Program-made: the position numbers and the translations under genes | Sequence record: NC_070957.1 | DNA: 64,000 nt | Direction: 5' to 3' (one strand) | Part shown: piece by piece, positions 1 to 64,000 of the stretch | How positions within the stretch are numbered: position 1 is the first letter of the stretch | Layout: each line of letters opens with the position of its first letter | Notes under the pieces: generated by a model | Databases searched by the model: none | What the model was told of the DNA's origin: nothing | The model's input: the letters and a program-made list of their open reading frames with translations, nothing else

Positions 1-8
1 CAAACTAG

Positions 9-34
9 AGGAGGGGCCGAAAGGTCCTTCCTCT
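9..34 (+). terminator. Terminator-like hairpin upstream of terminase
   Basis: GAGGAGGGGCC-GAAA-GGTCCTTCCTC followed by AT-rich tract. Confidence 0.6.
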
Positions 35-99
35 ATATTTATGTTCTGTTCTGCCTGACTAGCTGAATCCTATGTATCCACTATAACAGGTATAACTTT

Positions 100-3000
100 A
101 TGTCTGATGAAAAGTTGGGCATCGCTAAACAGGTATTGTCTCATTTGGGAATAGAGCCAGAGCAACTTCCCGAATATATGTTCGACGATAAAACCAAGCG
201 AACCCCATTAACTAATTTGGACGAACGTATTCTGTCTCATTATGACGAAGAGTCACTGTGGACAATGAAGACAGTTCGTTTCCTTAAAGACTTCTCTAGG
301 TTTAACGCAGGTGTTCACCTCGAGACCAATAACGCCACGTTCTTGCGTACCGCTGAGCTATTCAGGAACATGGGTATTAAGAACTATTACTTCCTTCTTC
401 AAATCAACAACCCTTTGTTGAAGGACGTTAACCCGTGGGATCCTGATCTCACAGACGAACAGAAACTGATGGTTCTTCAAGAAGCCCAGGAGAACGTTTG
501 GTACATTGTTCGTGAGTTGATTAAGATCGACGGTCGTCGTTTCCGTGCTAACCGTGCGGTCATCTCCTTTATATGGAGCTGTCTCAACCACCTTCCAACA
601 CTTATCTTGATGCCTCGTCAGAGTGGTAAGGATCAGGATGGTGAAACGGAAGTTCTCCGTCCGGATGGCAAATGGACAAAGATCAAAGATCTTAAAGTCG
701 GTGATGAGGTGTTGGCTCGTGACGGCACAATTGCCAACATAACAGGCTTCTACCCACAGGGTGAGCAAGTCAGTTATGAGATCGAGTTCATCGATGGCCG
801 TAAAACAAAAGCTGGTAGTGAACATCTCTGGACGATGTGGGATCCAAAGAAGAAGGGTTGGGTCGTCAGGGATACCGAGCACATTAAGGAACGTTTGGAT
901 AAGAATGAAGAAGGACTTTCCATTCCTCTCCCTCTTGAAGATCGTATCACCAAGAACAAGGACTACGTTCTTCATCCTTATGTCCAAGGTGTTTTATTTA
1001 CAGCCGGTGATAAGTCTGGGTTAACATTCAAAACTGAAAAGAATGATGTCGTAGCCAGGGTTAAGAAACTCCTTACTCGTGGTTGGATTGTTACCAGTGA
1101 TGGTGATCAACACACCATCTCCATGAGGACTGATTACGACCCTACAGTTCACCGTAATGTCAAACAAGCGATGCGTGATTTCGGTATCGCGGATGTTTCC
1201 CCTAAAGACAGAGCAGTTCCGAAAGAGATCATGGAAGGTTCCCACCATGATCGCAAAATGTTCATTCGTGGCATCATGGATGTTGATGGTCATATCGAGC
1301 GTGGCGGTAGTGTTTATTACGCTAGTGCTGGTGAGAAACCATCTGAAACTGTACAACGGTTGTTCTGGTCTATTGGTGCCATCTGTAAGGTCACCAAACG
1401 CGGATACAAGGTTAACGGGGATGAACCTGGCGAACGTATCACTCGTTACTCATATCGTCTCAGAGTGCGTTACACGGAGCCTGGTGAGCTGTTCCTTGTT
1501 GATGATCGCAGTCTGGTTGTATCGGCGAGGGCATTGCAATACAACAGCAAGCTTTCCTTTAAATCCATCACTAAGGAAAAGAAGCTTAAACAAAGTTATT
1601 GCATCGAACTTGACCATCCTGAAAACTTATACATAACCGACAACTGGATTGTGACACACAACACAGTTGGGATGCAGGTAATGGCATTCATCATGCAGTA
1701 CCTCATCGGTCGTGGATTCAAGGCAGGTCTGATCACCCTGGCTGCATCAAACCGTATGCAGTTTGTTAACGCCATGAAGAAGATCCGTGCCGGTCTTCCT
1801 GAGTACTTGGTGAACGTCACCTATAAGGATAATGACGCCGGTAACATTTTGACCTATCAGGCGTACGGTGCTGAGAATAAGAACACATTCGAAGTCCGTG
1901 TACCTTCTGGTGGTGAAGATGGTGCTGAGAACGTGTCTCGTGGTAGTACGTTTGAAATGCTGCTCTATGACGAGCCGGCGTGGATGAAGTACATCGAAAA
2001 TATCATGAACGGTGCCGGTCCTTCTACGTTGACCGCTCAAAAGAACGCTAGAGAAAAGGGCATCCCTTACTTCACTGCCAAGGCTACAACGCCAAACAGT
2101 ATCCTGAAGGAAGAAGGGAAGTACATGTATGGTGAAATGAAGAAAGCGACAGAGTGGCGTGAAAACTTCTTTGACAGCTATTCTGAATCTCACTTGCTGC
2201 AACGTGTCACCAAGGCTTCACCCGTCAGTACGACTCAACCACACATCTGTATGCAGTTTAACCACCTTCAACTTGGTTTTGGTAAAGACTGGGTTAAGGA
2301 GACTATGGATAAGCTTTCGCTTTCCTGGTCTAAGGCAAAGATTGACTTGTTGATGATGTGGACCGAGGAAGGGAAGAACAAGGTATTCGATGATAAAGTT
2401 CGGGAGCAACTCGCAAACGTTAAACAGGAACCTCTGTGGAACGAAGAAATTGCCAACACTGGTCTATTCATAGACTGGTATTACAGCAATGAGCGACTCA
2501 ATGAATTCTTCACCGATCCTACTGAATTCTTCTTGATGGGGATGGATACGTCCGATGCGGTAGACCGAGATGCGTGTACGTTGATTATACGGCGAATGAA
2601 GACTGGTGAGAACATTGGGATAGGTCGTTATCCCCGTGCGTTCCTGGACGACGTGACGACGGTTCTGAGGGAGATGATAGTGCGGATTGAAAACAGTCTG
2701 CTGATTATCGAACGTAACCGTGCAGTTGACATGATCGATAAGTTGCTTCTTACTCTTCCAGCTCTCGACATTGATCCTTTCAAACGTATCTTCAATGATG
2801 TCTATCAAGATCCCGTGAAGTTCCGTAACGAATGGAAGGATGTTCAGGAGGTTCATTTCAAGTACCGTACTAAAGAGTTCTATCTGAAATACAAGGAACG
2901 TTTTGGCTTCAGGACAGGACCCTCGACACGACGTCAAATGTACGACTTCCTTCATGAAGCGGTTAACTCCACTGGTGCTGGGTTGCGACACCCAATGCTT

Positions 3001-3441
3001 GCTGATGAACTTATCGGACTTGAAACAGATAACGACGGTCGCATTGACCACAGTAAAAAGGGTAACGATGACTTGGTCATCGCCTGGCTACTGACGTTCT
3101 GGTTCATTAAGTTGGGGTATAACAAATCTCTTTATGGAATACCTCCAGGTCAGACGCTTATTCAGCTGACGACATTGGTTAACGATCCCGATAAGGAAGG
3201 GTTTACCAAAGACCAACTTGAGTTGTTCATCAGAATCAAGGATCGTATTGAAGAACTCAGTAAAGAACTTGAAGACACCGATAACGATATTGTTGCCAGA
3301 CGTATAGAACTTGAGATTCGTAAGCTGGGTGAATACATCCCACGCGAACTCAGGAAGACTATCACGATTGATGAGATTCTTTCTAACGCTAGTAAAGAAC
3401 GGAACAAACGTGGTCTGGATAAACGATTCGGACGAGTATAA
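100..3441 (+). CDS. terL: Terminase large subunit (phiKZ-like) containing an intein
   Basis: Walker A PRQSGK|T interrupted by intein; Walker B LLYDE; nuclease-domain motifs MGMDTSD and NDDLVIAW. Confidence 0.9.
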   Translation: MSDEKLGIAKQVLSHLGIEPEQLPEYMFDDKTKRTPLTNLDERILSHYDEESLWTMKTVRFLKDFSRFNAGVHLETNNATFLRTAELFRNMGIKNYYFLLQINNPLLKDVNPWDPDLTDEQKLMVLQEAQENVWYIVRELIKIDGRRFRANRAVISFIWSCLNHLPTLILMPRQSGKDQDGETEVLRPDGKWTKIKDLKVGDEVLARDGTIANITGFYPQGEQVSYEIEFIDGRKTKAGSEHLWTMWDPKKKGWVVRDTEHIKERLDKNEEGLSIPLPLEDRITKNKDYVLHPYVQGVLFTAGDKSGLTFKTEKNDVVARVKKLLTRGWIVTSDGDQHTISMRTDYDPTVHRNVKQAMRDFGIADVSPKDRAVPKEIMEGSHHDRKMFIRGIMDVDGHIERGGSVYYASAGEKPSETVQRLFWSIGAICKVTKRGYKVNGDEPGERITRYSYRLRVRYTEPGELFLVDDRSLVVSARALQYNSKLSFKSITKEKKLKQSYCIELDHPENLYITDNWIVTHNTVGMQVMAFIMQYLIGRGFKAGLITLAASNRMQFVNAMKKIRAGLPEYLVNVTYKDNDAGNILTYQAYGAENKNTFEVRVPSGGEDGAENVSRGSTFEMLLYDEPAWMKYIENIMNGAGPSTLTAQKNAREKGIPYFTAKATTPNSILKEEGKYMYGEMKKATEWRENFFDSYSESHLLQRVTKASPVSTTQPHICMQFNHLQLGFGKDWVKETMDKLSLSWSKAKIDLLMMWTEEGKNKVFDDKVREQLANVKQEPLWNEEIANTGLFIDWYYSNERLNEFFTDPTEFFLMGMDTSDAVDRDACTLIIRRMKTGENIGIGRYPRAFLDDVTTVLREMIVRIENSLLIIERNRAVDMIDKLLLTLPALDIDPFKRIFNDVYQDPVKFRNEWKDVQEVHFKYRTKEFYLKYKERFGFRTGPSTRRQMYDFLHEAVNSTGAGLRHPMLADELIGLETDNDGRIDHSKKGNDDLVIAWLLTFWFIKLGYNKSLYGIPPGQTLIQLTTLVNDPDKEGFTKDQLELFIRIKDRIEELSKELEDTDNDIVARRIELEIRKLGEYIPRELRKTITIDEILSNASKERNKRGLDKRFGRV
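631..1662 (+). mobile_element. 344-aa intein with LAGLIDADG homing endonuclease, class 3 (WCT) type
   Basis: Starts DQDGETEVLRPDG, block B GSEHLW, FIRGIMDVDG endonuclease motif, block F SYCIEL, ends IVTHN before +1 Thr; removal restores RQSGKTVG. Confidence 0.92.
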
Positions 3442-3448
3442 ACATAAG

Positions 3449-3481
3449 ACCCCTACCCCATCCTTTCGGAGGGGTAGGGGT
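3449..3481 (+). terminator. Hairpin terminator after terL
   Basis: ACCCCTACCCC...GGGGTAGGGGT followed by TTTAT. Confidence 0.75.
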
Positions 3482-3492
3482 TTATGCACTTC

Positions 3493-3526
3493 ATTTTATT
3501 TCAAACCGATATTACTTAGTTGATAA
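3493..3526 (+). promoter_or_regulatory. Putative phage-RNAP promoter, identical to 63890-63923
   Basis: 34-bp exact repeat containing GATATTAC-TTAG-TTGATA; resembles phiKZ early TATATTAC motif. Confidence 0.7.
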
Positions 3527-3591
3527 GCCATGTCGGTTTATTGTCAGTTGTTACAGCAACTGACATCACCCTTCAACTCTAGGAGTACTAC

Positions 3592-3735
3592 ATGTACACT
3601 ACGATCAAACTTAAACCTCAAAACGGCGGCCAGAAATCCGCTGAAGAGAGGCGTAACGAGATGAGACAATACGCTCAATCTCAATTTCCAGGAATGGTTG
3701 TAACCAAAGCGTACACACCCAGTCCTTCTGCATAA
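3592..3735 (+). CDS. 47-aa hypothetical protein (not in ORF track)
   Basis: AGGAG SD, ATG; MYTTIKLKPQNGGQKSAEERRNEMRQYAQSQFPGMVVTKAYTPSPSA; own promoter and terminator. Confidence 0.7.
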   Translation: MYTTIKLKPQNGGQKSAEERRNEMRQYAQSQFPGMVVTKAYTPSPSA

Positions 3736-3756
3736 TATAACTATTATGCGTAAATA

Positions 3757-3785
3757 AATACCCACCTCCATTGGAGGTGGGTATT
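3757..3785. terminator. Bidirectional terminator between convergent genes
   Basis: AATACCCACCTCCA-T-TGGAGGTGGGTATT perfect inverted repeat. Confidence 0.7.
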
Positions 3786-3804
3786 ACAACCAGATCTATT
3801 TTTT

Positions 3805-4497
3805 TTATGCAAAATACATTGCGGCTTTTGCTTGTTTCTGCATGTCGGTCATTTTGTTCCGTTTCTTGGTGATTGCGCATTTGGAACTCTTCTGGAGTTT
3901 CAGAATAGTTTCAACGTTGTGCTGATCTTCGGAAAGGATATGGACGACCGTGTCGGATGTTTCTTCGAGATACTTGAGTGCTTTCTTGTACTTGGTGCGA
4001 TAGCTCTCGAATACGGCTTTATCCAGGAACATGCGGTCCTTGGCATCAACTGGTCGACCACTGGCTTCTACATCGTTGAAACGTTTCACGAACGTCTCGT
4101 GAGTGATATCAACGAAGAAGATAATGTCGGGGTTGATGTTGTACCCGTAGGTTTGCAGCAGGCGACGGTTGTATTCCAGTACTTCTACCATACTCACAGC
4201 GTCATCGGATTGATACACCATGGAAGACACCACGTTGCGATCAGAGATGACATCACGGCTATGTGAAAGGTACGGATGGATGACCTGCTTAAAAGCTTCA
4301 ACACGAGCTACTGCGTAACCCTGGATCTCTTCATCCTTGGTCAGCGTGTTGGATACCAGCTTTTCTTTCAGTGCTTTGAAGGACGGAGAACCGGTAAAGG
4401 GTTCCATCACTTGTTTGGCTTTGGTGTGCTTGGCGTGCGCATTTGCCAGTGTGGATTTACCTGCGAAATCCAGACCTTCATAGACTATGTAACTCAC
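3805..4497 (-). CDS. tmk: Thymidylate kinase
   Basis: YEGLDFAGKST P-loop, MEP, DRNVVSSMVYQ, PDIIFFVD. Confidence 0.9.
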   Translation of the reverse strand: MSYIVYEGLDFAGKSTLANAHAKHTKAKQVMEPFTGSPSFKALKEKLVSNTLTKDEEIQGYAVARVEAFKQVIHPYLSHSRDVISDRNVVSSMVYQSDDAVSMVEVLEYNRRLLQTYGYNINPDIIFFVDITHETFVKRFNDVEASGRPVDAKDRMFLDKAVFESYRTKYKKALKYLEETSDTVVHILSEDQHNVETILKLQKSSKCAITKKRNKMTDMQKQAKAAMYFA

Positions 4498-5990
4498 TTG
4501 TAATACTCCAGGGTTAAAGTTCGAATAACGATGTACAGCATCAGTGCTGTGCGGAGACTAGAGACTGTGTATTGAGTACGAATACCAGTCATAGCACGGA
4601 TGATTTCATCACCATTACGGCGAAGTTTGTGTAACAGGGCGTTGGAAGACTTGTTGGATGTATAAGCACCACGCAGCTTATAAACCACGTTCTTCAAATC
4701 GGTGTGACGGATTGAGTTGGAAGAGAGATATTCAAAAAGATGTATGACGCAGTCGTCAACAAATTCTCGATAGTCTTCACCCTTCTTGTGATTGTACTGT
4801 GCGGGGAAATCACGAATGACCATCGTGAGCTTATCCTCGAACTGAGTACTGGTTCTCGAATCATCAACGGCGCGCGCTGCGTAACCAACCAGTTCTTGCT
4901 TGTAGAAACTGGTTCCGTCGTTAACAACACCATTGATGTAGTTACGATACTTGTTTACGTGCTTTTGCACATCTTTGATATTGACTTCACCGTCCATCAT
5001 GGCGAGTCCATTATCAGTCGCTACCAGGTCAACGTTATCTTTGATTTCATAGAGGACTTTGGTGTAATCGTTGATAACACCTTTGAGCCGTGACTCCATG
5101 TCATTCACCATGTAAACAATGCGTTTGTCATCGTTCAACTTAGTGAATGTATCAAAGTGAATACCTGTCTTGGGATTGATAACGAATTCCCCACGAGCTT
5201 TGAAGAGTTCGTTCCAACTACCGAACCGCTTGATATCAAACTTCATGGAAAGTTTGTTGTACGCGGTTTGGGCAACACTGGGTTTAACCAGGTAACTGAA
5301 GTAGTGGTTCATGATGGAAGTCATGATCCGATAATGGAACAACATCACCAGGTTGATCAGTGCTTCGTCCTTCATATTCTTGGGAAGGTTAGAAACCCAG
5401 ACCTTGTGCATCAAGTAAACGATGGACAGGTTAAAAGCATCGGATGATACTTTAAAGTCTTTGTTTACCCAGCGAGTCCTGATCAGTTCATCACGAAGTC
5501 TGACTTCGTCAACATCAATGATGTCAGAGAAGAAGTTGTTACGATCCGCTGTTTTGAAGACGATTCGGTGTGTCCCCAAATAAGGTGTTCCGAAGAACTC
5601 GGTGTGATCGTTATCTTTGGTGGCGAAGCCGTAAACAAAGCGACGGAGTTTACTCACCCAACGCTGATCGATTACCAGGTCTTCCACGAGACCGTCAAAG
5701 ATGTCCTTGACTGCGTTATCTCGGTCATAGACAAAGTTAGGCGAAAGCGCTTCGAACCCTGTCATGTATTCGATGTTGTCGAGGTACGACTCCATACCAC
5801 CGTACTGGGTGAGTCTGACTTCTGGACCAAACAAGGTCTCAGGTTCAAACTCTTCCATTCCTGTCAGGATTTGTTCGTCCTGACGCATGGCGCGCATCAT
5901 CTGTTCGTAGTCACTCAGTTCCGTACCATCGGCATGCTGAGGACCTATCAGACGGAACTTAACTGCCCCGCCAGTGATACCATTGTACAT
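4494..5990 (-). CDS. Conserved phiKZ-like virion structural protein
   Basis: 498 aa; resembles recalled phiKZ-group virion proteins (DHTEFFG..LG.HR..F); N-terminal G-x-E motifs. Confidence 0.6.
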   Translation of the reverse strand: MYNGITGGAVKFRLIGPQHADGTELSDYEQMMRAMRQDEQILTGMEEFEPETLFGPEVRLTQYGGMESYLDNIEYMTGFEALSPNFVYDRDNAVKDIFDGLVEDLVIDQRWVSKLRRFVYGFATKDNDHTEFFGTPYLGTHRIVFKTADRNNFFSDIIDVDEVRLRDELIRTRWVNKDFKVSSDAFNLSIVYLMHKVWVSNLPKNMKDEALINLVMLFHYRIMTSIMNHYFSYLVKPSVAQTAYNKLSMKFDIKRFGSWNELFKARGEFVINPKTGIHFDTFTKLNDDKRIVYMVNDMESRLKGVINDYTKVLYEIKDNVDLVATDNGLAMMDGEVNIKDVQKHVNKYRNYINGVVNDGTSFYKQELVGYAARAVDDSRTSTQFEDKLTMVIRDFPAQYNHKKGEDYREFVDDCVIHLFEYLSSNSIRHTDLKNVVYKLRGAYTSNKSSNALLHKLRRNGDEIIRAMTGIRTQYTVSSLRTALMLYIVIRTLTLEYYK

Positions 5991-6007
5991 ATTCCTACCT
6001 ACTTTTA

Positions 6008-6856
6008 TTAGCGCTTACGAGGAACAAGCATACGGATCTGATCAGCCACCCCTTTGGGATCTGCATAAGCCAGATACTTCTTGATCTCATCCTCGAAGAA
6101 CATACGGAATTCATTATGGGCGTCTGCGTAACCCTGGATGTCATCCTGGAGTTCGTTAACGCTCACACCAAACTTGGCAACAGCCTCTTGCATCCCTCGC
6201 CGACAGTTGCGGTAGATGTACGCCTTTGTGGCCAGTACACACAGGTATGCAAACTGATCGTACATTTTTGGTGGGATGATTGAGAAGTGCTCGTCGTAGC
6301 TAAGGATTACTTTAGCCAGCATGTTGAACAGTGCCGATCCTGCGTCACGGATAAGGAACGAGTTGTTACCCACCATGGTAAATGACGTGAATGTCCGCTG
6401 AACGTTACTATCGTCCAAAGCAGAGATCATACGGTTTACCGCAGAGCCCATCGATCCGCCACCACCGCACTGAGGACCTGCAACCAGGTTATAACCGTTG
6501 CTTATCATGGAATTCAAATTACCAGGATAAACCTCGATCACTGAGAGGATGCGTCGACCCCCAGTAAGGAAGTCAGGAACATTGACGTGAACGATACCGC
6601 CTTCCAGGTTCTGTACTTGTGCAGAGCTCAGATCAATGGTGCTAGTTTCACCACCTGCAACGTTAAGAAGTGGAGCGACCATTTTCAGTATCACCTTTTC
6701 CCGGATACCTTGTTCAATAGAGAACTCGGTGTTGATCGGACCCCAGGAATGTCCGTACCCTTTATTAGGGTTGTCAAAGGCGATTTCCAACAAGTAAGGC
6801 GAAATGTCGTTAACGCCGTTTACCACGTTGTCGATCGCAAAATCGACCATATTCAT
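6008..6856 (-). CDS. Conserved phiKZ-like virion structural protein
   Basis: Start moved to MNMVDF (AGAGGG SD); FSIEQGIREKVI..V...LNVAGG motif. Confidence 0.55.
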   Translation of the reverse strand: MNMVDFAIDNVVNGVNDISPYLLEIAFDNPNKGYGHSWGPINTEFSIEQGIREKVILKMVAPLLNVAGGETSTIDLSSAQVQNLEGGIVHVNVPDFLTGGRRILSVIEVYPGNLNSMISNGYNLVAGPQCGGGGSMGSAVNRMISALDDSNVQRTFTSFTMVGNNSFLIRDAGSALFNMLAKVILSYDEHFSIIPPKMYDQFAYLCVLATKAYIYRNCRRGMQEAVAKFGVSVNELQDDIQGYADAHNEFRMFFEDEIKKYLAYADPKGVADQIRMLVPRKR

Positions 6857-6959
6857 GTTAAACCCTCTTGTCATTAGCTGAATACAAAAGATCGTTAAAC
6901 GGCATAAACCCACTACCCCAACTAAGGAGGTAGTGAGTTCATAATATTTGACCTTGCGA

Positions 6960-7418
6960 TTACGAGAAGTCTCGGATTTCTTCCCATGCTTTACCGTACT
7001 TATTCAGTACGTAGTTGATGTAGAAAACACCGAAGAGGAAAGTGAGTATGGGGTTCACCTTGACCTCACCTTCGCCACCTGTTTTACCCAGGTTCAGTAT
7101 AGCCCGTCGGGCACTGAATGCAAAGATAATCATGGCGATGCAGTACATCAGGGATACGATCATCCCAAGGACCATCATGATCCTGGAGAACTCATCAGCT
7201 TCGCCGAGACCGGTCATCCAGGTAGAGATCCCATAGAGCGCTGCTGCGGTGTACAGGAACGCGCCTGAGAGCACTCGTTCATTACTCTGCTCACTTACGT
7301 GAGACTGGAGCTTGTACGCCCACATGAGGTTGTACGCACCCAGAGAGACGACAGAGAGAAAGACCATCAACCAGGTGCTGATCTTCATACGGGTTTGGAT
7401 CATAGAAATCATGAACAT
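6960..7418 (-). CDS. Multi-pass membrane protein
   Basis: Four hydrophobic segments, AAGGA SD, FFGVFYINY-type C-terminus. Confidence 0.65.
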   Translation of the reverse strand: MFMISMIQTRMKISTWLMVFLSVVSLGAYNLMWAYKLQSHVSEQSNERVLSGAFLYTAAALYGISTWMTGLGEADEFSRIMMVLGMIVSLMYCIAMIIFAFSARRAILNLGKTGGEGEVKVNPILTFLFGVFYINYVLNKYGKAWEEIRDFS

Positions 7419-7489
7419 TTCATTTCCTTAAAAGTTAGTAAGTTGCAATATATTAACCTTTGGGTAATTTTTAATAGAACATAATAAAA

Positions 7490-7521
7490 GCCTCTACTCT
7501 CCGGTTAGGGAGAGTAGAGGC
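7490..7521 (-). terminator. Intrinsic terminator closing the minus-strand RNA island
   Basis: GCCTCTACTCTCC/GGAGAGTAGAGGC stem, followed by TTTTATT on the minus strand. Confidence 0.8.
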
Positions 7522-7524
7522 GAT

Positions 7525-8387
7525 TACTGACGTGTACTACCTTCCCATTACTCACTCACTTCCCGATTATAGATCCGGCCAAAGACCTTATCGGGATCAA
7601 GAGAGTAATAGGCTGATAGCAAGTACGTGAGGGGTTCCAAACGGAAACCGTCACTTCTACCAACTTCCATGCAGAGCAAGCATGGCGGACCGTTCGACTT
7701 CGTTATTAAGGTGCTCTCTGAAGTATAGTCCCCTCAGCTACCCGCCGCGGCCTCAGCCGGGGGTTTTTGCTAAGGGCATCAGCCTTATATAACGTCGTCA
7801 CTGTACTGGCACTAACGAATAGAACCATCGGCGCACGGTTAGGGTACCTACGTGACTCGCGTCCGTTGGGACGGGAGATGGAACTTCCTTATAAAGGAAG
7901 AAAGGGTTTTGAACCCAGGATGCCCTGATCCATTGTAATAGACCATCGCTTCACTCCTTTCATTAGAACCTAGCATGCCTTTTCGGCCAAAATGGTTCAT
8001 CAGAGTTACTGTATATGGGAACTGTTCCGTGGGTTCAAAAAGGTATCCCGGACAATGACTAAGTAACCACACTCCACCCCATCAGCGCAAGCTAATGTAA
8101 GGTACGTCACTATCCAGGGAATAGGGCCGAGAACACGCTGTCTTTTAGAAGGATCGCTTTTGAGTGGTAAGTTCACTCATCTACTGCCAACCGACTTCCC
8201 CGTAGGGCTTCGTCTTAACTAACGTGTCTCGGTGATTCGTACTAGTATCTATCTGGTATGTTTGACACCTTGGGTATCATGGCAAACAGCCTAGGATTAA
8301 CCTATGTACAAATATAGTTGAGAGTGTAAGTAAGAAACACGGTAACAGGAGGCGGAGAAACCGTATGAATACACTTACACCCTCAAA
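7525..8387 (-). ncRNA. Candidate large structured ncRNA (~860 nt)
   Basis: No credible ORF; many local and long-range helices; A-C mismatches on + become G-U pairs on -; lies downstream of tRNAs and before a terminator. Confidence 0.6.
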
Positions 8388-8466
8388 GGGTGAGAACTCC
8401 TGGAATCGAACCAGGGCAATCCCGCGATGGGTTGTGCGGGCGACTTTCCTTTCGTCTTCAGTTCTC
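8388..8466 (-). ncRNA. tRNA-like element with aberrant anticodon arm
   Basis: Acceptor GAGAACT/AGTTCTC, T-arm CCTGG-TTCGATT-CCAGG, 10-nt anticodon loop, 3' ACCC rather than CCA. Confidence 0.7.
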
Positions 8467-8468
8467 GT

Positions 8469-8732
8469 TTACAGTTCGATGTCGAAAGACATCACTTCTT
8501 GTTCTTCGGTCAACTTGGTGTTAAGATCGTCAAAGCCACCAACGTGTTCATCATCCAGGAAGATCTGGGGAACTGTTGTGACTTGTCGACCACACAATTG
8601 ACTGAGTTGTGTTGTGTCGATTCCGGAAGACTTGATATCGATATATTCGAACGCGATACCTTTATCTTCGAGAAGCTCTTTTGCCTTTACACAGTAAGGG
8701 CAATTATCCTTTCCATAAACTTTGGCTTTCAT
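8469..8732 (-). CDS. Glutaredoxin
   Basis: CPYC active site, TVPQIF, GGFDDL. Confidence 0.92.
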   Translation of the reverse strand: MKAKVYGKDNCPYCVKAKELLEDKGIAFEYIDIKSSGIDTTQLSQLCGRQVTTVPQIFLDDEHVGGFDDLNTKLTEEQEVMSFDIEL

Positions 8733-8755
8733 GGTGTTTCTCTACGGACTTAAAA

Positions 8756-8831
8756 TGGCAGGCAAGCAAGGATTCGAACCTTGGACATCTGGTTTTGGAG
8801 ACCAGCGCTCTACCAACTGAGCTACTCACCT
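8756..8831 (-). tRNA. trnW: tRNA-Trp(CCA)
   Basis: Cloverleaf, loop CTCCAAA, GGTTCGAATCC, encoded CCA. Confidence 0.95.
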
Positions 8832-9018
8832 GTAATACGAATTCACATTACTACACACTCGCCGTTCTTCCTAGTTTCCGTTCCGAACGTTCCACGGTTC
8901 ACCGTCACCATATACTTTATCCATTCGGACGCCATCTGTGGCTATCAAGTACTTAGGTCCATATTGGTTATGTCTGTTGACACCCGTGTGTAAACCAGAT
9001 TAATCTGGGGTGAAAATA

Positions 9019-9095
9019 TGGCAGGGATAACGGGGCTCGAACCCGCGACCTCCGGCGTGACAGGCCGGCACTCTAACCATCTGAGCTACATCCCT
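9019..9095 (-). tRNA. trnD: tRNA-Asp(GTC)
   Basis: Cloverleaf, loop CTGTCAC, encoded CCA. Confidence 0.95.
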
Positions 9096-9101
9096 AAAAT
9101 G

Positions 9102-9200
9102 TTTACCCATCACATGTTCTTACATCGTAGGCGGCTGTGGATCTCAGGTATCTACCGAAGTAGCCTGACCAGATAACCCCGAAACCACATGACAGGTAAA
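9102..9200 (-). ncRNA. Candidate small structured RNA between tRNA-Asn and tRNA-Asp
   Basis: ~15-bp terminal stem with several G-U pairs; internal CAGG-CTAC-TTCG-GTAG-ATA-CCTG hairpin. Confidence 0.5.
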
Positions 9201-9201
9201 T

Positions 9202-9277
9202 TGGCGGTTCCTGCTGGACTTGAACCAGCGACATATGCATTAACAGTGCACCGTTCTACCTACTGAACTAAGGAACC
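9202..9277 (-). tRNA. trnN: tRNA-Asn(GTT)
   Basis: Cloverleaf, loop CTGTTAA, encoded CCA. Confidence 0.95.
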
Positions 9278-9283
9278 TGAATA

Positions 9284-9548
9284 TGGAGCCGACTAACGGA
9301 ATCGAACCGATGACCGGTGGAAACCATTGCTTCGGCCAGGGTGTTGAACAGCGCAGAGGACCAGATCAGGCGAGCATCGAAACCATCGATGATCACGTTG
9401 CCCTGGAACATGTGCTGGAGCTTGTTGNNNNNNNNNNGTCCCCAGAATCTCATTGTCAGATTAGGGCGATGAACGTGTTCGAGATTACGGATCTCGATAC
9501 TCGCCCCTTTGATGACCGATACACCTCTACCTACTGAGCTAAGTCGGC
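9284..9548 (-). tRNA. tRNA (probably Thr) broken by assembly gap; anticodon arm missing
   Basis: 5' half GCCGACTTAGCTCAGTAGGTAGAG (9525-9548) and 3' half GGTCATCGGTTCGATTCCGTTAGTCGGCTCCA (9284-9315) flank chimeric sequence and 10 Ns; resembles enterobacterial tRNA-Thr(TGT). Confidence 0.65.
9313..9524. other. Assembly chimera and gap
   Basis: 9313-9427 is the exact reverse complement of 34553-34667 (chmA); Ns at 9428-9437; 9438-9524 reads as an unrelated coding fragment. Confidence 0.85.
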
Positions 9549-9581
9549 GATGTCGTACCAAGGGTACGACGTACTGGACTT

Positions 9582-9782
9582 TCAACCAGCATTAAAAGAA
9601 CCTAAGATCAAACCACGGACATTGCCTATGGTTCGACCAATCAAAGTGACTTCGATGCGATCAATAGGCAAATAACCATTCGCCAGATCAATCGCTTCCG
9701 ATAAGTCGACAGCCGCGATAACCACTGCGTCGTACTCGTCATAGTCCCAATCATCGGTTCTTTCAACTTTATAGATGTTCAT
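9582..9782 (-). CDS. 66-aa small phage protein (YDxY family)
   Basis: GGAG SD; MNIYKVERTDDWDYDEYDAVVIAA...GLILGSFNAG; similar to 34923 and 35211 ORFs. Confidence 0.75.
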   Translation of the reverse strand: MNIYKVERTDDWDYDEYDAVVIAAVDLSEAIDLANGYLPIDRIEVTLIGRTIGNVRGLILGSFNAG

Positions 9783-9852
9783 ATCGACAGTCTCCGTTGT
9801 TAGCGATTTGGCTTTCCAACGTACTACCAGCAATATCGAACATCTTGCATAA

Positions 9853-9997
9853 CAATGAGTTTCCCAGAGTTTGACATTTTCTATCCATCATGGTCCCCGA
9901 GACCGGATTTCGGGACGCGCCGGTGCTACTTCGATTCTAGACCGAAGTGTAATGGTGTTTTTTACTATTCGGGGATTTTTGTCAAACCACTTCATTG
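9853..9997 (-). ncRNA. Structured RNA motif, copy 1
   Basis: CAATGA/TCATTG outer stem, GTTTGACA/TGTCAAAC inner stem, motifs shared with copy 2. Confidence 0.6.
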
Positions 9998-10006
9998 TTT
10001 ATTTAT

Positions 10007-10145
10007 CAATGAGTTTCCCAGGGTGTAGAGTATTTTATCCGCTGCGGGCAGGCCAGGTGGGTCTTCGGGACGCACCCACAGTTGGCTCAAGAGAGATGCC
10101 TTGTGTTTTGGCGACTGGCCTTTATTTCTCTACACTACTTCATTG
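10007..10145 (-). ncRNA. Structured RNA motif, copy 2
   Basis: CAATGA/TCATTG outer stem, GTGTAGAG/CTCTACAC inner stem, shared GTTTCCCAG and TTCGGGACGC. Confidence 0.6.
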
Positions 10146-10998
10146 AAAGGTGTTAGCTGTTTCTCTCTTGGAGCCCAGCATCGTCACCAGGATAAAACCT
10201 TTGTGTGACAACACTCAATTAACACCTATATCATTGTGACACCTTCTCGGTGTGATACATAGTCGATCACCGCATTGGTTAGATCCCTGATGGACGACTG
10301 GACGCTGCGTATAGCAGTGTTTGTCTCCTAGGTGGGTATCGCCAGCACCGTGTCGGCTATAGGATGTGATCACACGAGGAAACCAGAGGGATGTCCAACC
10401 CTTTTCAGTTACATGTGATCACGAAAGCTGTTGTTAACAAAGTATAATAACTTGTTGTTACTAAATACTTTTCAATTGGCTCTCTTTGAAAGCTAATAGA
10501 AAAGAGGTCTTCACAAACCGTATGGAAGACCTTTGAAAAATGTAAAGGATTAACAATGAAAAATAAACCAACCATACACGAAAGCCAACACCAATGACCT
10601 TCTATATAAACTCTCTTTGAAGAGCATATATAGAAAGGGGGTAGGAAGACTACCCCGCGGGTAAAAGCAATAACCCAAGAACGTGCAGATATTGAAAGCG
10701 GGAGCTTTCTTGATAATGACTCTTGGGTGAATCAGTATTAAGAAAGCAAGGGATAAAGCTGCGCACAAAATCCCTTTGCTTGTATTACGTAGGAGTTTAT
10801 TCAATGGCTTCGTTTTGACCACTGTCGCGTTCAGTAATCAAAAGGAAGCATTTTTGTACATATAATAACAGACACCCATAACTTTTCAGGTAGATATTAT
10901 CTACATGAGAAACCCGTTGGTATCTTAATTGTATGGTACAACTGTGTGGGATTTCCTACACTATATGATTACCTCTATCATCATAAGGAAACAGAGTT

Positions 10999-11706
10999 AT
11001 GACTTTGGCTCGTGCTTTTATCGAACGTATTATCGTTCAGATCATTCTCGCCTTCATGGCGGCAAACTGGCGGAAGATGAACGAACACATCGTCATCGCC
11101 CGCGCTTCTGGTATTTCCCAAGGGATCAAAACCAAGTACCTGGGCGACTGGGGTCCGATCAGTGTCTGGCTGTCTCTCGATGGCCGGGCGTGGTCCATTT
11201 GCATCGGTACCGCGACCAACTTTATTACTTCCCGACTCACCAACGGTAACTGGGCGTTCAACCGCTCGGTAGTGGAGAACCTCTACAACCAATTTGAAGA
11301 GCGGCGTACCGAACCTCAGTTCGCTGACCTCGATACACTCCGACTCTCTATCGATTCGTTGCTTCTGGAACTTCCGATCGTTGCCAAGCTGGGTGATCGT
11401 ATCATGGGTAATACAATCCGGGTTCTTCCCCAGCTCAACATGTCTGGTGAGTACGCCAGGGAATTGTCGAAGTTGATCTCTGTGGTATTCAATGGTAAAG
11501 TCGGTCTCCGCGGCAAGCCCTCTGGGACAATGAGCCTGGGTATCAGCCGTCTCGAACTGGGTGACGGCGTAGTCACCGGCTCGATGGTCCACCACTTCCG
11601 TGACTACTCCATGCCCTGGGAAGGGAATGCAGTGAACCGTGCTGAGGCACGTGACGCTCTGGTCGAGGCGTTTGTATACGCTATGACCAAACCTGAACTG
11701 AAGTAA
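10999..11706 (+). CDS. Hypothetical protein
   Basis: AAGGA SD, upstream promoter motif at ~10892, downstream UUCG hairpin. Confidence 0.8.
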   Translation: MTLARAFIERIIVQIILAFMAANWRKMNEHIVIARASGISQGIKTKYLGDWGPISVWLSLDGRAWSICIGTATNFITSRLTNGNWAFNRSVVENLYNQFEERRTEPQFADLDTLRLSIDSLLLELPIVAKLGDRIMGNTIRVLPQLNMSGEYARELSKLISVVFNGKVGLRGKPSGTMSLGISRLELGDGVVTGSMVHHFRDYSMPWEGNAVNRAEARDALVEAFVYAMTKPELK

Positions 11707-11763
11707 TCGTAACGGGGAGATCCTTCGGGGTCTCTCCGTTTATGTTTGTTAAGGGGAATATTG

Positions 11764-12474
11764 ATGACTAAAAACTATACTGAAGAACAGAAGCTCAGAA
11801 CTTTGGAACTCGCCGAATTACTCAATTTTGTCCAGCTTGATAATGGCGAGCTTTTCAAAGCGATGTTCGATAACATAGTGAATGGAGGGACTAAAGAGTC
11901 GCTCATCATTAATGATTTCGTGATCAAGATGACTCGTTATAAAGGGATCTGGTTCACCTTGATTAATACCGGTGCTCGTCTGGGTGACCGGTGTATTGGT
12001 AAAACCGAAACTCTTTTTCATGTGGAGTTCAAGGATTGTAACTTGATTCCTGATTATCTCAGATGTGTCAGGAAGATACTCAGGGCGACATATTCCCATG
12101 TCTATCGTGAGGCTTACAGCGATGCAATGGAAGAGATTCGGAAAATGAAATCTCGTCCTACCATCAGTCAACGCTTCAGACTGGCTTGGTTAAAAGCAGC
12201 ACCTATTGATGTAATCTACGCCAAAGGTTATCTCAAAAAGTTGCTGAAGTTTTACGTCTGTTACTCAATGGTCGAAAACATGGGTAAGCGTTCTATCCCC
12301 TCGATCACTGTGTCGAAGCCACGTCCAGAACACTGGGACGAAAACATTTTCGGTATTGCGGGTTTTAATCAACCCGGTAATGTACTGACGGATAAGGGTG
12401 ATCCTAATAAGGGCACCAAACCGTCACCTTTAACTTTGATGGTGAGGTTGTTCGATTCTCACTACGGATTTTAA
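11764..12474 (+). CDS. Hypothetical protein
   Basis: AAGGGG SD, long ORF in operon. Confidence 0.75.
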   Translation: MTKNYTEEQKLRTLELAELLNFVQLDNGELFKAMFDNIVNGGTKESLIINDFVIKMTRYKGIWFTLINTGARLGDRCIGKTETLFHVEFKDCNLIPDYLRCVRKILRATYSHVYREAYSDAMEEIRKMKSRPTISQRFRLAWLKAAPIDVIYAKGYLKKLLKFYVCYSMVENMGKRSIPSITVSKPRPEHWDENIFGIAGFNQPGNVLTDKGDPNKGTKPSPLTLMVRLFDSHYGF

Positions 12475-12491
12475 CGCAAGAGGAAATAACA

Positions 12492-13277
12492 ATGGAAACT
12501 CTGAACCATAAAGCACTCATTTGGGAACCCAATTTCAATACCTACTGTTTGGGGAGCGTCGATGCCTCTCATACTTACTACGAAGATGTGCTCATTGCGG
12601 CATTTGTTCGTCATGTACGTAAAGACATCCAGGGTTACAACAAGCACATCACCGATCTTCTCAAGTCGCTCAATCAACCTAAGGGTGGGTTGGGGATCAC
12701 CATCTTTGGTGACGATCGAAACTATTTCTCGATCCATCGGGATCGGGTTAATCGTTTCACGCTGGTCTTCAAGGATAGTTACTTCGAAGAAACTGTCTGG
12801 AGACTGGGTAGTAAGGCAGAGCTCTTCAATGAAGAGATCCTGGATACCATTCTCGCTGACAGGGAGATCAATCTCTTTGAACTTCTGGCGTCGACTAAGG
12901 CGTTGTTGACAGCTCGGAACTTCTCTGAAGGTTTCGATCAACTCAAACGCCCTAAGTGGTACAAACGTCTCAAAGGTGATGTGATCACTCATGAGCTTGA
13001 GGGGGCTTCTTGTGGCGGACTCTTCAAGGTAGTGGTGCGTCAGGTCCATCCATTGCTGGATGATACCCAGAACGTTATCGAAGTTCACATGAAGCATGAT
13101 GTTTTCACAGCTTCGACCGATCTCATCAAGGGAGGTAATGCCCGTTACACCTCCTCTCCTATTCTCGGTGAACTCACTGAAGAGATCCTCAACCAGACCA
13201 TAGCTAGGATTCAAGCACCGATGTTGGTGGGAACTCCTTTCTTGTCAGGTCTGGCTGCTGACTTTGATTACGATTAA
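12492..13277 (+). CDS. Hypothetical protein
   Basis: GAGG SD, followed by UUCG hairpin. Confidence 0.75.
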   Translation: METLNHKALIWEPNFNTYCLGSVDASHTYYEDVLIAAFVRHVRKDIQGYNKHITDLLKSLNQPKGGLGITIFGDDRNYFSIHRDRVNRFTLVFKDSYFEETVWRLGSKAELFNEEILDTILADREINLFELLASTKALLTARNFSEGFDQLKRPKWYKRLKGDVITHELEGASCGGLFKVVVRQVHPLLDDTQNVIEVHMKHDVFTASTDLIKGGNARYTSSPILGELTEEILNQTIARIQAPMLVGTPFLSGLAADFDYD

Positions 13278-13504
13278 TTTAAGGGGGTCTTCGGACCCCT
13301 AATCTTTTTTATTTAACTGGTCATGTTTTTATATGTATAAGAACGAAATTCCATTCTTAGCAGATCCTTAGGGAATGGGGTAGGGGGCTTTACTCAGTTG
13401 ACCGGTTAGGTCCAGTTGAAACAATTACTATAAACAGCGTTATGAACGGAGTGAATAACAGCTACTAATCTTTAATCAGTAGTCTTTATCTTTAAGGAGG
13501 GATT

Positions 13505-13855
13505 ATGAGTGAAAAGTATATCACTCCTAAGCAATTAGAAATTATAGAGAAATCTAGATTTCATAAACTCAATCAAGAAGACTTGATCAAGTTAGGTTGT
13601 AATTACGAAGGGGAATTAGATCTACGAGACATTTCAGTAAGAATGATGGAATGGCGTAAAGAACATAACAATGAGATACCTCCTCACTATCTCTGGTTAT
13701 CGATAGAAGCTTCTCAAGAAGCACAGGTTCAGATTTATTATTCATGTGGTGGGATCAATCCCAGTAAACGTAAACCGAAAACAACCACTCCATGGGCGTT
13801 GATCATTATGATGGTGCTCTGGTCGATTGGTATGATTATAGGTGGTATGAAATAA
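13505..13855 (+). CDS. Hypothetical protein with C-terminal membrane anchor
   Basis: AAGGAGG SD; WALIIMMVLWSIGMIIGG. Confidence 0.75.
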   Translation: MSEKYITPKQLEIIEKSRFHKLNQEDLIKLGCNYEGELDLRDISVRMMEWRKEHNNEIPPHYLWLSIEASQEAQVQIYYSCGGINPSKRKPKTTTPWALIIMMVLWSIGMIIGGMK

Positions 13856-13865
13856 GGAGAAGGGT

Positions 13866-13973
13866 ATGAAACCTGAAGAAACTAAAGCTGAAGAATGTCG
13901 TGTATTGCTGTGGGCCGGTATCCTGGGTGTTGTCGGTTGTGCAGTGTTTACCTATTTCCGTTGGTTCTACTAG
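13866..13973 (+). CDS. 35-aa membrane peptide (not in ORF track)
   Basis: AAGGAG SD; MKPEETKAEECRVLLWAGILGVVGCAVFTYFRWFY. Confidence 0.6.
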   Translation: MKPEETKAEECRVLLWAGILGVVGCAVFTYFRWFY

Positions 13974-13981
13974 GAGTTGTT

Positions 13982-14476
13982 ATGAGAATTATTGACACTG
14001 CAATATCGCTTCACCTGGCCGCAAAACAATTCGCCAATACCAGGGTTTCTGTTGGTATGTGTGAACTGGATCTCCGGATGGAATTTCCGGTGAACGAGAA
14101 TTGTAAAGTTAAGGTCCACTTCTTTAAGGGAAGTGTGGAACGGACAGTTCACGTAGGGATCTACAATGGTGATGGCGTGTTGGAAGAAGGTTACAACGAA
14201 ACAGTGACAATCCTCACTGAACGTGATCTCAAAGCAGTCATCGAAACGGCAATCTGTTCCTGGATGGTTTATAAGCTCGACTGCATGATCGAGAAAGGGA
14301 TCCTGAAGAAGAACACGCTCAAACCGTTCGACATTTGTAAGGACCCGATCTACGAAACCATGAAGCGTTGCTATGCAGGTCCTGATGACCTGGAAGATCG
14401 GATAAATGAATGGAACAAATTGGGGTTGAACAAAACCCTGATGGAGATTCTGGAACTGACACACGACGATGTGTAA
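13982..14476 (+). CDS. Hypothetical protein
   Basis: AGGAG SD before MRIIDT. Confidence 0.7.
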   Translation: MRIIDTAISLHLAAKQFANTRVSVGMCELDLRMEFPVNENCKVKVHFFKGSVERTVHVGIYNGDGVLEEGYNETVTILTERDLKAVIETAICSWMVYKLDCMIEKGILKKNTLKPFDICKDPIYETMKRCYAGPDDLEDRINEWNKLGLNKTLMEILELTHDDV

Positions 14477-14487
14477 GGAGATGTGGT

Positions 14488-14757
14488 TTGCGGACATTAA
14501 GAAAAGAAACATCTGATCATATTAAAGCTGGTTTGGATAAGGCCGATCACGGTCACGATTATCACTTCCAGATCATGGGACACCAGTGGCGCTTGAAGAA
14601 GTGGTTTGGTGAGATCAGACTTTGTAAAGTAGCAACCAACCCGTCTGGGATGGAGATCACTTCATTCGCTTGTTACTCTGGTAAGGGGTACAAGCAGTAT
14701 CGGGAAAATGTTATTTCCGGTTTCACTAACCATGTAGCACGAATTCAAGGATTCTAA
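14488..14757 (+). CDS. Hypothetical protein
   Basis: AAGGAG SD, TTG start, operon packing. Confidence 0.55.
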   Translation: MRTLRKETSDHIKAGLDKADHGHDYHFQIMGHQWRLKKWFGEIRLCKVATNPSGMEITSFACYSGKGYKQYRENVISGFTNHVARIQGF

Positions 14758-14758
14758 C

Positions 14759-15298
14759 ATGATGAAAGATATGAACACTGGGTGGGTCCACGGACTCACC
14801 GAATTCGCTGATGCGGTTAAACGCATTCACAGTCGCGTCCACTACTATCCGATTCAGAAGTTTCACGAGTGTGTAACTGACTTCGGTAGTAAAGTTGTTT
14901 TCGACACCTTGATCGGGATCGATCTGATTTTCAAGTACGAGAATCGTAACGATCAGTACTACATCGATGTAAGCTATCGTTGTGGTCGATCCAAAACTGA
15001 GCTCTTCCTCTGTACTGTTCATTGGAAACCGATGTACACCAAGAAGATGATCATGTCGTCCGTAATCAAGGCCATGGCAAAGGTCATGTGGGACCGGATG
15101 TATGCCCAGAGAACACTCTCACTCAAAGAGGGTGCTATCGACGTCAGGACGTTGCTTGAAACTCCTGATCTGGATAAAGACATCAAGCAAGTGGTGATCA
15201 TTGAATCCCAAAAGAGGTTCACTGATTACTCAATGATGGCACTTCGCTATCACACCGACTTCACCCCACTTTCCAGTCTGCCGGTGTTTATCGGTTAA
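14759..15298 (+). CDS. Hypothetical protein
   Basis: AAGGA SD, operon packing. Confidence 0.7.
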   Translation: MMKDMNTGWVHGLTEFADAVKRIHSRVHYYPIQKFHECVTDFGSKVVFDTLIGIDLIFKYENRNDQYYIDVSYRCGRSKTELFLCTVHWKPMYTKKMIMSSVIKAMAKVMWDRMYAQRTLSLKEGAIDVRTLLETPDLDKDIKQVVIIESQKRFTDYSMMALRYHTDFTPLSSLPVFIG

Positions 15299-15304
15299 GG
15301 AGAA

Positions 15305-15670
15305 ATGATGGTTAAACGTTTCTTTCAAGTTATCTTTGGGCTTTGTATGCTTTCCATTGGACTGATGTCAGGTACCAAGCTGTGGTTCATTTACAAAGAT
15401 GCGACTGTACCAACCACTTATACCGTTGTCGAGTGTTACTACGATAGCGACTATAAGTGTGACTATCGTAAACCGAATGGCCGGTACATGACTGAGACCT
15501 ATGGTCGTCAAGTCTGGAAAGATGCTAAAGTCCTGGAAGGTAAACAAGTCACGATGACAACTCCAGTTAATGGCACTGACATTGTCTTGGGAGGTGCCAT
15601 GGCTATCTTCTTCACGGTGTTAGGTTGCTATTGCATCTATGCTGCTTTCAAAAGAGAAGGTGAATCTTAA
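15305..15670 (+). CDS. Membrane protein with two TM segments
   Basis: AAGGAG SD; hydrophobic N- and C-terminal segments. Confidence 0.75.
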   Translation: MMVKRFFQVIFGLCMLSIGLMSGTKLWFIYKDATVPTTYTVVECYYDSDYKCDYRKPNGRYMTETYGRQVWKDAKVLEGKQVTMTTPVNGTDIVLGGAMAIFFTVLGCYCIYAAFKREGES

Positions 15671-16009
15671 ACTAGAAATATATATTATGTCTCAAGTTTT
15701 CATCTTCTCTTCATTTTCTTCTTAATCTCTTATCTACTGAATCATACTTTTGATTTGGTTTATGGGGGATAAAGGGGGCAATGAAGGTCGAAGGGCAATG
15801 AAGGTCAAGGGATCAAAGACCAAAGAAGAAGGCCGGGCGAAGCCCTATTTATCTTAATTAATAGTGAAACTAGAAATAGAGATAAAGATAAGGATACTAG
15901 AGAGAACTGTTTATAGTGATCGACAGTATGCTTGGAAGGGGGTCCGGGGGAAACCAATTTGAAAACTAATTACTAACTCACCTGGGTATATCCTGGGTGA
16001 GTTAGGGTT

Positions 16010-16360
16010 ATGTCTGTTGATAAGGAGTATACCATGAGGTATGAAAACTTTAAGGAAATATTAGAAACGTTTCCTCACTGTTATTACAACAACGATTGTT
16101 CGTTGATCATCACGAAGGTTCCGAGAGATATTCCCGGTTACTTCAAACTCGACTTAACCAACAACCAAGAATTCCGTCACGATATCAGTGGTAGTCACTA
16201 CATCACTTATTCGTATATCACCGACATGAACGGTGATAAGACCATAGAAGTCTTCTTTGGCGATAATGCTGATGAAGATGCGTACTTGACCAAACATAAA
16301 CATCTGTGCGGTCACCCACAAGAAATCCTGCAATCACTGGAAGAACGGAGAATACCATGA
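16010..16360 (+). CDS. Hypothetical protein
   Basis: ORF at start of operon; start may be 16034. Confidence 0.7.
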   Translation: MSVDKEYTMRYENFKEILETFPHCYYNNDCSLIITKVPRDIPGYFKLDLTNNQEFRHDISGSHYITYSYITDMNGDKTIEVFFGDNADEDAYLTKHKHLCGHPQEILQSLEERRIP

Positions 16361-17022
16361 ATGTTAAAAATGCATTGATTCAACTGCGTGAGTATACCTA
16401 TCAGACTCGTCATGCGAATCGTCAACTCCAAGGAGAGGTCGCCGAGTTCTCCATGGATGATCTTCAGCAAGCACTTGACAATCTCAAAGAAGAACGTGAT
16501 AACACACTGTTTGGTGTGGCGTGTGGTACGACGACACTCTGGTGGGAAGGTCCACTTTATCTACAGTTGGTGGCACTTCGAGCTGCTTGGGATAATAACA
16601 CCATTGGGGTAGATGAACTCTTTAAGGGTGTTAAACTGGTAGCCGACCATCCACTCTTCAAGGAGATGTTGGAATGCAAGGTCCCCTTCAATAACAAGAA
16701 GATCTTCAATGCAGCTATGTCACGAGACGAAGCCGCAGAGATCATTCTCCATTTGTTCAAGAACGGAAACACTGATCCCGAACACCACATTCCGTATTTC
16801 GATGTACTCCAACAAGACATCCCTGACATGTGCAGACGACTGGGTCTGGGGAAGATGGATTACGAGGAACTGTGGTCCGAACTCACTTTCCCCACCAGCA
16901 TGTGCCGGGGAGATTACTACGTTAACTGCGCACTGCCCGTATTGGAATTCATGAAGCGTAAACAACTTCGTGAAGTCATCGCTGCATCCAAAGGTCAAAC
17001 TTTCACTCAAGAGGAACTGTAA
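16357..17022 (+). CDS. Hypothetical protein
   Basis: GGAG SD, ATGA overlap with upstream stop. Confidence 0.75.
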   Translation: MNVKNALIQLREYTYQTRHANRQLQGEVAEFSMDDLQQALDNLKEERDNTLFGVACGTTTLWWEGPLYLQLVALRAAWDNNTIGVDELFKGVKLVADHPLFKEMLECKVPFNNKKIFNAAMSRDEAAEIILHLFKNGNTDPEHHIPYFDVLQQDIPDMCRRLGLGKMDYEELWSELTFPTSMCRGDYYVNCALPVLEFMKRKQLREVIAASKGQTFTQEEL

Positions 17023-17759
17023 TGAACACTATGAAACCTGGCGTATTCACTGCCCAACGTGACGTGATGATCTCTTTTGTTCGTCGCGTGGTATCTGATC
17101 TGGATCGCATGGGTCCCAATGACCGGGTCAGCAAATACCTCTCCCTTCCGAATAACTTCCAACTCCGTTGTATCGTGGAATTGGAAGAGGACACTTCAGG
17201 GAATATCTGGTTGGACGCATTTGGTCCGTCCCACCATGTTGGGGTGATGACTCCTGAAGGGGTACGGGATATCAACCTGGACGAGCAGGACCTCACCGAG
17301 TTTGCAGAAGCTGCCGTTGACGCCTTCATATGGGGAACCATTAAGAAGATGTTCAACGACAACATCACTCTGGAAACCGATGGCTCCGAACTCGGAAACC
17401 TCAAAATGGTTGAAGAGATCAACAAACTCTATCCCGACCTGGAGATTGAGTTTATTCCCGATGGTTACAACTACTATCTTCGTGATACACTCGGCACTAC
17501 CATCAAGGCCATCACCAAGATGGACAAGACTCCCAAGACCGAAGTGTTGTTTGGAACGTACTGTCCTACCGACAGCAATGATTCTATCAACACACTCTCC
17601 GGGTTTGATGATGACCAACCGAGTGCTCAGAGCGAAGAGTACAACTCCTGGTCTTTCGAAGTCCAGAACATGGCCATCGATGATCTCGCCTGGGTTTACA
17701 TGAAAGGCTGGATGGATATTCCGGACCACGTGGTATTGAAAGAAGAGGAAGAAGAGTAA
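17022..17759 (+). CDS. Hypothetical protein, paralog of 19557-20270
   Basis: GAGGA SD; shared motifs with 19557 ORF. Confidence 0.75.
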   Translation: MNTMKPGVFTAQRDVMISFVRRVVSDLDRMGPNDRVSKYLSLPNNFQLRCIVELEEDTSGNIWLDAFGPSHHVGVMTPEGVRDINLDEQDLTEFAEAAVDAFIWGTIKKMFNDNITLETDGSELGNLKMVEEINKLYPDLEIEFIPDGYNYYLRDTLGTTIKAITKMDKTPKTEVLFGTYCPTDSNDSINTLSGFDDDQPSAQSEEYNSWSFEVQNMAIDDLAWVYMKGWMDIPDHVVLKEEEEE

Positions 17760-18127
17760 TGCAAAAGAAAACGCTTCTCTCCATCATCGGGTTGTTACTG
17801 ACATTCTCCATGTTCTTCACCAACAAGTACACCGGTGACCAGGAGATCAAAACAACACTGATCGGATGCGAACAAACCGAAGATCCGTTGTCTGGTCAAC
17901 CTGCAAACTTCTGCGAGTGGAAAGGACATGGTTATTTCTCTCGTGTTGAAGTCAGTGACCTCGAATACCAATACAACATCAAACGTGTTGGTAGTCAAGA
18001 TATCGCTGTGATCGAAAACCCGAAAGCCTGGGTGTTCTATATCAACGTCATGATGGTAATCATCATGGGGATCTATCTCATGGGTCGTCATCAGGAGGAA
18101 GAGGATGTATCACATTACCCGGATTGA
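17759..18127 (+). CDS. Membrane protein with two TM segments
   Basis: Overlapping start/stop, hydrophobic termini. Confidence 0.7.
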   Translation: MQKKTLLSIIGLLLTFSMFFTNKYTGDQEIKTTLIGCEQTEDPLSGQPANFCEWKGHGYFSRVEVSDLEYQYNIKRVGSQDIAVIENPKAWVFYINVMMVIIMGIYLMGRHQEEEDVSHYPD

Positions 18128-18491
18128 TGTTTGTGATCTTACTTACAAGCTCATAAAGCATCTGACCTCAGATACGTACATCATGGGTGACGGTCTTGTC
18201 ATAGGTGAACTGACAGGAGTGATTTTGAATCCAGGAGCTGATCTGGGTTTCTATCCTCCCCAGGGTACCAAGATGGAACTCAAACTGACCGTGAAGGATG
18301 ACAACCAGGATCCGGAGATCCGTGGATGGTCCGGTTGGTTTGCTTTCCAACGGCAAGACGCCCCCGATCCTACAGCCCTGGTAGTGATCGCTGGTGTTAT
18401 CGACAAACAGGATAACGAACTTATCCGAACTGTCCAACAACGCGATGACCACAACCAGTTCTTCTTTGCTAAGAAAAAGAACTTCCATTAA
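18105..18491 (+). CDS. Hypothetical protein
   Basis: GGAGGA SD. Confidence 0.7.
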   Translation: MYHITRIDVCDLTYKLIKHLTSDTYIMGDGLVIGELTGVILNPGADLGFYPPQGTKMELKLTVKDDNQDPEIRGWSGWFAFQRQDAPDPTALVVIAGVIDKQDNELIRTVQQRDDHNQFFFAKKKNFH

Positions 18492-18501
18492 GGAGAGATG
18501 A

Positions 18502-18855
18502 GTGTCTGTGAGTGTTAATCTCCGATCAGATGCTATTACTCCCAAGTTGGCTAAGGAAATGAACGGATCTATCTTTATTCGTTCTAACACGTTCTCTGTC
18601 CGGCAACGGGCAGGGAACATTACCCTCGGTCTCCATGGGATAAGTTATCTGAAATTACCCAAAATGAATACCAACGCCAAGTTCAGTTACCTGGAAGAAC
18701 CCAGTGATGATGGTGAAGGTGTTTATTGGACTTGTTCCCTGGCGTTCTACGCAAAACCCTCCCATAAACAACTGACCACCCTGGTCATTAAAACAGGTTT
18801 CTATCATGTCGTTAAACGTGACGGTATCGTGGAGCCGGGTGCCGGTTACAGTTAA
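18502..18855 (+). CDS. Hypothetical protein
   Basis: AGGAG SD, GTG start. Confidence 0.65.
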   Translation: MSVSVNLRSDAITPKLAKEMNGSIFIRSNTFSVRQRAGNITLGLHGISYLKLPKMNTNAKFSYLEEPSDDGEGVYWTCSLAFYAKPSHKQLTTLVIKTGFYHVVKRDGIVEPGAGYS

Positions 18856-18859
18856 ACTG

Positions 18860-19186
18860 ATGCCCAAAGAGTTCGAACCCAAAATGTTTTATCTTCCGCA
18901 TGTTCAAGGGTTAAGAACTCACCACTGGCTATATCCCAACAAACCCAGAGAGTTGCGTTATGTTAATCATAAAGGTGATCAGTACATCGGTCGCTTTAAC
19001 TTCAAGTGGTTCAATGGAGCATTGCGGTTAACACCGGTTAAAGGTGAGACCCCAAAGATGATTGAACGTAACCGCCAAACTCCCATGACCTGGAAACCAG
19101 TTCAAGATGGCTGGCCTGACTACTATCTGTTCGGACTTGTCATGGTTGAACGGTTCTATATACTCAGGTTCAAAGACACACTTTAG
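18860..19186 (+). CDS. Hypothetical protein
   Basis: Operon packing; start uncertain. Confidence 0.6.
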   Translation: MPKEFEPKMFYLPHVQGLRTHHWLYPNKPRELRYVNHKGDQYIGRFNFKWFNGALRLTPVKGETPKMIERNRQTPMTWKPVQDGWPDYYLFGLVMVERFYILRFKDTL

Positions 19187-19194
19187 GAGGTGTC

Positions 19195-19560
19195 ATGCTC
19201 TTTAAGTTACAAAAGAAAGGACTGGAGGTTTACCGATTCGTTCAGCACGACATCGACCTCGTTGTGAACAAAGGTCCTTTCAAGGGTACCAAGCATGTTA
19301 TCATGCGATTTGAGAATGAAGCTCGGCAACTCAAGATGGGACACTTCAACGTGATCTATGATCGGGAGTTCCTGACCTTTATTCCGGTATGGAACGAACC
19401 TGTTCTTGATTGCATTCGAAATAAGAAGAAATGCCGTCAGAACAACCCACTGAAAATGGGATTCCCCATTATCCCCAAATACAAGTACTATTTCTGGAAA
19501 CTCATCAGTTTCGAAGTAGGATACGTCCATCTCAAAGTCATGTTAAGGAATTCCAAATGA
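19195..19560 (+). CDS. Hypothetical protein
   Basis: AGGAGG SD. Confidence 0.7.
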   Translation: MLFKLQKKGLEVYRFVQHDIDLVVNKGPFKGTKHVIMRFENEARQLKMGHFNVIYDREFLTFIPVWNEPVLDCIRNKKKCRQNNPLKMGFPIIPKYKYYFWKLISFEVGYVHLKVMLRNSK

Positions 19561-20270
19561 AAAAGGTATCTGTACAACAAGTACTTGCAGCACGCGACGA
19601 GTTGATCGATTTTGCTTTTCAAGCCATCCTCAATGTTCGGGCCGCTCACCATCATTTCGAAACCGACCTCAAAGTAAAAGAAATCTATGGCTTTTGGGCT
19701 AAACTGCTCATTGCCAAGAAAGATGGTAACTATCGACTGCGTATGCACGCTCTTGGTTATTCTATCATCTTCTATGAAATACATGAGAGTGTGCTCGGAC
19801 TACCGTATACCGCTGAAGGTGTACGAGAAGAGGCAACTGCAACTGTTGATGCTTGGCTGTCCAAGATCATCTTGGTTTCTCTCCGGAAACAACCTGAACT
19901 CCAAGTCGAGAACAGTGAAGAGAGTATCAGGAACGTCGCCGATGTCATCAAAGACATCTATCCCCACACACTGATCACGGTCACCCATAACGGGTTTAAC
20001 TATCACTCCATGACACCCACCGGTGAGTTGTTGAGTTCAGTAGCTCACACTCAAGGTCCTCAACGTAAAGGTCCAGGTGGGCGATTGGCCGCTGCTCGAT
20101 TGGAAACTTGTACACTTCATGCGACAGCTGAAGTGCATGATGATCCACTGCTCGACAACTACTCTGGTATCGGGCGTAATCTGGAAAACCTGATCTGTAC
20201 CGATCTCACTGATTTGATCATGTTGGGTCATGTCAACTACGATCTTGTCTTCGAATTCGAAGATCATTAA
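19557..20270 (+). CDS. Hypothetical protein, paralog of 17022-17759
   Basis: AAGGA SD, ATGA overlap. Confidence 0.75.
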   Translation: MKKVSVQQVLAARDELIDFAFQAILNVRAAHHHFETDLKVKEIYGFWAKLLIAKKDGNYRLRMHALGYSIIFYEIHESVLGLPYTAEGVREEATATVDAWLSKIILVSLRKQPELQVENSEESIRNVADVIKDIYPHTLITVTHNGFNYHSMTPTGELLSSVAHTQGPQRKGPGGRLAAARLETCTLHATAEVHDDPLLDNYSGIGRNLENLICTDLTDLIMLGHVNYDLVFEFEDH

Positions 20271-20329
20271 TCGTAACTACTTTCACTATTAGTTGCAGTA
20301 ATCCCATTAATCAACATTTAGGTATAGCA

Positions 20330-20725
20330 ATGTCCGAACAACTCCCAGCGTCCAAAACCTACACATTGGAGCAGGTTCAAAAAGTATTGCGGGAAATCGT
20401 AGACCAAGTTCGCAAGAACAAGATCGAACGTGTCACCCGTGTCGCTCTGAACTTCCGTGGTACTTCTCCCGAGGTATCCATCCATGCAGGGTACAAACTC
20501 CTGGGTCGTCATCAACCGCATGTTTGGTCCGATCGACCTTACTCCGAAAAGAGTAACAAGATACTGGCGACTTTCAAACTGCGTGTCAACGGTTGTCCGA
20601 TTCATCAGTTCAACGTCACCACTGGTGTCATTCTCCCGGAATTCCATGGAGAGGATCATCTCAACGAACTGTCGGATCGACTCCAACAAGTAGTTGGAGA
20701 ACATTTGTTCTCCAAACGCAACTAA
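20330..20725 (+). CDS. Hypothetical protein
   Basis: AGGT SD, downstream hairpin. Confidence 0.7.
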   Translation: MSEQLPASKTYTLEQVQKVLREIVDQVRKNKIERVTRVALNFRGTSPEVSIHAGYKLLGRHQPHVWSDRPYSEKSNKILATFKLRVNGCPIHQFNVTTGVILPEFHGEDHLNELSDRLQQVVGEHLFSKRN

Positions 20726-20774
20726 CATAAGTAGGGCTCCTTGCGGGGAGCTCTACTTAGTGTATGAGGTTTAC

Positions 20775-21242
20775 ATGAGCGATATCCGTTGGTACCAAGA
20801 AAATGATCGAATGGTCATTGTTGACAATGAAACCCAAGGAACCCTTCACATTCGTTTCAATCCGATGAATCGAAAGACTGGTTCTGATTTGATGTGGGGT
20901 CATGTCAACGATATATCAGCTTCCATAGAGAATGGTGATCTCCAGTTGAGCCTGAAGGGACATTCCATGATCGATGTCAGAAGCGATATTGAACTCAGAG
21001 GTAGTGTGACTCTGAAAACAGCTTTCCTACACGACCCTGTGATTGAAAATAGTCACATTGATTTCGTTAGTATTACCGCGAAGACAGTTTTCAAAGATGC
21101 ACATGTCCACGCAGTAGGAATACAGCGATTCGGGTTAGTGAAGTTCATCAACAGTAAATATGATGGATTTATGAATGGCGCGCTTCCGAAAGCACGGGAG
21201 CTCCAAATAGTCGATAACCAAGTCAAGGTGATAGTACAATGA
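20775..21242 (+). CDS. Hypothetical protein
   Basis: GAGGT SD before MSDIRW. Confidence 0.7.
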   Translation: MSDIRWYQENDRMVIVDNETQGTLHIRFNPMNRKTGSDLMWGHVNDISASIENGDLQLSLKGHSMIDVRSDIELRGSVTLKTAFLHDPVIENSHIDFVSITAKTVFKDAHVHAVGIQRFGLVKFINSKYDGFMNGALPKARELQIVDNQVKVIVQ

Positions 21243-21622
21243 GTGAAGTTAAGAAAGTTAAGAAAGCTCACCCCATGGATTCCTTTATCCAGGACATGAT
21301 CAACTTCATGAATCCTGAAGGTCCCACCAAGGATGGTGATAAACTCTTCCTTAAAACAAAGGAAGGAACATCTGATCTGACGGAGATCCTCTTGGAACGA
21401 AATGATGGTGTCATCACCGGTTATCTCGTCCACGAAGATAAGATCATCAAGATTAACGTAGGGTTCTCGCAAACCTGGAAACCCACACTGGAAATCCGGT
21501 TTGGGGAAATGTTTGTAACGTCCATGGCCGTTGATAACAAGAAAGGCTTGGATATGTATCTCAAACGTCTCTATGACAAGAAGCCACCAAAGAGCAAGAA
21601 GAACGACTGCACTGAAGATTAA
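21239..21622 (+). CDS. Hypothetical protein
   Basis: ATGA overlap with upstream gene. Confidence 0.7.
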   Translation: MSEVKKVKKAHPMDSFIQDMINFMNPEGPTKDGDKLFLKTKEGTSDLTEILLERNDGVITGYLVHEDKIIKINVGFSQTWKPTLEIRFGEMFVTSMAVDNKKGLDMYLKRLYDKKPPKSKKNDCTED

Positions 21623-21687
21623 GTCCATAATAACTTGGACATATATAATCAAAGTGTAACCCACCACGATTAATTTAGGAGTTCAAT

Positions 21688-21987
21688 ATGATCATCAAAC
21701 GTAAACACCTCGGTATGAAACGCAAGTTCAAACTGGTTGGGTTGGATGACACCACTCAACGTGGTGATATCTTCTACCGTATCAACGAGATCAATAACAC
21801 CCACGCCACCAAACTGGACCTCAATGATCTCACCCACGAAGAACATGAACGTCTCATGGAACTTCGCCAAGAAGCGATTGAACAGATCGCTGAAGGACCG
21901 AACTGGTTCAACGCCTACATGGTAGAACATGGTGGCGATAAGACCAGTGCCAATGTAAACCGTGTCTACTTCCGTATCACTTTCTAA
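21688..21987 (+). CDS. Hypothetical protein
   Basis: AGGAG SD, promoter-like motif at ~21641. Confidence 0.75.
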   Translation: MIIKRKHLGMKRKFKLVGLDDTTQRGDIFYRINEINNTHATKLDLNDLTHEEHERLMELRQEAIEQIAEGPNWFNAYMVEHGGDKTSANVNRVYFRITF

Positions 21988-21999
21988 AAGGTAACCAAC

Positions 22000-24402
22000 A
22001 TGAACCAACAAGTACGTGACATCCTGATCCAAATGGTAGCCAACAAATATCACGCAACAATGAAAGAGTATCGTTTCTTCCAGATGGGTGATATGACCAA
22101 CACCCTGGCCGCCATGATCGACGGGCTCCAGTTCCCTCAAACAGCTTACCTGAAAGAGCTGAAAGACATTCATGGCAAGATCAATCGTGAACTGTCCAAG
22201 GTCAACGCCGTCCATCCCCAGTACGTTCCTGATTACTCCAGGATCTACGACCTCCTCTGCGAGCTGGTAAACGCCGAAGACTGGGACGGCGTGGGACGAA
22301 TCCATCGTGGGTTCGTTGGACACAAAGACAAGATTACTGTTCTCCACCACATCTACGAGAACAGCAACATCTATACCGACCCCCAACACTTCGCCCCGAT
22401 CAACATCTGCGCCTCCTTTAACAAGGGCGAACAGAAAAAGATCCTCATCCAAACCGGCATGGACGAAAGCGGTGTTGAATCGGTAGCCACGATGCATCCG
22501 ACCAGTGCAGCCCGTCTGATCAAAAAGCACTTCGAACTCTGGTGGGCTAACAAAGAGAAGGCGGCCCAGGAAGCATCCAACAAGAAGGAAGAAGAAATAC
22601 ACTATCCGCCCTTTGACACCAAAACTGTCGGTGACTACACCATCGCAAATGGCATCGATCCGGTGATCACTCAGATGTCCCTCCAGGAACTGGAAACCCA
22701 TCTGAACAACATCAACGAAGCTGGTTTCACCAGGGCGCAAATCGACACCCTGGTGAAGAACATCAACATGCCGATCTCCGGTTCCGTAGATGAGCGTTTT
22801 GTTGATTGGCTCGATGACGATTACGAAGCCATTCGCTCCATGATCGCTATGTTCGCATGCAAGAACGTTTGGATAGCTCCGGAGGTAGCCTACGTGAAGT
22901 CTGGCGTCCACCGTCAAGCCGCTCGTTCACTCTTCATCGAGAAAGCAATGAGTGAACTGATCAGACGTTCGGTAATCACTGGAAGTTCCAGGGACATCAC
23001 TCTGGATAAACTGGAGTCATTCATCGAAAACCATCCGGTGGAACGCTGCTATGACAATGCAGTATACCCCACCAAAACCGGTGCCGTGACCATCTTCAAT
23101 GAAGCAGGTTGGGACCTCGATACACTTTCCCTGGTGGTTTCCGAGATCAACCTTTCTCCCGGCATGGATATGAATCCCGCCTTCGGTGAAATGCTGGTCC
23201 CCAATAAAGCCGCCATGATCGCTGCGATCAGTTTGTTCGCTGACTTCAAGCATTGGGGTCACGTGACTACTGACAGTGTGGTCGAAGGTACCGAAGAAAT
23301 CTACCAGTTCCTTCTCAAACGCCATTCCGGCGTGACCGAAGAGGAACCTCAACCGAACAAGGAAGAAACCATGAAGCAAACTACATCTATTGCCGAACTG
23401 GTCTCCAAAGTCATCCTGGGATTCACTGATCTCGTGATGATCGCCGATACCGAAAAGGTAATCGAAGAGATCAATCGTCAAGCGACCCCGACCCTGGCCG
23501 GTGTCATGAAGAATATTCTTCAGAGCGTCAAACCGACAACACCGTCGCAACCTCGTGGTCAAACCGAATCCTTTCAGCACCTGGACTGCCCTGGGTACAC
23601 TCCTCGTTCCACTATCCGTGACGAGTACGCCGAGGTGATCAAGTTCATCAACATGGGAGACGTTGATTCAGCAGAAACTGCGATCAAGGGTATCGTCAAC
23701 AAGTACAGCGTGATGGAGCTTCACGGGATGCTGATCGGGAATGCACCCCGTTCACTCAATCCCAATGAAATGGCCAACGAGATTATCGAAGTGATACGTG
23801 CAGCAGCGATGAAACGTAAAGTCGACCTCGCTGAAATTGCACGTCAATCACCGGTGACTCGACTCATCAAGCAAAACCTCTTCGCCAAAGCTATCCAAAG
23901 TTCCCTGGAAGAAACCTACGCAATGTTTGACAGCTATGTCAAACAAGTTAGCATCATCCAGGTATACGTCGCGCTCTTTGGCACCACCGACGTGACCGGG
24001 AAGTCCTTCAGTCAAATGGATGCCGAAATCCGCAATAACCTGACAACGACCAACGAGTCCAGTAACGGAACCGGTCTGAGTAACTTTGTTGAAAGAATCC
24101 GTGGGGCAGTTCAGGCCATGGATCTCGACAAAGCAATGAGCTTGCTCGATGAAGGGTTCTCCATGTTTGGTACGGTGCTGGTATCTACAACACTCCTGGG
24201 TGATAAAAATGTTATCGGTAACCGGACCAGTCGTGAACTGGTCTTCATGTGCCGTGACGCTATTACCACCTGGATCAACACCAACAAGTCAATGGCCCGC
24301 CACGGTACTTTCTCCAACCCTGAATCTCGGGTCTCGGAGGAGGATCAGTGGATCAAAGATCTGAACAAACTGGGTTTCAAGTGCGTTATCCTTCACAAGT
24401 AA
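22000..24402 (+). CDS. 800-aa hypothetical multidomain protein
   Basis: AAGGT SD, strong C-ending codon bias, followed by UUCG terminator. Confidence 0.8.
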   Translation: MNQQVRDILIQMVANKYHATMKEYRFFQMGDMTNTLAAMIDGLQFPQTAYLKELKDIHGKINRELSKVNAVHPQYVPDYSRIYDLLCELVNAEDWDGVGRIHRGFVGHKDKITVLHHIYENSNIYTDPQHFAPINICASFNKGEQKKILIQTGMDESGVESVATMHPTSAARLIKKHFELWWANKEKAAQEASNKKEEEIHYPPFDTKTVGDYTIANGIDPVITQMSLQELETHLNNINEAGFTRAQIDTLVKNINMPISGSVDERFVDWLDDDYEAIRSMIAMFACKNVWIAPEVAYVKSGVHRQAARSLFIEKAMSELIRRSVITGSSRDITLDKLESFIENHPVERCYDNAVYPTKTGAVTIFNEAGWDLDTLSLVVSEINLSPGMDMNPAFGEMLVPNKAAMIAAISLFADFKHWGHVTTDSVVEGTEEIYQFLLKRHSGVTEEEPQPNKEETMKQTTSIAELVSKVILGFTDLVMIADTEKVIEEINRQATPTLAGVMKNILQSVKPTTPSQPRGQTESFQHLDCPGYTPRSTIRDEYAEVIKFINMGDVDSAETAIKGIVNKYSVMELHGMLIGNAPRSLNPNEMANEIIEVIRAAAMKRKVDLAEIARQSPVTRLIKQNLFAKAIQSSLEETYAMFDSYVKQVSIIQVYVALFGTTDVTGKSFSQMDAEIRNNLTTTNESSNGTGLSNFVERIRGAVQAMDLDKAMSLLDEGFSMFGTVLVSTTLLGDKNVIGNRTSRELVFMCRDAITTWINTNKSMARHGTFSNPESRVSEEDQWIKDLNKLGFKCVILHK

Positions 24403-24517
24403 GATGATTGAAAGGGAACCCTTCGGGGTTCCCTCTCTTCTTTATACATTTTATTTTTGTACCCTTATACTTTTTGAAACAGATATTATCACTGTGTAAA
24501 GAAGGGAGAAAATTCTA

Positions 24518-24970
24518 ATGGCGAACAAAAGCACAGAAAAGATTTATTTCGATTACCTGAATAAACTCCTCCTGGGTACACTCGGAGGGTTCATGCACTC
24601 GATAGCTGATAGCAAGGCGATCCCGAAGCCGAATCAATTTGAGGGAAAGAAGAGTGCCGGTGGTTCAGTTATGGTTGCGTGGATGGACACGATACCTCTG
24701 ATAGACTACTACTCTAAAATGTTAAATGACCAAATCTTTGCATCAGCGATGATTGGTTACCGAGACAAAGACAATCCCATAATGGTGGATGTGTTCACAG
24801 TCTGTATGACCATCGAGAGTATTTATCTCATCGATGGTGATGTGAAATATCTATTAGTAAAGGACACTCAATCTGTCATGGATAACAACGAAATCCAAAA
24901 TGCAATTAAGGATATCGTTGCGAAGAAATACATGGCCGGGTTAATAACAATACCTAGGGCTAAGTCATGA
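24518..24970 (+). CDS. Hypothetical protein
   Basis: GGGAG SD, promoter motif at 24481. Confidence 0.7.
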   Translation: MANKSTEKIYFDYLNKLLLGTLGGFMHSIADSKAIPKPNQFEGKKSAGGSVMVAWMDTIPLIDYYSKMLNDQIFASAMIGYRDKDNPIMVDVFTVCMTIESIYLIDGDVKYLLVKDTQSVMDNNEIQNAIKDIVAKKYMAGLITIPRAKS

Positions 24971-25362
24971 AAACCGAACTGATAAAAGACATATTTCTCG
25001 ATGCGTATTTAGGGAAAGAGAACAAAGAGCGGGATTACAAGTATTGGGTTAAACCACTTAATCCCGATGATGGTATTAAGTTCTTCTGTGTATTCAGAAT
25101 CAGACTGAAAGGCAAAGCAGCCATACTGGTGAGAATCCAGGTTGACCTGGAAGCTGAGTTAGCCAACACAGAAACATCCCTCATCTATATTGATCAGGGA
25201 TTTAAACCCAACACCAGGTTCCGTACAGATTTCACCAAAACGTTCTATAAGAAACGTGAACGACTCACTGGTCTTGGTATTGATGAGATCATTAAACGAG
25301 TCGCTCCGGGTCTTGCAGAGAAACTACATAAAGCAGAGGAATTAGCCAATGTCGACCAATAA
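24967..25362 (+). CDS. Hypothetical protein
   Basis: ATGA overlap. Confidence 0.7.
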   Translation: MKTELIKDIFLDAYLGKENKERDYKYWVKPLNPDDGIKFFCVFRIRLKGKAAILVRIQVDLEAELANTETSLIYIDQGFKPNTRFRTDFTKTFYKKRERLTGLGIDEIIKRVAPGLAEKLHKAEELANVDQ

Positions 25363-25738
25363 CGTAATTGCTACTGATATCTATAACCGAATGGAAGCAT
25401 TCTTCGAACGTCTTGAAGGCAAGGACTTCCCGTCCATCTACCAAGACAGCGACAGCATGATGTATTCCTTCCAAGTCGAATCCATGGGTAACTTGTTCCA
25501 GACGTCGGTTCAAGCAACCCAGGTAGAAGGTCAGGGTATACTGGTTTCACTCAGTTACTCTTTCATGGTAGAACCCAAGAAAGTAGGGGACATCATCGTA
25601 ATGGGTGTACCTATTCGCGGCGTGTATACCGTGAACGATGTTATTGCGGAAGTTAAGGACGAACAAGACCTGTTCTCCAAAACCTACGTACTGGCATTGG
25701 ACCATGTTAAAGAGGCGGTCCACACCATCCTCGAATAA
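25349..25738 (+). CDS. Hypothetical protein
   Basis: GAGGA SD. Confidence 0.7.
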   Translation: MSTNNVIATDIYNRMEAFFERLEGKDFPSIYQDSDSMMYSFQVESMGNLFQTSVQATQVEGQGILVSLSYSFMVEPKKVGDIIVMGVPIRGVYTVNDVIAEVKDEQDLFSKTYVLALDHVKEAVHTILE

Positions 25739-25851
25739 ACCACCCAGAATCGTTTCTAAGCGATTTCTTTATTAAAGACGTACAGTTCAATACTTTAGCC
25801 TGAAGAAGTCGTTATAGATCGATTCAGGAATTATTAACCAAGGAGAAATCA

Positions 25852-26808
25852 ATGACCAACGCTGTTTTCAACATCTACCTGTGTGGTGGTGTCGGTATCA
25901 AAATAGGTAACCTGTTCAGCGCGGTAAGCCGCCAATCCCGCCACGTCGATCAGATCGTTGCTCTGGATTCGTCCACCGCCAACAAAGCAGTTGATGACTG
26001 CTTCCCGATCGAACGTCTGGAAGGTGCCGAAGGTTCTGGCTCCGACAAACGTGCCAACATGCACCTGTACAAACCTTTCGTCAAGCAAGTGCTGTCCAAG
26101 TATCCGCCTAACAAGTTGAACATCGTCGTGTTCACTGGTTCCGGCGGTACTGGTTCCGGTATCGGTCCGCACGTCATGCGTGAATTCCTGGAAGCGGGGA
26201 TTCCGGCACTGGCAATGGTGATTGGTGATGACAGTTCCATGAAAGAACTGGACAACACTGTCTCCACTCTGCGTTCCCTGGCAGCACAAACCAAGCTGGG
26301 TGTTCCGGTTTGTTTCACCTACCACCTGAACCGCCCTGAACTCACCCACTCCGCTGTGAACCAACAAGTAGTCCAGAGCATCGACTCTGCCCTGCTGGCA
26401 CTGAACCTGGATAACGTCAGTATCGACTACGCTGACATCTCCAACCTGTTCTTCTTCAGCCGGGTGGTCAACGCCGACCCCATCCTGACCCAGATGACCT
26501 TCCTGACGGATACCGACCTGGACAAGTACGATCGTCAACCGATCGCCGCTATTTCTGTCTTCGCCAAAGAAGATGACATGCGTGCACCGTTCCCTGGTCT
26601 GATGTACCGCAAAGCAGGTACCTTCAGTGAAGCCAATGCCGGCTTTGAAGAATCCTGTCACGTAGTGCTGGATCACGGCAGTACCCTGGCCGAGCTGGAA
26701 ACCATGATGGAGTCCCACAAGAAACGCACCGATGGTATCGGTTCTCGTTTCAAAGTTCAGAAGTCCGCCATTATGGACGGTGCCGACGACGACGGGATGT
26801 TCTGTTAA
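25852..26808 (+). CDS. phuZ: PhuZ phage tubulin
   Basis: LCGGVGIKIG, GSGSDKRAN, tubulin signature GSGGTGSG, acidic C-terminal tail; ~320 aa. Confidence 0.92.
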   Translation: MTNAVFNIYLCGGVGIKIGNLFSAVSRQSRHVDQIVALDSSTANKAVDDCFPIERLEGAEGSGSDKRANMHLYKPFVKQVLSKYPPNKLNIVVFTGSGGTGSGIGPHVMREFLEAGIPALAMVIGDDSSMKELDNTVSTLRSLAAQTKLGVPVCFTYHLNRPELTHSAVNQQVVQSIDSALLALNLDNVSIDYADISNLFFFSRVVNADPILTQMTFLTDTDLDKYDRQPIAAISVFAKEDDMRAPFPGLMYRKAGTFSEANAGFEESCHVVLDHGSTLAELETMMESHKKRTDGIGSRFKVQKSAIMDGADDDGMFC

Positions 26809-26844
26809 TAGGAGAGGGGAGAAGAAATTCTCCCCTTCTTTTAT

Positions 26845-27120
26845 ATGAGAATAATTTTTAATCTTTCCAGGTATACCGAAGAACTACGGACCACAAACCG
26901 TTCACCTGAAGGGTTTGCATTTGGGGCTTTACAACAAGCTATACGTGATATGGGGATACCTCTTCCACCAGCTTCGTTTGTTATCGCTTCCGATGACCAG
27001 CATCTCTTTTATAACGAGATTTGTGGTATTGTTGAACGTGAACTAATTAGTCTGCCGACACCACGGCACGCTAATCTGGTCATGATCTCTCCAATGTTCT
27101 TTCAACTGGAATTACTATAA
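26845..27120 (+). CDS. Hypothetical protein
   Basis: ORF in block after phuZ. Confidence 0.55.
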   Translation: MRIIFNLSRYTEELRTTNRSPEGFAFGALQQAIRDMGIPLPPASFVIASDDQHLFYNEICGIVERELISLPTPRHANLVMISPMFFQLELL

Positions 27121-27130
27121 AGGAAACGCA

Positions 27131-27619
27131 ATGTACGTCGTCAACTTACTTGATCTGAAACAACGGATCAACTTCACTCTCATGTACTGTCTCCACGACA
27201 TGACAAGAGAAGATGAAGAAGAGCTGATGGTTAGTCTGACCGAGGTGGCACTCGATTTGACACTCAGTATGGTAAACGACAAAACCGGCGAACACCCCGA
27301 CGACATGTTTGATCGTTACGTCAAGATGAAATATCCTGATGTCCAACATGTATTCGGGATCGGTGAAATAGTGACCAGCCTGGTCATTGAGATTCGGAAA
27401 CGTTTCTTTACCGAGTTCGGACACGATAAGCGACTCATGTACAAACTGGTGCGTACCAAACGCGGTCGTACCCCGATCTACTACTTCGCAATGGACCTGG
27501 AATTCACCTTCGAATGTGGTGGGTTCTTCCAGCCATCGCAAGAAGACCTCACCCAAGAGGTCGACGACAACCCGAGTCTGGAGACCATGAATGAGTTGTT
27601 CACCCGCGCCCATTATTGA
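27131..27619 (+). CDS. Hypothetical protein (core-block type)
   Basis: AAGGA SD. Confidence 0.7.
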   Translation: MYVVNLLDLKQRINFTLMYCLHDMTREDEEELMVSLTEVALDLTLSMVNDKTGEHPDDMFDRYVKMKYPDVQHVFGIGEIVTSLVIEIRKRFFTEFGHDKRLMYKLVRTKRGRTPIYYFAMDLEFTFECGGFFQPSQEDLTQEVDDNPSLETMNELFTRAHY

Positions 27620-28049
27620 TTTCACTGCCTTCTATCCTGAGATAGAGAAAGCGATCGATAAGAACAGTGTGTACGCTAAGGGGTTGGTAAAGGAAGAGCA
27701 TAAACTATTCCTTGTCCCTGAGCTTGTCACCTGGCTGCTCGGAAGAACTTCCAGTTTCATCGTCAAGGGATATTTTCCTGACCCTCGGCTCAGAAACTTC
27801 TTCGACCACGATGTACTGATCGAAGAGTTCGACGATCTATTTCTAGAATTTAGGGACTACCTCAGACTGACCTATGGTTTGGTAGAAGGAACGCCCATCA
27901 CTTTCTTGAGATACGATAACGTTCACACATTTATACCGTTGAAGGGTGTCAAAGATGATGCGCTTAATTACGACCAATGTAACACATTTGGTCAAAGCAG
28001 TTTCTCAATGGTACCTCAATACGGAAACGTACAACCCCCTAGCTATTAA
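27591..28049 (+). CDS. Hypothetical protein
   Basis: GGAG SD 7 nt upstream. Confidence 0.65.
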   Translation: MSCSPAPIIDFTAFYPEIEKAIDKNSVYAKGLVKEEHKLFLVPELVTWLLGRTSSFIVKGYFPDPRLRNFFDHDVLIEEFDDLFLEFRDYLRLTYGLVEGTPITFLRYDNVHTFIPLKGVKDDALNYDQCNTFGQSSFSMVPQYGNVQPPSY

Positions 28050-28251
28050 GTATATTCGTGACAGGGATGTCAAAGCGTATAGCGAAGGGTTGTATGAGTT
28101 GTGTGGTAGCGATACCCCATTCGTACTTCAGGACACCATTGTTCACTTAGACCTCTTGATAGATGAAGTTGACAGATCCAAAGACCTGGCCAATTTCTAC
28201 TTCGAGGGGAACATCTTCATTATTGTGGAGGATCCGTATGGAACAGTTTAG
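27946..28251 (+). CDS. Hypothetical protein
   Basis: Overlapping operon ORF; start may be 27958. Confidence 0.6.
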   Translation: MSKMMRLITTNVTHLVKAVSQWYLNTETYNPLAIKYIRDRDVKAYSEGLYELCGSDTPFVLQDTIVHLDLLIDEVDRSKDLANFYFEGNIFIIVEDPYGTV

Positions 28252-28555
28252 GGGGTTACAACCCCAAGGGATATTCTCCCATAACTGTGCATTCCCGGGT
28301 GTCCCTACCGAGGTGGCTGCAAACCTCATTGGGATGTCTTTCAACATCTACGGGGTTAACCACCAAATCCCGTTCAATCCCAACTTGGGTAACGAAGGTC
28401 TGGAGAGCGAAGACAAGAACATTGAAACTCGCAACCTGGACACGTATTACCAGTTGAAGAGTCTTCTGGGTAACTTCTCCAGGGAGTACACCAAAGTCGA
28501 TGCCGAAGTTCGGTGTAGCAATGGTCTGTTCATGATTACCTTTAAATGCTGGTAA
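28238..28555 (+). CDS. Hypothetical protein
   Basis: GGAGG SD before MEQFRG. Confidence 0.65.
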   Translation: MEQFRGLQPQGIFSHNCAFPGVPTEVAANLIGMSFNIYGVNHQIPFNPNLGNEGLESEDKNIETRNLDTYYQLKSLLGNFSREYTKVDAEVRCSNGLFMITFKCW

Positions 28556-28564
28556 GGAAATCAA

Positions 28565-28915
28565 ATGCAGATCATGTTGAACCACTTCGACTATGACACT
28601 CTGATCCCAGTGATACAAAGTGTTGCAGGAGATGACGTCCCGTTAACCTTGGAAACGATCACTCAAGTTTTGGTACAGATGTCTGAAAGAGTCTGTGATG
28701 CAACCTTAACGAGATGTGATTTGACAGAGGCTGAATTGGAATTTACTGACGCAATGTGTCTTCCATTAGTGAAGAATGAAATGTTGACTGCTGTCAGGAT
28801 ATTCCCTGAGCGTCATCAAGTGGTAAGATATGGTAATAATTTGATTACCTTCCCCACCATCATTGCTGAGGTTTATAATGACACTCGACCAGATCTCCGA
28901 TGGGGATATTGTTAA
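28565..28915 (+). CDS. Hypothetical protein
   Basis: AAGGA SD. Confidence 0.65.
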   Translation: MQIMLNHFDYDTLIPVIQSVAGDDVPLTLETITQVLVQMSERVCDATLTRCDLTEAELEFTDAMCLPLVKNEMLTAVRIFPERHQVVRYGNNLITFPTIIAEVYNDTRPDLRWGYC

Positions 28916-29300
28916 CTTCGATATGGTCTTTCCTGGGATTCTTCAATCCCAGTATAAAGGCGTGGTAGTAACAGGGGTTTTCGATTACATCGTTGCTCGT
29001 GCTCTCGATCCGGAACTCCAGGTCAAGCATGATGCACTCTATCCTTACTTCAAGGATAGCGTCAACGATGTGAACGATCCCAGTGTCTACCGTTATTTCG
29101 GTATTCGTCCTGATCCGACGAGTTCTGAAATTGTTGTTATCGGTTATCCCTGGATTCGACCGGACAGCCTCCAAGTCACACAAGGACGCGAAGCAGTTCT
29201 GATCATCTCCCCCTGGCAGCAAAGTTATGAAGCTCCTCTCAAGGACTTCCTTCGTAACCTGAACGCCGGGTTTGTTATTCGGATCGACGATAAGAAATAA
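28863..29300 (+). CDS. Conserved phiKZ-like hypothetical protein
   Basis: IGDIVNF...IL...Y.GV.V.G..DY motif; position directly before DNA polymerase. Confidence 0.6.
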   Translation: MLRFIMTLDQISDGDIVNFDMVFPGILQSQYKGVVVTGVFDYIVARALDPELQVKHDALYPYFKDSVNDVNDPSVYRYFGIRPDPTSSEIVVIGYPWIRPDSLQVTQGREAVLIISPWQQSYEAPLKDFLRNLNAGFVIRIDDKK

Positions 29301-29374
29301 GTTAAAGGTTACTGTCGCTACCATCTGGTAGCGACAGTAACTATTCTTTGTTTATTTTCTTATCTGGAGAGATC

Positions 29375-31438
29375 ATGTCCAACGATAATCCATTTCTCTC
29401 TGAGAAATATAGTTCCGACAGGAACATTATTAAGCACAACCTCGATCAGCAGGCGTTGGTTATTTCGAGGATGCGAAACGAACCTTATCAAGAGGTCCGT
29501 AACAATTTAGTCAAGTTCTATAAAGCGCACAAAGATGAATTCAAGTCCAAGAAAGCTAAGGTCTTGGTAAAGAACAAACATGGTGACCGAGAGCTCCAGA
29601 TACGTTCCATCTTCAGTGTGTTTAAAGAAGTACAAGCGAACAACTATCACTTTAGCCCGTCAATGATTGGTTATACAAACTCTGATGAAGAAGAGTGTGT
29701 TAACTCAATCGGTACCCGTCAGTTCATTGACAACCGTAAGTTCTATAAGGACAAACGGCAAGAGGTACCCAAAGGTGGTGATATGTGGACGAAGTACAAC
29801 GAACTTCAGAACGCATTCAAAATCTTTAACAACGCCCAATCAGGCGCGATGTCCTCCGAAGGTACACCGATCAACAATAAGACTGGCCACACTTCATTGA
29901 CGTCAAGCACTCGTTGTTTAACGTCGACAGCAAACCTGATTAACGAACAGTTCATAGCTGGTAACCGTTTCTATAACACTCCAGAAAACACAATGCAGGC
30001 GATCATTGCTCGTCTGACAGTGAGTAATCTGAATGATATCGAAATGGTAATCAACAAGTTTGGGTTGAAAATACCGACTGTTGAAGATGTGATGAAAATC
30101 GTGGAACGATGCTCTAGACGGTATTGGTCGTCAGCACTCGTTATGCGGTACATCAAGGTATTCCTGGACACGCTAAGTGGTCTTGAGTTAGCTGCCATAG
30201 CGTACACACTTGACTTGGTAACACTGTACGAGTTGAACGTTCCGGTTATTACGAAACTGTTTGACGACTACGTGCACATCCCTGATTACGTTGAAGGTAA
30301 AGAGGGGATTAAACCGAACACTGGTGACCGTTATGTGTTGTGTATTTCCAAGCTTCCTCCTAAATCAGAGAAAGCCTGGGTTCCGCAGCTCAACGAATAC
30401 CACATGTCAGTTGAACAGAAGTATGCTGATCTGTTCCGTGTGTTCTTCAAATCCAAAATACCACCATCTGGTCTGTTCGATGTAACCAGCGCTATCCGTG
30501 ACGTGGTACTCACTTCCGATACTGACTCGTCCATCTATACAGTGGACGATATGATCGCGAACTACACCACTGAGCATGAAACTGTGGTACGACTGAATGG
30601 CGTGCTCACGTACTTCATTCGGATGATCTCTGTGGACCAACACGCTCAGCTTTCAGCCAACATGAACGTGTCACAGAAGAACATCAACCTGCTCACCATG
30701 AAGAACGAATACTTCTTCGGTGCTTATGTCACCACATCCATGTCTAAACACTATTACGCGACTCAGCGTATGGTTGAAGGTGTGACCAACCCTGAACCCG
30801 ATATCGAGATCAAGGGTGTTCACCTGAAGTCTTCTAAGATCTCTCCGAAGATTAAAGAAGTAGCTGTGAAGATGATGGAAGAAGCATTGTTCGCTCTGGA
30901 AGAATCCAGAACACTTGACGCAGCTCAGACATTGGCGGATATCGCCAACCTGGAGCGTGAAGTTATCGGTGAACTCCAGAAGGGTGAGTATAGCTGGTTG
31001 TCAAAAGAAACCATCAAAGTTAAGGCGGTGTACGGTAACCCTGATAGCCAGATCTATCTTTACCACGATATGTGGGAATCGGTGTTCTCCGATAAGTATG
31101 GTCCTGCTCCAGAACTTCCATATACTGTTGTTAAAATGTCCGTAGATCTTGGAAACAAAACCAAGCTCGAAAGCTACCTTAACAGCATCAAAGATTCCGA
31201 AATCCGTGAGCGCCTCAGATCTTTCCTTGAGAACAAAGGAAAGAAAGACATGTCCAACATGTACGCTCCTCTAGAGCGTCTTCAGAACCTCCAGGATATT
31301 CCCGAGGAGATGAAACAGGCTATGGATATGCGGACTGTGATAAAGCAAAACTTCAAATGTATTTACGAGGTATTGCACTCCACAGGGATCTATGTGATGA
31401 ACGATAGTATCTCTCGACTCATCTCAGATGAACATTAA
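29375..31438 (+). CDS. Family B DNA polymerase, catalytic subunit (phiKZ gp50-like)
   Basis: KIFNNAQSG, SDTDSSIY catalytic motif, MKNEY, KHY, EIKGVHLK. Confidence 0.88.
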   Translation: MSNDNPFLSEKYSSDRNIIKHNLDQQALVISRMRNEPYQEVRNNLVKFYKAHKDEFKSKKAKVLVKNKHGDRELQIRSIFSVFKEVQANNYHFSPSMIGYTNSDEEECVNSIGTRQFIDNRKFYKDKRQEVPKGGDMWTKYNELQNAFKIFNNAQSGAMSSEGTPINNKTGHTSLTSSTRCLTSTANLINEQFIAGNRFYNTPENTMQAIIARLTVSNLNDIEMVINKFGLKIPTVEDVMKIVERCSRRYWSSALVMRYIKVFLDTLSGLELAAIAYTLDLVTLYELNVPVITKLFDDYVHIPDYVEGKEGIKPNTGDRYVLCISKLPPKSEKAWVPQLNEYHMSVEQKYADLFRVFFKSKIPPSGLFDVTSAIRDVVLTSDTDSSIYTVDDMIANYTTEHETVVRLNGVLTYFIRMISVDQHAQLSANMNVSQKNINLLTMKNEYFFGAYVTTSMSKHYYATQRMVEGVTNPEPDIEIKGVHLKSSKISPKIKEVAVKMMEEALFALEESRTLDAAQTLADIANLEREVIGELQKGEYSWLSKETIKVKAVYGNPDSQIYLYHDMWESVFSDKYGPAPELPYTVVKMSVDLGNKTKLESYLNSIKDSEIRERLRSFLENKGKKDMSNMYAPLERLQNLQDIPEEMKQAMDMRTVIKQNFKCIYEVLHSTGIYVMNDSISRLISDEH

Positions 31439-31492
31439 TATTATGTAGAAAACCAACCCTCTCCCGCATCGCCGGGAGAGGGTTAATCTATG

Positions 31493-32593
31493 TTACATTT
31501 TTTCTTTCACATCTTTGTAAGTGTCAATGAAGAACTTCTTCCACTTGGGGTCTTTGACGTTCTCAAAGAGGAATCCAGGAGGAGTCTTAAAGAAAGTCTT
31601 GAGGTCAGAAGAGACCTTAGGATCTTCAAACCCTACGAACTCACCCAGATCCAGAAACCCTTGAACGTTATAAAGGTTAGCAAGTGTCCAGACCCAACTC
31701 AACTGTATATAGTAGAGTGACTTACCTGGGTTAGTGAAAACGTATGGTTTCAACGTCCCCCTGTCAAACAAAGAGACTTGATATCCCATGTACTGACTGA
31801 ATGACTTCATTGGTGTCGCCATCATTGTACGACGTTTCCAGGCGTTCAATTCACCAACCGCTGGAATGTAGTTTTCCATTGCAAAGGGTGATTTATCAGC
31901 GTCCGGAACTTGACCATGTTCCCACATATCGAGGACAACCAAATCGTTGTAATCCATCCACATGTCCATGATGACTTGGAAGACATAGTGGTGTGGAGAA
32001 AGGCCAAGTGAAACATTACGAGCAATACGATCCTTCAGATACCAGTAGTATCCTGCGACAAATGCCGGGAGATCCAACTCGAGTATTGTGAAGACATCGC
32101 TACTGTGATTCTTCTTATTCGTATCTATCAACTTCTGACAATCCCAATAGTGCTTACCACCGTTGGTCATTATCGGAAAGAGTGATTTGATGCGATTTGA
32201 ATTTTCACTGGCGATATTTATATTGTGTAACGAACTGGACGCATAGTCCATAGAAGTTACTACAAGTGTGTTGTGATTCATTTCCGGAAAGAACTTTCCA
32301 GGGAAGTTGATCCCATCACGATAGAGAGTGACAAGGTTAACATCGTTGGCTGCGCGTCTTGCTTTTCCGTTGATAACAGAGAGCAATGTACTTGGAGACC
32401 ATGACGGGTCAACCGACACTTCTAGCAATAAGGTTACTAACGGATGATCGTTTTCAACCACCCTGTTCCCAGCTAAACTGAACTCAAAGAACCTTGAACG
32501 ATTTCTCGCCATGATCCTGTTCAGGTTATCTCGAGGTCCGTAGTTAGGAATCGGATAGTTGATTCCATTATCACGGAGAATGAAAGTTGACAT
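31493..32593 (-). CDS. Conserved phiKZ-like protein between DNA polymerase and chimallin
   Basis: 366-aa ORF; gene order matches the phiKZ core block. Confidence 0.7.
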   Translation of the reverse strand: MSTFILRDNGINYPIPNYGPRDNLNRIMARNRSRFFEFSLAGNRVVENDHPLVTLLLEVSVDPSWSPSTLLSVINGKARRAANDVNLVTLYRDGINFPGKFFPEMNHNTLVVTSMDYASSSLHNINIASENSNRIKSLFPIMTNGGKHYWDCQKLIDTNKKNHSSDVFTILELDLPAFVAGYYWYLKDRIARNVSLGLSPHHYVFQVIMDMWMDYNDLVVLDMWEHGQVPDADKSPFAMENYIPAVGELNAWKRRTMMATPMKSFSQYMGYQVSLFDRGTLKPYVFTNPGKSLYYIQLSWVWTLANLYNVQGFLDLGEFVGFEDPKVSSDLKTFFKTPPGFLFENVKDPKWKKFFIDTYKDVKEKM

Positions 32594-32831
32594 GTAAACC
32601 TCGTTGATTTAATTCTTCAAAATAGTTTCCTATTATATGTAAACAAATGTCAAGGAGTAATCCTTGGCTTTGCGCGGGAGACGTCCGTCTTGTAATAAAT
32701 CTGGTACAAAAGATCGTTAAAAATTGACGTTCTATAAATTTTCAGATATATATTATTAGAGTGTAATAGTAGAACAGATTGTTCGAAATTCAAGACGTCC
32801 TGAGTTTTAAAGCAATAAAGGATAACATGTA

Positions 32832-34820
32832 ATGTCCGATAAACCTTCCAACAAAGGTTTCAGTCTCCCTGGACAAGACAGTCCTAGTGAAACTGGTGCC
32901 CAACACCAACCTGCCGTATCTGAAGTTCAAACCAAACCCGTAACCACCCTCAAAGAAGGAAAAGTGAATATGTCTATCAACTCCCTGGCCTCCCTGATCG
33001 GTATGTCCTCCCTGGTTTCCCAAGCTGGCACCATCCCGGAAGTGAAAGCAATCGCCAAAGGTATCGACGACGCCGTGGCTGATCTGAAGCGTCAGATCGC
33101 TACCCCTGAGCAAATGGCAACCCTGCCGGCCGACGTGACCCACCTGACCTCCGACATCACCCAGCACCTGCCGGGTATCGTACTGCCGCTGCGCCTGGGC
33201 CAGACCGTGTACGTGATGCCGATCCTGTTCTGGAAAGCCGGTGTGACCGACGCTACCGACACCATCATGGTGAACCAAGGTGAAGCACCGCGTGGTTTCG
33301 CCAAGACCGCGTCCAGCTTCATGCACATCGACATGATCAACAAGATCCGCGACAGCTTCGCCTTCTACGGCGAGAAGAAAGCTGACGAAGTCATGGCCAC
33401 CAGCCCCTGCGTGATCAACCTGGAGCACTGGATCAAGGAAGGCAAGAACACCGAAGAAATGGTGCGCGAAGTCGTCAACGTGATCCTGACCGAATGGCAC
33501 GCTGGTCTGATGACCCTGGGCGTGATGCTGACCACCAAGGCCGGCGGTACCATCCCCAGCCCGTTCAAGAACAGCAAGCTGTTCGGTGATCAGGACACTG
33601 CCATCGCTCGTGTAGAAGCTGCCTACAACCCGGTCATCCGTGGTGTCACCACCGGTTACAACCTGGCTGTCAACATCTCTACCGCGCCGAAGAACGCTCA
33701 CATGGTCCACACCAACAACATGAACGCCAAGTCGGTCTGCAAGACCTTCCTGAACGTCCAGTTGGACACCATGCAGCCGCAGCAGTACGGTCATCTCCGT
33801 CAGCGTGCCGGTATGGGTCAGAACGTTGGTCCGATCGTTCCGGTCATCTCCATCGGTCAGACCATCCCGGGTGAAACCCTGAACCACAACCAGTCCATCC
33901 TGTCGGCCGCCCTGGGTCTGTTCGCAGCCCTGACCGCCAACAACCTGCGTTTCTACTCCGAAGCAATCCGTGCCAAGGAAGTGGGTCACCGCGGTAACCT
34001 GGCTGTGTTCAACAACTACCTGTCCGCCATCACCCAGGGTCAGTACACCTCCGATCAGCTGCTGTCCGCCAAGAACATCAGCAACGTCGCCGTGGTGAAC
34101 GACTGGATCCAACGCTTCGTGAACAGCCGCGCTGTCTACGTAGTCGACGTACCGACCTTCGGTCCGGATTCCAGCATCTCTGACTTCTGGATGGGCATGG
34201 CCAAGTTCGGTCCGGGCTCCCTGTACCAGAACACTCTGATCGCCATCTTCGATGCACTGACCAACAAGAAGTTCAGCGAGAAGGCAGAAGAGAACGCCAA
34301 GATGGCTCAGCGTGATCCGTCCAAGCACTGGACCAAGGCCGACAAGGTTCTGTCCCTGACCCAGATGATCGTCCCGCGCGGCCGTGCTCAGGGCAAGGAT
34401 GGCAAGTGGTTCTGCCTGAGCGAAATCGATGGCATGTTCCTGCGTCAGACCGAGTACCTGGGTACCAACGAAGTCGAGATCGCCGAGTACCAAGCTCTGG
34501 TACAAGGTTCCGTTCCGGGCGTTGATCGTCGCACCCGCGAGTTCAACCTGATCAACAAGCTCCAGCACATGTTCCAGGGCAACGTGATCATCGATGGTTT
34601 CGATGCTCGCCTGATCTGGTCCTCTGCGCTGTTCAACACCCTGGCCGAAGCAATGGTTTCCACCGGTACTCTGACCGTGAACTCCAGCGCTCACCAGTCC
34701 AACTGGACCATGGAATACTCCAACGAGCTGTTCGACCACTTCATGACTGCCGGTATCGTTCCGCAAGTCGGTGGTGGCGCGAGCGCTGCTCAGTTCGGCA
34801 TGTACTCCAACCTGGTCTAA
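32832..34820 (+). CDS. chmA: Chimallin, major phage-nucleus shell protein
   Basis: 662 aa, disordered N-terminus, extreme codon optimisation, own promoter, located between DNA polymerase block and nvRNAP beta' gene; motif order resembles recalled ChmA. Confidence 0.8.
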   Translation: MSDKPSNKGFSLPGQDSPSETGAQHQPAVSEVQTKPVTTLKEGKVNMSINSLASLIGMSSLVSQAGTIPEVKAIAKGIDDAVADLKRQIATPEQMATLPADVTHLTSDITQHLPGIVLPLRLGQTVYVMPILFWKAGVTDATDTIMVNQGEAPRGFAKTASSFMHIDMINKIRDSFAFYGEKKADEVMATSPCVINLEHWIKEGKNTEEMVREVVNVILTEWHAGLMTLGVMLTTKAGGTIPSPFKNSKLFGDQDTAIARVEAAYNPVIRGVTTGYNLAVNISTAPKNAHMVHTNNMNAKSVCKTFLNVQLDTMQPQQYGHLRQRAGMGQNVGPIVPVISIGQTIPGETLNHNQSILSAALGLFAALTANNLRFYSEAIRAKEVGHRGNLAVFNNYLSAITQGQYTSDQLLSAKNISNVAVVNDWIQRFVNSRAVYVVDVPTFGPDSSISDFWMGMAKFGPGSLYQNTLIAIFDALTNKKFSEKAEENAKMAQRDPSKHWTKADKVLSLTQMIVPRGRAQGKDGKWFCLSEIDGMFLRQTEYLGTNEVEIAEYQALVQGSVPGVDRRTREFNLINKLQHMFQGNVIIDGFDARLIWSSALFNTLAEAMVSTGTLTVNSSAHQSNWTMEYSNELFDHFMTAGIVPQVGGGASAAQFGMYSNLV

Positions 34821-34851
34821 GTAGACCTGAAGTAACTTAGTGCCAATTCAC

Positions 34852-34878
34852 AGGAGGGGGAGAAATCCTCCTCCTGTG
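34852..34878 (+). terminator. Terminator after chmA
   Basis: CAGGAGGGGGAG-AAAT-CCTCCTCCTG region followed by T-tract. Confidence 0.65.
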
Positions 34879-34922
34879 TTTTTCTTTTGTTCTTTTTTAT
34901 TTTTGTCTCTAAGGAGTTAGAA

Positions 34923-35195
34923 ATGTTTATCTTCTTGGTAAGTCGTGATTTCAATAACGTCGGTTACGACCAGTACATTTCTTTCGCGTGTGTTGCTAGT
35001 ACAGCAGAAGAAGCCAAAATGATGAAACCTTGGGAAGTGAGTGAGTCATTCGACCCCAAAGAAGTCCTGGCCAACTACGATCCTAAGGATAAGGAGTGGA
35101 TCAAAGAAGGTGAAGAAATTACTATTCGTTGCGCTGGACAGTCAGGAGAAGATATTCAAAAGGGTGTCATCCACACCAGTTATCACCATGCATAA
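34923..35195 (+). CDS. Small phage protein (YDxY family)
   Basis: AAGGAG SD; MFIFLVSR..GYDQY. Confidence 0.75.
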   Translation: MFIFLVSRDFNNVGYDQYISFACVASTAEEAKMMKPWEVSESFDPKEVLANYDPKDKEWIKEGEEITIRCAGQSGEDIQKGVIHTSYHHA

Positions 35196-35210
35196 ACAAC
35201 GAGGTGCTGT

Positions 35211-35474
35211 ATGTTCCTTTTCCTGGTAAGTCGCGAAGACCGTGTTGACTACGAGGAGTACTTTTCCTTTGTCTGTGCCGCCGAAACTCAGGCAGATGCT
35301 ATTGCGATGCATCCCGAACAGGACTCCCCTGATAATCCCGATGGACACGGTAAAGAACCCCACGAGTTCTCTGGCTGGACCAAAGACAAGAGCGCTATTA
35401 GCGTCATGATTCTCGGTGAAGCCGCTCCGAATATCAGAGCTGGGGTATTGCATAGCAGTAATAAAGGCAGTTGA
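35211..35474 (+). CDS. Small phage protein (YDxY family), tandem paralog
   Basis: GAGGT SD; MFLFLVSR..DYEEY. Confidence 0.75.
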   Translation: MFLFLVSREDRVDYEEYFSFVCAAETQADAIAMHPEQDSPDNPDGHGKEPHEFSGWTKDKSAISVMILGEAAPNIRAGVLHSSNKGS

Positions 35475-35572
35475 TTTACAACCGCTATAAATAAAGAAAC
35501 AGATATCATTGAAATGATACACCAGAGACAGTTCTTTGAGAACGGTCAATAATAAATGTAAAGGAGAAGTGC

Positions 35573-36988
35573 GTGAGTACCATTATCCGAGTTCTTAAGG
35601 ATTACTCCGAAGAACAATTACTTCCTCAAAATCTCTTCAACCAGATTCTCGAGGGCACGGGGTATATTCCGGAAATGGATGATGAGCGGTTCTATACTGC
35701 AATCTATCCCCATTTCGAAAACTACGACCAACGACACGACAACTGCACAACACTCCCGATCTACCTGAATGACCACGACTTTCGAATCGAAGAAGATCGT
35801 GAACGTATCGTGCAAGCCCTTCGTACCGAGTATGAAGGTAACACATTCGATACGGTTGCAGTTTGTTCACCCAGCTGCGGTAAGTATCGCGGCAACATGT
35901 ATCTCAACTCTGGGATTGTCTGTGACGTTTGTGGCGAGACACCAAGTCGTCCACTGAGCGAACAGATCGAGACCAAGGTTTGGTTGAGAACTCCACCCAG
36001 GGTTTCTGGTTTCCTGTCACCGGCTATATATGAGGTATTCCTCAGTAAGCTCAAAACCAAAACACCGAAAATCAATTTCGTTCAGTATTGGATGGATGAA
36101 GGTTATCGGAGAGACAAACGGTTCCGTGATCCAGTAGGTGAAACACCGGCGTACAAAATGGCTCAGAAGCTCAATGCTTTTAGTAGTGCCATTGGTATCG
36201 ACTTCGGGTATAATAATTTTATCGATAACATCGATACGATTATCAATGCAGCAGTCACCCAAGACTTTATGGGGATCCTCGATCTCAATGAAGTACAACG
36301 TGACCATTGCACCCGGTTCTGGGCCAAGTATAAGGAGTTTGCAGTTAGCAACTTCCTTCCGCTTCCGAACAAGATTGCCACGGTGATCGAATCTGACCAA
36401 CGTGACCGTTACGTCAACAAGGAAAAGACTGATCTGGAAAAGATCTTCTTTACCATAGCAGATATGTATCACGAAATGGACCATCGTTCTGTTCAGAACG
36501 AAGTTCTGTTCGGTAAGAACTATTTCGAGATGCAGGCAGTGATGCTCAAAGTGATGAAAGAGATTCTCTTTAAGAAGAAGGGGATGTTCCGATATCACGC
36601 CGGGGCTGGTAAACTGCCATTTACTGGGCGCTCCATCATTACCGGTGAATCAGGCGTTTGTCGTTCTGATACCGTGGTGGTTCCCTGGCTTTATGGCATC
36701 ACCTGTTTGAACCATCATCTGACCAACTGGTTGTACCGTCGCGGCTATACACCCAAAGCGGTTAAGCGGATCATCCGTGAATCTGCCAACTTCCGTCACC
36801 CGGTGATAGAAGAGTTCTTTGACTGGGTGGAGAACAACCGCTATGCTGTAGCAACAGTAGGTCGTAACCCATCGATTCAGTTCTTGTCATCAAGAACTTT
36901 CTTCATCAAGTTCAACCGGGATATTGAGGATAAGTCTATTCGTATCCCAATCACCTGCGTGAAAGAATTTGGTGCTGACTTTGACGGT
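35573..36988 (+). CDS. Non-virion RNAP beta'-like subunit (phiKZ gp55-like), exon 1
   Basis: Zn-finger CGKY..CDVC, GRSII, RNPSI, ends GADFDG. Confidence 0.9.
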
Positions 36989-37298
36989 AAACTAAATTGC
37001 TGTCATTAAACCCTTTCAATTGCTGGAAACCCCTTAGAGCTCGATCAACTACAACGCAACCAGAAATGGTAAACGTGAATGTTTGAAAATGATCGAGATT
37101 GGGCAATCAGCAGCGAAGACTCTAAGTACATCTGTGATAGATGGATATGAGTAACGTTCAACGACTACGTTCCCAGAAGCCTGGGATGATGAGGGCACCC
37201 TAAAGGGTGAAGATATAGTCTCTACCGGTATGAAAGTATCGGAAAGATCATTTAGCGAATGATCATAAAGCCGTCGAGATGACGTTACAATGTAATAG
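36989..37298 (+). mobile_element. Group I intron, 310 nt, no ORF
   Basis: P AATTGCTGGAAA 37018, Q AATCAGCAG 37105, R GTTCAACGACTA 37156, S AAGATATAGTCT 37210; P1 GACGGT/GCTGTC with U-G at 5' splice site; terminal G. Confidence 0.92.
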
Positions 37299-37484
37299 GA
37301 TCAAATGTACGTATGGTTCATTCCGGACCTGTTCGGTAAAGTTGCTGGCTACGCCAACTTTGGTCATCAGCAAATGCTCGACCCGAACAAACCGTTCCGT
37401 ACCAGTCGGTTCGCAACTCGCGCCAAGAACGTTCTTCTCAACCTCAACTCGCAATTATTGGACGAGCCAATAGCGGAGGATTAA
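37299..37484 (+). CDS. Non-virion RNAP beta'-like subunit, exon 2 (not in ORF track)
   Basis: 61 codons DQMYVWFIPD...; splicing restores ADFDGDQM; spliced protein 533 aa. Confidence 0.88.
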   Translation, partial: DQMYVWFIPDLFGKVAGYANFGHQQMLDPNKPFRTSRFATRAKNVLLNLNSQLLDEPIAED

Positions 37485-37489
37485 TAATA

Positions 37490-38155
37490 GTGATCAATGT
37501 AACAAGCGCGTTCTCAATGGGTATCGGTGGTAGCATGTCTAAAGCCGCTGCTGATGTTTATAACCAAACTCTGACTTCGATATATGACGGGATGTCGAAC
37601 CTGGGTGGTTGGTTGGGTGGCGCTGTCCAATCGGTTGTCCAAAGCCATGAAAACTTCATGAACTCTAACATGTGGGAGTTCAGTAAGCGGATTGGTAAAG
37701 ACGGTCACTATGTTGGACGTTTCGATGTAGGTTACCTGTCGGAAGTGGGTTATCAACAACAAGCTGTCGGGTTGATGCGGAACTACATCATGGCTAACCC
37801 CAAGATGATGGAACTGTACGAAGCCGATCGCATATCTGGTTATGATGGTGAAATCTCTGATCTCTGTAGTGGGATCGGTCGTGACAACTATTTCTATAAC
37901 CGTGCTGTTGATGGCCTGATGCGCATCGAAGATGATGAAGCGGTGCGTACTCACTACGCCACATCTCTCGACAAGTATACTCACTTGTCAGCGATGGAAC
38001 GTGTGGATATCAAACGTACCTGGGCGGCTAGCAATATCCATATTGCTAAGAACCTCTTTGACCCAAGTAGTATTTCTGGCGGGAAGATTCTTTCTGTAGA
38101 GGAAGTTGAAGCCATCCAGAAACAAATGGAAGAAGAAGCGGGCGACGCCCAGTAA
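37490..38155 (+). CDS. Conserved phiKZ-like hypothetical protein
   Basis: Long ORF, QQAVGLMRNYIMANP motif; core-block position. Confidence 0.7.
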   Translation: MINVTSAFSMGIGGSMSKAAADVYNQTLTSIYDGMSNLGGWLGGAVQSVVQSHENFMNSNMWEFSKRIGKDGHYVGRFDVGYLSEVGYQQQAVGLMRNYIMANPKMMELYEADRISGYDGEISDLCSGIGRDNYFYNRAVDGLMRIEDDEAVRTHYATSLDKYTHLSAMERVDIKRTWAASNIHIAKNLFDPSSISGGKILSVEEVEAIQKQMEEEAGDAQ

Positions 38156-38225
38156 TAGGTGGGAGCTAACCGGGAGACCGGTTAGCTCTTCCTTTATATA
38201 GTTATTTTTTTTTTAGGAGTGTTAT

Positions 38226-38558
38226 ATGACCCCCGAAATTATCCATGAAGACGGTGTTGTTACCGCATTCAAAGTGAATGACCATCTCTATCGCGTTCAC
38301 CCCAAGAACCTTGAAGTGGGGACTTATCAAGGCGTGGTCAAGTTCCAAAAAGGAGACCCGGCAATAGAAGAGAATGGTTTGACCTTGGAAGCACTACTCG
38401 CGATCTGTATCAGTCGGCTGGATAGTTGTAACCAAGGTAACTTCAAATGTCTCCATAACGATCTCGCAATCGAACATATGAAAGCTGCCAAGGTAGCTCT
38501 CGAAGAAAGACAGTCCGATCGCAAGAACCGTTTTGTACTTGCTACCGATAAGGTGTAA
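38226..38558 (+). CDS. tad1: Tad1-like immune-signal sponge
   Basis: FQKG..NG...E.LL....RL...Q..F.C..N..AI..M..A...L..R..DR..R.V..T matches recalled Tad1 consensus. Confidence 0.7.
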   Translation: MTPEIIHEDGVVTAFKVNDHLYRVHPKNLEVGTYQGVVKFQKGDPAIEENGLTLEALLAICISRLDSCNQGNFKCLHNDLAIEHMKAAKVALEERQSDRKNRFVLATDKV

Positions 38559-38559
38559 T

Positions 38560-39045
38560 ATGAAATTTGGTTATTCAAAGTTGATGTTGGATCTTGGATC
38601 AGCATCCAGAATCCGCAAAGCGGCCATGAAGGTCATCGAAGGGACCGAGAAAGAAAAGGACCAAGCAGTCCTCGACGTAATCAACATCCCTGCAACTGAA
38701 CTCCACGCCACACTGATGTATGACAAACGTAATCCGGATATCATTCCGGATACCAACCGTGCATCATATAAGGCAAAGGTAACCGGTGTTGAACGTCTGG
38801 GTACGCCAGGTGGTAACTACTACGCCCTGGTACTGCTTTGCGAGTCAGAAGGGATTACAAAACGTCACGAAGAACTTCTCGAACAAGGTTTCAAGCATAG
38901 CTGGCCTGACCTGAAGATTCACGTTTCACTCAACTATGGTGACCAGGTTACCGTTGCGTACCCCATTATCAAGGAAGCCTTCGAGAAGGGTTATCTCCCT
39001 ACCGAAGTGACCTTGGGTGCCGAGTGCTGGAACGAGTGTCGTTAA
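38560..39045 (+). CDS. acb1: Acb1-like 2H phosphoesterase (anti-CBASS nuclease)
   Basis: Two 2H motifs LHATLMY and IHVSLNY; LVL...S..I..RH....G.KH.W segment parallels T4 Acb1 (gp57B). Confidence 0.78.
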   Translation: MKFGYSKLMLDLGSASRIRKAAMKVIEGTEKEKDQAVLDVINIPATELHATLMYDKRNPDIIPDTNRASYKAKVTGVERLGTPGGNYYALVLLCESEGITKRHEELLEQGFKHSWPDLKIHVSLNYGDQVTVAYPIIKEAFEKGYLPTEVTLGAECWNECR

Positions 39046-39117
39046 GATGGAAGAAGTTTCAGGCATATATTACCTAAGTGATAACATAACCATGTTTAAC
39101 AATTAGAGGTAACTACC

Positions 39118-39267
39118 ATGTTTGAAGCAATGTCCAACTCCCAAGCTTTCGGTTTCGCTTTCTTCGGTGCTATCGGCGTAATCGCTGTTATCGCTATCGG
39201 TGCCAATGAATACTTCAAAGCCAAGAAAGCTCTGAAGCGTCCGATGGCTACTCGCAACAAGCGTTGA
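39118..39267 (+). CDS. 49-aa single-pass membrane microprotein (not in ORF track)
   Basis: GAGGT SD; TATATTAC promoter at 39066; terminator 39273-39295. Confidence 0.7.
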   Translation: MFEAMSNSQAFGFAFFGAIGVIAVIAIGANEYFKAKKALKRPMATRNKR

Positions 39268-39332
39268 TATCAACCCTCTCCCAATGGGAGAGGGTAGTTT
39301 CAATTACATTTATTTTTTTTGTCGAGGTTCAT

Positions 39333-39746
39333 ATGGCAAATGGTTGCTGTGCAACAATGTCCACTGTGGGTTATCTCTACGAACCGCTGGCTCAAATCGA
39401 CAGGTTAATCGCTTGGTGGTTTGCTAATCGGATCGATCAGTCAGTGATACTCACTGATATTCAATCTTACCAATACGTTGTCGCAAGTCATCAGAACGAT
39501 TTCCGTATTGATGAGTTCCTGCAAGATGTTCAACGTAATCTTCAATCCTACCTCATGGAATGCTTCGAGGGTGCTGAAGTTAAAGCAACCGCCCCTAATT
39601 ATGAGGAAGGTGGAAAGATGTTCCATCTCCACATCAGTGGGGTAGTAGAACGTAACGGAGTTCGCTATGATGTAGCAAGTGCAGTTGCACTTAGCGGTAA
39701 AACCTTCGAACTTGTTGAAAACGGGAGAAAGAGAATTGCAAGATAA
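39333..39746 (+). CDS. Conserved phiKZ-like hypothetical protein
   Basis: GAGGT SD; core-block position. Confidence 0.7.
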   Translation: MANGCCATMSTVGYLYEPLAQIDRLIAWWFANRIDQSVILTDIQSYQYVVASHQNDFRIDEFLQDVQRNLQSYLMECFEGAEVKATAPNYEEGGKMFHLHISGVVERNGVRYDVASAVALSGKTFELVENGRKRIAR

Positions 39747-40536
39747 ATATGACGTAAAGGGAGAACTGGAAGGTATCCAGGATAAACTCTCTCATGGTAA
39801 ACTGCTCGACATTGGTGAAGGGTCATTTAAGATCGCTGAAATCAATGGTCGTGATTTCATTCAAACTCCGGATGGCGAGTTCCTGGAACACGTTGTGATG
39901 GAAGAGAAGTATTTCGTTGAAAACTGGCTGGCTCAGTTCGCTCTGGGTTGGGTTGGTGACAAGTGCTACTTCGATTTCAATGCCTGGGGAAAGATGACTA
40001 TCGGGCATACTCGCGGTGTCATCATCGTTGACGAGGATGGTCAATACGTTCTCGACATCCCCAAGTTCTCCCAAGCAATGCTTCCCGCTGAAGCTAAAGC
40101 TGTTCTGAATCAGTGTGCTACCAACGCCGGGGTGGCGAACCTCATTCCCGACGAATCCGAAAAGACTCGTTTGATCAACACTTTGGCTGAACAAGCCAAG
40201 ATGATCTCCGAGATCGCTGAAGGTCAGGACCCTCTGGACATCACCAAGATCATTCCTACCGAGTACTTTGCTCGTCATGGCCTGAACAACCTGGTGATGT
40301 ACGACACCATCCTGATTCGTGATCGCTACGGCGTGAAGAACGATGACGACGTGGCGCGGATCGAAAAGATCTTGACTCAATGGACCACTGAGCGCAAAGC
40401 CAGTAAAGAAGATAAAGCGTTCATCGTCGAGATCACCAAGGGTGATTTTATTTTCGACACCGAGGAGGATATGGTAGAACAAGTATCTTCCAATATTGTT
40501 GAAGATGACACCGATTTCGATCCACTCGCAAGTTAA
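39736..40536 (+). CDS. Conserved phiKZ-like hypothetical protein
   Basis: GGGAG SD with TTG start; acidic C-terminus. Confidence 0.7.
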   Translation: MQDKYDVKGELEGIQDKLSHGKLLDIGEGSFKIAEINGRDFIQTPDGEFLEHVVMEEKYFVENWLAQFALGWVGDKCYFDFNAWGKMTIGHTRGVIIVDEDGQYVLDIPKFSQAMLPAEAKAVLNQCATNAGVANLIPDESEKTRLINTLAEQAKMISEIAEGQDPLDITKIIPTEYFARHGLNNLVMYDTILIRDRYGVKNDDDVARIEKILTQWTTERKASKEDKAFIVEITKGDFIFDTEEDMVEQVSSNIVEDDTDFDPLAS

Positions 40537-40548
40537 CAATAATAGCGG

Positions 40549-41712
40549 GTGATCTCTAGGAGATTAATAGTGAATCCGTCACCAATTTATAAGGCGCTGT
40601 GGTGTTCAGACCAACACACCTTACACCCGCATACCCACACCAGACATATCTTAGATAACTTGAGTGTCTTTTATTATAAAGACAGCAACTTAGATGAGAT
40701 ATCTCACATCGTCTGGGGTGGGGACTTCTTCCATGACCTGTGCGAGTCCAACGATCCCAACATGATCCTGGTTCAGCGATGGGTCAAAAACTTTTTGGCA
40801 ATCTGTCATGAGAAACGTATTCATGTCCGTATTCTGGAGGGGACCTCTTCTCACGACTGGGGAATGCCGGAAACCCTAGACATATTGAAACCGAAAGACT
40901 CCCCGTATATAAAGTACGTCAAGGAGCTTTCCATCGAGTTCATTCCTGAACTTGGTATCAACGTTCTTTACGTCCCGGATAACTTCGGGAAGATAGCATC
41001 TGAGACTATCTACGACAGAACAATCGAGTTGATGGCTAACAAGGGTTTAACCCAAGTTGACTTTATCTACCTCCACGGTGGTTTCAAGTTCCAACTTCCG
41101 CCTATCGCCGATAAACACGGAACATTGTACGATGAGGACAAATGGAGTAAGTTGGCTAGTAAAGCAATCTTCTCCGGCCACATCCACAAACCAGGTAGAA
41201 AACACAACATCTACTGTTCCGGTTCTTTCGATCGTATCGCATTTGGTGAAATGCACCCGAAAGGTGCGTACCGTTTCGAGTTCGGTAAAGATCACTTCAA
41301 AGCCGAGTTCTATGAAAACACCAGGGCTCAGATCTATGACAAAATCATGATCACTCCGGAGATGGAATCACTCGAGCTTTCCATGAAACTCGAGAAATAC
41401 ATTGACGAAAACAATCCGCCAGCCAGGACTCATATCCGAGTGTGTGGTGGTGATTCCAGTGTAGTGATTCCAGTGGTAGCCAGTTTCAGGGAAAAGTTTC
41501 CAAAGTACATTTTCGATTACGAGAATGCTAAGGAAGATAATGTCGAGATCGATGACACTCTGTACACTCCCGAAGCTTATAAAGCTATCACCTTAACAGC
41601 AGACAACCTGGAAGATAACCTTCTTAACTTCATGGCACCAACACTCCATGAGAATGATTGGGTTGACCAGGAACTGTTGAAAGAACTTCTACGAGAGGTG
41701 ATCAATGAATAA
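40549..41712 (+). CDS. SbcD/Mre11-like metallophosphoesterase nuclease
   Basis: SDQH, GGDFFH, LEGTSSHD, YLHG, SGHIH, GSFDR motifs. Confidence 0.85.
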   Translation: MISRRLIVNPSPIYKALWCSDQHTLHPHTHTRHILDNLSVFYYKDSNLDEISHIVWGGDFFHDLCESNDPNMILVQRWVKNFLAICHEKRIHVRILEGTSSHDWGMPETLDILKPKDSPYIKYVKELSIEFIPELGINVLYVPDNFGKIASETIYDRTIELMANKGLTQVDFIYLHGGFKFQLPPIADKHGTLYDEDKWSKLASKAIFSGHIHKPGRKHNIYCSGSFDRIAFGEMHPKGAYRFEFGKDHFKAEFYENTRAQIYDKIMITPEMESLELSMKLEKYIDENNPPARTHIRVCGGDSSVVIPVVASFREKFPKYIFDYENAKEDNVEIDDTLYTPEAYKAITLTADNLEDNLLNFMAPTLHENDWVDQELLKELLREVINE

Positions 41713-42511
41713 CAGAACGTTGGGAACACTTCCGATAAGTGTCGGAACTTCCATTGCAATAGAGGGGCTTGCAAACGCCCCTATGCATCGTTACCAGTCT
41801 TTCCTGATCAACATACGGACTATTGTTCGGAACGCTCGTGAAGCGTTTGATGAGCTACCTAACGAAGATGATCTCTTCGAGGCGGCAAAGGAAGACATGA
41901 TCCAAATAGCGACAGCTATAGCCGGGATGAAACTGAAAACCATTTTGGATATGAAGTTCTACTACCCGACCTATAATTCGTTACCACGACTTTTCCCAAT
42001 GGCAAAACTCAAACCAACTGATCCTAGCAAGATGCTGCTCCCTCGTGAACAGAACTTGAAGATCAGGACGATCCTGGACAATAAGGTATATCGTAAACTT
42101 CTCAGTGAGTTTAACAAGCTTATTGTACAGATAGATTCGTATCTCCCACAATTTGGTGGGGATGGTTTGATCATCACTCATCACCCTGTTGATCTGGTAT
42201 TGACAGAAAGTTACCACCGTCTCCATCTGTTAGAAAGCCACACTGGTACCATCAAGAACTACACGATGTTGACCACCAAGCTGACTGGCGGTGACACCAT
42301 GCCTAACATGCCGTTGAACAAACTGACCATTCAGATCTTCGGCGATAAAGCAGTCAATTTTCTGTCACAGAACCAAGGTGTTAAGAAAGAGATCAAGGAA
42401 TTAGCCAACAGCGTTCCCTGGAGTTCTGCCTCAACCCATAGTTTCGTTGCAATGTCTATTCGGAAGTTGAAAGCCTCCCCCGAAAAAGACATCCTCATCA
42501 AAATGATTTAA
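41705..42511 (+). CDS. Conserved phiKZ-like nuclease-like protein
   Basis: G.LPISVGTS.AIE, INIRTIVRN, THHPVDL, LLESHTG motifs; follows SbcD-like gene. Confidence 0.6.
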   Translation: MNNRTLGTLPISVGTSIAIEGLANAPMHRYQSFLINIRTIVRNAREAFDELPNEDDLFEAAKEDMIQIATAIAGMKLKTILDMKFYYPTYNSLPRLFPMAKLKPTDPSKMLLPREQNLKIRTILDNKVYRKLLSEFNKLIVQIDSYLPQFGGDGLIITHHPVDLVLTESYHRLHLLESHTGTIKNYTMLTTKLTGGDTMPNMPLNKLTIQIFGDKAVNFLSQNQGVKKEIKELANSVPWSSASTHSFVAMSIRKLKASPEKDILIKMI

Positions 42512-42525
42512 TTAGGAGAAATAAC

Positions 42526-43284
42526 ATGTCCCAACAACAAGGTCAATTCCAGCGTCGTCCCGACACCATGTTCAACGACTTCCGCTACCCGATGCCTCAG
42601 ACCCGTGAGCCGGTAGACGGTGCCAAGTTCCCTGCCCGTTGGGTTTGGGATTTCGGTCTGGACGGGAAGGTCAAGTTCAAGGTCAACGACGGTATCTTCG
42701 GTCAACAGGACAAGAACAGCAAGCTCAAAGAAGTTGAGCTGGGTGCGATGGACCGGAACTCCATTCTCAACCTGATCATGAACGCCATCGAAGACCCCAA
42801 CTTCACCAAGGCCCAGTACCATGTGAAGAAGAAGGTATTCGGTCAAGGTGGTCGTATGAACGATCAGCCGTCTACCCTGGGTACTTTCACCATCATCCGT
42901 ACCAGCGAAGGCAAGATCGCCGTTGGTTATACCAAGGGTACCTACAAGGTCATGTTCGAGTTCAACGGCCCCAACGACTCCATCGTTGTGTTGAGCAAAG
43001 ACGGTCAAAGCTACGAAGACCACGGTCTGATGTCTCGCGTTTACGCCAAGGCGTTCGTCGAGTTCAGTCGCAAGTTCCTGGACCAGTTCGAGTGGGACAA
43101 CTTCAAGCCCCGTGAGCGCAAAGAGAACAATGGCGGTGGTAACCGCGGTGGTGGCAACAACAACTGGGGCAACCGTAACGGTGGCAACGGTGGTGGCGGT
43201 AATAACAACTACAACGGTGGTGGTAACGGTGGCGGTGGTAACCGTCAAGCACCTGCCGACTTCGATGATGACATCGACTTCTAA
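42526..43284 (+). CDS. chmC: ChmC-like nucleic-acid-binding protein
   Basis: Gene order (before gp68-like and PicA-like genes); long G/N/R-rich disordered tail ending in acidic DFDDDIDF. Confidence 0.65.
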   Translation: MSQQQGQFQRRPDTMFNDFRYPMPQTREPVDGAKFPARWVWDFGLDGKVKFKVNDGIFGQQDKNSKLKEVELGAMDRNSILNLIMNAIEDPNFTKAQYHVKKKVFGQGGRMNDQPSTLGTFTIIRTSEGKIAVGYTKGTYKVMFEFNGPNDSIVVLSKDGQSYEDHGLMSRVYAKAFVEFSRKFLDQFEWDNFKPRERKENNGGGNRGGGNNNWGNRNGGNGGGGNNNYNGGGNGGGGNRQAPADFDDDIDF

Positions 43285-43387
43285 CACGTTTAATAAAGAG
43301 CGAGAACTTCGGTTCTCGCTCTAAACTTTTTGCTGTTCTATAAATTAATAGACAGATATTATTAGCGTGTAATCCGTAGGAGGTATT

Positions 43388-44989
43388 ATGCTTTACTCAA
43401 TCAAGATGAGTGGTAAAAGGAAGATAGAAGGAATCGTTGTTAGTCATAATGGCGAAGAAATCGAATTCCGTGGAACCCAAAACGTTAACGGTGGTGACGC
43501 GAACCAACCGTTGTACGAATTCCTCAATAGCTTCTTCGAGAGTGTCCATGCGCACAAACTGGACCAACTCTGGGGTTGCCTGAAAGCAGCAAAACGTATC
43601 CTGGAACCAGGGTATTTCGAAGGAGAAGAAGAAACTCGTGAACTCGAAGAGTTGCGAGCGAACACTGACAACTATGAATTCCTGGTATCCAAGTTGTCCG
43701 GGATCTTCAAGCAGATCTACTCCATCATTCCACCAGGTGATATCGCCTACGCCGCAAGTGTAGAGAAACGCGATGAACCGCCACGCGACCTGATGCAGGT
43801 TGCTTCGACCGGACGGTATCCTGAAGAGACCACCATCACTCCCGACAAATATCGTGAGTTGGTACGACTCTCCTTTGCCATCCAACTCAGCTTCCCGATC
43901 ATGAACCAGTTCCTGGACAACATCGTGAAGAAGACTGGTAAGGAATATCAGTACGCACCAGCGGGCGACATCATCACCAGTTTCCCAGCTGTGATCGATA
44001 TGCCCGGTTGGCGAGTTCTGGAAACCTATATCAGGGCATCCTGTCAACGTCAAGAAAGCAAACGTAACTCAATGGAAGTAGTTTCCAATGATCGTTATGT
44101 TACCAACATCATTTTCCGTGGTGTCTTTGGTAAGCTGGCATTGTCTTTCATCCCGAGCCTGGACAGGGATAAGAACCTGTCTAAGCAACTCAACAGTCTG
44201 GTAGAAGGCGAAGTGCGCAAAGAACAATCCACGCGCTTCACTAGCTATACCGACAACAAACCTGGTTCCGATGATCAGTCCATCCCGGAAAGTTATCGGA
44301 TTTGCCAGAACGTTAACGGAACCGAGGAGTTGGCTCAGGCCGAGTTCTTCAGTTTCGGGATGTTCGACGAAGAGGAGAATCCGCGGTACACCAACTTCTT
44401 CTACTATCAGTGCCAGGCCCTGGGGATCAAGAATCAGGAACTCGCTGAACGGGTATTCAACTGTATCCCGACAGTGACCAATCTCCATCTGACCAAGATT
44501 CAGTTGAAGTTGTTGCAACTGGTATATAAAGAAGACATCGGAATGTATCTGGTTCCGGCGTTGGATTATCGCCAGTACACTGCGGCAATCGCCCTGGCAC
44601 AAGTTCGTTTGTACGAAATGGGATATGAGTATCTTGCGCAACTGTGCGGGATCATGCGTAATCCAGAATTGCCGATCACCTACATGAACGACGAATTCAA
44701 GCTCAACACCAAGGAGCGAGATCAGTTGGTAGCGTTGTGTGATCTTTACGACGGTCAATCGGATGCGTCCACTGATAACCTCATGGTTATCGCCGCCCAG
44801 GAAATGCTGGATGAACTGGGTAATTCTGGTTGGGAAAGTAACATCGAACCTGGGTTGTTTAGCAACCAAGAGTTCATTGACCACATGTCTGCTGGTGATA
44901 CTTATGAAGTCTCACTGGTTCCGCAAATCAAGACTGAACTGTTGGAATTCATCGTACTGATGAACACCGCAGAAACCACCGAACAATAA
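43388..44989 (+). CDS. nvRNAP promoter-specificity subunit (phiKZ gp68-like)
   Basis: 533 aa, gene order, own promoter motif at 43354. Confidence 0.65.
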   Translation: MLYSIKMSGKRKIEGIVVSHNGEEIEFRGTQNVNGGDANQPLYEFLNSFFESVHAHKLDQLWGCLKAAKRILEPGYFEGEEETRELEELRANTDNYEFLVSKLSGIFKQIYSIIPPGDIAYAASVEKRDEPPRDLMQVASTGRYPEETTITPDKYRELVRLSFAIQLSFPIMNQFLDNIVKKTGKEYQYAPAGDIITSFPAVIDMPGWRVLETYIRASCQRQESKRNSMEVVSNDRYVTNIIFRGVFGKLALSFIPSLDRDKNLSKQLNSLVEGEVRKEQSTRFTSYTDNKPGSDDQSIPESYRICQNVNGTEELAQAEFFSFGMFDEEENPRYTNFFYYQCQALGIKNQELAERVFNCIPTVTNLHLTKIQLKLLQLVYKEDIGMYLVPALDYRQYTAAIALAQVRLYEMGYEYLAQLCGIMRNPELPITYMNDEFKLNTKERDQLVALCDLYDGQSDASTDNLMVIAAQEMLDELGNSGWESNIEPGLFSNQEFIDHMSAGDTYEVSLVPQIKTELLEFIVLMNTAETTEQ

Positions 44990-45012
44990 ACAAGTAAATA
45001 GAGGAAATAACA

Positions 45013-46536
45013 ATGCTGCAACTGATCGAAGTTAAATGTGGTCTGACCAACTTCTACCCGGACCAGGTAATCCGTAACAACGAGATGAATCTCAATAATG
45101 AGATCATCAACGACATGGTTCGTGAAAACTTGTCTGGTGGTGTCACTCCGTCCACTCTGCTTCATGGTGCTGCACTTTGTGGTGGGCTCAGTGCGCAAGC
45201 GACTGACTGGGGTCAGATTTATGGTGGCTGGAATGACTCCAAGGGCTTGATGCTCATGAAGTTCGTCCAGGAAGGTAACAACCCGGTGATGGTAGAATAT
45301 GTCCACGTGATGGGCTATATCCACAGCAACAACAGTCAAGGTCTGGATCGTAACGCGATCTTCGTACCTCAGTACAGTTGGCGTACCACCGAGCGTGTGA
45401 CCGCTGGTGCCACTTTCGACATGGCAACCAACATCAAGCGCACCCTCTCTCACCGTACCGACTACCTGATCAACGACACCTATCGCCAAGAAGAAATCGT
45501 GACCCTCCGTCCTACCGACGTCCTGGACGGTGCTTCCAACCTGATGTGTCGTGAAGACACCATGCGTCTGATGGAACAAGAAGGGCTCGAATCCTTCGAC
45601 CCGCAGACCATCGTGGCCGGTTCCTCTGTGAAACGGGTTGGTGTGGTACCTTCCACTCGTTCCAACCTGAACCCGTCAGCTTACGCCACTGAATGTCTTG
45701 GTGGTGCACTGACCATCCAGAACAACACTCGGAACTACCAACCTGGTTGGAATGGTACCGAGATGTCCGGTAACTGGAACACCGTGGCGGAAATTGGCGC
45801 AGAGATGCGTGGTCGTGAACCGCTGTTGACCCAGGATGAGTTCTTCCGTGATGTACGGACTCACTCCGGTGCTGTGGTGGATAACGGGTTCGGCGGTTTC
45901 AGCATTGGTGATCTGGAAGTCACCTACCCCAACTTCGAAGAAGTGTTGGACCTGACACTGTATGACGCAGAAATGTATCAGCAGTTCAACTACACCGAAA
46001 CTTCCGAAGCGATGGGTACCAGTCAGCTCGGCGAGTTCGTCTCCCAGGAAATCATGATGAATATCATGGACCTGATGGCGAAGAACGACCTGGCAGCGAT
46101 CAAGCTCCGTGGTTCCAACTGCGACTACCAAAACGGTGATGGTCATCTGTCCAATGTGAACATCATTCCTTACGACGGTGTTTCCCTGAAAGACGACGAC
46201 TTCAACCTGGGTTACAACATGAAGCAACTGGTGGCCAGCCTGACCACGCAGATCTTCGTAAAACTCAACGGTGTCAATCCCAGTAACCTGGTTCCGCTCC
46301 GCTTCTCCATCGAAGCAGAACTGATGGGTACTTGTAACGTAAGTGTCCAGATCGTGGATATGAACAACGCATCCCAACACTTCGATATGGCCGAGAGCGG
46401 TAACATCGTTGGCATGGTGAACCGTTCCTTCCCGACCTTCGCAATCAACAACTACAGCTCCATCATCGGGACCTCCGATACAGCTCTCCAAGGAAGCCAA
46501 AACTTCCTGAACAACGTCTCCAGCTATTTCAATTAA
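45013..46536 (+). CDS. picA: PicA-like nuclear import factor (phiKZ gp69-like)
   Basis: Gene order; I..GW.....L.M.K.V...., LRP.DV, NPSAY motifs. Confidence 0.6.
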   Translation: MLQLIEVKCGLTNFYPDQVIRNNEMNLNNEIINDMVRENLSGGVTPSTLLHGAALCGGLSAQATDWGQIYGGWNDSKGLMLMKFVQEGNNPVMVEYVHVMGYIHSNNSQGLDRNAIFVPQYSWRTTERVTAGATFDMATNIKRTLSHRTDYLINDTYRQEEIVTLRPTDVLDGASNLMCREDTMRLMEQEGLESFDPQTIVAGSSVKRVGVVPSTRSNLNPSAYATECLGGALTIQNNTRNYQPGWNGTEMSGNWNTVAEIGAEMRGREPLLTQDEFFRDVRTHSGAVVDNGFGGFSIGDLEVTYPNFEEVLDLTLYDAEMYQQFNYTETSEAMGTSQLGEFVSQEIMMNIMDLMAKNDLAAIKLRGSNCDYQNGDGHLSNVNIIPYDGVSLKDDDFNLGYNMKQLVASLTTQIFVKLNGVNPSNLVPLRFSIEAELMGTCNVSVQIVDMNNASQHFDMAESGNIVGMVNRSFPTFAINNYSSIIGTSDTALQGSQNFLNNVSSYFN

Positions 46537-46540
46537 GGAA

Positions 46541-48055
46541 ATGACAATGAACCAACTGAACAAAATCTACGTAGCGGTCAACAAATCCCTCAACGTGGAG
46601 TTTGACGAGAACTATGCCATGTTCCTGAACATGGGTGGTGCCAAGCATCCGGTAAAGGTTGACGACAAACAAGTCTACCTGGGTGAAAGCGAAGTGCTGA
46701 ACGGCGTCACCATCGGTAAGGTGATCTTCCACCCGGCCTGTGAATCCATCATGTCGAAGGAAACCGAGATCTTCAAGGTTATCCGGAAACTGACTGCCGC
46801 TCGCCTCTATCAAGTCGTGCAGCCGGTTGCACAAGTCATCTTCGCCGTGGCCGGTAAGAAGTCCGGTAAGACCCTGAACGGTAAACTGGTGGAGTTCCTG
46901 GCTCCTTTCAAGGCTGCCAGTAAGGAAGTGAAGGATGATGTACTGGCGTTGATCCAGGATATCGGTATCACTCTGGATGGCGCCGGTATCGATAACCGGA
47001 TGATCACTTTCAACATGGTGAAGGGTGGTAAGGATGCTGATGGCAACCACATCTATTACACCACCACTCCGAGCTATCCGTACTACAACGAAGTCGTCAA
47101 GTTCATGTCGCAGAACGCCGGCAAGAAACCTGGTGACAGGGTTGTGTTCAACAAGACCAAGGTTGACTACGCAGCACTGCTGTTGGTTGTCGCCATGTTC
47201 GAGTTGGTCTTCCCGTCGGTAACTGATCCGTCCTGCCATGCTGCCAGTGTCACCACTGCCGACTGTGCTCGACTGATCTCCTTCTTCCAGTCCTACGCAC
47301 TGGTCGCATCCGAAGTGAACGCTTTCATCGGTAAGTTCCGTAAGGAATTCGATGCTATCGGGATCTACGGTATCGATCTGAGCTGGCTGGGTGATCTGGA
47401 AACCATCGGTGAACTGAAAGACCTGATTCCGTCCATGCCGTACAACAACTACAACACCAGTTCTCCGGCCAAGGAAGCTGCTGCTGATCCGTACGCAGCA
47501 CTGCTGAACACCAACCGGCAAGTGATCGCACCGACTGTGACCAACACCACCACCCAGACTCAACAGTCAACAACTGGTCAACCGCCAGCCCCTGCCTGTA
47601 AGCCTGGTGAAGCACTGATGAGCTGCGAGTTGATCCCGAGCAACGGTCTGTACGAGTTCAAGTACAGTACCGCGACCGGTATGATTCGTATCGTCACCAC
47701 TGCTGAAGATGGTCGGATCCAAACCGAGTCCTACACTTCTCCGCAAGCTCTGGCTGCCAAAGCCCAGATGCAAGCAATGAAGGAAGCCGCTCTGGGGATG
47801 GGTCTGATGATGCCAGGGATGATGCAACCGGTACCCCAGTTCGATGCGTGGGGTAATCCGATTCGCCGTCCTACCGGTATCTTCGGTCAAGTACCTCCTG
47901 GTTACTTCCGTGACTCCATGACCGGCCAACTGGTACCTGTCCAACAGGGTCACCAGCAACAAGGTGGTCTGGGTACTCAGGATGCCTGGGGAACTGGTCA
48001 ACAGCAAGTTCCTTACCAGGATAACTTCTACGGTGGTTACACCAACTTCCAGTAA
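46541..48055 (+). CDS. Conserved core protein (phiKZ gp70-like) with Q/P/G-rich tail
   Basis: Gene order; FHPACES motif. Confidence 0.6.
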   Translation: MTMNQLNKIYVAVNKSLNVEFDENYAMFLNMGGAKHPVKVDDKQVYLGESEVLNGVTIGKVIFHPACESIMSKETEIFKVIRKLTAARLYQVVQPVAQVIFAVAGKKSGKTLNGKLVEFLAPFKAASKEVKDDVLALIQDIGITLDGAGIDNRMITFNMVKGGKDADGNHIYYTTTPSYPYYNEVVKFMSQNAGKKPGDRVVFNKTKVDYAALLLVVAMFELVFPSVTDPSCHAASVTTADCARLISFFQSYALVASEVNAFIGKFRKEFDAIGIYGIDLSWLGDLETIGELKDLIPSMPYNNYNTSSPAKEAAADPYAALLNTNRQVIAPTVTNTTTQTQQSTTGQPPAPACKPGEALMSCELIPSNGLYEFKYSTATGMIRIVTTAEDGRIQTESYTSPQALAAKAQMQAMKEAALGMGLMMPGMMQPVPQFDAWGNPIRRPTGIFGQVPPGYFRDSMTGQLVPVQQGHQQQGGLGTQDAWGTGQQQVPYQDNFYGGYTNFQ

Positions 48056-48114
48056 GACAATAAAAGCCAGGGAACCCGTGAGGGTTCCCTGGCTCTTTAT
48101 ATACTTATTTTTTT

Positions 48115-48456
48115 TTATTCCCGTTGTACGCGGTTAGTCTGCGTGATCATCAGCAAGTCTTCACGAGTGATCATCTTGATTTCAGAGAGATGACTGAAGT
48201 CTGCTGTTGGATCGTCGATATCGTTGATGAACCCAATAACCCACATCATGTCTTCGGCGACTCGTTCGGTTATTGTTCCTGCACCGTACTCCCTAAGGAA
48301 CTTATAGAAGTTATGACGATAGGCAAACTTCTTACCTATGTCAACAATGGGAACACTACTAGCTCTCGCTTGTAATATTTCTTTACAAGACCTGACTATT
48401 ACTTTGAATTCCTCAGTGTAGAAGTAATCATTCCCACTGGCGATACGTAAAGGCAT
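48115..48456 (-). CDS. Conserved small hypothetical protein
   Basis: AAGGAG SD; opposite strand, before RNAP beta gene. Confidence 0.7.
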   Translation of the reverse strand: MPLRIASGNDYFYTEEFKVIVRSCKEILQARASSVPIVDIGKKFAYRHNFYKFLREYGAGTITERVAEDMMWVIGFINDIDDPTADFSHLSEIKMITREDLLMITQTNRVQRE

Positions 48457-48538
48457 AACGACTCCTTTAAAATAATTCCCCTATATCTTTTCAACCAGAT
48501 ATTATCTAGTTGTTACACACAAGAAGGGTAATCAGAAA

Positions 48539-50629
48539 ATGTCCAAGAAAATAAACCAAGTAACACCAGATACCGCAGGTGTTGCGGTAGGTCTCAACGC
48601 AAACCGGATGTGTACTTCTCCATCCCGTCTGTACATGCTCTGTAAGAACCAAGGCAAAGCCGCGGTAATCAAGCACAGCACTGGCCGTTTGATGGCTACT
48701 GCTGACGAACAAGAGTATGCACGGACTGCTCGCAAAGTAGAGACCGATGGTAACGTGGTTGTTGAAGAGGTGTTCTTCGTCAAGGATCCCAACAACACCA
48801 ATCAGCCGATGATGTGGGGTACCCAATATGTCATCGTGAGAAATGAGGATACTCACGTATATGACTTGATCGAAATGTCCAAGTTCAATACCCAAAACAT
48901 GGAACTGGGTTTTGAATACAAGTACAACAAGGACCTTCTCCGGACGGTTCAGAAGGGAGCCAGGTACAAGAAGGGTACGGTGTTTGCCAGTTCTGCTCGG
49001 ATCACCGAATCTGGCGAGTGGTGTCCTGGGGTAGAAACTCGTGTGGCAGCAATGTCTCATGTGGATACCGAAGAAGACGCGGTTGTCATCTACCGCAGTT
49101 ACGCCCAAAAGGTTGGTGTCGTGTTCTCCAGGGAACATCGTTATCAGTGGGACGAAGAAGACTACGTCATGCTGAACCTTTACGGTGAACTTGATCGTCA
49201 TCAGGGATTCCCCTTCTCCGGTGAACGTGTTCGTCATGATGGGATCGTGATGGGCTTCCGTAAGAAAGATAAAACGGTAGCTCTGAACGCACTGTCCAAG
49301 CAGGCACTGATGGAACCGGATCCGATGTACGACGTGCTGTTCTATTCCAGCCCTGACTGCATCGTGGCCGATATCCAAGTAGAAACCGAACGGTACAAAA
49401 ACCAGTCCAACAACCGGAAAGCTGAAAAGCGCACGCTTCCGCACACTGCTGAACTGGAACGTATCGAGGAAATGTACAACGAGTTCTATAACCGTGTTAT
49501 TCGCTGGTACAACAGTGTAAAACGCAACCATAGCGACCAGGTACCTCTTTCTCCGGCACTCTGGAACTTCATCATCACCTGCCAGGCAAACATCACCAGG
49601 GACTTCTCCACACCCCATGCAACCGGTAAGTTCCACAAAGTCAAACGGAAGATGAGTAACATCAATCTGAAAGACTGGCGGATCACCATCAAGCTGCGGG
49701 AAGACGTTGAAGGTAAAGTACGTTTCAAGAACACCGGGATGGACGGTAACAAGTCGGTTATCATGAAAGTACTTCCAGACGAGGAAGCGCCGATCGATGA
49801 CCACGGTAACCGTTGCGACATGATCGTAGGTAACACACCTGCATTCCGTCGACAAATCCTGGGTACACTGATCGAACTGGATGTGAACTTCATCAACATC
49901 CATACCTATCCCAAGATCGTTGCCGCGTATGATGCCGGTGATATGGAGACAGCTTGGAACCTTGCATCGACCTTCTACAAAACAGTGAACCCGTCGTTTG
50001 GTAAACTGGTAGAGTCTTTGAACGGTGAAGAGCGACTCAAACACCTGGCCTGGATCCGGAAGAAAGATACTGAGTTCTCGGTACAAGCGCCGTCAGCAGA
50101 TGGTGAGGTGGGGATCAGTATCATCGAGAGATTGAAAGAGCAGTATCCCGACATTCAACCGACCCCGGTCACCTACATTAACCAGTATGGTGATACCATC
50201 AGAACTCGTCACCCGATCGTAATCAGTTCGCTGTATTACATCATGCTGGATAAGTTTGGTGATGACATGTCCTGTCAGTCAACTCCCAAGTTCAACATCT
50301 TTGGTCTTCCTACCTCTCTGAGTAAGGATGAACGTGCCCGGGAATTCCACCGTAGTGTGGGTAACCGAAACGTGGGTGAAACTGAAGGTCGTCTCTTCAT
50401 CAACCAGAAAGGTGGTGTTGCCGCTGTAAGGACGTTGGCCTTGGGTAACTCTCCGGCATTGCTGGAACAATCTGTACGTCGCATCATCCGTGCAGACAAC
50501 CCGATGACAATCAAGTATCTGGTTAAGCCGGGTGAGGAACGTCAAAACCACGCACTCCAGGTAATGGATAACATGTTGTCTGACTTCGGGTCGAAGCTGC
50601 GCCGTGAACGCCCGGAAGACATCGTTTAA
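48539..50629 (+). CDS. Non-virion RNAP beta-like subunit, C-terminal half (gp71/73-like)
   Basis: TEEDAVV, KNTGMDGNKSVI, DMIV, MLDKFGDD, GETEGR. Confidence 0.88.
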   Translation: MSKKINQVTPDTAGVAVGLNANRMCTSPSRLYMLCKNQGKAAVIKHSTGRLMATADEQEYARTARKVETDGNVVVEEVFFVKDPNNTNQPMMWGTQYVIVRNEDTHVYDLIEMSKFNTQNMELGFEYKYNKDLLRTVQKGARYKKGTVFASSARITESGEWCPGVETRVAAMSHVDTEEDAVVIYRSYAQKVGVVFSREHRYQWDEEDYVMLNLYGELDRHQGFPFSGERVRHDGIVMGFRKKDKTVALNALSKQALMEPDPMYDVLFYSSPDCIVADIQVETERYKNQSNNRKAEKRTLPHTAELERIEEMYNEFYNRVIRWYNSVKRNHSDQVPLSPALWNFIITCQANITRDFSTPHATGKFHKVKRKMSNINLKDWRITIKLREDVEGKVRFKNTGMDGNKSVIMKVLPDEEAPIDDHGNRCDMIVGNTPAFRRQILGTLIELDVNFINIHTYPKIVAAYDAGDMETAWNLASTFYKTVNPSFGKLVESLNGEERLKHLAWIRKKDTEFSVQAPSADGEVGISIIERLKEQYPDIQPTPVTYINQYGDTIRTRHPIVISSLYYIMLDKFGDDMSCQSTPKFNIFGLPTSLSKDERAREFHRSVGNRNVGETEGRLFINQKGGVAAVRTLALGNSPALLEQSVRRIIRADNPMTIKYLVKPGEERQNHALQVMDNMLSDFGSKLRRERPEDIV

Positions 50630-50651
50630 TAATAGCAAAGTAGGAGTTAAG

Positions 50652-52664
50652 ATGAAAAAGGTAACACTTCGTGAATGGGCCAACCTTTCGATGGAGGCGA
50701 TGTTGTTGGAAACGCAACGTCGTTTCCGTATGGAGGTGGTCGATGATAAAGACGATGTGGTGATTACTGACTCCTGGATGATGGCGATGACCTGGTTCAG
50801 TCTCGGGGTCCATCGTCACTTCAAAGATGAACCGTACCATATCGACGAATGTTGTCTTCTGGTTTCCAATGGTGGTCGTCAAGCCTTCGTGGATGATGAC
50901 ACACTACAGAAACCGATCGATAACTTCCTCGGTCGTGTCATGCCCAAGTACGATGATCCGGTCATTTACGATCTGATCAAACAACTTGTGTTTGTTTGGC
51001 ATAACCAGATACACAACTACCTCTGTCTCAAAACAGAGGACGCTGCTGTGTCTGCACGGTCAACCGAAATACTGGACATCCGTAATCATCCCAGGGTTGC
51101 CGATCTGAAGCGCCGGGTGATGAGTAAAGAAGTTCATATGGCTGATGCGGCTAAAGAGTTCGAAGAGATCATGATGGGTGAGCCTGACTTCGATCGGTCA
51201 GTGTTCGCTCTTCTTTATCGAACCCGTGGTGTTTCATCCGTTCAGTCATTCCAGTTGCTGATCTCTCGTGGTGACGTAACCGACTTGAACCAGACCATCA
51301 TGCCCAACACCGTACTCGACAGTTATGCTGACGGGATTACTGATCTGGCCGACTCTCTGGCTGACTCTAAGTCCGCCGGTATCTCCCTGATCTCTAACAA
51401 CGGTGCCTTGCAAGACTCCGAATGGTTCCACAAGAAGATTCACAACCACGCTCAAGTTGTTCGTGGGGTCAAGTATCAACAAGACTGTGGGTCGACGACA
51501 GGAACCATCCTGAAGATCATCTCCAAGGACTTCAGGGACTCCCTGTCCGGTAAGTATCGGATCATGCCTGATGGTAGTTCCGTACTGCTGCACAAAGACA
51601 CCTTGAAGGAAATCAAGACTGGTGATATCGTTATCATCCGTTCTGTAGCCTGGTGTCACCACGGGGCTGATAAACCATGTGCTCGCTGTTTCGGTGCGAT
51701 GGTCTCGGCTCTTCCCTATAACCCATATACCAAACGCAGTGCAGTGCCTGGCCTGTTCTATGGTTCAACCTTTGCAGAGCCCATCGGTCAGTCTATCTTG
51801 AAGACGAAGCACCGTATCGGGTCGGCAAGTACCAAGGGATATGTCGTATCTTCCCAAGACAAGGATTATATCACCACTGATGAAGCTGGTGATTATCTCT
51901 ACTTCAACGAGAAGATCCTCAATGAAGAGAGTGAACCTTTCTTGATCCTGGATAAGGAAACTCACCAAGACCTTTCTGACTATCGTGTCATTGAAAGTAT
52001 GGGTGATATTCCGCAAGCCAGTCTTCGTAGCTATCAGTCTATCCGTCTGAAGATCAGCATGGAAAACCCGATGGTTCCGGATGAACGAGCTTATCAATTC
52101 CCGATCATTGTCACAACAGTGGCAAGTCGTGATGCCAGGATGACCAAACCCTTCGTAGAGTACCTGATGACTCAGGACATCGTCGAAGAAGGTCGTGGGT
52201 ACAAGATCTCACTGAAAGACTTCGATCCCAAAGAGCCGGCGTTCATCCTTCCTCAAGTCAACGAGGATTTGGATGCGTATCGGAAACGGGTTGAGGATTT
52301 CCTGACAGTGACTCTTCGTGGACGCCATGACCGGGAAGTAACACCGGAGATGCACGGTGAGCTCATGGTAGCGTTGTGGAAGGTTGTTGACGAGAAGTAT
52401 AAGGGCGCGAATATCATCATGCATGATATCTTCCTCTTTGCCGCAATGGCAAGGGATCCGCAGAACCTGAACTACTCGTTGCCAAACTGTAACGATCGCC
52501 GTGTGTTTATTGCAATGCACGAGGGTGTAATGAACCGGGGTATTGGTAACGCAATGCTCTATGGTTATCAGAACGAATCACTGCTGAGTAACCCAGCGTG
52601 TTATCTGGTGACCAACCGTCAAATGGGTGCGCTCGAGGCATTCATGCAACCGATGTGTGTATAA
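50652..52664 (+). CDS. Non-virion RNAP beta'-like subunit, C-terminal part (gp74-like)
   Basis: DCGSTTG, CHH..CARCFG, AEPIGQSILKTKH. Confidence 0.88.
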   Translation: MKKVTLREWANLSMEAMLLETQRRFRMEVVDDKDDVVITDSWMMAMTWFSLGVHRHFKDEPYHIDECCLLVSNGGRQAFVDDDTLQKPIDNFLGRVMPKYDDPVIYDLIKQLVFVWHNQIHNYLCLKTEDAAVSARSTEILDIRNHPRVADLKRRVMSKEVHMADAAKEFEEIMMGEPDFDRSVFALLYRTRGVSSVQSFQLLISRGDVTDLNQTIMPNTVLDSYADGITDLADSLADSKSAGISLISNNGALQDSEWFHKKIHNHAQVVRGVKYQQDCGSTTGTILKIISKDFRDSLSGKYRIMPDGSSVLLHKDTLKEIKTGDIVIIRSVAWCHHGADKPCARCFGAMVSALPYNPYTKRSAVPGLFYGSTFAEPIGQSILKTKHRIGSASTKGYVVSSQDKDYITTDEAGDYLYFNEKILNEESEPFLILDKETHQDLSDYRVIESMGDIPQASLRSYQSIRLKISMENPMVPDERAYQFPIIVTTVASRDARMTKPFVEYLMTQDIVEEGRGYKISLKDFDPKEPAFILPQVNEDLDAYRKRVEDFLTVTLRGRHDREVTPEMHGELMVALWKVVDEKYKGANIIMHDIFLFAAMARDPQNLNYSLPNCNDRRVFIAMHEGVMNRGIGNAMLYGYQNESLLSNPACYLVTNRQMGALEAFMQPMCV

Positions 52665-52674
52665 GGAGAACGTA

Positions 52675-52857
52675 ATGCGTTTCACTATTAATGAGCTGAA
52701 AGAGTTTGTAACCGGTACCGGAACCCGTCAAGCTGACGGGTCTCTCAAACCCGTTCGTCCCCACCAGCTCGGTGGGCTGATTGGTTTGAAACGTCGCTTC
52801 AAAGACGCGGCACTGGTTCTCTGCAAGAAAGCTGATGTGGTGACTTGGGATGACTGA
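52675..52857 (+). CDS. 60-aa hypothetical protein
   Basis: AAGGAG SD. Confidence 0.65.
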   Translation: MRFTINELKEFVTGTGTRQADGSLKPVRPHQLGGLIGLKRRFKDAALVLCKKADVVTWDD

Positions 52858-53029
52858 GTACGGTAAGCTGGACACAGAGAAACTGATCGCAGAACTCAAA
52901 AGCCGTGGTTACGTACTCGTAGCAAGTCCTGGTAAAGGAGAACGTCCTCCCGCACCTAAACCTATCGACCGTGGGTGCAGTTGCCACTGTGGTCGTTGTC
53001 GCCGTTACCAAACCGGCGCAACTCGTTAA
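52850..53029 (+). CDS. 59-aa Cys-rich protein (not in ORF track)
   Basis: MTEYGKLDTEKLIAELKSRGY...CSCHCGRC; paralog of next ORF. Confidence 0.65.
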   Translation: MTEYGKLDTEKLIAELKSRGYVLVASPGKGERPPAPKPIDRGCSCHCGRCRRYQTGATR

Positions 53030-53079
53030 CCGTAGGGGAGGGGTCCTTCGGGACCTCTTCCTTATATAGGAGTGTTGTA

Positions 53080-53385
53080 ATGCCCAAAGAAGATTTGGCT
53101 ACCATGAAGAACTTAAAAGAAGTCGACAGTCAGTCACTGATTGACGCACTCAAATCGCGTGGTTATGAAGTCACCAAGAAAACAAAGAAGACCACTTGGG
53201 AACGTATTCAGGAACATCTCCATCGTGAACCCCCTGAATTTCCCAAGACGACTGGTGCGTCAGGTCTTCGACCCAAGGTAACCATTTGCCGTTGTAACCA
53301 CATTCTCTGTGATCGTTGTTTTCCTAGGAACACGCCCACTAAGTGTCGTTGCAAACACGCACTCTGTCCTTTGTGCAATCTATAA
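53080..53385 (+). CDS. 101-aa Cys-rich protein
   Basis: AGGAG SD; LIDALKSRGY; two CRCxHxLCxxC motifs. Confidence 0.7.
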   Translation: MPKEDLATMKNLKEVDSQSLIDALKSRGYEVTKKTKKTTWERIQEHLHREPPEFPKTTGASGLRPKVTICRCNHILCDRCFPRNTPTKCRCKHALCPLCNL

Positions 53386-53528
53386 TGGTGGCAGGGAGAT
53401 TACTCCCTGTTTACAAAACTGTATTCTTACTGTGATCAGAATGTGTTAGAGAGCAATGTTTTGTAACCCAATATTATTAGGGTAAAACACTTTAACCATA
53501 TTTGTGTCCAAGTAGAGGTTTACGACAG

Positions 53529-55061
53529 ATGAGAAAAACGCTTGTTATATACAAGGCGCATGCTTACGCTCGTCTGACCGGCTTTAAACCTGAACTCGTC
53601 AAAGAAGTATTAATACCGTTCTGTAAACAAAACTTCTATCGGTTTCAGAAAGTACCTGGTGAGACCTTCGGGACTACCAAGTGGGAAGTCAGTCATGTCT
53701 TCGCTAGATTCAACAGCGATAAGACAGAGTTGCGCTTTAATGCATCAATGATAGAGAACTTGGTCAACTACATGACTGCACGTGGTTATAACAAATCACG
53801 TATCGTTATTGAAGAAGAACCAGAGATCGTTCCGGTCAAGAAGAATCATGAACTACTGCAAGCTGGGATAGGTCCTCGCAACGAACTCCAAGAAGAGTTT
53901 GTGAAGTTCATGGTTGAATCGCTTGGATTGGTCACCAACAACATGGGAACAGGGCAGGGTAAGACGTTCTGTGCTCTTTATAGCTCGTTCCTCATAGGAG
54001 AACGGATACTCATCACGGCACTTCCAAGGTATGTAGATATCTGGGTCAAGGCATTCGGTGAGTTTTACAAGATAGCTGCTAACGAAATAATGTTGGCCGA
54101 TACTTGTAACGTTCAAGACGTTCACCAAGCAATACTGAAAGGTGCGGATCCGAAGATCATTATTATCCCGTTAACCAAAATCGATATATACTTGAAGAAA
54201 ATGAAGGAAGAACCTGAAACAACGGTTAACCTTGATCAAGTGTTCAACGATCTTGGATGTGGAGTTCGTATCATCGACGAAGCACACGAGTCCATTTACT
54301 CTGTGTACCAATCGTTGTTGTACGGTAACCATAAGAAGACCATGATACTTTCCGCCACTCTGAAAGGTGACGATGAATTTATCAACGGGATTTATAACCA
54401 GATCTTCCCGCAGAAGAGTTATCTGAGAGCGACAGAGTACACCCAGTATATCAATGTCATTTCCTATCATTTCCGTATGGACATGTGGAAATACAAGATA
54501 AACACAAAGGGTTTTGGTGGATATTCCCATGTGAAATTTGAGCAAGGGATACTGAAGAAACCTTATGTGATGGAAGAGTACTTCAAGATGTTGATGGGTG
54601 CGTACCGAGAGTACTTCACTGATCACTATCGAGAAGGAATGAAATCGATGTGGTTCTTCGCTACAACAGAAATGTGTGAGAAGTTCAACGAGTATTTCAT
54701 CTCTCAGAAGCCTGGGGCCGACTCTATCGTCTTTACAGCGGCTATAAGTAAGAAACAACCCACTGCATACCGGGAACACGACAACGTTGTGACAACGCCA
54801 GGTAGCTGCGGTACAGGTAAGGATATTCCGTACCTGTTCACTGTGTTTAGCCCAGTGGCTGTTTCATCCTCGCAACGGAATGACCAAATGGTCGGTCGAA
54901 CACGTCCGGTTGATAAATGGTGGAGTGACCTCTTCCCATACTTCGTGTACTTCACATGTCGTGATGAACCGAAACAACTTGACTACGACAAAAAGCGTCG
55001 AGGTCTCTTTGGTCGTAAGGCCAAAAAGATAGACGTGATAGATAGTGGTTTCCGTATATAA
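53529..55061 (+). CDS. SF2 DEAH helicase (phiKZ gp75-like)
   Basis: GTGQGKT, IIDEAH, SAT, QMVGRTR. Confidence 0.9.
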   Translation: MRKTLVIYKAHAYARLTGFKPELVKEVLIPFCKQNFYRFQKVPGETFGTTKWEVSHVFARFNSDKTELRFNASMIENLVNYMTARGYNKSRIVIEEEPEIVPVKKNHELLQAGIGPRNELQEEFVKFMVESLGLVTNNMGTGQGKTFCALYSSFLIGERILITALPRYVDIWVKAFGEFYKIAANEIMLADTCNVQDVHQAILKGADPKIIIIPLTKIDIYLKKMKEEPETTVNLDQVFNDLGCGVRIIDEAHESIYSVYQSLLYGNHKKTMILSATLKGDDEFINGIYNQIFPQKSYLRATEYTQYINVISYHFRMDMWKYKINTKGFGGYSHVKFEQGILKKPYVMEEYFKMLMGAYREYFTDHYREGMKSMWFFATTEMCEKFNEYFISQKPGADSIVFTAAISKKQPTAYREHDNVVTTPGSCGTGKDIPYLFTVFSPVAVSSSQRNDQMVGRTRPVDKWWSDLFPYFVYFTCRDEPKQLDYDKKRRGLFGRKAKKIDVIDSGFRI

Positions 55062-55224
55062 AAGAACTAGACTCTCAGGACTATGGGTCCTGAGAGTCTA
55101 TCTATTTGGAGTTGGCATGATTCTGCAAAATTCCGGTAAGGGGAATTACTTTACCTTTTCATTTATCTTAACTGGTCGTTATGAACATCCCGTATCAAAT
55201 GCGATAGGGTATGGACTGACAACA

Positions 55225-55659
55225 ATGATCAGTATGTACACAATGGACGAGACAGGCGAAGAAGTCACCTTGTCAAATCCATTCAACCGTGACGCAGCCA
55301 GATACATCATGGAAGATTATCTTCTCAACTATTACACTGCCAACAGTACGCTATCGGCTGCCCTTGATAGCGCCTGTAGCGAGTTGTTAGCGATAGTTGA
55401 AAGCCCCCAAGGCGATGAACTGGAAAACTTCTTGTGTCACTCATATGGAGTTACAGAGTGTTTTACCAGAGGTGAGGAACGGATCGTCAAACTGTTTATT
55501 AAGGAAGGTGGTATAGCATCTTCACTTGATGAGCTGGAATCTATCCAGGACAGCATGTTCCGGTATGATGAGTACGCTTCTGTCGTAGGTGGAGTAAGTT
55601 CTCCCTATTACTTCCTGGATAAAGGCCCTCCTGTTAATCTTGATGATATACCATTTTAA
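55225..55659 (+). CDS. Hypothetical protein
   Basis: Acidic ORF; start uncertain (ORF open from 55045). Confidence 0.6.
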   Translation: MISMYTMDETGEEVTLSNPFNRDAARYIMEDYLLNYYTANSTLSAALDSACSELLAIVESPQGDELENFLCHSYGVTECFTRGEERIVKLFIKEGGIASSLDELESIQDSMFRYDEYASVVGGVSSPYYFLDKGPPVNLDDIPF

Positions 55660-55679
55660 ACAAAACTAAATAAGGAGTC

Positions 55680-56189
55680 GTGATGACTTTAGCTCAAGCA
55701 TTCGCTGAGTTCAACCAGGTAGTTAATCCTATCCAGTTGTCACTCAACGTTCGTATACCGGATCTCCCCGAATATGTAGAGGGAATGAACTATCAGCAGA
55801 TACTGATAGCACTGGAAGGTGCCTTTAACACTGTAGTGTCAGCAGCAGTTAATAATCAAGCTATTAACCCTGATTACGAAATGTTTGAAGAAGAGATCAG
55901 GGCCAACACGCTTGAACAATTGATGTCGAACGTGGACGCTGATACTGTTGATGTAGGACTGGGGTACGAATCCCAATATGATTCCCTGGTCAATAAACTG
56001 GCTATGGACATCACCGATGATTACGATAATCCGGATGTCCAGGTAATGTACAACGAGATGTACAATGCAAGTTGGATGAGAATCAATCTGTACCACTACA
56101 TGGACCGTGTTCAAGAACTCAGGTTGGTTGTGTCGTTCCATTACGATCAAGGACCTGGAACATTGAACGGTGTGCCAGAAGTAGCATAA
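55680..56189 (+). CDS. Hypothetical protein
   Basis: AAGGAG SD. Confidence 0.7.
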   Translation: MMTLAQAFAEFNQVVNPIQLSLNVRIPDLPEYVEGMNYQQILIALEGAFNTVVSAAVNNQAINPDYEMFEEEIRANTLEQLMSNVDADTVDVGLGYESQYDSLVNKLAMDITDDYDNPDVQVMYNEMYNASWMRINLYHYMDRVQELRLVVSFHYDQGPGTLNGVPEVA

Positions 56190-56243
56190 TGTAATTCACC
56201 CTCTCCCTGGTGGGAGAGGGTGAATTGTTCTTATTTTTTTTTG

Positions 56244-57557
56244 TTACAAACTGATTGTGTCGAGGTCCAGCGTAATAGTCTTCAACGTGGATACGTGCAT
56301 ACCCTTCATGCGCGTCAGCATGAACTGGGTGAAGATGTAGACAACTTCAGCTGAAACACGAGTCTCTATGGACCCCAACTTCTCACCACAACAGGTCCGG
56401 CAGAGGTTATCATCGGGCTGGACACAGAACTGCGGAACACGCATCTTGATGGGTTTACCGATGAGTGCCTTGTCACCACTCTCGATGAGGACAGGTTTCC
56501 CATCAACCATGTGATAACCGCCAACCCAGCCCTTGAATGTGTCCTTGGAAATCACCACATCCTCAGTACGAGTAGTGCCGCAATCTACAGAACCTACAGA
56601 GATACGGTTAGTAAGGAGGATTGCTACCTTAACTTCCGCACCACCTTCACCAGTAGCGTTACCCCGGTCGAACGACGCAGAGATAGCAGTGTTGATGTAC
56701 TTGGGGAAGTGATCATGATCCCAACCTTCATTCAGGGATTTCCGTAGCAGGGTGTATTTGCCGGTATTGAAATCAGGAACCATGTCAAAGATGAGGAACA
56801 TCTTCTTACGGGCGTTATCGATAAACTTGCCATTGATAAAGAAGTCTTTGGAAGGACCGCTATACTGGATCTTGGCATCCATGGCGACTACTTCATCGAT
56901 CATCTTAGCAACGGCGACCGGGTCACCCAGTTTACCTTCCTTTTCCAACTCAGCAAGCAGTTTATCCCGATGTGCAATAACATCAGGATGCACTGTGAGC
57001 ACGTCGATGGAAGAAGCCTTAACGAATACATCGTTCATCCCTTCCAGGAAGTCGAGATTCTTGGTGATGTCCAGGCATTGGTTTACAGAAGCTTTACCAG
57101 CAGGAACCGTTCCCTCGGGACCAGGGTTGTCAACCATGATGGAGTCAATCAGACCCTTGATAGTTCCACCACCTATCTTGCCGTTGATGTAAGAACCAGC
57201 ATCACCCACGGCTTCTTTGATCACAACCATGTTGACCAAGAAGATCCCTACCGTGGTTTCGTACTTTTGATTCAACCAACCATTGGTAGTTTGATCTACT
57301 GTAAACTTCTCGTTCTTATGGAAGAGAGGTGCTTCGAAAGGAGTGTGCTCAATAAACACTTTCTCTCCATCCGGACGGAAGAAATAGATCTTCTTCTCTT
57401 CCTCATCCCGGTAGACGGAATACGGAGCTGTCTTCAGTTTGGCCACGTTGTTTGGTGTTGACTTAACCAAAGAAAAGATAGAGAGCAGAAAGGTCTTTCG
57501 GGTATACGCCCTGGCATTGAACGCTTCTACCAGGAATTCGAATTTGTTCATTGACAC
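56244..57557 (-). CDS. Virion RNAP beta'-like subunit, C-terminal part (gp80-like)
   Basis: RGNATGEGG, DCGTTR, MRVPQFC..LCRTCCG, MKGMH. Confidence 0.85.
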   Translation of the reverse strand: MSMNKFEFLVEAFNARAYTRKTFLLSIFSLVKSTPNNVAKLKTAPYSVYRDEEEKKIYFFRPDGEKVFIEHTPFEAPLFHKNEKFTVDQTTNGWLNQKYETTVGIFLVNMVVIKEAVGDAGSYINGKIGGGTIKGLIDSIMVDNPGPEGTVPAGKASVNQCLDITKNLDFLEGMNDVFVKASSIDVLTVHPDVIAHRDKLLAELEKEGKLGDPVAVAKMIDEVVAMDAKIQYSGPSKDFFINGKFIDNARKKMFLIFDMVPDFNTGKYTLLRKSLNEGWDHDHFPKYINTAISASFDRGNATGEGGAEVKVAILLTNRISVGSVDCGTTRTEDVVISKDTFKGWVGGYHMVDGKPVLIESGDKALIGKPIKMRVPQFCVQPDDNLCRTCCGEKLGSIETRVSAEVVYIFTQFMLTRMKGMHVSTLKTITLDLDTISL

Positions 57558-58444
57558 AAGTTCACCTCTTTCAATACTGCTTGGGCACGGTACATGATTT
57601 CCGTAGTTTCAGAAACGTCATTGATGAGGGACATCACTGCTCCTTCAATCTCTGCACCGGTCATCGGGGTCAGCAACATAATGCTGATCATGTTCTTGAT
57701 GTATTCCACCGGATTGTTCAGCATCATCTCGCCTACTTCAGCAGCAAACAAGTTCATGTAGATATCCAGTTGTTGTTGGACACCACCGCCATCAACTATG
57801 TGACGTTCACCAATGGTTCCTTTAAGAAACGCTTTGTTGGCTACCAGACGCTTCTTAAAGAAGGGTTCCATGTACTGGTCATCATCCGTACTCAGAATGT
57901 TCAAACCAATCAACATACCTTTGGTAACATCGACGGAAACATCCTTAATAACGTACGGGAGTTTTTCTTGGTCCATCAACGGATCAACCAAAGCCATAAC
58001 TTGGATGAAACGTTCCTTCGGATCGATACCCTCGTCTTCCAGCACATCTGATAAACCCAGGATGTCTTCTATACCGTCGACGGTATAGATGGTATCGAGG
58101 ATCTTTGTCAGGATAACCAACTCGTCAGGACCAATGTAGTCCATGTCGATCATGATCCCCATTGCTTGGAGGCAATCTACCAAAGCGTAAATGAGTATCT
58201 TACGTACTGCCTGAATGGTATCAGGAGTATCGTATCCTTCATCGATCAAAACGGTCGTGATGTTAGTGTCCAGGAAACCATTATTTCCACCCGGAACACA
58301 TTCCAGGGATAGCGTAATTAAGTTGTACGCATCCTGTAATTGTATAGCCGCTTCAGGTGTACACCTGACCGCGAAGTCATCCCACATTTCGCCAAGATTA
58401 TCACTGGCAAGGTTAGCGTTAGTGAGATCAATCATATCTGACAT
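57548..58444 (-). CDS. Conserved phiKZ-like hypothetical protein
   Basis: AAGGA SD; overlaps start of RNAP gene. Confidence 0.7.
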   Translation of the reverse strand: MSDMIDLTNANLASDNLGEMWDDFAVRCTPEAAIQLQDAYNLITLSLECVPGGNNGFLDTNITTVLIDEGYDTPDTIQAVRKILIYALVDCLQAMGIMIDMDYIGPDELVILTKILDTIYTVDGIEDILGLSDVLEDEGIDPKERFIQVMALVDPLMDQEKLPYVIKDVSVDVTKGMLIGLNILSTDDDQYMEPFFKKRLVANKAFLKGTIGERHIVDGGGVQQQLDIYMNLFAAEVGEMMLNNPVEYIKNMISIMLLTPMTGAEIEGAVMSLINDVSETTEIMYRAQAVLKEVNLCQ

Positions 58445-58486
58445 AATCTTGTCCTTTCAACTGTAAGTTCATAATGGAGTCATAAC

Positions 58487-59155
58487 ATGTCTAATAAGGT
58501 TCAACTTAAAGCAGCACGGAAGCGTGCCGAACGTAAAGTAGCCTCCAGCCGTAAAAACGGTCGTCGTCGTCTCGCTATCCATCAGAGTGTTCCTCAACTC
58601 ATGGAAGCCGCCAAGAGCCAGATCGAACTCGCCCTGGAACGTCACCAGCTGGAGAGTCCTTTCGACATCGCCCGTCGAAGCGATGGTAGTGAAGTCCCTG
58701 CCATGGATAAGGGTGCTATGATTCAAGGTTGCCGCAAGTCCACCACCGAAGTTTTCCGGATGTTCAGCTACCTGGCCGCAGCCAAGTCCCTGGTCGATCA
58801 GGGTCGCATCGAATTCGAATTCAAACTGGACCTGGATCAGTGCGCTGCTGATATCGCTGCTCTGGATCGTCGCGTTATCCGTCTGAACGTTCTGGTAGAA
58901 GGTGAAGATGACGTCTTCGGTTACGAACTCATGGATATCGGTTCTACTCTGGAGAACCTGGGTTCTGTCATCTATGATGAAGTCTCTCGTCTTGAGCCGC
59001 AAGCTCTGGTCCTCGACAGCTACATCAATCATGCCGCCCAACAAGTCGTCGCTGATCCTGAAAATGAGATCGCCGACCTCAAGCAGGCCAACCAAACCGT
59101 ACTCCAATCTCTGGCGTACACTCTGATCAAACCCCACATGGTAAATAAAGCTTAA
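58487..59155 (+). CDS. Hypothetical protein with basic N-terminus
   Basis: GGAG SD, optimised codons. Confidence 0.75.
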   Translation: MSNKVQLKAARKRAERKVASSRKNGRRRLAIHQSVPQLMEAAKSQIELALERHQLESPFDIARRSDGSEVPAMDKGAMIQGCRKSTTEVFRMFSYLAAAKSLVDQGRIEFEFKLDLDQCAADIAALDRRVIRLNVLVEGEDDVFGYELMDIGSTLENLGSVIYDEVSRLEPQALVLDSYINHAAQQVVADPENEIADLKQANQTVLQSLAYTLIKPHMVNKA

Positions 59156-59166
59156 GGAGCTTTTGA

Positions 59167-60762
59167 ATGTCTGATCAAGAAAAACCCATCGACGTACTGC
59201 GTGCGGCAGTTCTTCTCGGTAAGCCGGACACTATTGGGTTCGGCATCCCCATCTTTACTGGCGGGCTCAAAGAGCAGCACCGTGTGATCCTGGAAGCAGC
59301 TCAGCTCTTCTATGCCATCCGTGAGCTCGAAAGCGAGATGGAAAAGAATGGTCGCACCGACCAGACCACACTGAACTCCCTCCGTGTTCGTTACACGGAA
59401 CACACTGAGGAACACTTCCAGGGTGTAAGTGAGAAACAACTGGCAGAAATGCTGGTGAACTATTTCACTTTCTACCGACGGACTCTCGACCGCATCCAGA
59501 TGCGCGATGATGTCACCGCCGAGCGCCAACACAAGCCCAATGCCAACGTGGTGACTACTCAACGCGGTCCCATCGGGATCATTAACAGTATCAAACCCGG
59601 TAAGCTCGGGAATCTGTCCATGAAGGACAGGATGCGGAAGAACTTCGCCAAATCCTCCGGTAGTGTGGATGGCTTCTCGATCATGCTGATGAACAGCCGG
59701 GTCTTCCTGAAGATCAAGCTCCCCACTCCCATGGACCTTCTGTTGTTGATGAACAAGATCGCCAACAAACTCTCTGGGTTTGGTAAGCGTGTTCGGGCGT
59801 CATCCCTGGAGCTGGAACGTGCACTGATCGTCCGTGAGGTTGTCGAGTTCGTTATCGAGATGGCGACCTACTGGAGTGTCTCTGACATCCTGGATGCCCG
59901 CGAACTGCTCAACGTAATCAAGGAAAGCGACGCCAACCACCTGGCTGTGGCAATCCTTGCAGCTTCTGCACCCAAAGGTCTGAACTACCGTATGAGCTGC
60001 CTGGCTCACAAGTGTAACTTCAGCGATGACGTTCTGATCGATGCGGCCAACATGGTTCACTTCGACAACGAACGTTACCCGGCGAAGTACATGGAGCAGG
60101 TCCAGATGATCTTGAACACCGGCCACAAGTTCTCCATCCAGGAACTGCATGATTCCGATGTTCCCTTCATCGATACTGACGGGACTGAGATCGAGACACG
60201 GTTCACCATGAACGATGGTTCCGTGAGCATCGAGCTCAAAGAGCCGTACCTCGCAGATTACTTCGAGTGTTTCGATAACGCCGCCGCTCGTATCAACCCT
60301 CAACTCCGTCAACTGGCTGTCCAGTTCTCTGAACCTGAGCGCTACAAGCGCGAGTACCAGAGCTACATGGGTAGTATCCGGACCAACAACTACACGCAGT
60401 GGGTAGATAAGATCATCTTCCACGTAGCTGCCGGTGAAGAAGGGGAAGACGAAGTAATGTCTCGCGGGGATAACCCGAAAGAGTTCGACGAAGGTCTGAT
60501 CGACTGCCTGGGTAGCCAAGAAGAACTCGCCGGTATCTTGCTGGAGCGTGTCATCAAGGTCATCCCCCGCCTGTCCTACACCAGTGTAGGGATTCTGTCA
60601 ACAGAGTGTCCTCAGTGCAAACAAACCACTGATGAAGAAGTTACCAAGGTTCATGGTGGTTATACCCCCATCGATCCGTTCCTGACTTTTTTCGACCACA
60701 CCCAAATGTTGATAGAACTGCGGAGGGAGCTGGCGATTACACAAGAGGAGCTTCTTTCCTAG
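59167..60762 (+). CDS. Putative virion/tail assembly protein
   Basis: 531 aa; C-terminal CPQCK and IDPFLTFF; contains slippery site. Confidence 0.65.
   Translation: MSDQEKPIDVLRAAVLLGKPDTIGFGIPIFTGGLKEQHRVILEAAQLFYAIRELESEMEKNGRTDQTTLNSLRVRYTEHTEEHFQGVSEKQLAEMLVNYFTFYRRTLDRIQMRDDVTAERQHKPNANVVTTQRGPIGIINSIKPGKLGNLSMKDRMRKNFAKSSGSVDGFSIMLMNSRVFLKIKLPTPMDLLLLMNKIANKLSGFGKRVRASSLELERALIVREVVEFVIEMATYWSVSDILDARELLNVIKESDANHLAVAILAASAPKGLNYRMSCLAHKCNFSDDVLIDAANMVHFDNERYPAKYMEQVQMILNTGHKFSIQELHDSDVPFIDTDGTEIETRFTMNDGSVSIELKEPYLADYFECFDNAAARINPQLRQLAVQFSEPERYKREYQSYMGSIRTNNYTQWVDKIIFHVAAGEEGEDEVMSRGDNPKEFDEGLIDCLGSQEELAGILLERVIKVIPRLSYTSVGILSTECPQCKQTTDEEVTKVHGGYTPIDPFLTFFDHTQMLIELRRELAITQEELLS
60687..60693 (+). 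promoter_or_regulatory. Candidate -1 ribosomal frameshift site T TTT TTC
   Basis: X XXY YYZ heptamer in correct phase; -1 frame is open to stop at 61208. Confidence 0.6.
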
Positions 60763-61208
60763 AACTGCCGGGTTCGCTCTCTCAATTCCAGAAGGCAGAA
60801 GAAGTAGCCATCCGTGAGTTCATAGCACTACAAGAATTAGAAGGGCTCGAAACAAGAGCCCTTTATAAGAAAGAGTTAAAGATATTCATGAAATCCAGAG
60901 GTTGGATAAGTGAACGCGATTCTTTCTCCATTCTGTTGTGTTATAACCGTTCTCTAAGAGAGTACACACACAGATGGTCACCCAGTTCTTTTGGTGAAAT
61001 GTTTGGGTATCGTGAGTACTCTGAGATCATACCGCTTAAAGAGTTTCTTACAACCCCAATGGCGGTGGTCGAGGATATTTTGGAAGGTGTCGGTAAAGGC
61101 CGCACCGATATTAAGAAGGCGAAGGACGCAGCACGGTCTGCCGACGAAAAACGTAAGGAAGATCCTGCAAGCATTCTTCAACGAGAACTTAATAAACTCA
61201 AGGGGTAA
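60690..61208 (+). CDS. -1 frame extension of upstream gene (or independent ORF from 60888)
   Basis: 66 in-frame sense codons with no ATG/GTG/TTG before 60888. Confidence 0.6.
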   Translation, partial: FRPHPNVDRTAEGAGDYTRGASFLELPGSLSQFQKAEEVAIREFIALQELEGLETRALYKKELKIFMKSRGWISERDSFSILLCYNRSLREYTHRWSPSSFGEMFGYREYSEIIPLKEFLTTPMAVVEDILEGVGKGRTDIKKAKDAARSADEKRKEDPASILQRELNKLKG

Positions 61209-61213
61209 TTTAA

Positions 61214-61759
61214 ATGGGTAAGTACATTCCGCCTGTTACCGAGCAACGCGACTCCGCTGTTGTTCTCCAGGGCGAGAAAGAAAAGAACATGGACACCTCC
61301 GTTGGTGTTCCTACCGAAGTTCGTCCGACCACACCGGTCGAAATCTACAAAGATAAGATCGACGAGTTCGTCGGTTTCCTCAAACACGAGAACAACGCCG
61401 GTCAGCCCGAAATCCGTGCTAAGTATCAGGTTGGTGTTATCACCATGTTCGATCTGATCCTGGGAATGGATTACAACGAGATGGAAGAAGTTATCGACCA
61501 CCTGGTCATTACTATTGGTAAGCACCCGCACGTCTTCACCAACAGTAACACCCTGGCACCGCTCTACGCAGTCGAGAACCGCAAGTTGCTCGTAGCAGCG
61601 TCCATCCAACGTTACAAGTGGTTCATGACCTTCTTCATCGGTCTGTCGAACAACATTCGTCAGCGTGCGCAGTATGTCGAAGGTTACGACATTACTCGGT
61701 TCATTTCTATGTTCCCTGTTAAGGCTCGTGAGAACCTCCACAACTACATCTATCGTTAA
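61214..61759 (+). CDS. Conserved phiKZ-like hypothetical/structural protein
   Basis: AGGGG SD, optimised codons. Confidence 0.75.
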   Translation: MGKYIPPVTEQRDSAVVLQGEKEKNMDTSVGVPTEVRPTTPVEIYKDKIDEFVGFLKHENNAGQPEIRAKYQVGVITMFDLILGMDYNEMEEVIDHLVITIGKHPHVFTNSNTLAPLYAVENRKLLVAASIQRYKWFMTFFIGLSNNIRQRAQYVEGYDITRFISMFPVKARENLHNYIYR

Positions 61760-61903
61760 TTCGATGTAAAGATCCCTCTCCCTCCGAAAGGATGGGAGAG
61801 GGATTTATATTGTCTATAACTTTTCAAACCTACATTATTAAGGTGATGGAAACATCAACGTTATCAATGGTGATAACGCACTAACGCTGCTAAGGAGCAC
61901 ACA

Positions 61904-62737
61904 ATGTTTAAATCAACTTTGATCAACACCACCCCGGTAGTCTCTGTTATTTCCGAGCAAGAAAACGAATTCAACTTTCTGCTCGTTTACGGACGGACAT
62001 CAGGCGGAAGAGATATTCCATTGGTGATAATGGATACTGAAGCGAAAGACATCAGGACCCAAGCCGAAGTGTTCCTGAGAATGATGGACGACAAGTCCAT
62101 TGACAATCATAACGCATCCCACTTTATATGGCGGGGTCCGTATCTGATTCTCCGTACTTTCGGTCACCGTTCTTTTGAAGCAACCATCAGCGATTCCAGA
62201 ACTGAAAAGTTCGGGTCGAGAGAAGGGCACAAGAACGTACTGAAACGTTTGATCGGAGTGATCACCGAGTTCCTTGCCGGACAACACGATTACTCCAAGT
62301 ACAGTGTGGAGACTGATACGATCAAACACGTCTTCTACAATGAGAGCGTGATTGTTGACGGGACCGCCAGTATCTCTCGGGTTCAATCTTTCAATGCTGT
62401 TTGTAAAACACTGGAAGAGCCCAACAAGAAGATGTTGACGTTGACGAGTATTAAGGGTGCTATCAACATCGTGGTCACCGAAGAAATGGATCTCTCTGGT
62501 CTGCTCAAATCCATTGAACGTGGTGTAGGTGGCGAGAGTTTTGTCTCCACGGAAACTGGTGCGAATAACTTCGGACACTCCAGTTTGATTTACCACGTTA
62601 TGGAGCCCAACAAAGGTTGTAACGAACCGCACATCCGGATTATCCATAGTACCAAATCCAAAGGAACGTCGCTGGCCTTTATAGCGACCCCTTTGTTTAT
62701 TGAACGGATAACAGAAGTTGTAATGTCTGCACGGTAA
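61904..62737 (+). CDS. Hypothetical protein
   Basis: AAGGAG SD, own promoter-like motif and terminator. Confidence 0.75.
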   Translation: MFKSTLINTTPVVSVISEQENEFNFLLVYGRTSGGRDIPLVIMDTEAKDIRTQAEVFLRMMDDKSIDNHNASHFIWRGPYLILRTFGHRSFEATISDSRTEKFGSREGHKNVLKRLIGVITEFLAGQHDYSKYSVETDTIKHVFYNESVIVDGTASISRVQSFNAVCKTLEEPNKKMLTLTSIKGAINIVVTEEMDLSGLLKSIERGVGGESFVSTETGANNFGHSSLIYHVMEPNKGCNEPHIRIIHSTKSKGTSLAFIATPLFIERITEVVMSAR

Positions 62738-62827
62738 CGATAAACCCTCTCCAACCATAGTGGTTGGAGAGGGTTGTCATCCTTATATTTCTTTTTGATT
62801 ATATGCCATCTATAGAGGGAATATAAC

Positions 62828-63838
62828 GTGAACGTAGACATTAATGATATCGACCACGTGCTCAGTTGCATGAGTGGTTTTGAAGCATTTTCCAATCAGC
62901 AGGATAATAGCGATGCAGAGTACGCTAAGTCCTGCCTCAAACTCAATGGGGTGAATCTGGTCGCCATCGCCGGTAATGAGAGTTTCTTTGAAGCTATCAA
63001 ACAGGGCGGAAAGAAGATGTACGAGATGATCGTCAATCTTCTCAGGGGAATCAAGAACTTCTTCTTTGGTTCCGGTGGAACCGGGAAAGATAAAGCAGTT
63101 TCCCAAGCTAAGACCGAAGTGAACAATACCAAGAAAAGCATTGTCATTACGGTGAAGACTTTGGAGAAAGGGGATCTCCCTAGTGGGTCAGCCGGTGTTT
63201 CCAACACCAACCTGAACCGCGCCAAAGAAATGCTGGAAGAAGGTAAAGCCGCCGCTGAACAGATCAACAAACTGATGAGTGGTGAGAACTTTGCACAAGG
63301 TGCAGAAAAATGGACCAAGTTCGTAGAGAACTATACCAGTGCCATGTGGACTGCTGAAAGCCGTGCCCACTTTGTACGCAACATTCCTCAGGTTAAGGTG
63401 AGCGACCTTGCCGCCCAAACCACCAAGCTCGAAAAGAGTCTCCGGGAAGTTGTTGCTGCTATTAAAGACGGTAACAAATACAACCACAATGATGCCCAGT
63501 ATATCGTAACTACGGTGGAAGGCGGTAGCAAGGTTATCGATGCGATGGACAAGGCACGGAGCGCAGCCAAAGAAATGCTCGCAAAAGTCACCATCGATTT
63601 GGAGCACAACAACAAAGAGTACAAGAAACTCTTGGAGTTTACCGACGAAGTTCTTGTTAACCGTGGTAAGGAAATGCAGAAGCTCGGTAGCGATCTCGTC
63701 CGCGTTACTAACAATCTCACCGCACTGATCAAGGACCTGGAAGAAAGTATCAGCTCGCTCTGTTATGGTGTCGGGCGTATCGCCAAGAAATTGGGTGTGG
63801 AATTTAATAACCCGCTTACCTCCATTTTGGCCAAATAA
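62828..63838 (+). CDS. Putative internal head (virion) protein
   Basis: SGFE and AGNE|S sites resembling phiKZ prohead protease S/A/G-x-E motif, followed by FFEAIK.G.KK.YE.I...L..IK.FF. Confidence 0.65.
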   Translation: MNVDINDIDHVLSCMSGFEAFSNQQDNSDAEYAKSCLKLNGVNLVAIAGNESFFEAIKQGGKKMYEMIVNLLRGIKNFFFGSGGTGKDKAVSQAKTEVNNTKKSIVITVKTLEKGDLPSGSAGVSNTNLNRAKEMLEEGKAAAEQINKLMSGENFAQGAEKWTKFVENYTSAMWTAESRAHFVRNIPQVKVSDLAAQTTKLEKSLREVVAAIKDGNKYNHNDAQYIVTTVEGGSKVIDAMDKARSAAKEMLAKVTIDLEHNNKEYKKLLEFTDEVLVNRGKEMQKLGSDLVRVTNNLTALIKDLEESISSLCYGVGRIAKKLGVEFNNPLTSILAK

Positions 63839-63845
63839 CAAATAA

Positions 63846-63880
63846 AGAACTCCTACCTCCCCGTCAAGGGAGGTAGGAGT
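63846..63880 (+). terminator. Hairpin terminator
   Basis: ACTCCTACCTCCC/GGGAGGTAGGAGT followed by T-rich tract. Confidence 0.75.
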
Positions 63881-63889
63881 TAATTTTCT

Positions 63890-63923
63890 ATTTTATTTCA
63901 AACCGATATTACTTAGTTGATAA
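63890..63923 (+). promoter_or_regulatory. Putative phage-RNAP promoter, identical to 3493-3526
   Basis: 34-bp exact repeat, followed by leader hairpin and GGAGG SD at window end. Confidence 0.7.
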
Positions 63924-64000
63924 ACAAATGGTTTATCGAATCAGCGTGTAAGTTGGTAGAGCAACTTACACATCTTTCAACTACACGGGAGGTGACATAT

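Follow-up and report, generated by a model that had tools for sequence, protein, structure and literature searches.

The locus studied here raises the question of what a jumbo phage carries in a gap of 1,050 nt without genes (positions 7419–8468). The window, which is the whole stretch of 64,000 nt that was analysed, is 100% identical to the record of Aeromonas phage D3 (MN102098/NC_070957), classified as Ludhianavirus, Chimalliviridae. Its minus strand encodes a structured RNA. The first-pass annotation had proposed a large ornate non-coding RNA beside phage tRNA genes, which is supported by our analyses, and had placed it at 7525–8316 with the plus strand implied, which is not. The minus strand from 7490 to 8466 is the gene of a structured non-coding RNA of ~0.98 kb, which starts with a tRNA-like cloverleaf (TLS, 8466–8391) and ends with a 13-bp intrinsic terminator (7521–7490); the interval first given is too small.

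The terminator, the flanking genes, the pairing and the MFE agree on the strand. The terminator and every flanking gene are also on the minus strand, and 119 G-U cells of the sense structure become C-A mismatches if it is read as plus strand, with canonical pairing of 89% on the minus strand and 79% on the plus strand. The MFE z-score was −6.2 for the minus strand and −1.4 for the plus strand (100 shuffles). Control coding regions of the window also presented negative values, from −2.3 to −4.1, and folding energy alone is for this reason weak evidence.

In the RNA, the tRNA-like cloverleaf is followed by a 5′ domain of 530 nt, a pseudoknotted 3′ core of 320 nt and the terminator. No terminator-like site was found on the minus strand between about 10638 and 7521. 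The features, in the order of the minus strand, are:

8469–9277, minus strand: upstream part of the presumed transcription unit
8756–9277, minus strand: tRNA-Trp, tRNA-Asp and tRNA-Asn
8469–8732, minus strand: glutaredoxin gene
8391–8466, minus strand: TLS, beginning 2 nt past the glutaredoxin stop codon
8466–8460/8398–8392, minus strand: acceptor stem of the TLS
8440–8436/8425–8421, minus strand: 'anticodon' stem of the TLS, with an abnormal loop of 10 nt
8415–8411/8403–8399, minus strand: canonical T arm of the TLS, with the loop UUCGAUU
8390–8388, minus strand: CCC, after the discriminator A of the TLS
7857–8387, minus strand: 5′ domain, in D3-type phages only (RNAalifold on alignment A5, with compensatory counts per helix)
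8384–8372/8332–8320, minus strand: P1 hairpin
8244–8119, minus strand: module R1, with a 16-bp helix (8232–8217/8143–8127) and an inner three-way junction
8179–8174/8166–8161, minus strand: hairpin of module R1
8118–8106/8059–8046, minus strand: helix of the 5′ domain
8040–8026/7920–7907, minus strand: long-range helix, enclosing 8006–8003/7956–7953 and the hairpin 7945–7938/7933–7926
7900–7884 and 7877–7856, minus strand: further hairpins of the 5′ domain
7826–7852, minus strand: Pa hairpin, with the stem 7852–7846/7832–7826 and the 13-nt loop ACCCUAACCGUGC
7689–7839, minus strand: family-wide pseudoknot, Pa-loop ACCGU (7839–7835) with ACGGU (7693–7689)
7535–7693, minus strand: rest of the 3′ core, with H1, GAAGUUGG, Pc, a lineage-specific hairpin and H2
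7685–7680/7672–7667, minus strand: H1 hairpin, in which 5 of 6 pairs covary across genera
7667–7660, minus strand: conserved GAAGUUGG
7664–7657/7619–7612, minus strand: Pc helix
7654–7627, minus strand: lineage-specific hairpin
7611–7583/7576–7545, minus strand: H2, a long hairpin with the invariant apical CUUUGGCCGG at 7584–7575
7490–7521, minus strand: intrinsic terminator, with a 13-bp stem and a 6-nt loop, then UUUUAUU

The overall fold was assessed in alignment A5, in which D3 and LAh10 are joined by three diverged D3-like contigs (L073, L074 and L075) assembled from public reads. These five sequences represent four lineages, and the covariation of the D3-type 5′ domain rests on those four only. 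RNAalifold gave 190 consensus pairs, with compensatory changes in 71, against 7–19 compensatory pairs in controls with slid partners, where canonical pairs fell to 38–48% from 89% in the real structure. The terminator stem contributes four compensatory pairs. As read from the alignment, the fold is demonstrably maintained by compensatory substitutions among diverged relatives. Between D3 and LAh10, the RNA differs at 11 of 1051 nt and the adjacent genes at 34 of 1411 nt; of the differences in the RNA, two (8110 and 8111) fall in a high-confidence helix, and pairing is kept at both. RNAalifold also paired the 3′ acceptor strand of the TLS with 7718–7713, and 8465–8462 with the terminator tail; both pairings were treated as probable artefacts.

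Every complementary segment listed in the first-pass annotation is present where it was placed, and several belong to longer covarying helices. Helix 7909–7917/8030–8038 lies inside the long-range helix 8040–8026/7920–7907 (14 pairs, 5 compensatory in A5), helix 8127–8137/8223–8232 inside the 16-pair helix of R1 (6 compensatory), and 7544–7553/7603–7612 forms the base of H2 (22 pairs, 12 compensatory), kept in ZPAH34 too. The CCC-UACG-GGG element near 8200 is in part borne out, as a hairpin (8213–8206/8199–8191) with two compensatory pairs. The crossing helix 7931–7936/8052–8057 is not supported: most of its positions are pairable in only two or three of the five sequences, and its arms are taken by other covarying helices, 8118–8106/8059–8046 (13 pairs, 5 compensatory) and 7945–7938/7933–7926. 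Helix 8004–8010/8062–8068 likewise lacks support: L073 and L074 cannot pair at 3 of its 7 positions, and 8006–8003 has its partner at 7956–7953 instead. A long-range pseudoknot does exist, not by the crossing first claimed but between 7839–7835 and 7693–7689.

The TLS was not called as a tRNA by ARAGORN at default settings and had no RF00005 match even at E≤10, and under relaxed ARAGORN thresholds it appears as an aberrant cloverleaf with a 10-nt anticodon loop and a weak D arm. A tRNA was taken to have a 7-nt anticodon loop and recognition by ARAGORN or RF00005, and the D3 element presents neither. Its counterpart in ZPAH34 has 79% identity and scores 38 bits against RF00005. L074 and L075 keep the element and show compensatory changes in its anticodon and T stems; in L073 the acceptor stem is its sole surviving part. 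The RNA is immediately preceded at its 5′ end by a genuine tRNA in Ferozepurvirus, N1M2 and Yubaba. A tRNA-Met holds this position in N1M2, Yubaba and CF8, and an origin of the TLS as a decayed copy of it was rejected because the sequences are unrelated. A scan of IMG/VR with the tRNA-like pattern returned no match.

In the 5′ domain, the covariance model of module R1 also matches ZPAH34 (E 1e-6) and CF8 (E 6.5e-6), and that of R2 (7897–8044) matches D3-type loci only. A 5′ motif (UUUGUAC...GAUAYCCAAG) shared by D3 and some RNAs of the hammerhead type failed in other members.

The search for relatives by blastn of the D3 gap against 50,697 phage records retrieved only D3, D6, D9 and LAh10, in addition to the tRNA-like piece of ZPAH34. 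The locus itself is more widespread, with a conserved order of tRNAs, glutaredoxin or another ORF, a non-coding block of 0.9–1.1 kb (shorter in Chaoshanvirus), a strong terminator and the DUF7484 virion gene. It was found in Ferozepurvirus, Chaoshanvirus, Meadowvirus AH04, OBP, pEt-SU, N1M2, Kc263, Yubaba and SXP01, and it ends in an equivalent strong terminator in the relatives examined. At this locus, the 3′ core (Pa, pseudoknot, H1, Pc and H2) is carried by Ludhianavirus, Ferozepurvirus, Erwinia AH04, Pseudomonas OBP, Klebsiella N1M2 and Kosakonia Kc263.

The core is defined by the Pa loop, with the family consensus gCCYUAACNGUGa (alignment A4), and by the pairing of its ACNGU with a downstream ACN′GU. 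The further family features are H1 ending in the G of GAAGUKG, a Pc helix of GUUGKU with ..CAGC, a long H2, a strong terminator, and a site between the tRNA cluster and the DUF7484 gene; D3 has all of them. Several canonical pair types occur at 4 of 5 positions of the Pa stem (12 to 17 sequences). The central pair of the pseudoknot is C-G in seven sequences, A-U in five and U-A in five, canonical in all 17, and in A4 the pseudoknot pairing is canonical in 12 of 12, against 8–40% with the partner slid. The apical loop of H2 (7584–7575) is invariant and contains GGCC. When IMG/VR was scanned with the bare core pattern at D3 spacing, the 12 matches were judged to be chance; the central bases were complementary in only two of them, which are near-duplicates of each other. 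In Shewanella phage SXP01, what matched motif A turned out to be the part of the glutaredoxin gene that encodes CPNC.

The core is absent from pEt-SU and SXP01, though they keep the locus, and in ZPAH34 and CF8 a real tRNA gene sits between conserved modules. These observations point to modules that are independent of each other, or to processing into several RNAs, and not to a single 1-kb molecule that is obligatory. Between subfamilies, nhmmer profiles shared only the terminators and the tRNA-like element, and global MAFFT alignments of D3 with ZPAH34 and with all subfamilies were informative only at anchors. Since the 5′ domains are unalignable between subfamilies, membership of one family is proven only for the 3′ core and for module R1 as shared with Chaoshanvirus.

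Directly upstream of the core, many relatives carry a complete hammerhead ribozyme (CUGAnGAG...CGAAAC...GUC), whose stem III covaries, as does its tertiary pseudoknot (CAUCG/CGAUG, CGUCG/CGACG, CCCG/CGGG). In OBP, AH04, N1M2, Kc263, Yubaba, pEt-SU and SXP01, its full catalytic core, GUC cleavage triplet and covarying pseudoknot resemble those reported for the type I hammerhead with a stem I/stem II pseudoknot (Perreault et al. 2011, PMC3088659). Unlike usual type I ribozymes, it lies mid-way in a 1-kb structured RNA and has an unusually long stem III, and it matches the Hammerhead_3 model weakly (20 bits), below Rfam thresholds. The D3-type, Ferozepurvirus and Chaoshanvirus RNAs are without it, and no Rfam hammerhead match was obtained in D3 or its D3-type relatives. 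A degenerate hammerhead of type I or type III topology was searched for in D3 and rejected; the CUGAUGA at 8004–7998 is a chance occurrence, with no compatible GAAA and stem III after it and a stem I that is impossible.

By analogy with better-studied RNAs, we consider it fairly probable that the structured RNA ends the tRNA-glutaredoxin unit of D3, is excised from it and goes on to act in trans, as a folded RNA. It would be the 3′-terminal part of the transcription unit, freed from the operon transcript at the tRNA-like element by tRNA-processing enzymes of the host. RNase P would cut at the 5′ side of the TLS, with possible 3′ trimming after ACC, and the terminator would define the 3′ end. 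In most other genera, the internal type I hammerhead would also cut between the 5′ domain and the 3′ core. Once released, the RNA or its modules may act in trans like GOLLD and ROOL, as a scaffold, assembly or binding partner, of which the conserved pseudoknotted core would be the business end, and neither as an antisense regulator nor as a coding sequence.

There are precedents for parts of this scheme. The tRNA cluster of T4 includes 'species 1' and 'species 2', stable non-tRNA RNAs that are co-transcribed with tRNAs and freed by the tRNA-processing machinery. They have about 120–140 nt, whereas the non-tRNA part has ~0.9 kb here, with a conserved pseudoknotted core, and no homology between them and the D3 RNA is expected. 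In the mascRNA of MALAT1 and in viral tRNA-like structures, a cloverleaf that is not a decoder is joined to a long non-coding RNA, where it can bring in RNase P or RNase Z and so set an end. The D3 element likewise retains the acceptor stem, T arm, D-loop GG and ACC tail, a likeness taken as analogy only; unlike those elements, it is at the 5′ end of the RNA, not the 3′ end, and its cleavage is inferred.

The RNA could instead work in cis as the tail of the operon, without an independent role. It would be a long structured 3′ UTR, keeping 3′ exonucleases off the tRNA precursor or mRNA and insulating the early operon against the virion genes downstream. This we regard as doubtful, although the RNA always closes the tRNA cluster on its 3′ side, with a very strong terminator after it, and its 5′ domains are poorly conserved between genera. 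A stabiliser needs no conserved 13-nt loop, covarying long-range pseudoknot or invariant apical loops, and in most genera the hammerhead would sever the core from the upstream sequence, the opposite of what a protective tail would require.

It is less probable still that the RNA is a cis-regulatory leader of the downstream virion genes (DUF4234, DUF7484), acting as a giant riboswitch or through put-like antitermination or conditional terminator read-through. In every genus the RNA does share order and strand with the terminator and the DUF7484 gene, but no alternative pairing of core and terminator was seen, and in L005/L023, L010 and L016 an ORF on the opposite strand (132–144 aa) lies between the terminator and the DUF7484 gene. 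Hammerhead cleavage would, moreover, part the 5′ domain from the terminator region, and pEt-SU and SXP01 retain the locus without the core.

For a released RNA acting in trans, the closest comparison is with GOLLD and ROOL, ornate pseudoknotted RNAs of ~0.6–0.8 kb and unknown function that are encoded by phages or prophages. They typically adjoin tRNA genes, and a tRNA is sometimes embedded in them. The D3 RNA is similarly longer than 500 nt, non-coding, pseudoknotted, encoded by a phage and adjacent to tRNA genes, with a covarying multi-helix fold, and a tRNA or tRNA-like element abuts the RNAs of its family or, in ZPAH34 and CF8, interrupts them. Differently from GOLLD and ROOL, it has lytic nucleus-forming jumbo phages as carriers and Gammaproteobacteria as their hosts, and many members contain a hammerhead. 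Both known RNAs are reported to form multimeric cages by cryo-EM (bioRxiv 10.1101/2024.12.08.627333); the only hint of this in the D3 RNA is the invariant apical loop containing GGCC.

The first-pass annotation had left open a divergent relative of GOLLD or ROOL or a new class, and had proposed a search with models of GOLLD, ROOL, introns, RNase P and tmRNA, in which the lack of a hit would be read as novelty. No such match was obtained. With Rfam 15 over the whole window, the element had no match at gathering score; between 7300 and 9400 (2.1 kb, both strands), the covariance models detected no GOLLD, ROOL, RNase P, tmRNA or intron at E≤10, and ARAGORN called no tmRNA in the element. The GOLLD (RF01998) and ROOL (RF03087) models did not match the relatives either, no similarity of sequence or structure being detectable by covariance model. 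Apart from noise, Rfam searches over the window and relatives returned nothing but tRNAs and a single group I intron located elsewhere; the sole intron of the window is at 36979–37242. The motifs gCCYUAACNGUGa and GAAGUKGU retrieved neither family. A highly divergent GOLLD or ROOL is thus very improbable, in spite of the similar size, phage origin, tRNA adjacency and ornate pseudoknotted architecture, and a new class is the better description. The D3 RNA belongs to a genuine new family of the GOLLD and ROOL kind, apparently undescribed, beside the tRNA genes of OBP-like nucleus-forming phages.

Non-functional debris of decayed tRNA genes and dead hammerhead or intron remnants, kept by linkage, is an equally remote explanation. 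The TLS does resemble a damaged tRNA, D3 is without the hammerhead of its relatives, and modules were gained, lost and reshuffled between genera. Debris would not show compensatory changes in 71 pairs or invariant loops within covarying stems, nor would it be more conserved than the neighbour genes, as the RNA is between D3 and LAh10; purifying selection on structure is already visible, and the locus persists in phages of Aeromonas, Erwinia, Pseudomonas, Klebsiella and Kosakonia. Least probable of all are hidden small protein genes such as gp006 (40 aa), annotated in GenBank at 7548–7670 as other records put small ORFs at the locus, since these ORFs have no Pfam or PHROG match and are not conserved, the indels of relatives are not multiples of three, and gp006, without a family match, sits within the folded 3′ core inside H2, whose substitutions compensate for pairing. 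The earlier statement that there is no credible ORF holds: neither of the two longest, of 74 and 56 aa, matches Pfam or PHROG. The small 'hypothetical protein' ORFs that several GenBank records place at the locus are probably not genes.

Besides correcting the annotation of these small ORFs, the D3 RNA adds to the large structured non-coding RNAs of conserved fold, which are rare and of which each earlier class (OLE, GOLLD, ROOL, raiA, HEARO) raised a new question of RNA biology. Culturable phage-host pairs exist (D3, PS1, ZPAH34, OBP, AH04, N1M2 and Kc263), and the natural modular variation, with or without hammerhead, tRNA-like element and core, is a ready-made deletion series. In Chimalliviridae, transcription takes place only inside a nucleus made of protein, and how RNA is trafficked is poorly understood. 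Tentatively, and with a rather small chance of being right, the D3 RNA may represent a new class of RNA-only machine in nucleus-forming jumbo phages. It could be a self-assembling multimer, by analogy with the GOLLD and ROOL cages, with the invariant GGCC loop as a kissing contact, or a catalytic or chaperone RNA for phage tRNA transcripts, which would be made in the phage nucleus, away from the host processing enzymes. If this were true, the hammerhead and the tRNA-like element would be built-in maturation devices that release the active modules.

The window corresponds to bases 1-64000 of Aeromonas phage D3 (MN102098 / NC_070957), and the interval 7525-8316, flagged in the first-pass annotation as a candidate large structured RNA, is 100% identical to that genome at the same coordinates. 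D3 belongs to the genus Ludhianavirus, classified within Chimalliviridae, the nucleus-forming jumbo phages. The interval falls in a gap between two minus-strand genes, which holds a non-coding, multi-domain RNA structure under purifying selection (7490-8466, minus strand; helices are written 5' to 3' on that strand). We are highly confident that the gene is real, encodes a structured RNA and belongs to a new family. Its family is absent from Rfam 15, and no mention of it was found in the searchable literature, including recent jumbo-phage reviews. The locus is organized as follows:

7419-8468: gap between two minus-strand genes, 1,050 nt
6960-7418, minus strand: gene for a DUF4234 protein
8469-8732, minus strand: glutaredoxin gene (Pfam Glutaredoxin, E 1e-16)
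8756-9277, minus strand: tRNA-Trp, tRNA-Asp and tRNA-Asn, upstream of glutaredoxin
7521-7490, minus strand: terminator hairpin (13 bp, GC-rich) with a UUUUAUU tail

Since no minus-strand terminator-like site lies between ~10638 and 7521, the RNA would be transcribed jointly with the tRNA-glutaredoxin unit. Further upstream, a 1.2-kb stretch (9783-10998) with divergent genes on both sides has no annotated gene, short ORFs only and an AT-rich right half (37-38% GC); this stretch probably serves as the tRNA operon's control region and could harbor further RNA elements. Elsewhere in the window, a full-length match to the group I intron model RF00028 (36979-37242, plus strand, 88 bits) is located between ORFs 35573-37009 and 37490-38155.

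The gaps of L073, L074 and L075, contigs of public read assemblies whose DUF7484 proteins are 84-85% identical to that of D3, can be aligned with the D3 gap over its whole length (mean column identity ~65%). RNAalifold on these sequences with D3 and LAh10 predicted 190 pairs, 71 of them with compensatory change, meaning that at least one sequence has both partners changed and pairing kept. Canonical cells reached 89% overall, against 38-48%, with 7-19 "compensatory" pairs, in controls where the 3' partner was slid by 1-3 columns. The helices include:

8232-8217/8143-8127, minus strand: 16 pairs, 6 compensatory
8118-8106/8059-8046, minus strand: 13 pairs, 5 compensatory
8040-8026/7920-7907, minus strand: 14 pairs, 5 compensatory
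8179-8174/8166-8161 and 7945-7938/7933-7926, minus strand: hairpins
8006-8003/7956-7953, minus strand: helix
7611-7583/7576-7545, minus strand: H2, 22 pairs, 12 compensatory

All complementary segments listed in the first-pass annotation are present, and 8127-8137/8223-8232, 7909-7917/8030-8038 and 7544-7553/7603-7612 lie within the 16-pair helix, the 14-pair helix and H2, respectively. The proposed helix 8004-8010/8062-8068 is broken at three of seven positions in two relatives. The crossing helix 7931-7936/8052-8057 can form in D3 and LAh10 only and both its arms lie within covarying helices, so the pseudoknot proposed there is unsupported. D3 and LAh10 show 11 differences over the 1,051 positions of the RNA, against 34 over the 1,411 of the two adjacent genes; neighboring changes at 8110 and 8111 convert A-U/G-U to G-U/A-U, keeping pairing in the 13-pair helix. 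The H2 apical loop, CUUUGGCCGG (7575-7584, minus strand), contains the palindrome GGCC and does not vary among the five D3-type sequences, in contrast to the covarying stem; an invariant CAAAGGCCACG occupies this position in ZPAH34 and CF8. The loop could act in a kissing interaction or in self-association.

The RNA is encoded on the minus strand, where all flanking genes and the terminator are also located. This strand folds more stably than shuffled sequences (z = -6.2; 0 of 100 shuffles as stable), against z = -1.4 for the plus strand (100 shuffles), and a second run with 20 shuffles gave -4.2 and -1.4, respectively. Ordinary coding sequence in the window likewise gives z values of -2.3 to -4.1, and folding energy alone is therefore insufficient. 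Independent evidence for the strand comes from the 119 G-U cells of the sense structure, which become C-A on the plus strand, where canonical pairing falls to 79%.

The phage database returned near-identical copies of the gap only (D6, D9, LAh10) and an 85-nt match in ZPAH34, so homologues of the neighboring virion gene (DUF7484) were searched instead, in IMG/VR, JGI/ENA metagenomes, GenBank phages and a large protein collection. At DUF7484 protein identities of 60% or more, the locus always shows one arrangement: tRNA cluster, usually glutaredoxin or a small ORF, often an extra tRNA, then a block free of genes, a strong terminator and, on the strand of the block, the DUF7484 gene. The block measures 0.9-1.1 kb in most relatives and is shorter in Chaoshanvirus. 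The arrangement was found in:

Ferozepurvirus: PS1, PS2, AVP1, ACP1, pAEv1810 and five metagenome contigs
Chaoshanvirus: ZPAH34 and CF8
Meadowvirus: Erwinia phage AH04
Others: Pseudomonas OBP, Edwardsiella pEt-SU, Klebsiella N1M2, Kosakonia Kc263, Serratia Yubaba and Shewanella SXP01

In more distant phages (38-44% DUF7484 identity, for example the EL and RisingSun types) the locus is arranged differently and the core motifs described below are missing. Within the RNA, LAh10 and D3 share 99% identity; collinearity ends directly upstream, past the equivalent of 8470 (590 mismatches when 1,500 nt are force-aligned), the glutaredoxin/tRNA side being rearranged between species of one genus. HNH homing-endonuclease genes recur beside or within the tRNA/RNA locus of the relatives L075 (1298-1774), L060 (1262-1605), L058 (292-795) and L078 (1-459), and may cause module reshuffling.

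Primary-sequence profiles gave no match between subfamilies, and short motifs at the 3' end of the gene-free block keep a constant order across them. An alignment of 12 core segments was enlarged to 17 sequences by anchored extraction. Its elements in D3 are:

7852-7846/7832-7826, minus strand: Pa, a 5-bp hairpin with a 13-nt loop, gCCYUAACNGUGa
7839-7835 : 7693-7689, minus strand: 5-bp pseudoknot, Pa-loop ACNGU with downstream ACN'GU
7685-7680/7672-7667, minus strand: H1, a hairpin whose final G begins the invariant GAAGUKG
7664-7657/7619-7612, minus strand: Pc, a helix of GUUGKU.. with ..CAGC
7611-7545, minus strand: H2 over its whole span, a long hairpin followed by the terminator

Several canonical pair types occur at four of the five Pa stem positions, and five of six H1 pairs covary. 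The pseudoknot is real and differs from the one claimed earlier: the central pair is C-G in seven sequences (D3-type, OBP, N1M2, Kc263), A-U in five (Ferozepurvirus) and U-A in five (AH04-like RNAs), with no exception among the 17. Slid controls paired at 8-40%, and of 12 matches that the bare pattern gave by chance in IMG/VR only two had complementary central bases, these being near-duplicates of each other. Each genome has a single copy of the motif pair, and the 64-kb window contains no other.

At the 5' edge, a tRNA-like cloverleaf (8466-8391, minus strand) begins 2 nt past the glutaredoxin stop codon. Its acceptor stem is 7 bp long, its T arm is canonical (loop UUCGAUU), its D loop contains GG, its "anticodon" loop has 10 nt, and a discriminator A precedes CC; ARAGORN calls the cloverleaf under relaxed thresholds only. 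The element is kept in L074, L075 and ZPAH34, its anticodon and T stems showing compensatory changes, and in L073 the acceptor stem alone remains, closing a short loop. N1M2, Yubaba and CF8 have genuine tRNA-Met genes in its place, unrelated to it in sequence, and a genuine tRNA-Leu abuts the RNA in Ferozepurvirus. The recurrence of a tRNA-shaped structure at this edge in many lineages suggests that host tRNA-processing enzymes set the 5' end of the RNA.

In other relatives the homologous 1-kb RNAs contain a complete type-I hammerhead: OBP (5594-5676 of L003/L021), pEt-SU, AH04 and L076-L079 (N1M2 and Kc263 among them). The core (CUGAYGAG, stem II, CGAAAC, long stem III, GUC, short stem I) was seen in OBP and IMG/VR homologues, and also in N1M2, Kc263, Yubaba and SXP01; a pattern scan found it in six jumbo-phage contigs, plus canonical small hammerheads of unrelated phages. 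Stem III covaries (CUUCAC/GUGAAG versus UCUGUC/GACAGA), as does the tertiary pairing of the stem I 5' flank with the stem II loop (CAUCG/CGAUG, CGUCG/CGACG, CCCG/CGGG). Rfam scores are weak (Hammerhead_3, 20 bits, E 0.02 in a 126-nt search), and these embedded ribozymes fall below its thresholds and have no annotation in the records inspected. Cleavage is predicted 7-8 nt upstream of Pa and would therefore free the 3' core, leaving it a 5'-OH. The ribozymes of pEt-SU and SXP01 directly precede the terminator, and the core is absent there. Rfam models and inspection revealed no hammerhead in D3-type, Ferozepurvirus or Chaoshanvirus RNAs.

A hammerhead cutting the core loose in most genera is the strongest argument against models acting in cis, of which a stabilizing tail is unlikely and a leader of the virion genes more so. 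GOLLD and ROOL resemble the D3 RNA by analogy, all being large ornate phage RNAs beside tRNA genes, but the latter does not match their covariance models; of the two options offered earlier, a divergent GOLLD or ROOL is thus very improbable and a new class is favored. Debris is equally improbable for a structure under purifying selection. Hidden ORFs are the least credible explanation: as previously stated, no ORF in the gap is credible, and neither the longest ones (74 and 56 aa) nor the annotated gp006 (40 aa) match Pfam or PHROG. GenBank records place small "hypothetical protein" ORFs on the RNA locus, as at D3 7548-7670 (minus strand, inside the covarying H2 hairpin), N1M2 gp252, Kc263 gp258 and AVP1_0151; these are probably not genes. 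Identities as tmRNA, RNase P RNA, intron or hammerhead were rejected for the D3 RNA, the ribozyme occurring in relatives only.

We propose, with moderate confidence in the full statement, that the RNA would be released at the tRNA-like element, receive its 3' end from the terminator and act in trans as a folded molecule, its pseudoknotted core binding a conserved partner or self-assembling. A role as an RNA-only assembly, or tRNA-directed catalytic RNA, of the phage nucleus is doubtful.

A covariance model of R1, a module of the 5' domain (D3 8244-8119), detected a shortened copy directly 3' of tRNA-Leu in ZPAH34 (E 1e-6) and CF8 (E 6.5e-6):

5544-5622 of L002 (Chaoshanvirus), minus strand: short R1 copy (CCGAGAC...GUUCUCGGCCC)
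1500-1581 of L080 (Chaoshanvirus), plus strand: short R1 copy of the same motif

Between this copy and the rest of the locus stands a genuine tRNA gene, at an equal position in both phages and of different identity (tRNA-Asn in ZPAH34, tRNA-Met in CF8). A model of 8044-7897, the main helix domain of the first-pass annotation, matched D3-type loci only. The locus is therefore a mosaic, in which the 3' core is widely conserved, the 5' domains are lineage-specific, and the self- or enzyme-processing devices (hammerhead, tRNA, tRNA-like element) are optional.

Follow-up and report, generated by a model that had tools for sequence, protein, structure and literature searches.

The question raised by this locus is whether two similar stretches of DNA in the tRNA island of a phage encode a structured RNA, and, if they do, what kind of RNA this may be. 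The window analyzed here is the first 64 kb of the 262-kb genome of Aeromonas phage D3 (genus Ludhianavirus), and its coordinates are identical to those of the record MN102098.2. Genes for PhuZ tubulin, for a nuclear shell protein and for multisubunit RNA polymerases of the split type place D3 among the nucleus-forming jumbo phages. Within an unannotated 1.2-kb region (9783-10998) flanked by divergently oriented genes, a sequence-only reading had described two tandem modules with a common outer stem, internal loop and hairpin loop, and all these elements are indeed present there. Along the minus strand, copy A is followed by copy B, the small ORF D3_0008, a disrupted tRNA-Thr, tRNA-Asn, tRNA-Asp, tRNA-Trp and glutaredoxin, with 68 nt between the end of copy B and the AUG of D3_0008. 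The features to which we refer below are as follows.

8759-9277, minus strand: tRNA-Asn, tRNA-Asp and tRNA-Trp, downstream of the modules on the same strand
9582-9782, minus strand: D3_0008, a 66-aa ORF directly downstream, with homologues behind the module in all D3-like relatives
10007-10145, minus strand: copy A of the module (139 nt), located upstream in the sense of the RNA, and the source of covariance model R1
9853-9997, minus strand: copy B of the module (145 nt), located downstream in the sense of the RNA
9998-10006, minus strand: A/U-only spacer of 9 nt between the copies, AUAAAUAAA
10137-10145, minus strand: 5′ strand of P1 in copy A, CAAUGA-A-GU with a bulged A at 10139, partner 10007-10014
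9989-9997 paired with 9853-9860, minus strand: P1 of copy B
10015-10022, minus strand: L1 of copy A, the 3′ strand of an asymmetric internal loop, CCUGGGAA
9861-9868, minus strand: L1 of copy B, UCUGGGAA
10128-10135, minus strand: 5′ strand of P2 in copy A, partner 10023-10030, 8 bp, strands GUGUAGAG/CUCUACAC
9980-9987 paired with 9869-9876, minus strand: P2 of copy B, strands GUUUGACA/UGUCAAAC
10115-10121, minus strand: 5′ strand of P3 in copy A, partner 10050-10056, 7 bp, AGGCCAG/CUGGCCU, with the inner four-way junction inside
9969-9975 paired with 9894-9900, minus strand: P3 of copy B, UCCCCGA/UCGGGGA
10098-10112, minus strand: hairpin P3a of copy A with a 9-nt loop, AAAACACAA
9949-9965, minus strand: hairpin P3a of copy B
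10086-10095, minus strand: variable hairpin P3b of copy A
9928-9948, minus strand: P3b of copy B, 8 bp
10057-10079, minus strand: stem P4 of copy A (GUGGGU/ACCCAC) with loop L4 at 10063-10073, GCGUCCCGAAG
9902-9924, minus strand: P4 of copy B (ACCGG/CCGGU) with L4 at 9907-9919
10039-10047, minus strand: small optional hairpin P5 of copy A, CCG-CAG-CGG
9885-9893, minus strand: P5 of copy B, CCA-UGA-UGG
10031-10038, minus strand: A-rich junction after P5 in copy A, AUAAAAUA

Copies A and B begin with the same 5′ end, CAAUGAAGU, and finish with the same 3′ end, CUGGGAAACUCAUUG (minus strand); they also have in common the hairpin loop GCGUCCCGAA (10064-10073 in copy A and 9909-9918 in copy B), a second loop AAAACAC, and a junction GGAUA. 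In the fold that emerges from their comparison, P1 clamps the 5′ and 3′ ends together, and P2 leads to a junction carrying P3 and the optional P5. Between P1 and P2 there are just the one-sided L1 (UGGGAA) and a boundary position occupied by A.C, G.U or G-C, which are wobble-type equivalents. P3, in turn, leads to an inner junction, from which P3a with its AARCW loop, P3b, which is variable, and P4 bearing loop L4 (CCCGAA) branch off. The A/U-only spacer at 9998-10006, with comparable inter-copy spacers AUAAAAUAAA and AUAAAUGACAU in the related phage sequences L236 and L226, respectively, might serve as a single-stranded processing site.

The evidence for this fold comes first of all from the two copies themselves. 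The helices of equal length (P1, P2, P3 and P5) provide 26 pairs that can be compared between copies A and B, and these comprise 15 identical pairs and 11 double changes, with no one-sided change and no broken pair. Both sides were changed in five of the eight P2 pairs, and compensation was found in five of the seven pairs of P3. This clearly bears out the claim that the inner stems have been rewritten and yet remain paired. Covariance model R1, built from copy A alone and scoring it at 181.5 bits, recovered copy B at 67.5 bits (E 2e-14). When R1 was run over the window and the remaining 212 kb of the D3 genome, no copies beyond A and B appeared. The energies of single-sequence folding lay modestly below those of shuffled sequences (z about -1.95), and because such z-scores are weak, the support for the fold comes from comparison, not from thermodynamics. 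Since the MAFFT alignments of the copies were inconsistent with the structure, model-guided alignments were used throughout. Taken together, the results show that the modules are tandem paralogues of one self-contained RNA fold of roughly 135-148 nt. That P1 and L1 are identical in the two types, A and B, could be due to gene conversion instead of function.

Three features assign the RNA to the minus strand: the junctions are A-rich on this strand, copy B has at position 10 a G-U pair tolerated on the minus strand only, and in phage LAh10 a C of the copy-B P4 is replaced by U, which turns C-G into U-G, whereas the opposite strand would have an A-C mismatch. A protein repeat was rejected as an explanation of the duplication, since the tandem period of 154 nt is not a multiple of 3 and places the two copies in different reading frames. 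A scan of the intergenic region for sigma-70 promoters and terminators did not rise above the chance level. The promoter-like motif of D3 itself occurs at 32 sites, all on the plus strand; k-mer counting upstream of the D3 minus-strand genes yielded no motif, and no minus-strand promoter was detected.

The module had been described as a family not recognized by the reader, and the scans with Rfam 15 (4227 models) agree with this. At the gathering threshold, only tRNAs and one group I intron passed in the window, leaving the modules unmatched, and only tRNAs passed in the loci of eight relatives. With the limit relaxed to E<=10, there was no match to the module on the RNA-sense strand of D3 between 9600 and 10500, nor anything over the module (3621-3754) in the segment 3300-4150 of Pantoea phage Survivor. 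The sole overlap in D3 at this limit was the C/D snoRNA sR48 on the opposite strand, with 20.2 bits vs. a threshold of 40. A literature search by sequence string and by topic returned nothing relevant to the module. The module belongs to no family in Rfam 15.

To follow the module beyond D3 required an indirect route. The modules of phages D6, D9 and LAh10 are >99% identical to those of D3 and hence add almost nothing. Exact-pattern scans based on the shared loops and ends gave chance matches only, mostly within coding genes, in viral contigs (four patterns), only chance matches among the matches listed in genome contigs after structural filtering, and chance matches only in metagenome contigs. 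As a synteny anchor, D3_0009 was of no use, being an ORFan whose relatives were not found. The virion protein D3_0003, encoded 4 kb from the modules, has about 80 homologues at 40-83% identity and 286 phage records; the DNA around the homologues was searched with models rebuilt stepwise (R2, R3). The family now totals 16 members in 13 genomes or contigs, 14 of them beyond the D3 pair.

These members fall into two groups. Group 1, which is D3-like, has seven members: A and B of D3, A and B of L236, a single module in L225, and two copies in L226, one of them very divergent. Group 2 has nine, found in phages Survivor, Kc263, N1M2, pEt-SU, Sureiya, AH04 and SXP01 and in the metagenomic contigs L234 and L235. 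Thus, two copies are present in D3, L236 and L226, and one copy in L225 and in all of group 2. The family model R3 scored copy A at 124.5 bits and copy B at 97.7 bits, well above noise, and the 12 other members listed in its search at 67.6-112.8 bits, L236 not being among the sources. Over 383 kb, R3 gave no further matches at E<=1, and it found no match in OBP, PS1, CF8, ZPAH34, AhC3_1, pAEv1810, AP1 or T4. Both D3 modules have the complete set of family features, namely P1-L1(UGGGA)-P2, P3, P3a with its AARCW loop, and P4 with CCCGAA. All members found so far come from relatives of Ludhianavirus, pEt-SU and OBP, which are jumbo phages that form a nucleus.

The wider family strengthens the results obtained with the two D3 copies. 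In the 16-member alignment, 92.5% of the pair cells hold standard pairs, compared with 38-41% in slid controls where the pairing partners were moved by 1-3 columns; double changes occur in 32 of 38 pairs, and the observed values were reached by none of 500 shuffles, though all of these statistics favor the structure because the alignment was fitted to the model. RNAalifold, left unaided, predicted P1, P2, P3, P3a and P4, with 24 of 27 pairs compensated. Covariation within the family was seen in P1, P2, P3, P3a, P3b and P4, and family-wide double changes cover all eight pairs of P2 and all seven of P3. The outer stem alone occurs as CAAUGA/UCAUUG, CAGCAA/UUGCUG, CAACG/CGUUG, CAGCG/CGCUG and UAACG/CGUUA. 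The length and the sequence of P3b vary freely. Of all helices, P5 is the weakest, with pairing in 69% of its cells, and most group-2 members lack it. Against this variation stands a set of invariant or nearly invariant bases: UGGGA in L1 (UGGG in all 16 members, the next A replaced by U in AH04 only), CCCGAA in L4 (15 of 16), AARCW in the P3a loop (family consensus N-A-A-R-C-W-N-N-N) with its invariant closing G-C pair, and the A-rich junctions. The covariation in the 16 family members supports the earlier view of a functional RNA fold maintained while its stems are rewritten, and we regard the fold as very probably real.

The same reading had proposed a conserved loop-loop pseudoknot, and here the outcome is mixed. 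The complementarity of UCCCG to UGGGA does exist in both D3 copies; being invariant between them, it cannot be tested by copies A and B alone. Across the family, CCCG of L4 is complementary to UGGG of L1 in 15 of 16 members. The four pairs never vary, so that covariation is zero either way and their conservation is uninformative on pairing; the pseudoknot itself is therefore not established. The fifth pair, U-A, is not kept, as the U preceding CCCG is A in all nine group-2 members and C in copy A of LAh10. The exceptional member, copy 1 of L226, has CCAG, which breaks the third pair in the main register; CCAG/CUGG fits after a one-base shift upstream. We consider the L4-L1 pseudoknot plausible, albeit unproven. 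Furthermore, seven of seven group-1 members have A at position 6 of the P3a loop and U immediately 5′ of CCC in L4, whereas nine of nine group-2 members have U in the former place and A in the latter. This may point to a contact between the two, and it serves only as a lead, because the swap is a single two-clade event.

In every member, the module lies in a tRNA island on the tRNA strand, and the surroundings differ between the groups. In group 1, the last module ends 45-70 nt before a homologous 65-75-aa ORF that precedes tRNAs; in L236, the modules are preceded by a tRNA at a distance of about 200 nt, and a second tRNA comes after the downstream small ORF. The proximity of the group-1 modules to this conserved ORF is a position that would also suit a leader or a riboswitch. 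In group 2, the module comes after the tRNAs and glutaredoxin, in a gap without annotation. This gap measures 0.8-1.1 kb, is conserved over its full length and finishes with a strong terminator. There the module forms one arm of a three-way junction whose closing helix covaries (GGGUG/CACCC, GGGCG/CGCCC, GGAUG/CAUCC). A few hundred nucleotides downstream of the module, a core CUGAnGAGUCC...GGACGAAACGGG...ACCGUC is conserved in nine of nine members; in our reading it appears to have the layout of a type I hammerhead, with Rfam scores of 15.5 and 16.6 bits that remain under the thresholds. The next gene, in most cases a DUF7484 virion gene, is different from that of group 1 and lies roughly 290-990 nt from the module, beyond the terminator. 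OBP also carries the large group-2 RNA (nhmmer 183 and 81 bits), and a plain hairpin of about 50 nt occupies the place of the module in it. Conversely, D3 has the module without the rest of the large group-2 RNA and without the hammerhead core; homology of D3 to that remainder was sought and rejected, since nhmmer matched only the shared terminator type.

Several known RNAs of phages and tRNA islands were compared with the module. A tRNA-like nature (of the T4 rnaC, Y-RNA-like or tmRNA type) finds no support, as ARAGORN and Rfam detected only three tRNAs in the window and neither of the modules, and L4, with its 11-13 nt (...CCCGAA...), differs from a T loop, which has 7 nt and the pattern UUCRANY. 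The rnaC and rnaD genes of T4 (stable RNA species 1 and 2) share with the D3 modules the arrangement of two adjacent small RNA genes in a tRNA cluster on the tRNA strand, and even the dimensions are close (139 and 119 nt, 6 nt apart, in T4 vs. 139 and 145 nt, 9 nt apart, in D3). However, T4 rnaC has a tRNA-like T arm (CCGGGUUCGAAUCCCGG) that the D3 modules lack, and the two T4 RNAs, unlike the D3 modules, do not represent a single duplicated fold. Kinship was rejected after the T4 RNAs had been fetched and folded: they showed no likeness in sequence or structure, and R3 found nothing in the T4 region. GOLLD and ROOL resemble the module in being phage-borne, highly structured and located beside tRNA genes, but they are large RNAs, whereas the D3 modules are small and stand alone; in group 2, the module belongs to a conserved locus that spans about 0.8-1.1 kb and is non-coding. 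Rfam GOLLD and ROOL models gave no match in the D3 window or in the loci of eight relatives. We know of no hammerhead-like core described for GOLLD or ROOL; the group-2 locus has one.

What might such an RNA do? The sequence-only reading had suggested an aptamer, a protein-binding RNA or a decoy, each of which may apply. The module occurs as a stand-alone element in one or two copies, as a side arm of an RNA of about 1 kb, or as the counterpart of a plain hairpin in OBP, which argues for a portable binding domain. We give an even chance to the proposal of a self-contained and portable RNA domain, released by processing of the tRNA-island transcript and serving to bind a partner, with no role as a cis switch. 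According to this proposal, the module would be transcribed on the tRNA strand within the tRNA-island precursor and excised at its A/U-rich flanks. L4 would then fold back on L1 via a short pairing of 3-4 bp, CCC(G)/(U)GGG, which together with the P3a loop would gather the invariant bases into one compact core, the presumed working surface. A protein, a small ligand or another RNA could be the partner, and the domain would act in trans or as a component of an RNA-protein particle, where two tandem copies would double the valency. The more specific assignment of function, a binding or scaffold domain acting in trans or within a particle, is offered tentatively, as somewhat short of an even chance.

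The main competitor would be a cis-acting tandem riboswitch or protein-binding leader, in which the core made of L1, L4 and the P3a loop senses a ligand or a protein and the formation of P1 controls the small ORF and the tRNA cluster. Riboswitches typically show an aptamer-like, multi-junction fold that is closed by P1 and has invariant bases in its loops and junctions; aptamers in tandem have been described, for glycine among others; and every D3-like relative has its last module 45-70 nt before the homologous ORF. However, between copy B and the AUG of D3_0008 we found no terminator, terminator-like site or RBS-sequestering hairpin, the nine group-2 members sit in a long non-coding RNA with the next gene about 290-990 nt and a terminator away, a plain hairpin stands in place of the module in OBP, and the downstream genes are not shared by the two groups. 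A cis-acting switch is thus disfavored, since the downstream neighbors differ between the groups and the module may stand alone, duplicated, embedded or be absent, and we consider it unlikely. A far more improbable interpretation is that the element works at the DNA level, as a repeat-bounded mobile element, a set of protein-binding iterons or an origin. Its terminal inverted repeats CAATGA/TCATTG do resemble the ends of small mobile elements, and its location varies between phage groups, but the multi-branched helices with compensatory changes that include G-U pairs allowed on one strand only, the single strands A-rich on one strand, and the absence of a target-site duplication and of any other copy in 262 kb speak for RNA.

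Two further possibilities we rate as rather improbable, slightly below the cis-acting switch. In one of them, the module would represent a new class of self-cleaving ribozymes that helps to cut the tRNA-island precursor, its active site being located where L4 docks on L1, in the manner of twister and twister-sister. Twister ribozymes have the same P1/L1/P2/junction layout with a conserved L1 and a distal loop that could dock. Twister-sister likewise has P1 and P2 on either side of an internal loop L1, followed by a multi-way junction, and its conserved bases lie in L1 and SL4 (PMC5660989). The module recalls both in its P1, one-sided L1, P2 and multi-way junction, in the conserved distal loop complementary to L1 and possibly docking on it, and in an A-rich strand returning to P2. 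The tandem repeats at unit length and the hammerhead-like core in the adjacent large RNA of group 2 are also in favor, the latter making ribozyme processing plausible at this locus. Nevertheless, the conserved loop bases of the module differ from those of twister and are unlike the L1 and SL4 bases of twister-sister (PMC5660989), and the module has an extra P3 with an inner four-way junction. The Rfam models for twister (P1, P3 and P5), twister-sister, hatchet, pistol, hammerhead and HDV all miss it at E<=10 in both D3 and Survivor, and the short 5′ side of L1 has no conserved cleavage dinucleotide, with A/G in group 1 and C-G in group 2. A hammerhead reading of the module itself, suggested by GU(A/G) beside P1 and GGGAAAC, was rejected, as CUGANGA and stem II are missing; Rfam gave no hammerhead match on the D3 module, and the pattern CUGANGAG...CGAAAC was not found anywhere in the window. 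In the other possibility, the module would be a self-assembling RNA that builds dimers or rings by L4/L1 pairing between molecules or copies, as in phi29 pRNA, or a decoy that mimics a host RNA and thereby soaks up a host factor or a defense protein. Both copies have the same L4 and the same L1, complementary to each other, so that cross-pairing of A with B is as possible as pairing within a copy; the tandem duplication raises the valency, and the large phage RNAs beside tRNA genes, as known from work on GOLLD and ROOL, multimerize. The likeness to pRNA extends to a phage RNA of about 120-170 nt with paired 5′ and 3′ ends, and to a hairpin loop and an internal or bulge loop with 4-nt complementary sequences, but the junction architecture is different, and the Rfam pRNA model leaves the module unmatched at the gathering threshold and at E<=10. 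Moreover, pRNA serves the phi29-type packaging system, which is not the terminase type of D3, whose terminase is an ordinary large terminase. Single-copy members (L225 and all of group 2) argue against this possibility, and so do the lack of likeness to host or known RNAs in Rfam and the genome contigs, which gave only chance matches among the matches listed.

With the portable binding domain as the preferred reading, the data support the conclusion that the module represents a previously undescribed structured RNA family, as judged from comparative sequence analysis. Phage genomes are densely coding, and compensatory conservation across several genera of nucleus-forming jumbo phages in such genomes means that this multi-junction RNA of about 140 nt is almost certainly functional. 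The present work contributes a new structured RNA that is known from 16 examples, has a covariance model that works and possesses an invariant core that is now defined. It also brings to light, in phages of the pEt-SU and OBP types and their relatives, a conserved locus of about 1 kb that is non-coding, had escaped annotation and contains a hammerhead-like core. Nucleus-forming phages separate transcription from translation by means of a protein shell, and their non-coding RNAs have been little studied; a conserved RNA gene beside the tRNA genes provides a concrete entry to them. A new class would have to be set up if the module turned out to be a ribozyme, an aptamer or a unit for assembly. 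It is possible, though we regard it as doubtful, that the module is the core of a new RNA class, either a ribozyme with twister-like docking or a new aptamer, and part of a new large non-coding RNA system. If this is true, the module and the locus of about 1 kb, comprising the module arm, the hammerhead-like core and the terminator, would form such a system, one that is restricted to nucleus-forming jumbo phages, is associated with the tRNA islands of these phages, and is possibly linked to RNA processing or trafficking in the course of phage-nucleus infection.

In nine phages (pEt-SU, Sureiya, Yubaba, N1M2, Kc263, Survivor, AH04, SXP01 and OBP), the unannotated gap of ~0.8-1.1 kb that extends from the glutaredoxin/tRNA genes to the DUF7484 virion gene was found to be a single long conserved non-coding locus, whose 3′ end is a strong terminator and whose conserved blocks include GGGAAGUGUA, UGUAAGACC and GUGAACGGCG. 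In the loci fetched from related phages and contigs (L-numbers), this gap occupies the following positions:

L248, 3364-4134
L243, 5372-6134
L241, 5005-6104
L247, 2999-4272
L249, 2981-4125
L246, 2942-4098
L242, about 5300-6089
L245, 5080-6100

The locus has no counterpart in Rfam and may represent a new large phage non-coding RNA. All nine group-2 loci, where the module forms an arm of this region, and also OBP, where a plain hairpin stands in the module's place, retain a hammerhead-like core:

L248, about 3930-4040: hammerhead-like core
L245, 5715-5800: hammerhead-like core
remaining group-2 loci, corresponding place: hammerhead-like core

Its elements follow one another as CUGAnGAG, stem II, CGAAAC, stem III (a long hairpin) and GUC, arranged as in a type I hammerhead. 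Against the Rfam models it stays sub-threshold, at 15.5 bits for Hammerhead_3 and 16.6 bits (E 0.17) for Hammerhead_1; the length of stems II and III is the probable reason.

The position expected for the group-2 large RNA is taken in D3 by another interval:

7419-8468, minus strand: ~1-kb interval from the glutaredoxin gene to D3_0005

The sole ORF here is D3_0006 (40 aa, 7548-7670). Within the interval are T-arm fragments resembling those of tRNAs (CCUGGUUCGAUUCCAGG), together with two short segments, CCCUAACCGUG and AACGGUCCGCC, that match the extension optionally present at the 3′ end of the group-2 RNA. The interval ends in a terminator near 7480-7525.

The sequence preceding copy A, the upstream one of the two D3 modules, is likewise non-coding and moderately structured (z −2.1):

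10146-10440, minus strand: non-coding stretch of 295 nt upstream of copy A

This stretch, which could be part of the modules' own transcript, carries the palindrome GUGAUCAC twice, 49 nt apart, and aligns with the relative L225 in short stretches only, CCCACCUAGGAG being common to both. The plus strand, complementary to the one that encodes the modules, has GGTGGGTATCGCCAGCA at 10331-10347. It agrees at 16 of 17 positions with the stretch of the OBP large RNA leading up to the point where the module is inserted, either by chance or as an inverted remnant.

The D3 genome has 32 sites, all on the plus strand, of a strong promoter-like motif of ~40 nt, CYMTAnnnTTTTCAnnnAGATATTATYnnnGTGTA, which precedes many plus-strand genes, among them D3_0009 immediately to the right of the modules. 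No counterpart was found for the D3 minus-strand genes. Examples within the window are:

10874-10913, plus strand: promoter-like motif
24463-24502, plus strand: promoter-like motif
32730-32769, plus strand: promoter-like motif
43336-43375, plus strand: promoter-like motif
48479-48518, plus strand: promoter-like motif

The annotated fragment of the RNA polymerase beta/beta′ gene (35573-37009) has a group I intron at its end, which probably splits the gene and makes the present annotation incorrect:

36979-37242, plus strand: group I intron (RF00028 in Rfam, score 88.4 bits)

An insert interrupts the tRNA-Thr(UGU) gene of D3 and its sister phages:

window 9285-9548, minus strand: split tRNA-Thr(UGU)
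L003, 2185-2470: split tRNA-Thr(UGU)
L002, 2290-2431: split tRNA-Thr(UGU)

In D3 the 5′ and 3′ parts of the gene (GCCGACUUAGCUCAGUAGGUAGAG and GGUCAUCGGUUCGAUUCCGUUAGUCGGCUCCA, respectively) persist, and the place of the anticodon arm is filled by unrelated sequence of ~230 nt that contains a run of N (9437-9446). The D6 insert is located in the anticodon loop, has GCAACUGACUU repeated at each end and contains a 60-aa ORF; the interrupted gene of D9 is annotated as 'tRNA-OTHER'. The insert differs from one sister phage to another. The gene is uninterrupted in the relatives L225 and L226 and in Aeromonas phage AP1, a T4-like member of the Straboviridae from which the module is absent:

L009 (AP1), 5098-5600: tRNA cluster Thr-Asn-Asp-Trp

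This cluster and its counterpart in the unrelated Ludhianavirus phages share ~99% identity, which suggests that the tRNA cassette has recently been swapped among Aeromonas phages.

Follow-up and report, generated by a model that had tools for sequence, protein, structure and literature searches.

The DNA analysed here (the window, 64,000 nucleotides) comprises bases 1-64000 of Aeromonas phage D3 (MN102098.2 / NC_070957.1), to which it is identical. D3 has a genome of 262,372 bp, belongs to the genus Ludhianavirus and encodes chimallin; the chimallin family PF25677 is also found in a related contig, and both fit a nucleus-forming context. Across the region D6, D9 and LAh10 show 98-99% identity to D3. 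The features of the region are collected in Table 1. The genes studied are a Tad1-like gene (gene A, gp225) and an Acb1-like gene (gene B, gp224), and they are situated in a conserved block with the genes for chimallin, RNA polymerase and SbcD, which bears out the core-block placement given in a preliminary description of this DNA. Restriction enzymes and DNA-targeting CRISPR are kept away from the DNA of nucleus-forming phages, but these phages are still vulnerable to infection-sensing defences that work through small-molecule signals and kill the cell.

Table 1. Features of the gene pair and its surroundings in the window (positions are those of the whole window).
Feature	Position	Strand	Remarks
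DNA polymerase	29375-31438	+	
Nuclear shell protein, chimallin	32832-34820	+	3.4 kb upstream of the gene pair
Non-virion RNA polymerase beta'	35573-37484	+	
Conserved protein, PHROG 3254	37490-38155	+	gene directly upstream of the cassette
5' border hairpin, GC-rich	38157..38193	+	MFE -26.7 kcal/mol, z -4.5, 0/200 shuffles as stable
CTTTAT...TTATTTTTTTT element	38191..38214	+	between 5' hairpin and ribosome-binding site
Gene A = D3 gp225 (Tad1-like)	38226-38558	+	110 aa; ATG 38226, TAA 38556-38558; GenBank label 'hypothetical protein'
Gene B = D3 gp224 (Acb1-like)	38560-39045	+	161 aa; ATG 38560, TAA 39043-39045; GenBank label 'hypothetical protein'
Small ORF = gp223	39118-39267	+	49 aa; followed by two conserved proteins
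3' border hairpin	39273..39295	+	MFE -19.5 kcal/mol, z -3.9
TTTATTTTTTTT element	39308-39320	+	after 3' hairpin, ahead of next gene (39333)
SbcD-like nuclease	40570-41712	+	

A single base, the T at 38559, separates the two genes, so that the earlier reading of two genes 1 nt apart is correct. The list of open reading frames gives an alternative start for gene B, a TTG at 38533. We place the start at the ATG of Table 1, in agreement with the N-termini of all homologues (MxxxGY...) and with the GenBank annotation. The Shine-Dalgarno-like sequence AAGGTG is located within the 3' end of gene A, and gene B is probably translationally coupled to gene A.

Another observation concerns the borders of the cassette. 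At the position of the 5' hairpin, CF8, AerS_266, OBP, N1M2, Yubaba, SXP01, contig L013, pEt-SU and Survivor also have a hairpin, whose sequence differs. In D3 this hairpin is followed by CTTTATATAGTTATTTTTTTTTT. The sequence TTATTTTTTTT occurs four times in the window against 0.07 expected, always on the plus strand and each time after a GC hairpin, and T-rich elements like it are seen upstream of the cassette in relatives. The CTTTAT...TTATTTTTTTT element may be a terminator tail, a phage promoter or both. At the other border, hairpins of -20 to -28 kcal/mol follow the small ORF in CF8, PS1, OBP, N1M2, Yubaba, contigs L012 and L013, pEt-SU and Survivor. The full layout, with differing hairpin sequences, is found in CF8, PS1, OBP, N1M2, Yubaba, two contigs, pEt-SU and Survivor. 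Between gene B and the small ORF the spacer shows no structure (z 0.05), and no hairpin separates the genes. A scan for sigma-70 promoters gave 6 sites where chance predicts 5.1 and is irrelevant here because the phage has its own RNA polymerases.

The product of the small ORF, gp223, has one hydrophobic helix and a basic tail and matches phrog_28777 weakly. An ORF of 44-63 aa is seen at the same position after the Acb1-like gene in most of the relatives studied, also where Tad1 is absent. Since strong hairpins bracket all three genes and none occurs between them, the region 38226-39267 looks like one three-gene unit, consisting of a Tad1-like gene, an Acb1-like gene and a small putative membrane ORF.

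Searching the PDB chains with gene A alone (phmmer) gave matches to CbTad1 (E 2.5e-4) and, with E values up to 6e-3, to CmTad1 and phiKZ gp184; the alignments cover residues 36-108. CbTad1 is the Tad1 of a C. botulinum prophage (PDB entry 7UAV, deposited as 'ABC transporter ATPase'), and the structure of phiKZ gp184 is PDB 8Y6V chain I. An exhaustive search of 1.8 billion representatives yielded 636 relatives of gene A; a word-index protein search returned the D6 orthologue only. Profile A1, built from 80 homologues, matches CbTad1 over its full length with an E value of 1.2e-29, CmTad1 with 8.6e-27 and phiKZ gp184 with 1.8e-23. The Pfam family PF24729 (Acb2_Tad1_hairpin) is matched by 10 of these 80 homologues. 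D3 gene A itself has no match in Pfam or NCBIfam, and in PHROGs it is assigned to phrog_2428, for which no function is given there.

The AF2 model of gene A obtained with alignment A1 (pLDDT 93.3, pTM 0.81) consists of an antiparallel sheet (strands 4-8, 12-18, 21-26 and 36-40) and two long helices (54-68 and 76-101), and it superposes on ligand-bound CbTad1. When this model was compared to the PDB with Foldseek, ranks 1 to 20 were all Tad1 (probability 1.00, TM 0.72-0.81, top E 8e-7), and the first entry other than Tad1 appeared at rank 21 with an E value of about 1. Among viral models the best matches were G9I9V2 (108 residues), the Klebsiella phage N1M2 orthologue and 'Acb2/Tad1 hairpin domain' proteins. 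By sequence profile and predicted fold, gene A is thus a short, stand-alone protein of the Tad1 family, as the preliminary description had proposed. Designed beta-propellers ('Cake', 'Scone') headed the raw PDB matches of gene A, with E values as low as 2e-10. We rejected these because their score adds up as many as nine repeats of about 6 bits (i-Evalue around 100 each), with no single stretch being significant, and because Foldseek returned no propeller for the model from the PDB.

Compared to CbTad1 (7UAV/7UAW/8KBE-H) and CmTad1 (8KBB-D), gp225 has the same fold (TM about 0.8) but is only about 22-27% identical, is shorter (110 against 124-132 aa) and lacks the GPGGA loop of the N-terminal sheet. 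In the C-terminal tail it has a Leu at the position of CbTad1 L119, as CbTad1 does. The sources differ as well: gp225 originates from a lytic jumbo phage with a Gram-negative host and has an Acb1 gene adjacent, whereas CbTad1 originates from a Clostridium botulinum prophage. The proteins gp225 and phiKZ gp184 belong to one family, and both phages encode chimallin. However, gp184 counts 230 aa and is a capsid-anchored, injected Tad1 (PMC12676376, PMC13282480), whereas gp225 is a bare domain that needs to be synthesized after infection.

To compare binding sites, the CbTad1 residues defined in bioRxiv 10.1101/2023.11.15.567273 were mapped onto gp225 through pairwise alignment. Three of the four residues of the gcADPR/dinucleotide pocket are present: N92, R109 and R113 of CbTad1 correspond to N78, R95 and R99, which are conserved in 77, 80 and 73 of the 80 homologues, respectively, and in all 12 Acb1-linked Tad1-like copies. 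The FQxG loop and E55 are also conserved across homologues of about 35-50% identity. The fourth residue, CbTad1 F82, is C68 in gp225. This column contains F in 55, L in 13 and C in 5 of the 80 homologues, and it varies between C, L, F, Q and V in the Acb1-linked clade. In CbTad1, mutating F82 together with N92 results in weaker binding.

The cyclic-trinucleotide site, on the other hand, is absent from gp225, with L76 and E83 replacing R90 and T97 of CbTad1. The R and the T are each found in 11 of the 80 relatives and in none of the 12 Acb1-linked copies, and the long gp184-like forms lack them as D3 does. Published data report substitutions at this site in only about 6% of Tad1 orthologues (10.1101/2023.11.15.567273). 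The missing residues argue against cA3 binding in the known mode, not against membership of the Tad1 family. On these alignments we predict that gp225 binds gcADPR and perhaps dinucleotides, but not cA3 in the known mode. The preliminary description had assigned the protein the signal range of Tad1; the family and three of four pocket residues hold, the two trinucleotide-site residues do not, and the range may be narrower than assumed. Tad1 homologues differ in ligand range in screens (10.1101/2023.11.15.567273; 10.1101/2025.08.24.671296). The lost site was not accepted as specific evidence that the adjacent Acb1 compensates for it, because gp184-like forms and most of the 80 nearest homologues lack the R and T whatever their neighbours.

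Gene B matches the Pfam Acb1 family (PF23474) with 55.3 bits and an E value of 8.1e-15, against a gathering score of 27, and orthologues in related contigs match this family too; NCBIfam gave nothing for gene B. Whether a single sequence or a nine-member profile was used, the only PDB matches at E <= 0.01 were 7t26 (Acb1 of Erwinia phage FBB1) and 9q2g (Acb1-like 2H PDE-9). Both 2H motifs, H49-A-T51 and H121-V-S123, have counterparts in the alignment in the two HxT motifs of FBB1 Acb1. The residues H49, T51, H121 and S123 are invariant in nine clade members, as are the N-terminal Gly-Tyr/Phe and the Glu of the C-terminal E-x-W motif. The single-sequence AF2 model of gene B is poor (pLDDT 42.6). 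Between D3 and LAh10 we count nine synonymous and zero non-synonymous codon changes, and among D3, D6, D9 and LAh10 only synonymous changes are seen, a codon pattern that shows purifying selection on gene B. As judged from family model and aligned motifs, gene B encodes a 2H phosphoesterase of the Acb1 family whose catalytic tetrad is intact; the Acb1-like identity claimed at the outset is hereby corroborated.

The HxT...HxT/S tetrad and the Pfam Acb1 family are common to gp224, T4 Acb1 (gene 57B) and FBB1 Acb1 (PDB 7T26/7T27). In gp224 we find G4-Y5, W115 and E155-x-W157. W115 is an aromatic residue six positions before the second His, a placement that may match T4 and FBB1 Acb1, and the N-terminal Gly-Tyr and C-terminal Glu-x-Trp look similar to residues that serve for stacking and in the lid of FBB1 (PMC9117128). 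Direct comparison to 7t26 gives a weak match (E 1.7e-4, residues 39-128 only), and the PDB alignments end at residue 133. For FBB1 Y12, W74, F107, E141 and W147 no exact gp224 equivalents were mapped, as the numbering is inconsistent and the alignment stops short of the C-terminus. Ahead of the first His motif, D3 gp224 has 11 inserted residues that most clade members lack. Acb1 cuts cyclic di- and trinucleotides on the 3' side of adenosine, and the T4 enzyme is active alone (PMC9117128). Further hallmarks of the Acb1 family are metal independence, protection from CBASS and a compact 2H fold that has a C-terminal lid and aromatic residues stacking on the bases.

To trace the pair in relatives, both proteins were compared to 50,697 phage records by tblastn, and metagenomic homologues were looked up. 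The order Tad1-like then Acb1-like is found in Aeromonas phages belonging to several genera, namely CF8, AerS_266, AhC3_1, ZPAH34, PS1, PS2, ACP1, AVP1 and pAEv1810. The pair is also present in Serratia phages Yubaba and Sureiya, Klebsiella phage N1M2, Shewanella phage SXP01, Pseudomonas phage OBP and three environmental contigs. In all 12 loci compared (phages and contigs) the stop-to-start gap is -1 to 9 nt, with proteins only about 35-50% identical. The position is constant as well: between the PHROG 3254 gene and the small ORF, within the chimallin/RNA polymerase/SbcD block. One example is AerS_266 (Chaoshanvirus; GenBank OR496884), in which the orthologous genes overlap by 1 nt and agree with D3 (Ludhianavirus) in order and block, their proteins being 45-46% identical to those of D3. 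One Tad1 homologue outside the clade (P0007) has no Acb1 alongside. In phiKZ, AntiDefenseFinder detected Tad1 alone (PMC11724313), and phiKZ is absent among the best 60 of the 268 records matched by the D3 Acb1-like protein in tblastn.

Over the 12 loci the pairwise identities of the Tad1-like and Acb1-like proteins are correlated (r 0.83), and each correlates with those of the neighbouring core protein (r about 0.91). Mean identities are 46% and 49% for the two proteins, against 63% for the core protein. Because the identities track the neighbouring core gene, these comparisons indicate that the pair descends vertically together with the block while changing faster than the core protein. As a consequence, adjacency is weakened as independent proof of coupling and was not kept as such: the entire block is collinear in these phages and the pair is inherited with it.

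Anti-defence genes have been described to lie less than 1 kb apart in islands (PMC11724313; 10.1101/2025.07.12.664507), and by its mapped position the present pair falls within this 1 kb co-localisation distance for an anti-defence island or operon. T4 likewise directs a nuclease and a sponge against nucleotide signals within one phage (Acb1, Acb2 and the Sequestin sponge), as D3 would. Its anti-defence genes are co-localised in islands, with Acb1 adjoining ipI (PMC9117128, PMC11724313). Unlike T4, D3 has a fixed, nearly overlapping pair inside a conserved, vertically inherited core block.

The Tad1 partner can be missing or altered. The corresponding block of Edwardsiella phage pEt-SU and Pantoea phage Survivor contains the Acb1-like gene but no Tad1-like gene. 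In Erwinia phage AH04 and Kosakonia phage Kc263, the Acb1-like ORF is extended at its N-terminus by about 90 residues that show homology to Tad1 (hhalign probability 82.7%, E 9.6e-6). The same architecture is found in at least 10 more metagenomic protein clusters (224-242 aa; contigs up to 271 kb), across which the fused N-terminal domain is 63-82% identical. Because this domain is conserved in ten further clusters, the fusion is, at the level of the sequence comparison, stable and selected rather than a sequencing error. In AH04 and Kc263 the fused domain lacks the FQxG loop and the equivalents of R95 and R99, so it should not form a working Tad1 pocket. Judged over these genomes the pair is separable, with Acb1 alone in some relatives and a decayed Tad1 domain fused to it in others. 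The earlier notion of a coupled module can be retained as far as co-inheritance and a putative co-transcription or co-translation are concerned.

Taken together, we favour the reading, with a probability of roughly 70%, that the unit is a parallel anti-signalling module in which a Tad1-like sponge and an Acb1-like enzyme deal with largely different signals. The Tad1-like protein would act as an oligomeric sponge in the host cytoplasm, its N78/R95/R99 pocket holding the gcADPR of Thoeris and possibly some cyclic dinucleotides. The Acb1-like enzyme would hydrolyse 3'-5'-linked, adenosine-containing cyclic di- and trinucleotides, that is CBASS signals, and possibly also the cA3 made by type III CRISPR, using the H49/T51/H121/S123 tetrad without a metal. 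Together the pair might weaken abortive-infection defences against which the protein shell enclosing the viral DNA gives no protection. Ligands, substrates, timing and benefit to the phage are inferred in this reading. Tad1 proteins are characterised as hexamers (trimers of dimers) that bind gcADPR and inhibit Thoeris in vivo. For the characterised families a division of this kind is on record: Tad1 binds gcADPR and also 3'2'-cGAMP, which Acb1 leaves uncleaved (10.1101/2023.11.15.567273).

It might also be argued that gene A has kept the Tad1 fold while its ligand has shifted, towards another ADPR-derived or oligoadenylate signal, or has been lost, or that the gene is decaying, which would make the cassette an Acb1 unit with a variable passenger. 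The codon changes in gene A lend this some weight. Between D3 and D6 there are 3 non-synonymous and 4 synonymous changes, and among D3, D6, D9 and LAh10 every 2-4 synonymous changes are accompanied by 2-3 amino-acid changes; the share of non-synonymous changes is comparatively high, and gene A gains amino-acid changes faster than neighbouring genes. Since it has decayed or been lost in sister lineages, its function may be dispensable or shifted. The cysteine at the variable F82 position, the missing trinucleotide site and the variation in ligand range among Tad1 homologues (10.1101/2023.11.15.567273; 10.1101/2025.08.24.671296) point in the same direction. Nonetheless, N78, R95, R99, the FQxG loop and E55 have been retained over homologues of about 35-50% identity, and the confident model superposes on CbTad1 with its ligand bound. 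We regard a shifted or lost ligand as unlikely.

A second possibility is that the two proteins cooperate physically, in a complex or by hand-off, for example with the Tad1-like oligomer scaffolding or concentrating the nuclease or holding what it cannot cut. Gene fusion is a classical hint of functional linkage, and the in-frame fusion of a Tad1-derived domain to Acb1 in AH04, Kc263 and at least 10 metagenomic clusters, together with the -1 to 9 nt linkage that is invariant in 12 loci, would fit such cooperation. The fused domain, however, is the one without FQxG loop and arginines and thus without a working pocket. Also, Acb1 stands alone in pEt-SU and Survivor and is active by itself in T4 (PMC9117128). 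Physical cooperation appears rather improbable on this evidence. A bolder version makes sponge, nuclease and small membrane ORF an obligate module of one nucleus-forming lineage, with sponge and nuclease cooperating physically and the sponge domain of AH04 and Kc263 turned into a ligand-blind N-terminal domain of the nuclease (serving, for instance, oligomerisation or localisation). This is speculative, and we would not expect it to hold as a whole; if true, it would represent a transition from sponge to enzyme subunit that is undescribed for anti-signalling proteins.

That gene B is instead a general RNA 2',3'-cyclic phosphodiesterase or RNA-repair (LigT-like) enzyme is very improbable: PHROG 755 and several GenBank records do say RNA ligase or cyclic phosphodiesterase, and viral 2H enzymes differ in substrate (10.1101/2025.08.21.671373), but the match to Pfam 2_5_RNA_ligase2 is weak (17.1 bits, under that model's gathering cut-off, against 55.3 for Acb1), the solved relatives found are of Acb1 type only, a Tad1 gene is adjacent, and the 'RNA ligase' label appears to be a generic 2H-superfamily (LigT-like) name from automated annotation.

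Much of the background to the parallel module is already available. Both protein families, Tad1 and Acb1, have been characterised before (PMC9117128; 10.1101/2023.11.15.567273). In a 2025 survey the two anti-signalling classes are reported to be common in nucleus-forming phages, which the survey reads as preventing 'self-sacrifice' of the host, so that the need of these phages for anti-signalling genes is an idea already in print (PMC12625630). A 2026 review names phiKZ Tad1 as the only anti-defence protein described in jumbo phages (PMC13282480). The GenBank record OR496884 (AerS_266) labels the orthologues 'Anti-Thoeris, immune evasion protein' and 'Anti-CBASS, nuclease', and the AerS_266 paper does not discuss that gene pair. 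In the literature we found no paper on the fixed Tad1-Acb1 pair in this block, on the borders of the unit or on the fusion. With both families and the general idea previously published, the gain is incremental.

Summarizing, a whole lineage of nucleus-forming phages, with hosts in Aeromonas, Serratia, Klebsiella, Shewanella and Pseudomonas, has a stand-alone Tad1-like gene beside an Acb1-like gene in the chimallin/RNA polymerase block. The pair raises the questions of what ligand range a Tad1 without trinucleotide site has and whether sponge and nuclease share out the work. It also offers a compact pair for asking how nucleus-forming phages evade Thoeris, CBASS and perhaps cA3-based type III CRISPR.

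In-frame fusions of a Tad1-derived domain to Acb1 occur in two phages and in a set of metagenomic proteins (see the table). The fusion is kept across at least 10 metagenomic clusters, and the source contigs are of jumbo-phage size. The fused Tad1-derived domain is decayed and measures about 90 aa: motifs of the sheet and of the first helix are still present (YKVY, NGLTEE.LL.IL.DRF), but the arginines that bind the ligand are missing, as is the FQxG loop.

The N terminus of the Tad1-like proteins varies. An additional segment of about 40 aa is present in N1M2, Yubaba and one contig, with a weak phrog_17259 match in Yubaba; the Aeromonas forms, including D3, do not have it. For OBP and SXP01 the same segment can be read 5' of the annotated starts (upstream of L002:3653 and L017:1165), and these starts are probably placed too far downstream. 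Tad1 homologues are named 'ABC transporter ATPase' in the GenBank records of N1M2, SXP01 and OLIVR5/6; since the CbTad1 entry PDB 7UAV bears the same name, this label appears to have been propagated by similarity. Acb1 homologues are commonly annotated as 'RNA ligase' or 'structural protein'.

The small ORF that follows the Acb1-like gene in D3 encodes a single hydrophobic helix and then a basic tail, and hairpins enclose it together with the Tad1-like and Acb1-like genes as one unit. Most examined relatives, including those without Tad1, have an ORF of 44-63 aa at the matching position. A recurring boundary element consists of a GC-rich hairpin followed 10-20 nt downstream by TTATTTTTTTT, of which the window holds four exact copies against 0.07 expected. 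Two of them, at 38191 and 48094, have the longer form CTTTATATA-N-TTATTTTTTTT in common. This element could be a terminator/promoter module of D3.

In D3 the gene for non-virion RNA polymerase beta' is annotated as split (35573-37009 and 37305-37484) because a group I intron is inserted within its catalytic ADFDG|DQM motif. The insertion spans about 36988-37297 (roughly 310 nt) and contains no ORF. Direct alignment shows the LAh10 gene to be continuous, without the insert, and according to the annotation those of D6 and D9 are uninterrupted at 1602 bp.

Coordinates of features in the D3 window and in related loci (L numbers, local coordinates)
Feature	Source	Position	Strand	Remarks
Tad1-Acb1 in-frame fusion	Erwinia phage AH04, gene 67	L004:3225-3950
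Tad1-Acb1 in-frame fusion	Kosakonia phage Kc263	L009:2713-3450
Tad1-Acb1 in-frame fusion	metagenomic proteins P0151-P0160
Tad1-like genes with N-terminal segment (N1M2, Yubaba and one contig)	relatives	L016:1063-1488, L018:1033-1488, L007:535-984
Small ORF	D3	39118-39267		49 aa, 3' of Acb1-like gene
Boundary element TTATTTTTTTT	D3	38202, 39310, 48105, 56231	+	exact copies
Group I intron	D3	36979-37242		extent of the Rfam match, RF00028, 88.4 bits (gathering score 50)
Three clustered tRNA genes	D3	8759-9277	-	RF00005 (Rfam), 66-72 bits

An Acb1-like gene is also carried by the giant Yersinia phage fHe-Yen9-04 (L006, 51630-58043), at a locus with no chimallin-block genes. Its neighbours encode nicotinamide phosphoribosyltransferase, Sir2 and Nudix proteins; because these are NAD-metabolism genes, the locus may be another anti-defence neighbourhood.

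Follow-up and report, generated by a model that had tools for sequence, protein, structure and literature searches.

The gene D3_0073 of Aeromonas phage D3 is very probably decoded in two ways, yielding proteins of 531 and 680 amino acids through a slip on the heptamer T_TTT_TTC near its 3′ end, as judged by comparing homologous sequences. Phage D3 is a jumbo phage of the Chimalliviridae and the source of the window analysed here, a 64,000-nucleotide stretch of record NC_070957.1 in whose numbering all positions are given. Both proteins would come from D3_0073 through a one-base backward slip, by a fraction of the ribosomes, on a run of six T's. An earlier note on this DNA had proposed a -1 programmed shift leading to a form of about 680 residues; the comparative evidence strongly supports such a shift, and would fit slippage by the ribosome and slippage during transcription alike. 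Literature searches returned no published description of a frameshift in the gp77 family, to which D3_0073 belongs, in agreement with the note's remark that none had been described in chimalliviruses.

In the decoding that we propose, the majority of ribosomes would pass the heptamer without slipping and end at 60760-60762, giving the 531-aa short form. A minority would move one base back on T_TTT_TTC (60687-60693), with the P-site tRNA-Phe going from UUU to UUU and the A-site tRNA-Phe from UUC to UUU, and reading would resume at CGA (60693). The resulting long form would comprise 509 + 171 = 680 residues, with the junction ...PFLTFF/RPHPNVDR..., and end at 61205; the tryptic junction peptide of the predicted D3 fusion is VHGGYTPIDPFLTFFR. 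Relative to the short form, it would exchange the last 22 residues, which make up most of the C-terminal helix, for roughly 33 residues of disordered linker followed by a helical domain of some 135. A low shift efficiency would hold the short and long forms at a fixed ratio. If D3_0073 is one recoded gene, then the 'intergenic' gap and the small 'gene' that follows it form its 3′ part. A separate small protein may additionally be made from an ATG in the -1 open reading frame (ORF), since most relatives have an ATG at some place in it.

D3_0073 is the D3 member of the phiKZ gp77 family

D3_0073 occupies 59167..60762 on the + strand, with its stop codon at 60760-60762, and its zero-frame product of 531 aa is supported by the ORF list, the GenBank annotation, tblastn and PHROG. 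The product matches phrog_4585, the phiKZ gp77 family (E = 1.4e-73), and a tblastn search with it matched 128 phage records over the full length, including PHIKZ077 and EL ORF047. By this homology D3_0073 is the phiKZ gp77 ortholog and a core gene of the Chimalliviridae, in which Ludhianavirus is classified. Its neighbours are genes for an nvRNAP beta-like subunit and a DNA polymerase together with hypothetical and virion structural or head genes. The close relatives (loci L003-L014) have the same flanking genes, and most of the others retain the pair upstream.

Two cysteine pairs mark the body of the protein. The first, C278 and C283 (59998..60015, + strand), consists of invariant columns in alignments of 21 and of 29 sequences. 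The second, C481 and C484, lies in the motif CPQC (60607..60618, + strand), which is the CPxC that had been noticed in this gene, and C481, P482 and C484 are invariant in the same two alignments. Together the pairs probably form a four-cysteine zinc site. The C-terminal tail of the 531-aa form is itself conserved in the alignment of homologues.

The PHROG families matched by D3_0073 and by its extension have no assigned function, and neither the D3_0073 product nor 21 homologues have a Pfam domain match. A word-based homologue search with family alignment recovered only 9 close relatives, all likewise lacking Pfam domains. In public records the gp77-family gene appears as a 'hypothetical protein' followed by a small ORF whose start varies from record to record, and none of the 24 annotated phage records examined marks a frameshift.

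The slip site is conserved against codon bias

The heptamer lies at 60687..60693 on the + strand in X_XXY_YYZ phase, across Thr507-Phe508-Phe509 (codons ACT at 60685, TTT at 60688 and TTC at 60691). The TTC is codon 509, 22 codons ahead of the D3_0073 stop codon, so that an in-phase T TTT TTC near the end of the 531-aa gene is present as first described. We followed the site through 103 homologous loci (85 after dereplication), among them phiKZ gp77, PhiPA3, EL, OBP, Wellington and CR5. Every one of the 85 dereplicated loci has a run of at least six T at the same Phe-Phe, and 80 have the canonical X_XXY_YYZ heptamer in phase, the conservation that the note had named as a check. The remaining five have N_TTT_TTT (G_TTT_TTT or C_TTT_TTT), retain T6 and still have an open -1 frame. 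The runs are six T long in 31 loci, seven in 46 and eight in 8, and none is longer.

This conservation goes beyond the amino acids encoded. The first Phe codon is TTT in 85/85 loci, compared with 30% TTT elsewhere in the same genes, and the base before it is T in 80/85 against a background of 29%. None of the 38 other Phe-Phe dipeptides in these genes is encoded by T_TTT_TTY. Measured against these backgrounds, conservation of the T-run in homologues is far above chance.

The surrounding layout is equally constant. In 18 divergent GenBank jumbo phages (22-46% amino acid identity) the downstream ORF without exception lies in the -1 frame and overlaps the upstream gene by 85-142 nt, and an in-phase T_TTT_TTN sits 72-81 nt ahead of the stop. 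The same layout is found in phiKZ gp77, Wellington, CR5 and LucasX, in 35 of 36 IMG/VR loci, and in 41 of 45 loci fetched by mid-protein patterns that are blind to the slip site.

The downstream frame encodes a putative extension without a conserved start codon

The -1 frame stays open between 60636 and 61208, across the zero-frame stop. It contains no ATG, GTG or TTG before the ATG at 60888; both properties had been reported and are confirmed from the sequence. Counted from the slip site, the putative extension runs for 171 codons plus a TAA stop (60693..61208, + strand), as translation and the homologous extensions indicate. Extensions of 150-185 codons in the -1 frame occur in all complete homologous loci, and in all 103 loci the frame is open across the zero-frame stop and back to the T-run. 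Alignment in hhalign shows the extensions of the D3/EL type to be homologous to those of the phiKZ type (95.7%, E 1e-8).

The extension falls into three stretches. From 60693 to 60762 (+ strand) the first 23 codons of the extension overlap the 22 codons and the stop with which the short form ends. Synonymous change is suppressed in this dual-coding overlap: -1-frame synonymous divergence is 0.065, compared with about 0.5 in the flanks, and there are zero substitutions between D3 and LAh10. The following stretch, annotated as 'intergenic' (60763..60887, + strand), would encode in the -1 frame the rest of the linker and the first extension helices. D3 and LAh10 differ here by 3 substitutions, and each is synonymous in the -1 frame and in no other. 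A related clade has a dN/dS of 0.15 across the corresponding start-less linker and of 0.12 across the domain, by which measure the linker is under purifying selection. In tblastn searches, CF8, AH04, SXP01 and Survivor show homology upstream of the D3 ATG at 60888. The last stretch is the annotated small gene (60888..61208, + strand), which spans the greater part of the extension's helical domain according to the annotations, phrog_19747 and an AlphaFold model. Its annotated start differs between phages, with LAh10_5 beginning at 60888 and D3_0074 only at 60999. The AlphaFold model of the extension has residues 1-33 disordered and residues 34-170 helical, and the helical domain begins near 60792. 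We detected no terminator or promoter on the + strand between the short-form gene and the downstream part.

This organization allows us to weigh a reading without recoding, in which the downstream ORF is an independent small gene initiated at the ATG of 60888 or from a near-cognate start, the T-run merely encodes Phe-Phe, and the open upstream -1 frame is incidental. Public annotations use this layout, an ATG, GTG or TTG is present somewhere in the ORF of most relatives, and in D3 a GAGGAG precedes a CTG at 60765 by 12 nt. Where the first start lies is, however, not conserved: the first ATG falls anywhere in columns 28-101 of the extension alignment, and in locus L028 it is inside the conserved domain, so that across homologues the extension ORF is by alignment without a conserved start codon. 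An independent gene also leaves unexplained the purifying selection on the start-less linker, the protein homology that reaches upstream of the D3 ATG, the -1 frame open back to the T-run in 103/103 loci, the TTT and preceding T kept synonymously against the codon bias of the same genes, and the relative frame, which is -1 in every lineage although the spacing varies. We therefore regard this reading as very unlikely.

A search for in-frame fusions bears on a further explanation, that a homopolymer sequencing error splits an ordinary 680-aa gene or that the gene is a decaying pseudogene. Homopolymer runs are indeed error-prone in some sequencing chemistries. However, about 100 genomes and metagenomic contigs, sequenced independently, show this two-frame arrangement, and independent phiKZ RNA contigs agree with it. 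A profile compared with 1.84 billion (1.84e9) proteins gave 72 matches, of which the real ones are 61-172 aa long with called starts scattered over profile positions 1-114; not one in-frame fusion was present in this set. Conservation of the short form's C-terminal tail likewise argues against decay, and an artefact can be set aside almost entirely. Two-way decoding of a single gene is the reading that we carry forward.

Slippage is likely to occur on the ribosome

The slip most likely takes place at the ribosome and not at RNA polymerase. If phage RNA polymerase stuttered on T6 and added one U in some transcripts, the same 680-aa fusion would result, and several observations would suit such transcriptional slippage. 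A T6-T8 run is equally a substrate for it and the protein product is identical; a T-run of at least six is the only feature kept in 85/85 loci; and the five loci that break X_XXY_YYZ retain T6 (as G_TTT_TTT or C_TTT_TTT). Chimalliviruses are transcribed by their own multisubunit polymerases, which are divergent, and this too could favour it.

Transcriptional slippage would also accommodate our failure to find an RNA stimulator of ribosomal frameshifting. Minimum-energy folds of the 70 nt downstream of the site were inconsistent across 39 loci and revealed no conserved hairpin. RNAalifold on 15 close relatives gave -3.4 kcal/mol with neither conserved pairing nor covariation, and comparison of the D3 downstream fold with shuffled sequences (z = +0.76) provided no evidence of structure. 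An Rfam scan of 60500-61300 returned only sub-threshold chance matches, and no Shine-Dalgarno-like motif was seen upstream of the slip site. A stimulatory element is common at -1 frameshift sites, although not obligatory for those of low efficiency.

Against an origin in transcription, the T-runs are short, at 6-8 T and never longer, whereas the known cases of programmed slippage by cellular multisubunit polymerases involve runs of about 9 or more, and the run is in the phase of the canonical heptamer in 80/85 loci. In addition, the T7 run of the phiKZ genome is found unaltered in RNA-seq contigs from four studies, which indicates that bulk mRNA is not edited; this argument is a weak one because contigs hide minor variants. 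On balance we judge transcriptional slippage to be unlikely, while giving it more weight than the two readings considered above, and prefer ribosomal frameshifting.

Known ribosomal -1 frameshifts offer comparisons. The site belongs to the same all-U heptamer class as U_UUU_UUA of HIV-1 gag-pol, and in Kosakonia phage Kc263 the site reads exactly T_TTT_TTA. The HIV-1 site differs in belonging to a eukaryotic virus and in having a downstream stem-loop, whereas no downstream structure was detected at the D3 site. The E. coli dnaX gene, which produces tau and gamma, is likewise a case of -1 frameshifting on the bacterial ribosome that gives two forms in a set ratio. A Shine-Dalgarno-like sequence upstream and a hairpin downstream drive the dnaX shift, which truncates the protein, whereas the D3 shift would extend it, and stimulators of this kind were not found.

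A possible relationship to tail and baseplate-hub assembly proteins

Lambda G/GT and P2 E/E+E′ are the tail assembly chaperone frameshifts (Xu, Hendrix and Duda 2004, cited in PMC9024508). The proposal that D3_0073 and its extension are the jumbo-phage equivalent of these pairs is no more than plausible: gene position and Pfam family speak against it, and the link to an assembly chaperone comes from predicted fold and architecture shared with T4-type proteins. As in lambda and P2, a -1 slip close to a gene's 3′ end would give a short and a C-terminally extended form of what may be an assembly protein; the extension ORF does not have a start codon of its own; and the arrangement is kept despite sequence divergence. 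The T6 run serving as slip site is shared with P2. Unlike the lambda and P2 genes, D3_0073 has no sequence or Pfam relationship to tail-assembly-chaperone families and is not located between the tube and tape-measure genes. Its common part is also larger, at 509 aa compared with about 130, and predicted to bind zinc, and the D3 extension is 171 aa.

Predicted structures point to a different set of contractile-tail proteins. We folded the 531-aa body and the extension as two separate parts. A Foldseek search of BFVD with the 531-aa model (pLDDT 76), in which both sides are predicted models, matched at least 12 entries from T4-type phages named as baseplate hub assembly proteins, subunits or chaperones. 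These targets are about 250 aa long and matched with E 9e-5 to 1e-2, probability 0.96-1.0 and target TM 0.41-0.53; the many named as hub assembly proteins or chaperones lie at E 9e-5 to 4e-3, with target TM about 0.5. Searches of the PDB with the 531-aa model (Foldseek, VIA-align) gave no clear match, the best (Z 6.7) covering a helical hairpin only; the extension model reached at best Z 4.5 in the PDB, and its ESM Atlas scores of 0.81 or below are noise.

T4 gp26 and gp51 both belong to PF12322 ('baseplate hub assembly chaperone/catalyst'). The PF12322 HMM had zero matches in the D3_0073 product and, at E<=10, in the whole D3, phiKZ, EL and OBP genomes, with T4 as the positive control giving 2 hits. 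Alignment of the D3_0073-family body with gp26/gp51-type profiles in hhalign gave E-values of 0.065, 8.6e-4 and 0.0044 for three family profiles, in regions around the cysteines only, and against a single gp26 or gp51 sequence nothing aligned beyond the zinc knuckle either. The extension matched the gp51 C-domain weakly (E 0.0034 and 0.045), and separate comparisons with a gp51 profile were not significant. The gp51 C-domain and the chimallivirus extension have in common a helix-turn motif, SL-x-E-[FL]...P, which aligns weakly (E 0.0034).

The architecture of the T4 proteins resembles that of D3_0073. Both gp26 and gp51 have the same layout of two cysteine pairs, one of them usually CPxC; behind these gp26 terminates in Phe-Phe, where gp51 has an aligned Phe. 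In T4 the long form is a separate paralogous gene, gene 51, and gp26′ is also made by internal initiation; the D3 protein is 2.5 times longer than gp26/gp51 and has no significant sequence match to PF12322. Across 25 distinct loci of distant T4-like phages, the gp26-like gene carries T_TTT_TTC or T_TTT_TTA at its Phe-Phe, followed by a -1 extension homologous to the gp51 C-terminal domain (hhalign 91%, E 1e-6). These genes therefore share the slip class and its placement at Phe-Phe with D3_0073; their extensions are 62-67 aa long, compared with 171 aa in D3. We considered frameshifting in T4 gene 26 itself and rejected it, because the site there reads TTC TTT, which is non-slippery, so that T4 would not frameshift at this place.

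We infer that the short/long pair may act in baseplate-hub or tail assembly like T4 gp26/gp51, by the logic of lambda G/GT: the zinc-binding body common to both forms would hold one partner and the extension would recruit another. The link to assembly chaperones is a weak one, drawn from predicted-fold similarity and shared architecture with no significant sequence similarity. That the Phe-Phe slip site is ancestral to T4-type and nucleus-forming jumbo phages, and that the short and long gp77 forms correspond to the chaperone pair of T4 genes 26 and 51, is a tentative reading to which we give slightly less than an even chance.

Implications

The nucleus-forming phages of the phiKZ type belong to the most intensively studied of all phages, and their use in therapy is being considered. 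To recognize a single recoded gene that yields two products would correct the annotation across the whole family. The predicted protein of about 680 aa has so far been read as two genes by proteomics, CRISPR/Cas13 knock-downs and transposon screens, and a recoded gene could be probed by simple genetics, using mutants that make only the short or only the long form. Should the link to T4 gp26/gp51 be true, it would join T4-type and jumbo contractile tails under the chaperone logic of lambda G/GT, and would explain why T4 has two paralogous hub 'catalysts'. If the slip site is indeed ancestral, the principle of two forms from one gene would also hold in contractile-tail phages, for long believed to be without it, and would offer a direct handle on how the chaperones of baseplate-hub assembly work and on how phiKZ-like phages assemble their tails.

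The D3_0073 gene overlaps an open -1 frame

Over 2,042 nt spanning the site, the window matches Aeromonas phage D3 (MN102098.2) with 100% identity and identical numbering, and so represents the first 64 kb of the D3 genome. D3 belongs to the genus Ludhianavirus, assigned in current NCBI taxonomy to the Chimalliviridae, the nucleus-forming phiKZ-like jumbo phages. GenBank annotates two hypothetical genes at the locus studied here, D3_0073 (59167-60762), which encodes a 531-aa protein and has its stop codon at 60760-60762, and D3_0074 (60999-61208). Nucleotides 60685-60693 read ACT TTT TTC in the 531-aa frame and so place T_TTT_TTC (60687-60693) in X_XXY_YYZ phase, as an earlier note had claimed. 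Its description of the -1 frame is likewise accurate: this frame is open from 60636 to a TAA at 61206-61208, and contains no ATG, GTG or TTG before the ATG at 60888. A -1 slip at the heptamer would join residues 1-509 to 171 new residues, giving a product of 680 aa, the approximate length that had been proposed.

The start of the downstream ORF is called differently in near-identical genomes, at ATG 60999 for D3_0074 (69 aa) versus the equivalent of ATG 60888 for LAh10_5 (106 aa) of LAh10, the sister phage of D3. No phage record examined (D3, LAh10 or other relatives) carries a join or ribosomal slippage annotation. An 8-bp GC-rich hairpin (AAGGGCTC...GAGCCCTT, 60841-60863) lies within the -1 coding region 25 nt 5' of ATG 60888; a scan flags it as terminator-like, and then just for the minus strand. 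The neighbouring genes, encoding 222 aa (58487-59155) before D3_0073 and 181 aa (61214-61759, phrog_14374) after the -1 ORF, keep their positions in the close relatives L003-L014; similarly sized genes flank the gp77-like locus in more distant genomes. These flanking genes, of unassigned function, may form one functional module with D3_0073.

The slip site is conserved in divergent phages

By tblastn the 531-aa protein is matched in 128 phage records, among them EL ORF047, OBP_093 and PHIKZ077, with 20-46% identity beyond the Ludhianavirus clade, and the downstream peptide adjoins the homologue in 40 records. We compared 17 divergent GenBank loci with the window. Every one of the 18 genomes has its downstream ORF in the -1 frame, which remains free of stops for 85-142 nt inside the upstream gene, and has T_TTT_TTN in phase 72-81 nt 5' of the zero-frame stop. 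phiKZ gp77 (T_TTT_TTT), Wellington gp51, CR5 gp40 and LucasX gp94 have an identical arrangement; PHIKZ076.4 is just the tail end of the phiKZ -1 ORF.

A further 81 loci came from a pair of IMG/VR scans. The first, ascertained on amino acids rather than codons through a peptide pattern that included Phe-Phe, gave the heptamer in 35 of 36 loci, with extensions of 170-183 aa in complete loci (L053 ends at a contig edge). The second used mid-protein patterns blind to the slip site, and the heptamer is present in 41 of its 45 loci. The five non-heptamer loci have C_TTT_TTT (L057:2943-2949) or G_TTT_TTT (PhiPA3 and three 201phi2-1-like contigs; L065:3090-3096 and L066-L068), and retain six T's and a -1 frame open for 160-185 codons. 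Their T6 run sits one base out of register with the canonical heptamer, and the -1 ORF is intact.

Dereplication left 85 loci, of which 80 have the in-phase heptamer and the remaining 5 the T6 run; the conservation that the earlier note had put forward as a check is therefore present. All 85 loci use TTT as the first Phe codon, in genes that otherwise prefer TTC (TTT 30%), and 80/85 have a T before it, against a third-position T background of 29%. T_TTT_TTY occurs at none of the 38 other Phe-Phe dipeptides of the same genes. Because synonymous sites are saturated between clades, this conservation reflects selection and not too little time. One record, L024 (Pseudomonas phage vB_PQ1, PQ516283.1), shows its gp77-like gene and neighbours fragmented into numerous short CDSs, with 488 features over 184 kb; homopolymer errors in the assembly are the apparent cause, and the record was omitted from all counts.

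The extension is probably translated from upstream

No start codon is conserved in the extension alignment, where the earliest ATG ranges from column 28 to 101 and, in the homologous locus L028, falls within the conserved domain. Called starts of extension-family proteins spread over profile positions 1-114, and in several phages tblastn homology begins 5' of the D3 ATG position. In a clade whose synonymous sites are not saturated, dN/dS is 0.15 for the linker that runs from the zero-frame stop to the first Met, similar to the 0.12 of the domain, and synonymous divergence falls to 0.065 in the overlap, the signature of dual coding. D3 and LAh10 have no substitutions in the 70-nt overlap. Each of the three in 60765-60887 falls at a third codon position of the -1 frame and leaves its amino acid unchanged; read in either of the other frames, most of them would be non-synonymous.

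Among 1.84 billion representative proteins, an extension profile matched 72, and all credible matches are 61-172 aa long. Because these matches include no in-frame fusion or other domain architecture, the two-frame layout is obligatory, as expected if the ratio of short to long form matters. The D3/EL-type and phiKZ/Wellington-type extensions are homologous (hhalign 95.7%, E 1e-8). On these sequence comparisons, the locus very probably undergoes conserved programmed -1 recoding, by ribosomal or transcriptional slippage, to give 531-aa and 680-aa forms.

Mechanism of the probable recoding

The sequence pattern is best explained by -1 frameshifting on the ribosome. The all-U heptamer is of the HIV-1 type, and tRNA-Phe would decode in both ribosomal sites. 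We found no conserved downstream helix, no Rfam match and no Shine-Dalgarno-like motif upstream of the slip site, and the fold energy 3' of the D3 site is not better than that of shuffles. Since no stimulator was found, the D3 site is likely to be of low efficiency, by analogy with the lambda tail assembly chaperone pair G/GT.

An identical protein would result if the polymerase slipped on the T6-T8 run during transcription, and 'six T's' is the sole invariant among the loci. However, the runs are short, with a maximum of eight, and heptamer phase is retained in 94% of loci. phiKZ RNA-seq contigs from four independent studies carry an unedited run, indicating that the bulk mRNA is unedited, although contigs cannot reveal minor species. 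We consider transcriptional slippage unlikely and favour ribosomal frameshifting; the C_TTT_TTT and G_TTT_TTT loci are natural variants useful for telling the two apart. There is no plus-strand terminator or promoter motif between the two parts of the D3 gene. At the phiKZ locus, RNA-seq contigs of two studies have an extra A right after the first base of the -1 ORF stop codon (L064:3561) compared with a PA7-type contig, a strain difference that leaves the frame unaffected.

Predicted structure and resemblance to T4 gp26 and gp51

The D3 protein has no Pfam match, and its PHROGs matches (phrog_4585 and phrog_19747) are both of unknown function. C278, C283 and C484 are conserved in every sequence, and C481 in all but one (Kc263). 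An AlphaFold2 model of the 531-aa body from a 29-sequence alignment is mixed alpha/beta (pLDDT 76, pTM 0.73), with the slip site at the beginning of the last helix; in the extension model 33 disordered residues precede a helical domain (pLDDT 68). Over residues ~120-531 (59524-60759) the DSSP string suggests two tandem modules of equal element order (strand-strand-helix-helix-strand-helix-helix-strand), each closing at one cysteine pair, and the model points to a possible internal duplication.

Neither model has a PDB match. Among predicted viral structures the body model retrieves other jumbo-phage homologues first, then many ~250-aa T4-type phage proteins annotated as baseplate hub assembly protein, chaperone or subunit, with E values of 9e-5 to 1e-2 and a target TM of about 0.5. 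An Atlas feature search independently returned a cluster of PF12322, the family that includes both T4 gp26 and gp51. A phage P1 paper refers to 'proposed roles' of these two proteins as chaperones or cofactors (PMC9024508). They are paralogues (gene 26, L061:2803-3429; gene 51, L061:3480-4229), and likewise have two cysteine pairs each, one usually CPxC. The gp26 C terminus is ...CPEC-13 residues-FFELL, with VFKLL at the aligned position of gp51; relatives frameshift at the position of this FFELL end. Internal initiation gives T4 a further product, gp26', and gene 25 of T4, in the -1 frame, begins 1 nt within the stop of gene 26.

T4-like loci were retrieved by gp26/gp51 alignment. The slip site is missing from T-even-like gp26 genes (the T4 sequence is TTC TTT), and these genomes have a separate gene 51. 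In 25 distinct distant T4-like loci from IMG/VR (from L136-L182; for example, L136:1830-2039), the product of the gp26-like gene has ...SFF(G) or ...SFL at its C terminus, T_TTT_TTC/A stands 12 nt 5' of the stop, and a -1 extension of 62-67 aa shares homology with the gp51 C-terminal domain (hhalign 91%, E 1.1e-6). A slip site of this kind thus also exists in gp26-like genes of T4 relatives, at what seems to be an equivalent structural position. The chimallivirus extension aligns weakly to the gp51 C-domain over an SL-x-E-[FL]...P motif (E 0.0034 phiKZ-type, 0.045 D3-type). The PF12322 model finds no match in four chimallivirus genomes, profile-profile alignments cover the cysteine regions only, and sequence methods do not confirm the PF12322 link. 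The D3 gene is probably, though not demonstrably, homologous to these gp26-like genes.

The proposal that the gene and its extension are a tail-chaperone equivalent gains from the resemblance of the predicted fold to hub-assembly proteins, and is not confirmed by PF12322 or sequence methods. We give roughly even chances to the short and long forms acting as a pair of gp26/gp51-type chaperones in hub or tail assembly. Openly accessible full-text literature on phiKZ, Chimalliviridae and jumbo phages yielded no description of gp77 recoding or gp26/gp51 frameshifting, and the Goslar virion structure and core-genome papers do not mention this recoding, in agreement with the suggestion that it was undescribed for chimalliviruses. 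The recoding would be a variation on the known G/GT frameshift scheme, in a gene that belongs to the core genome of a prominent phage family.
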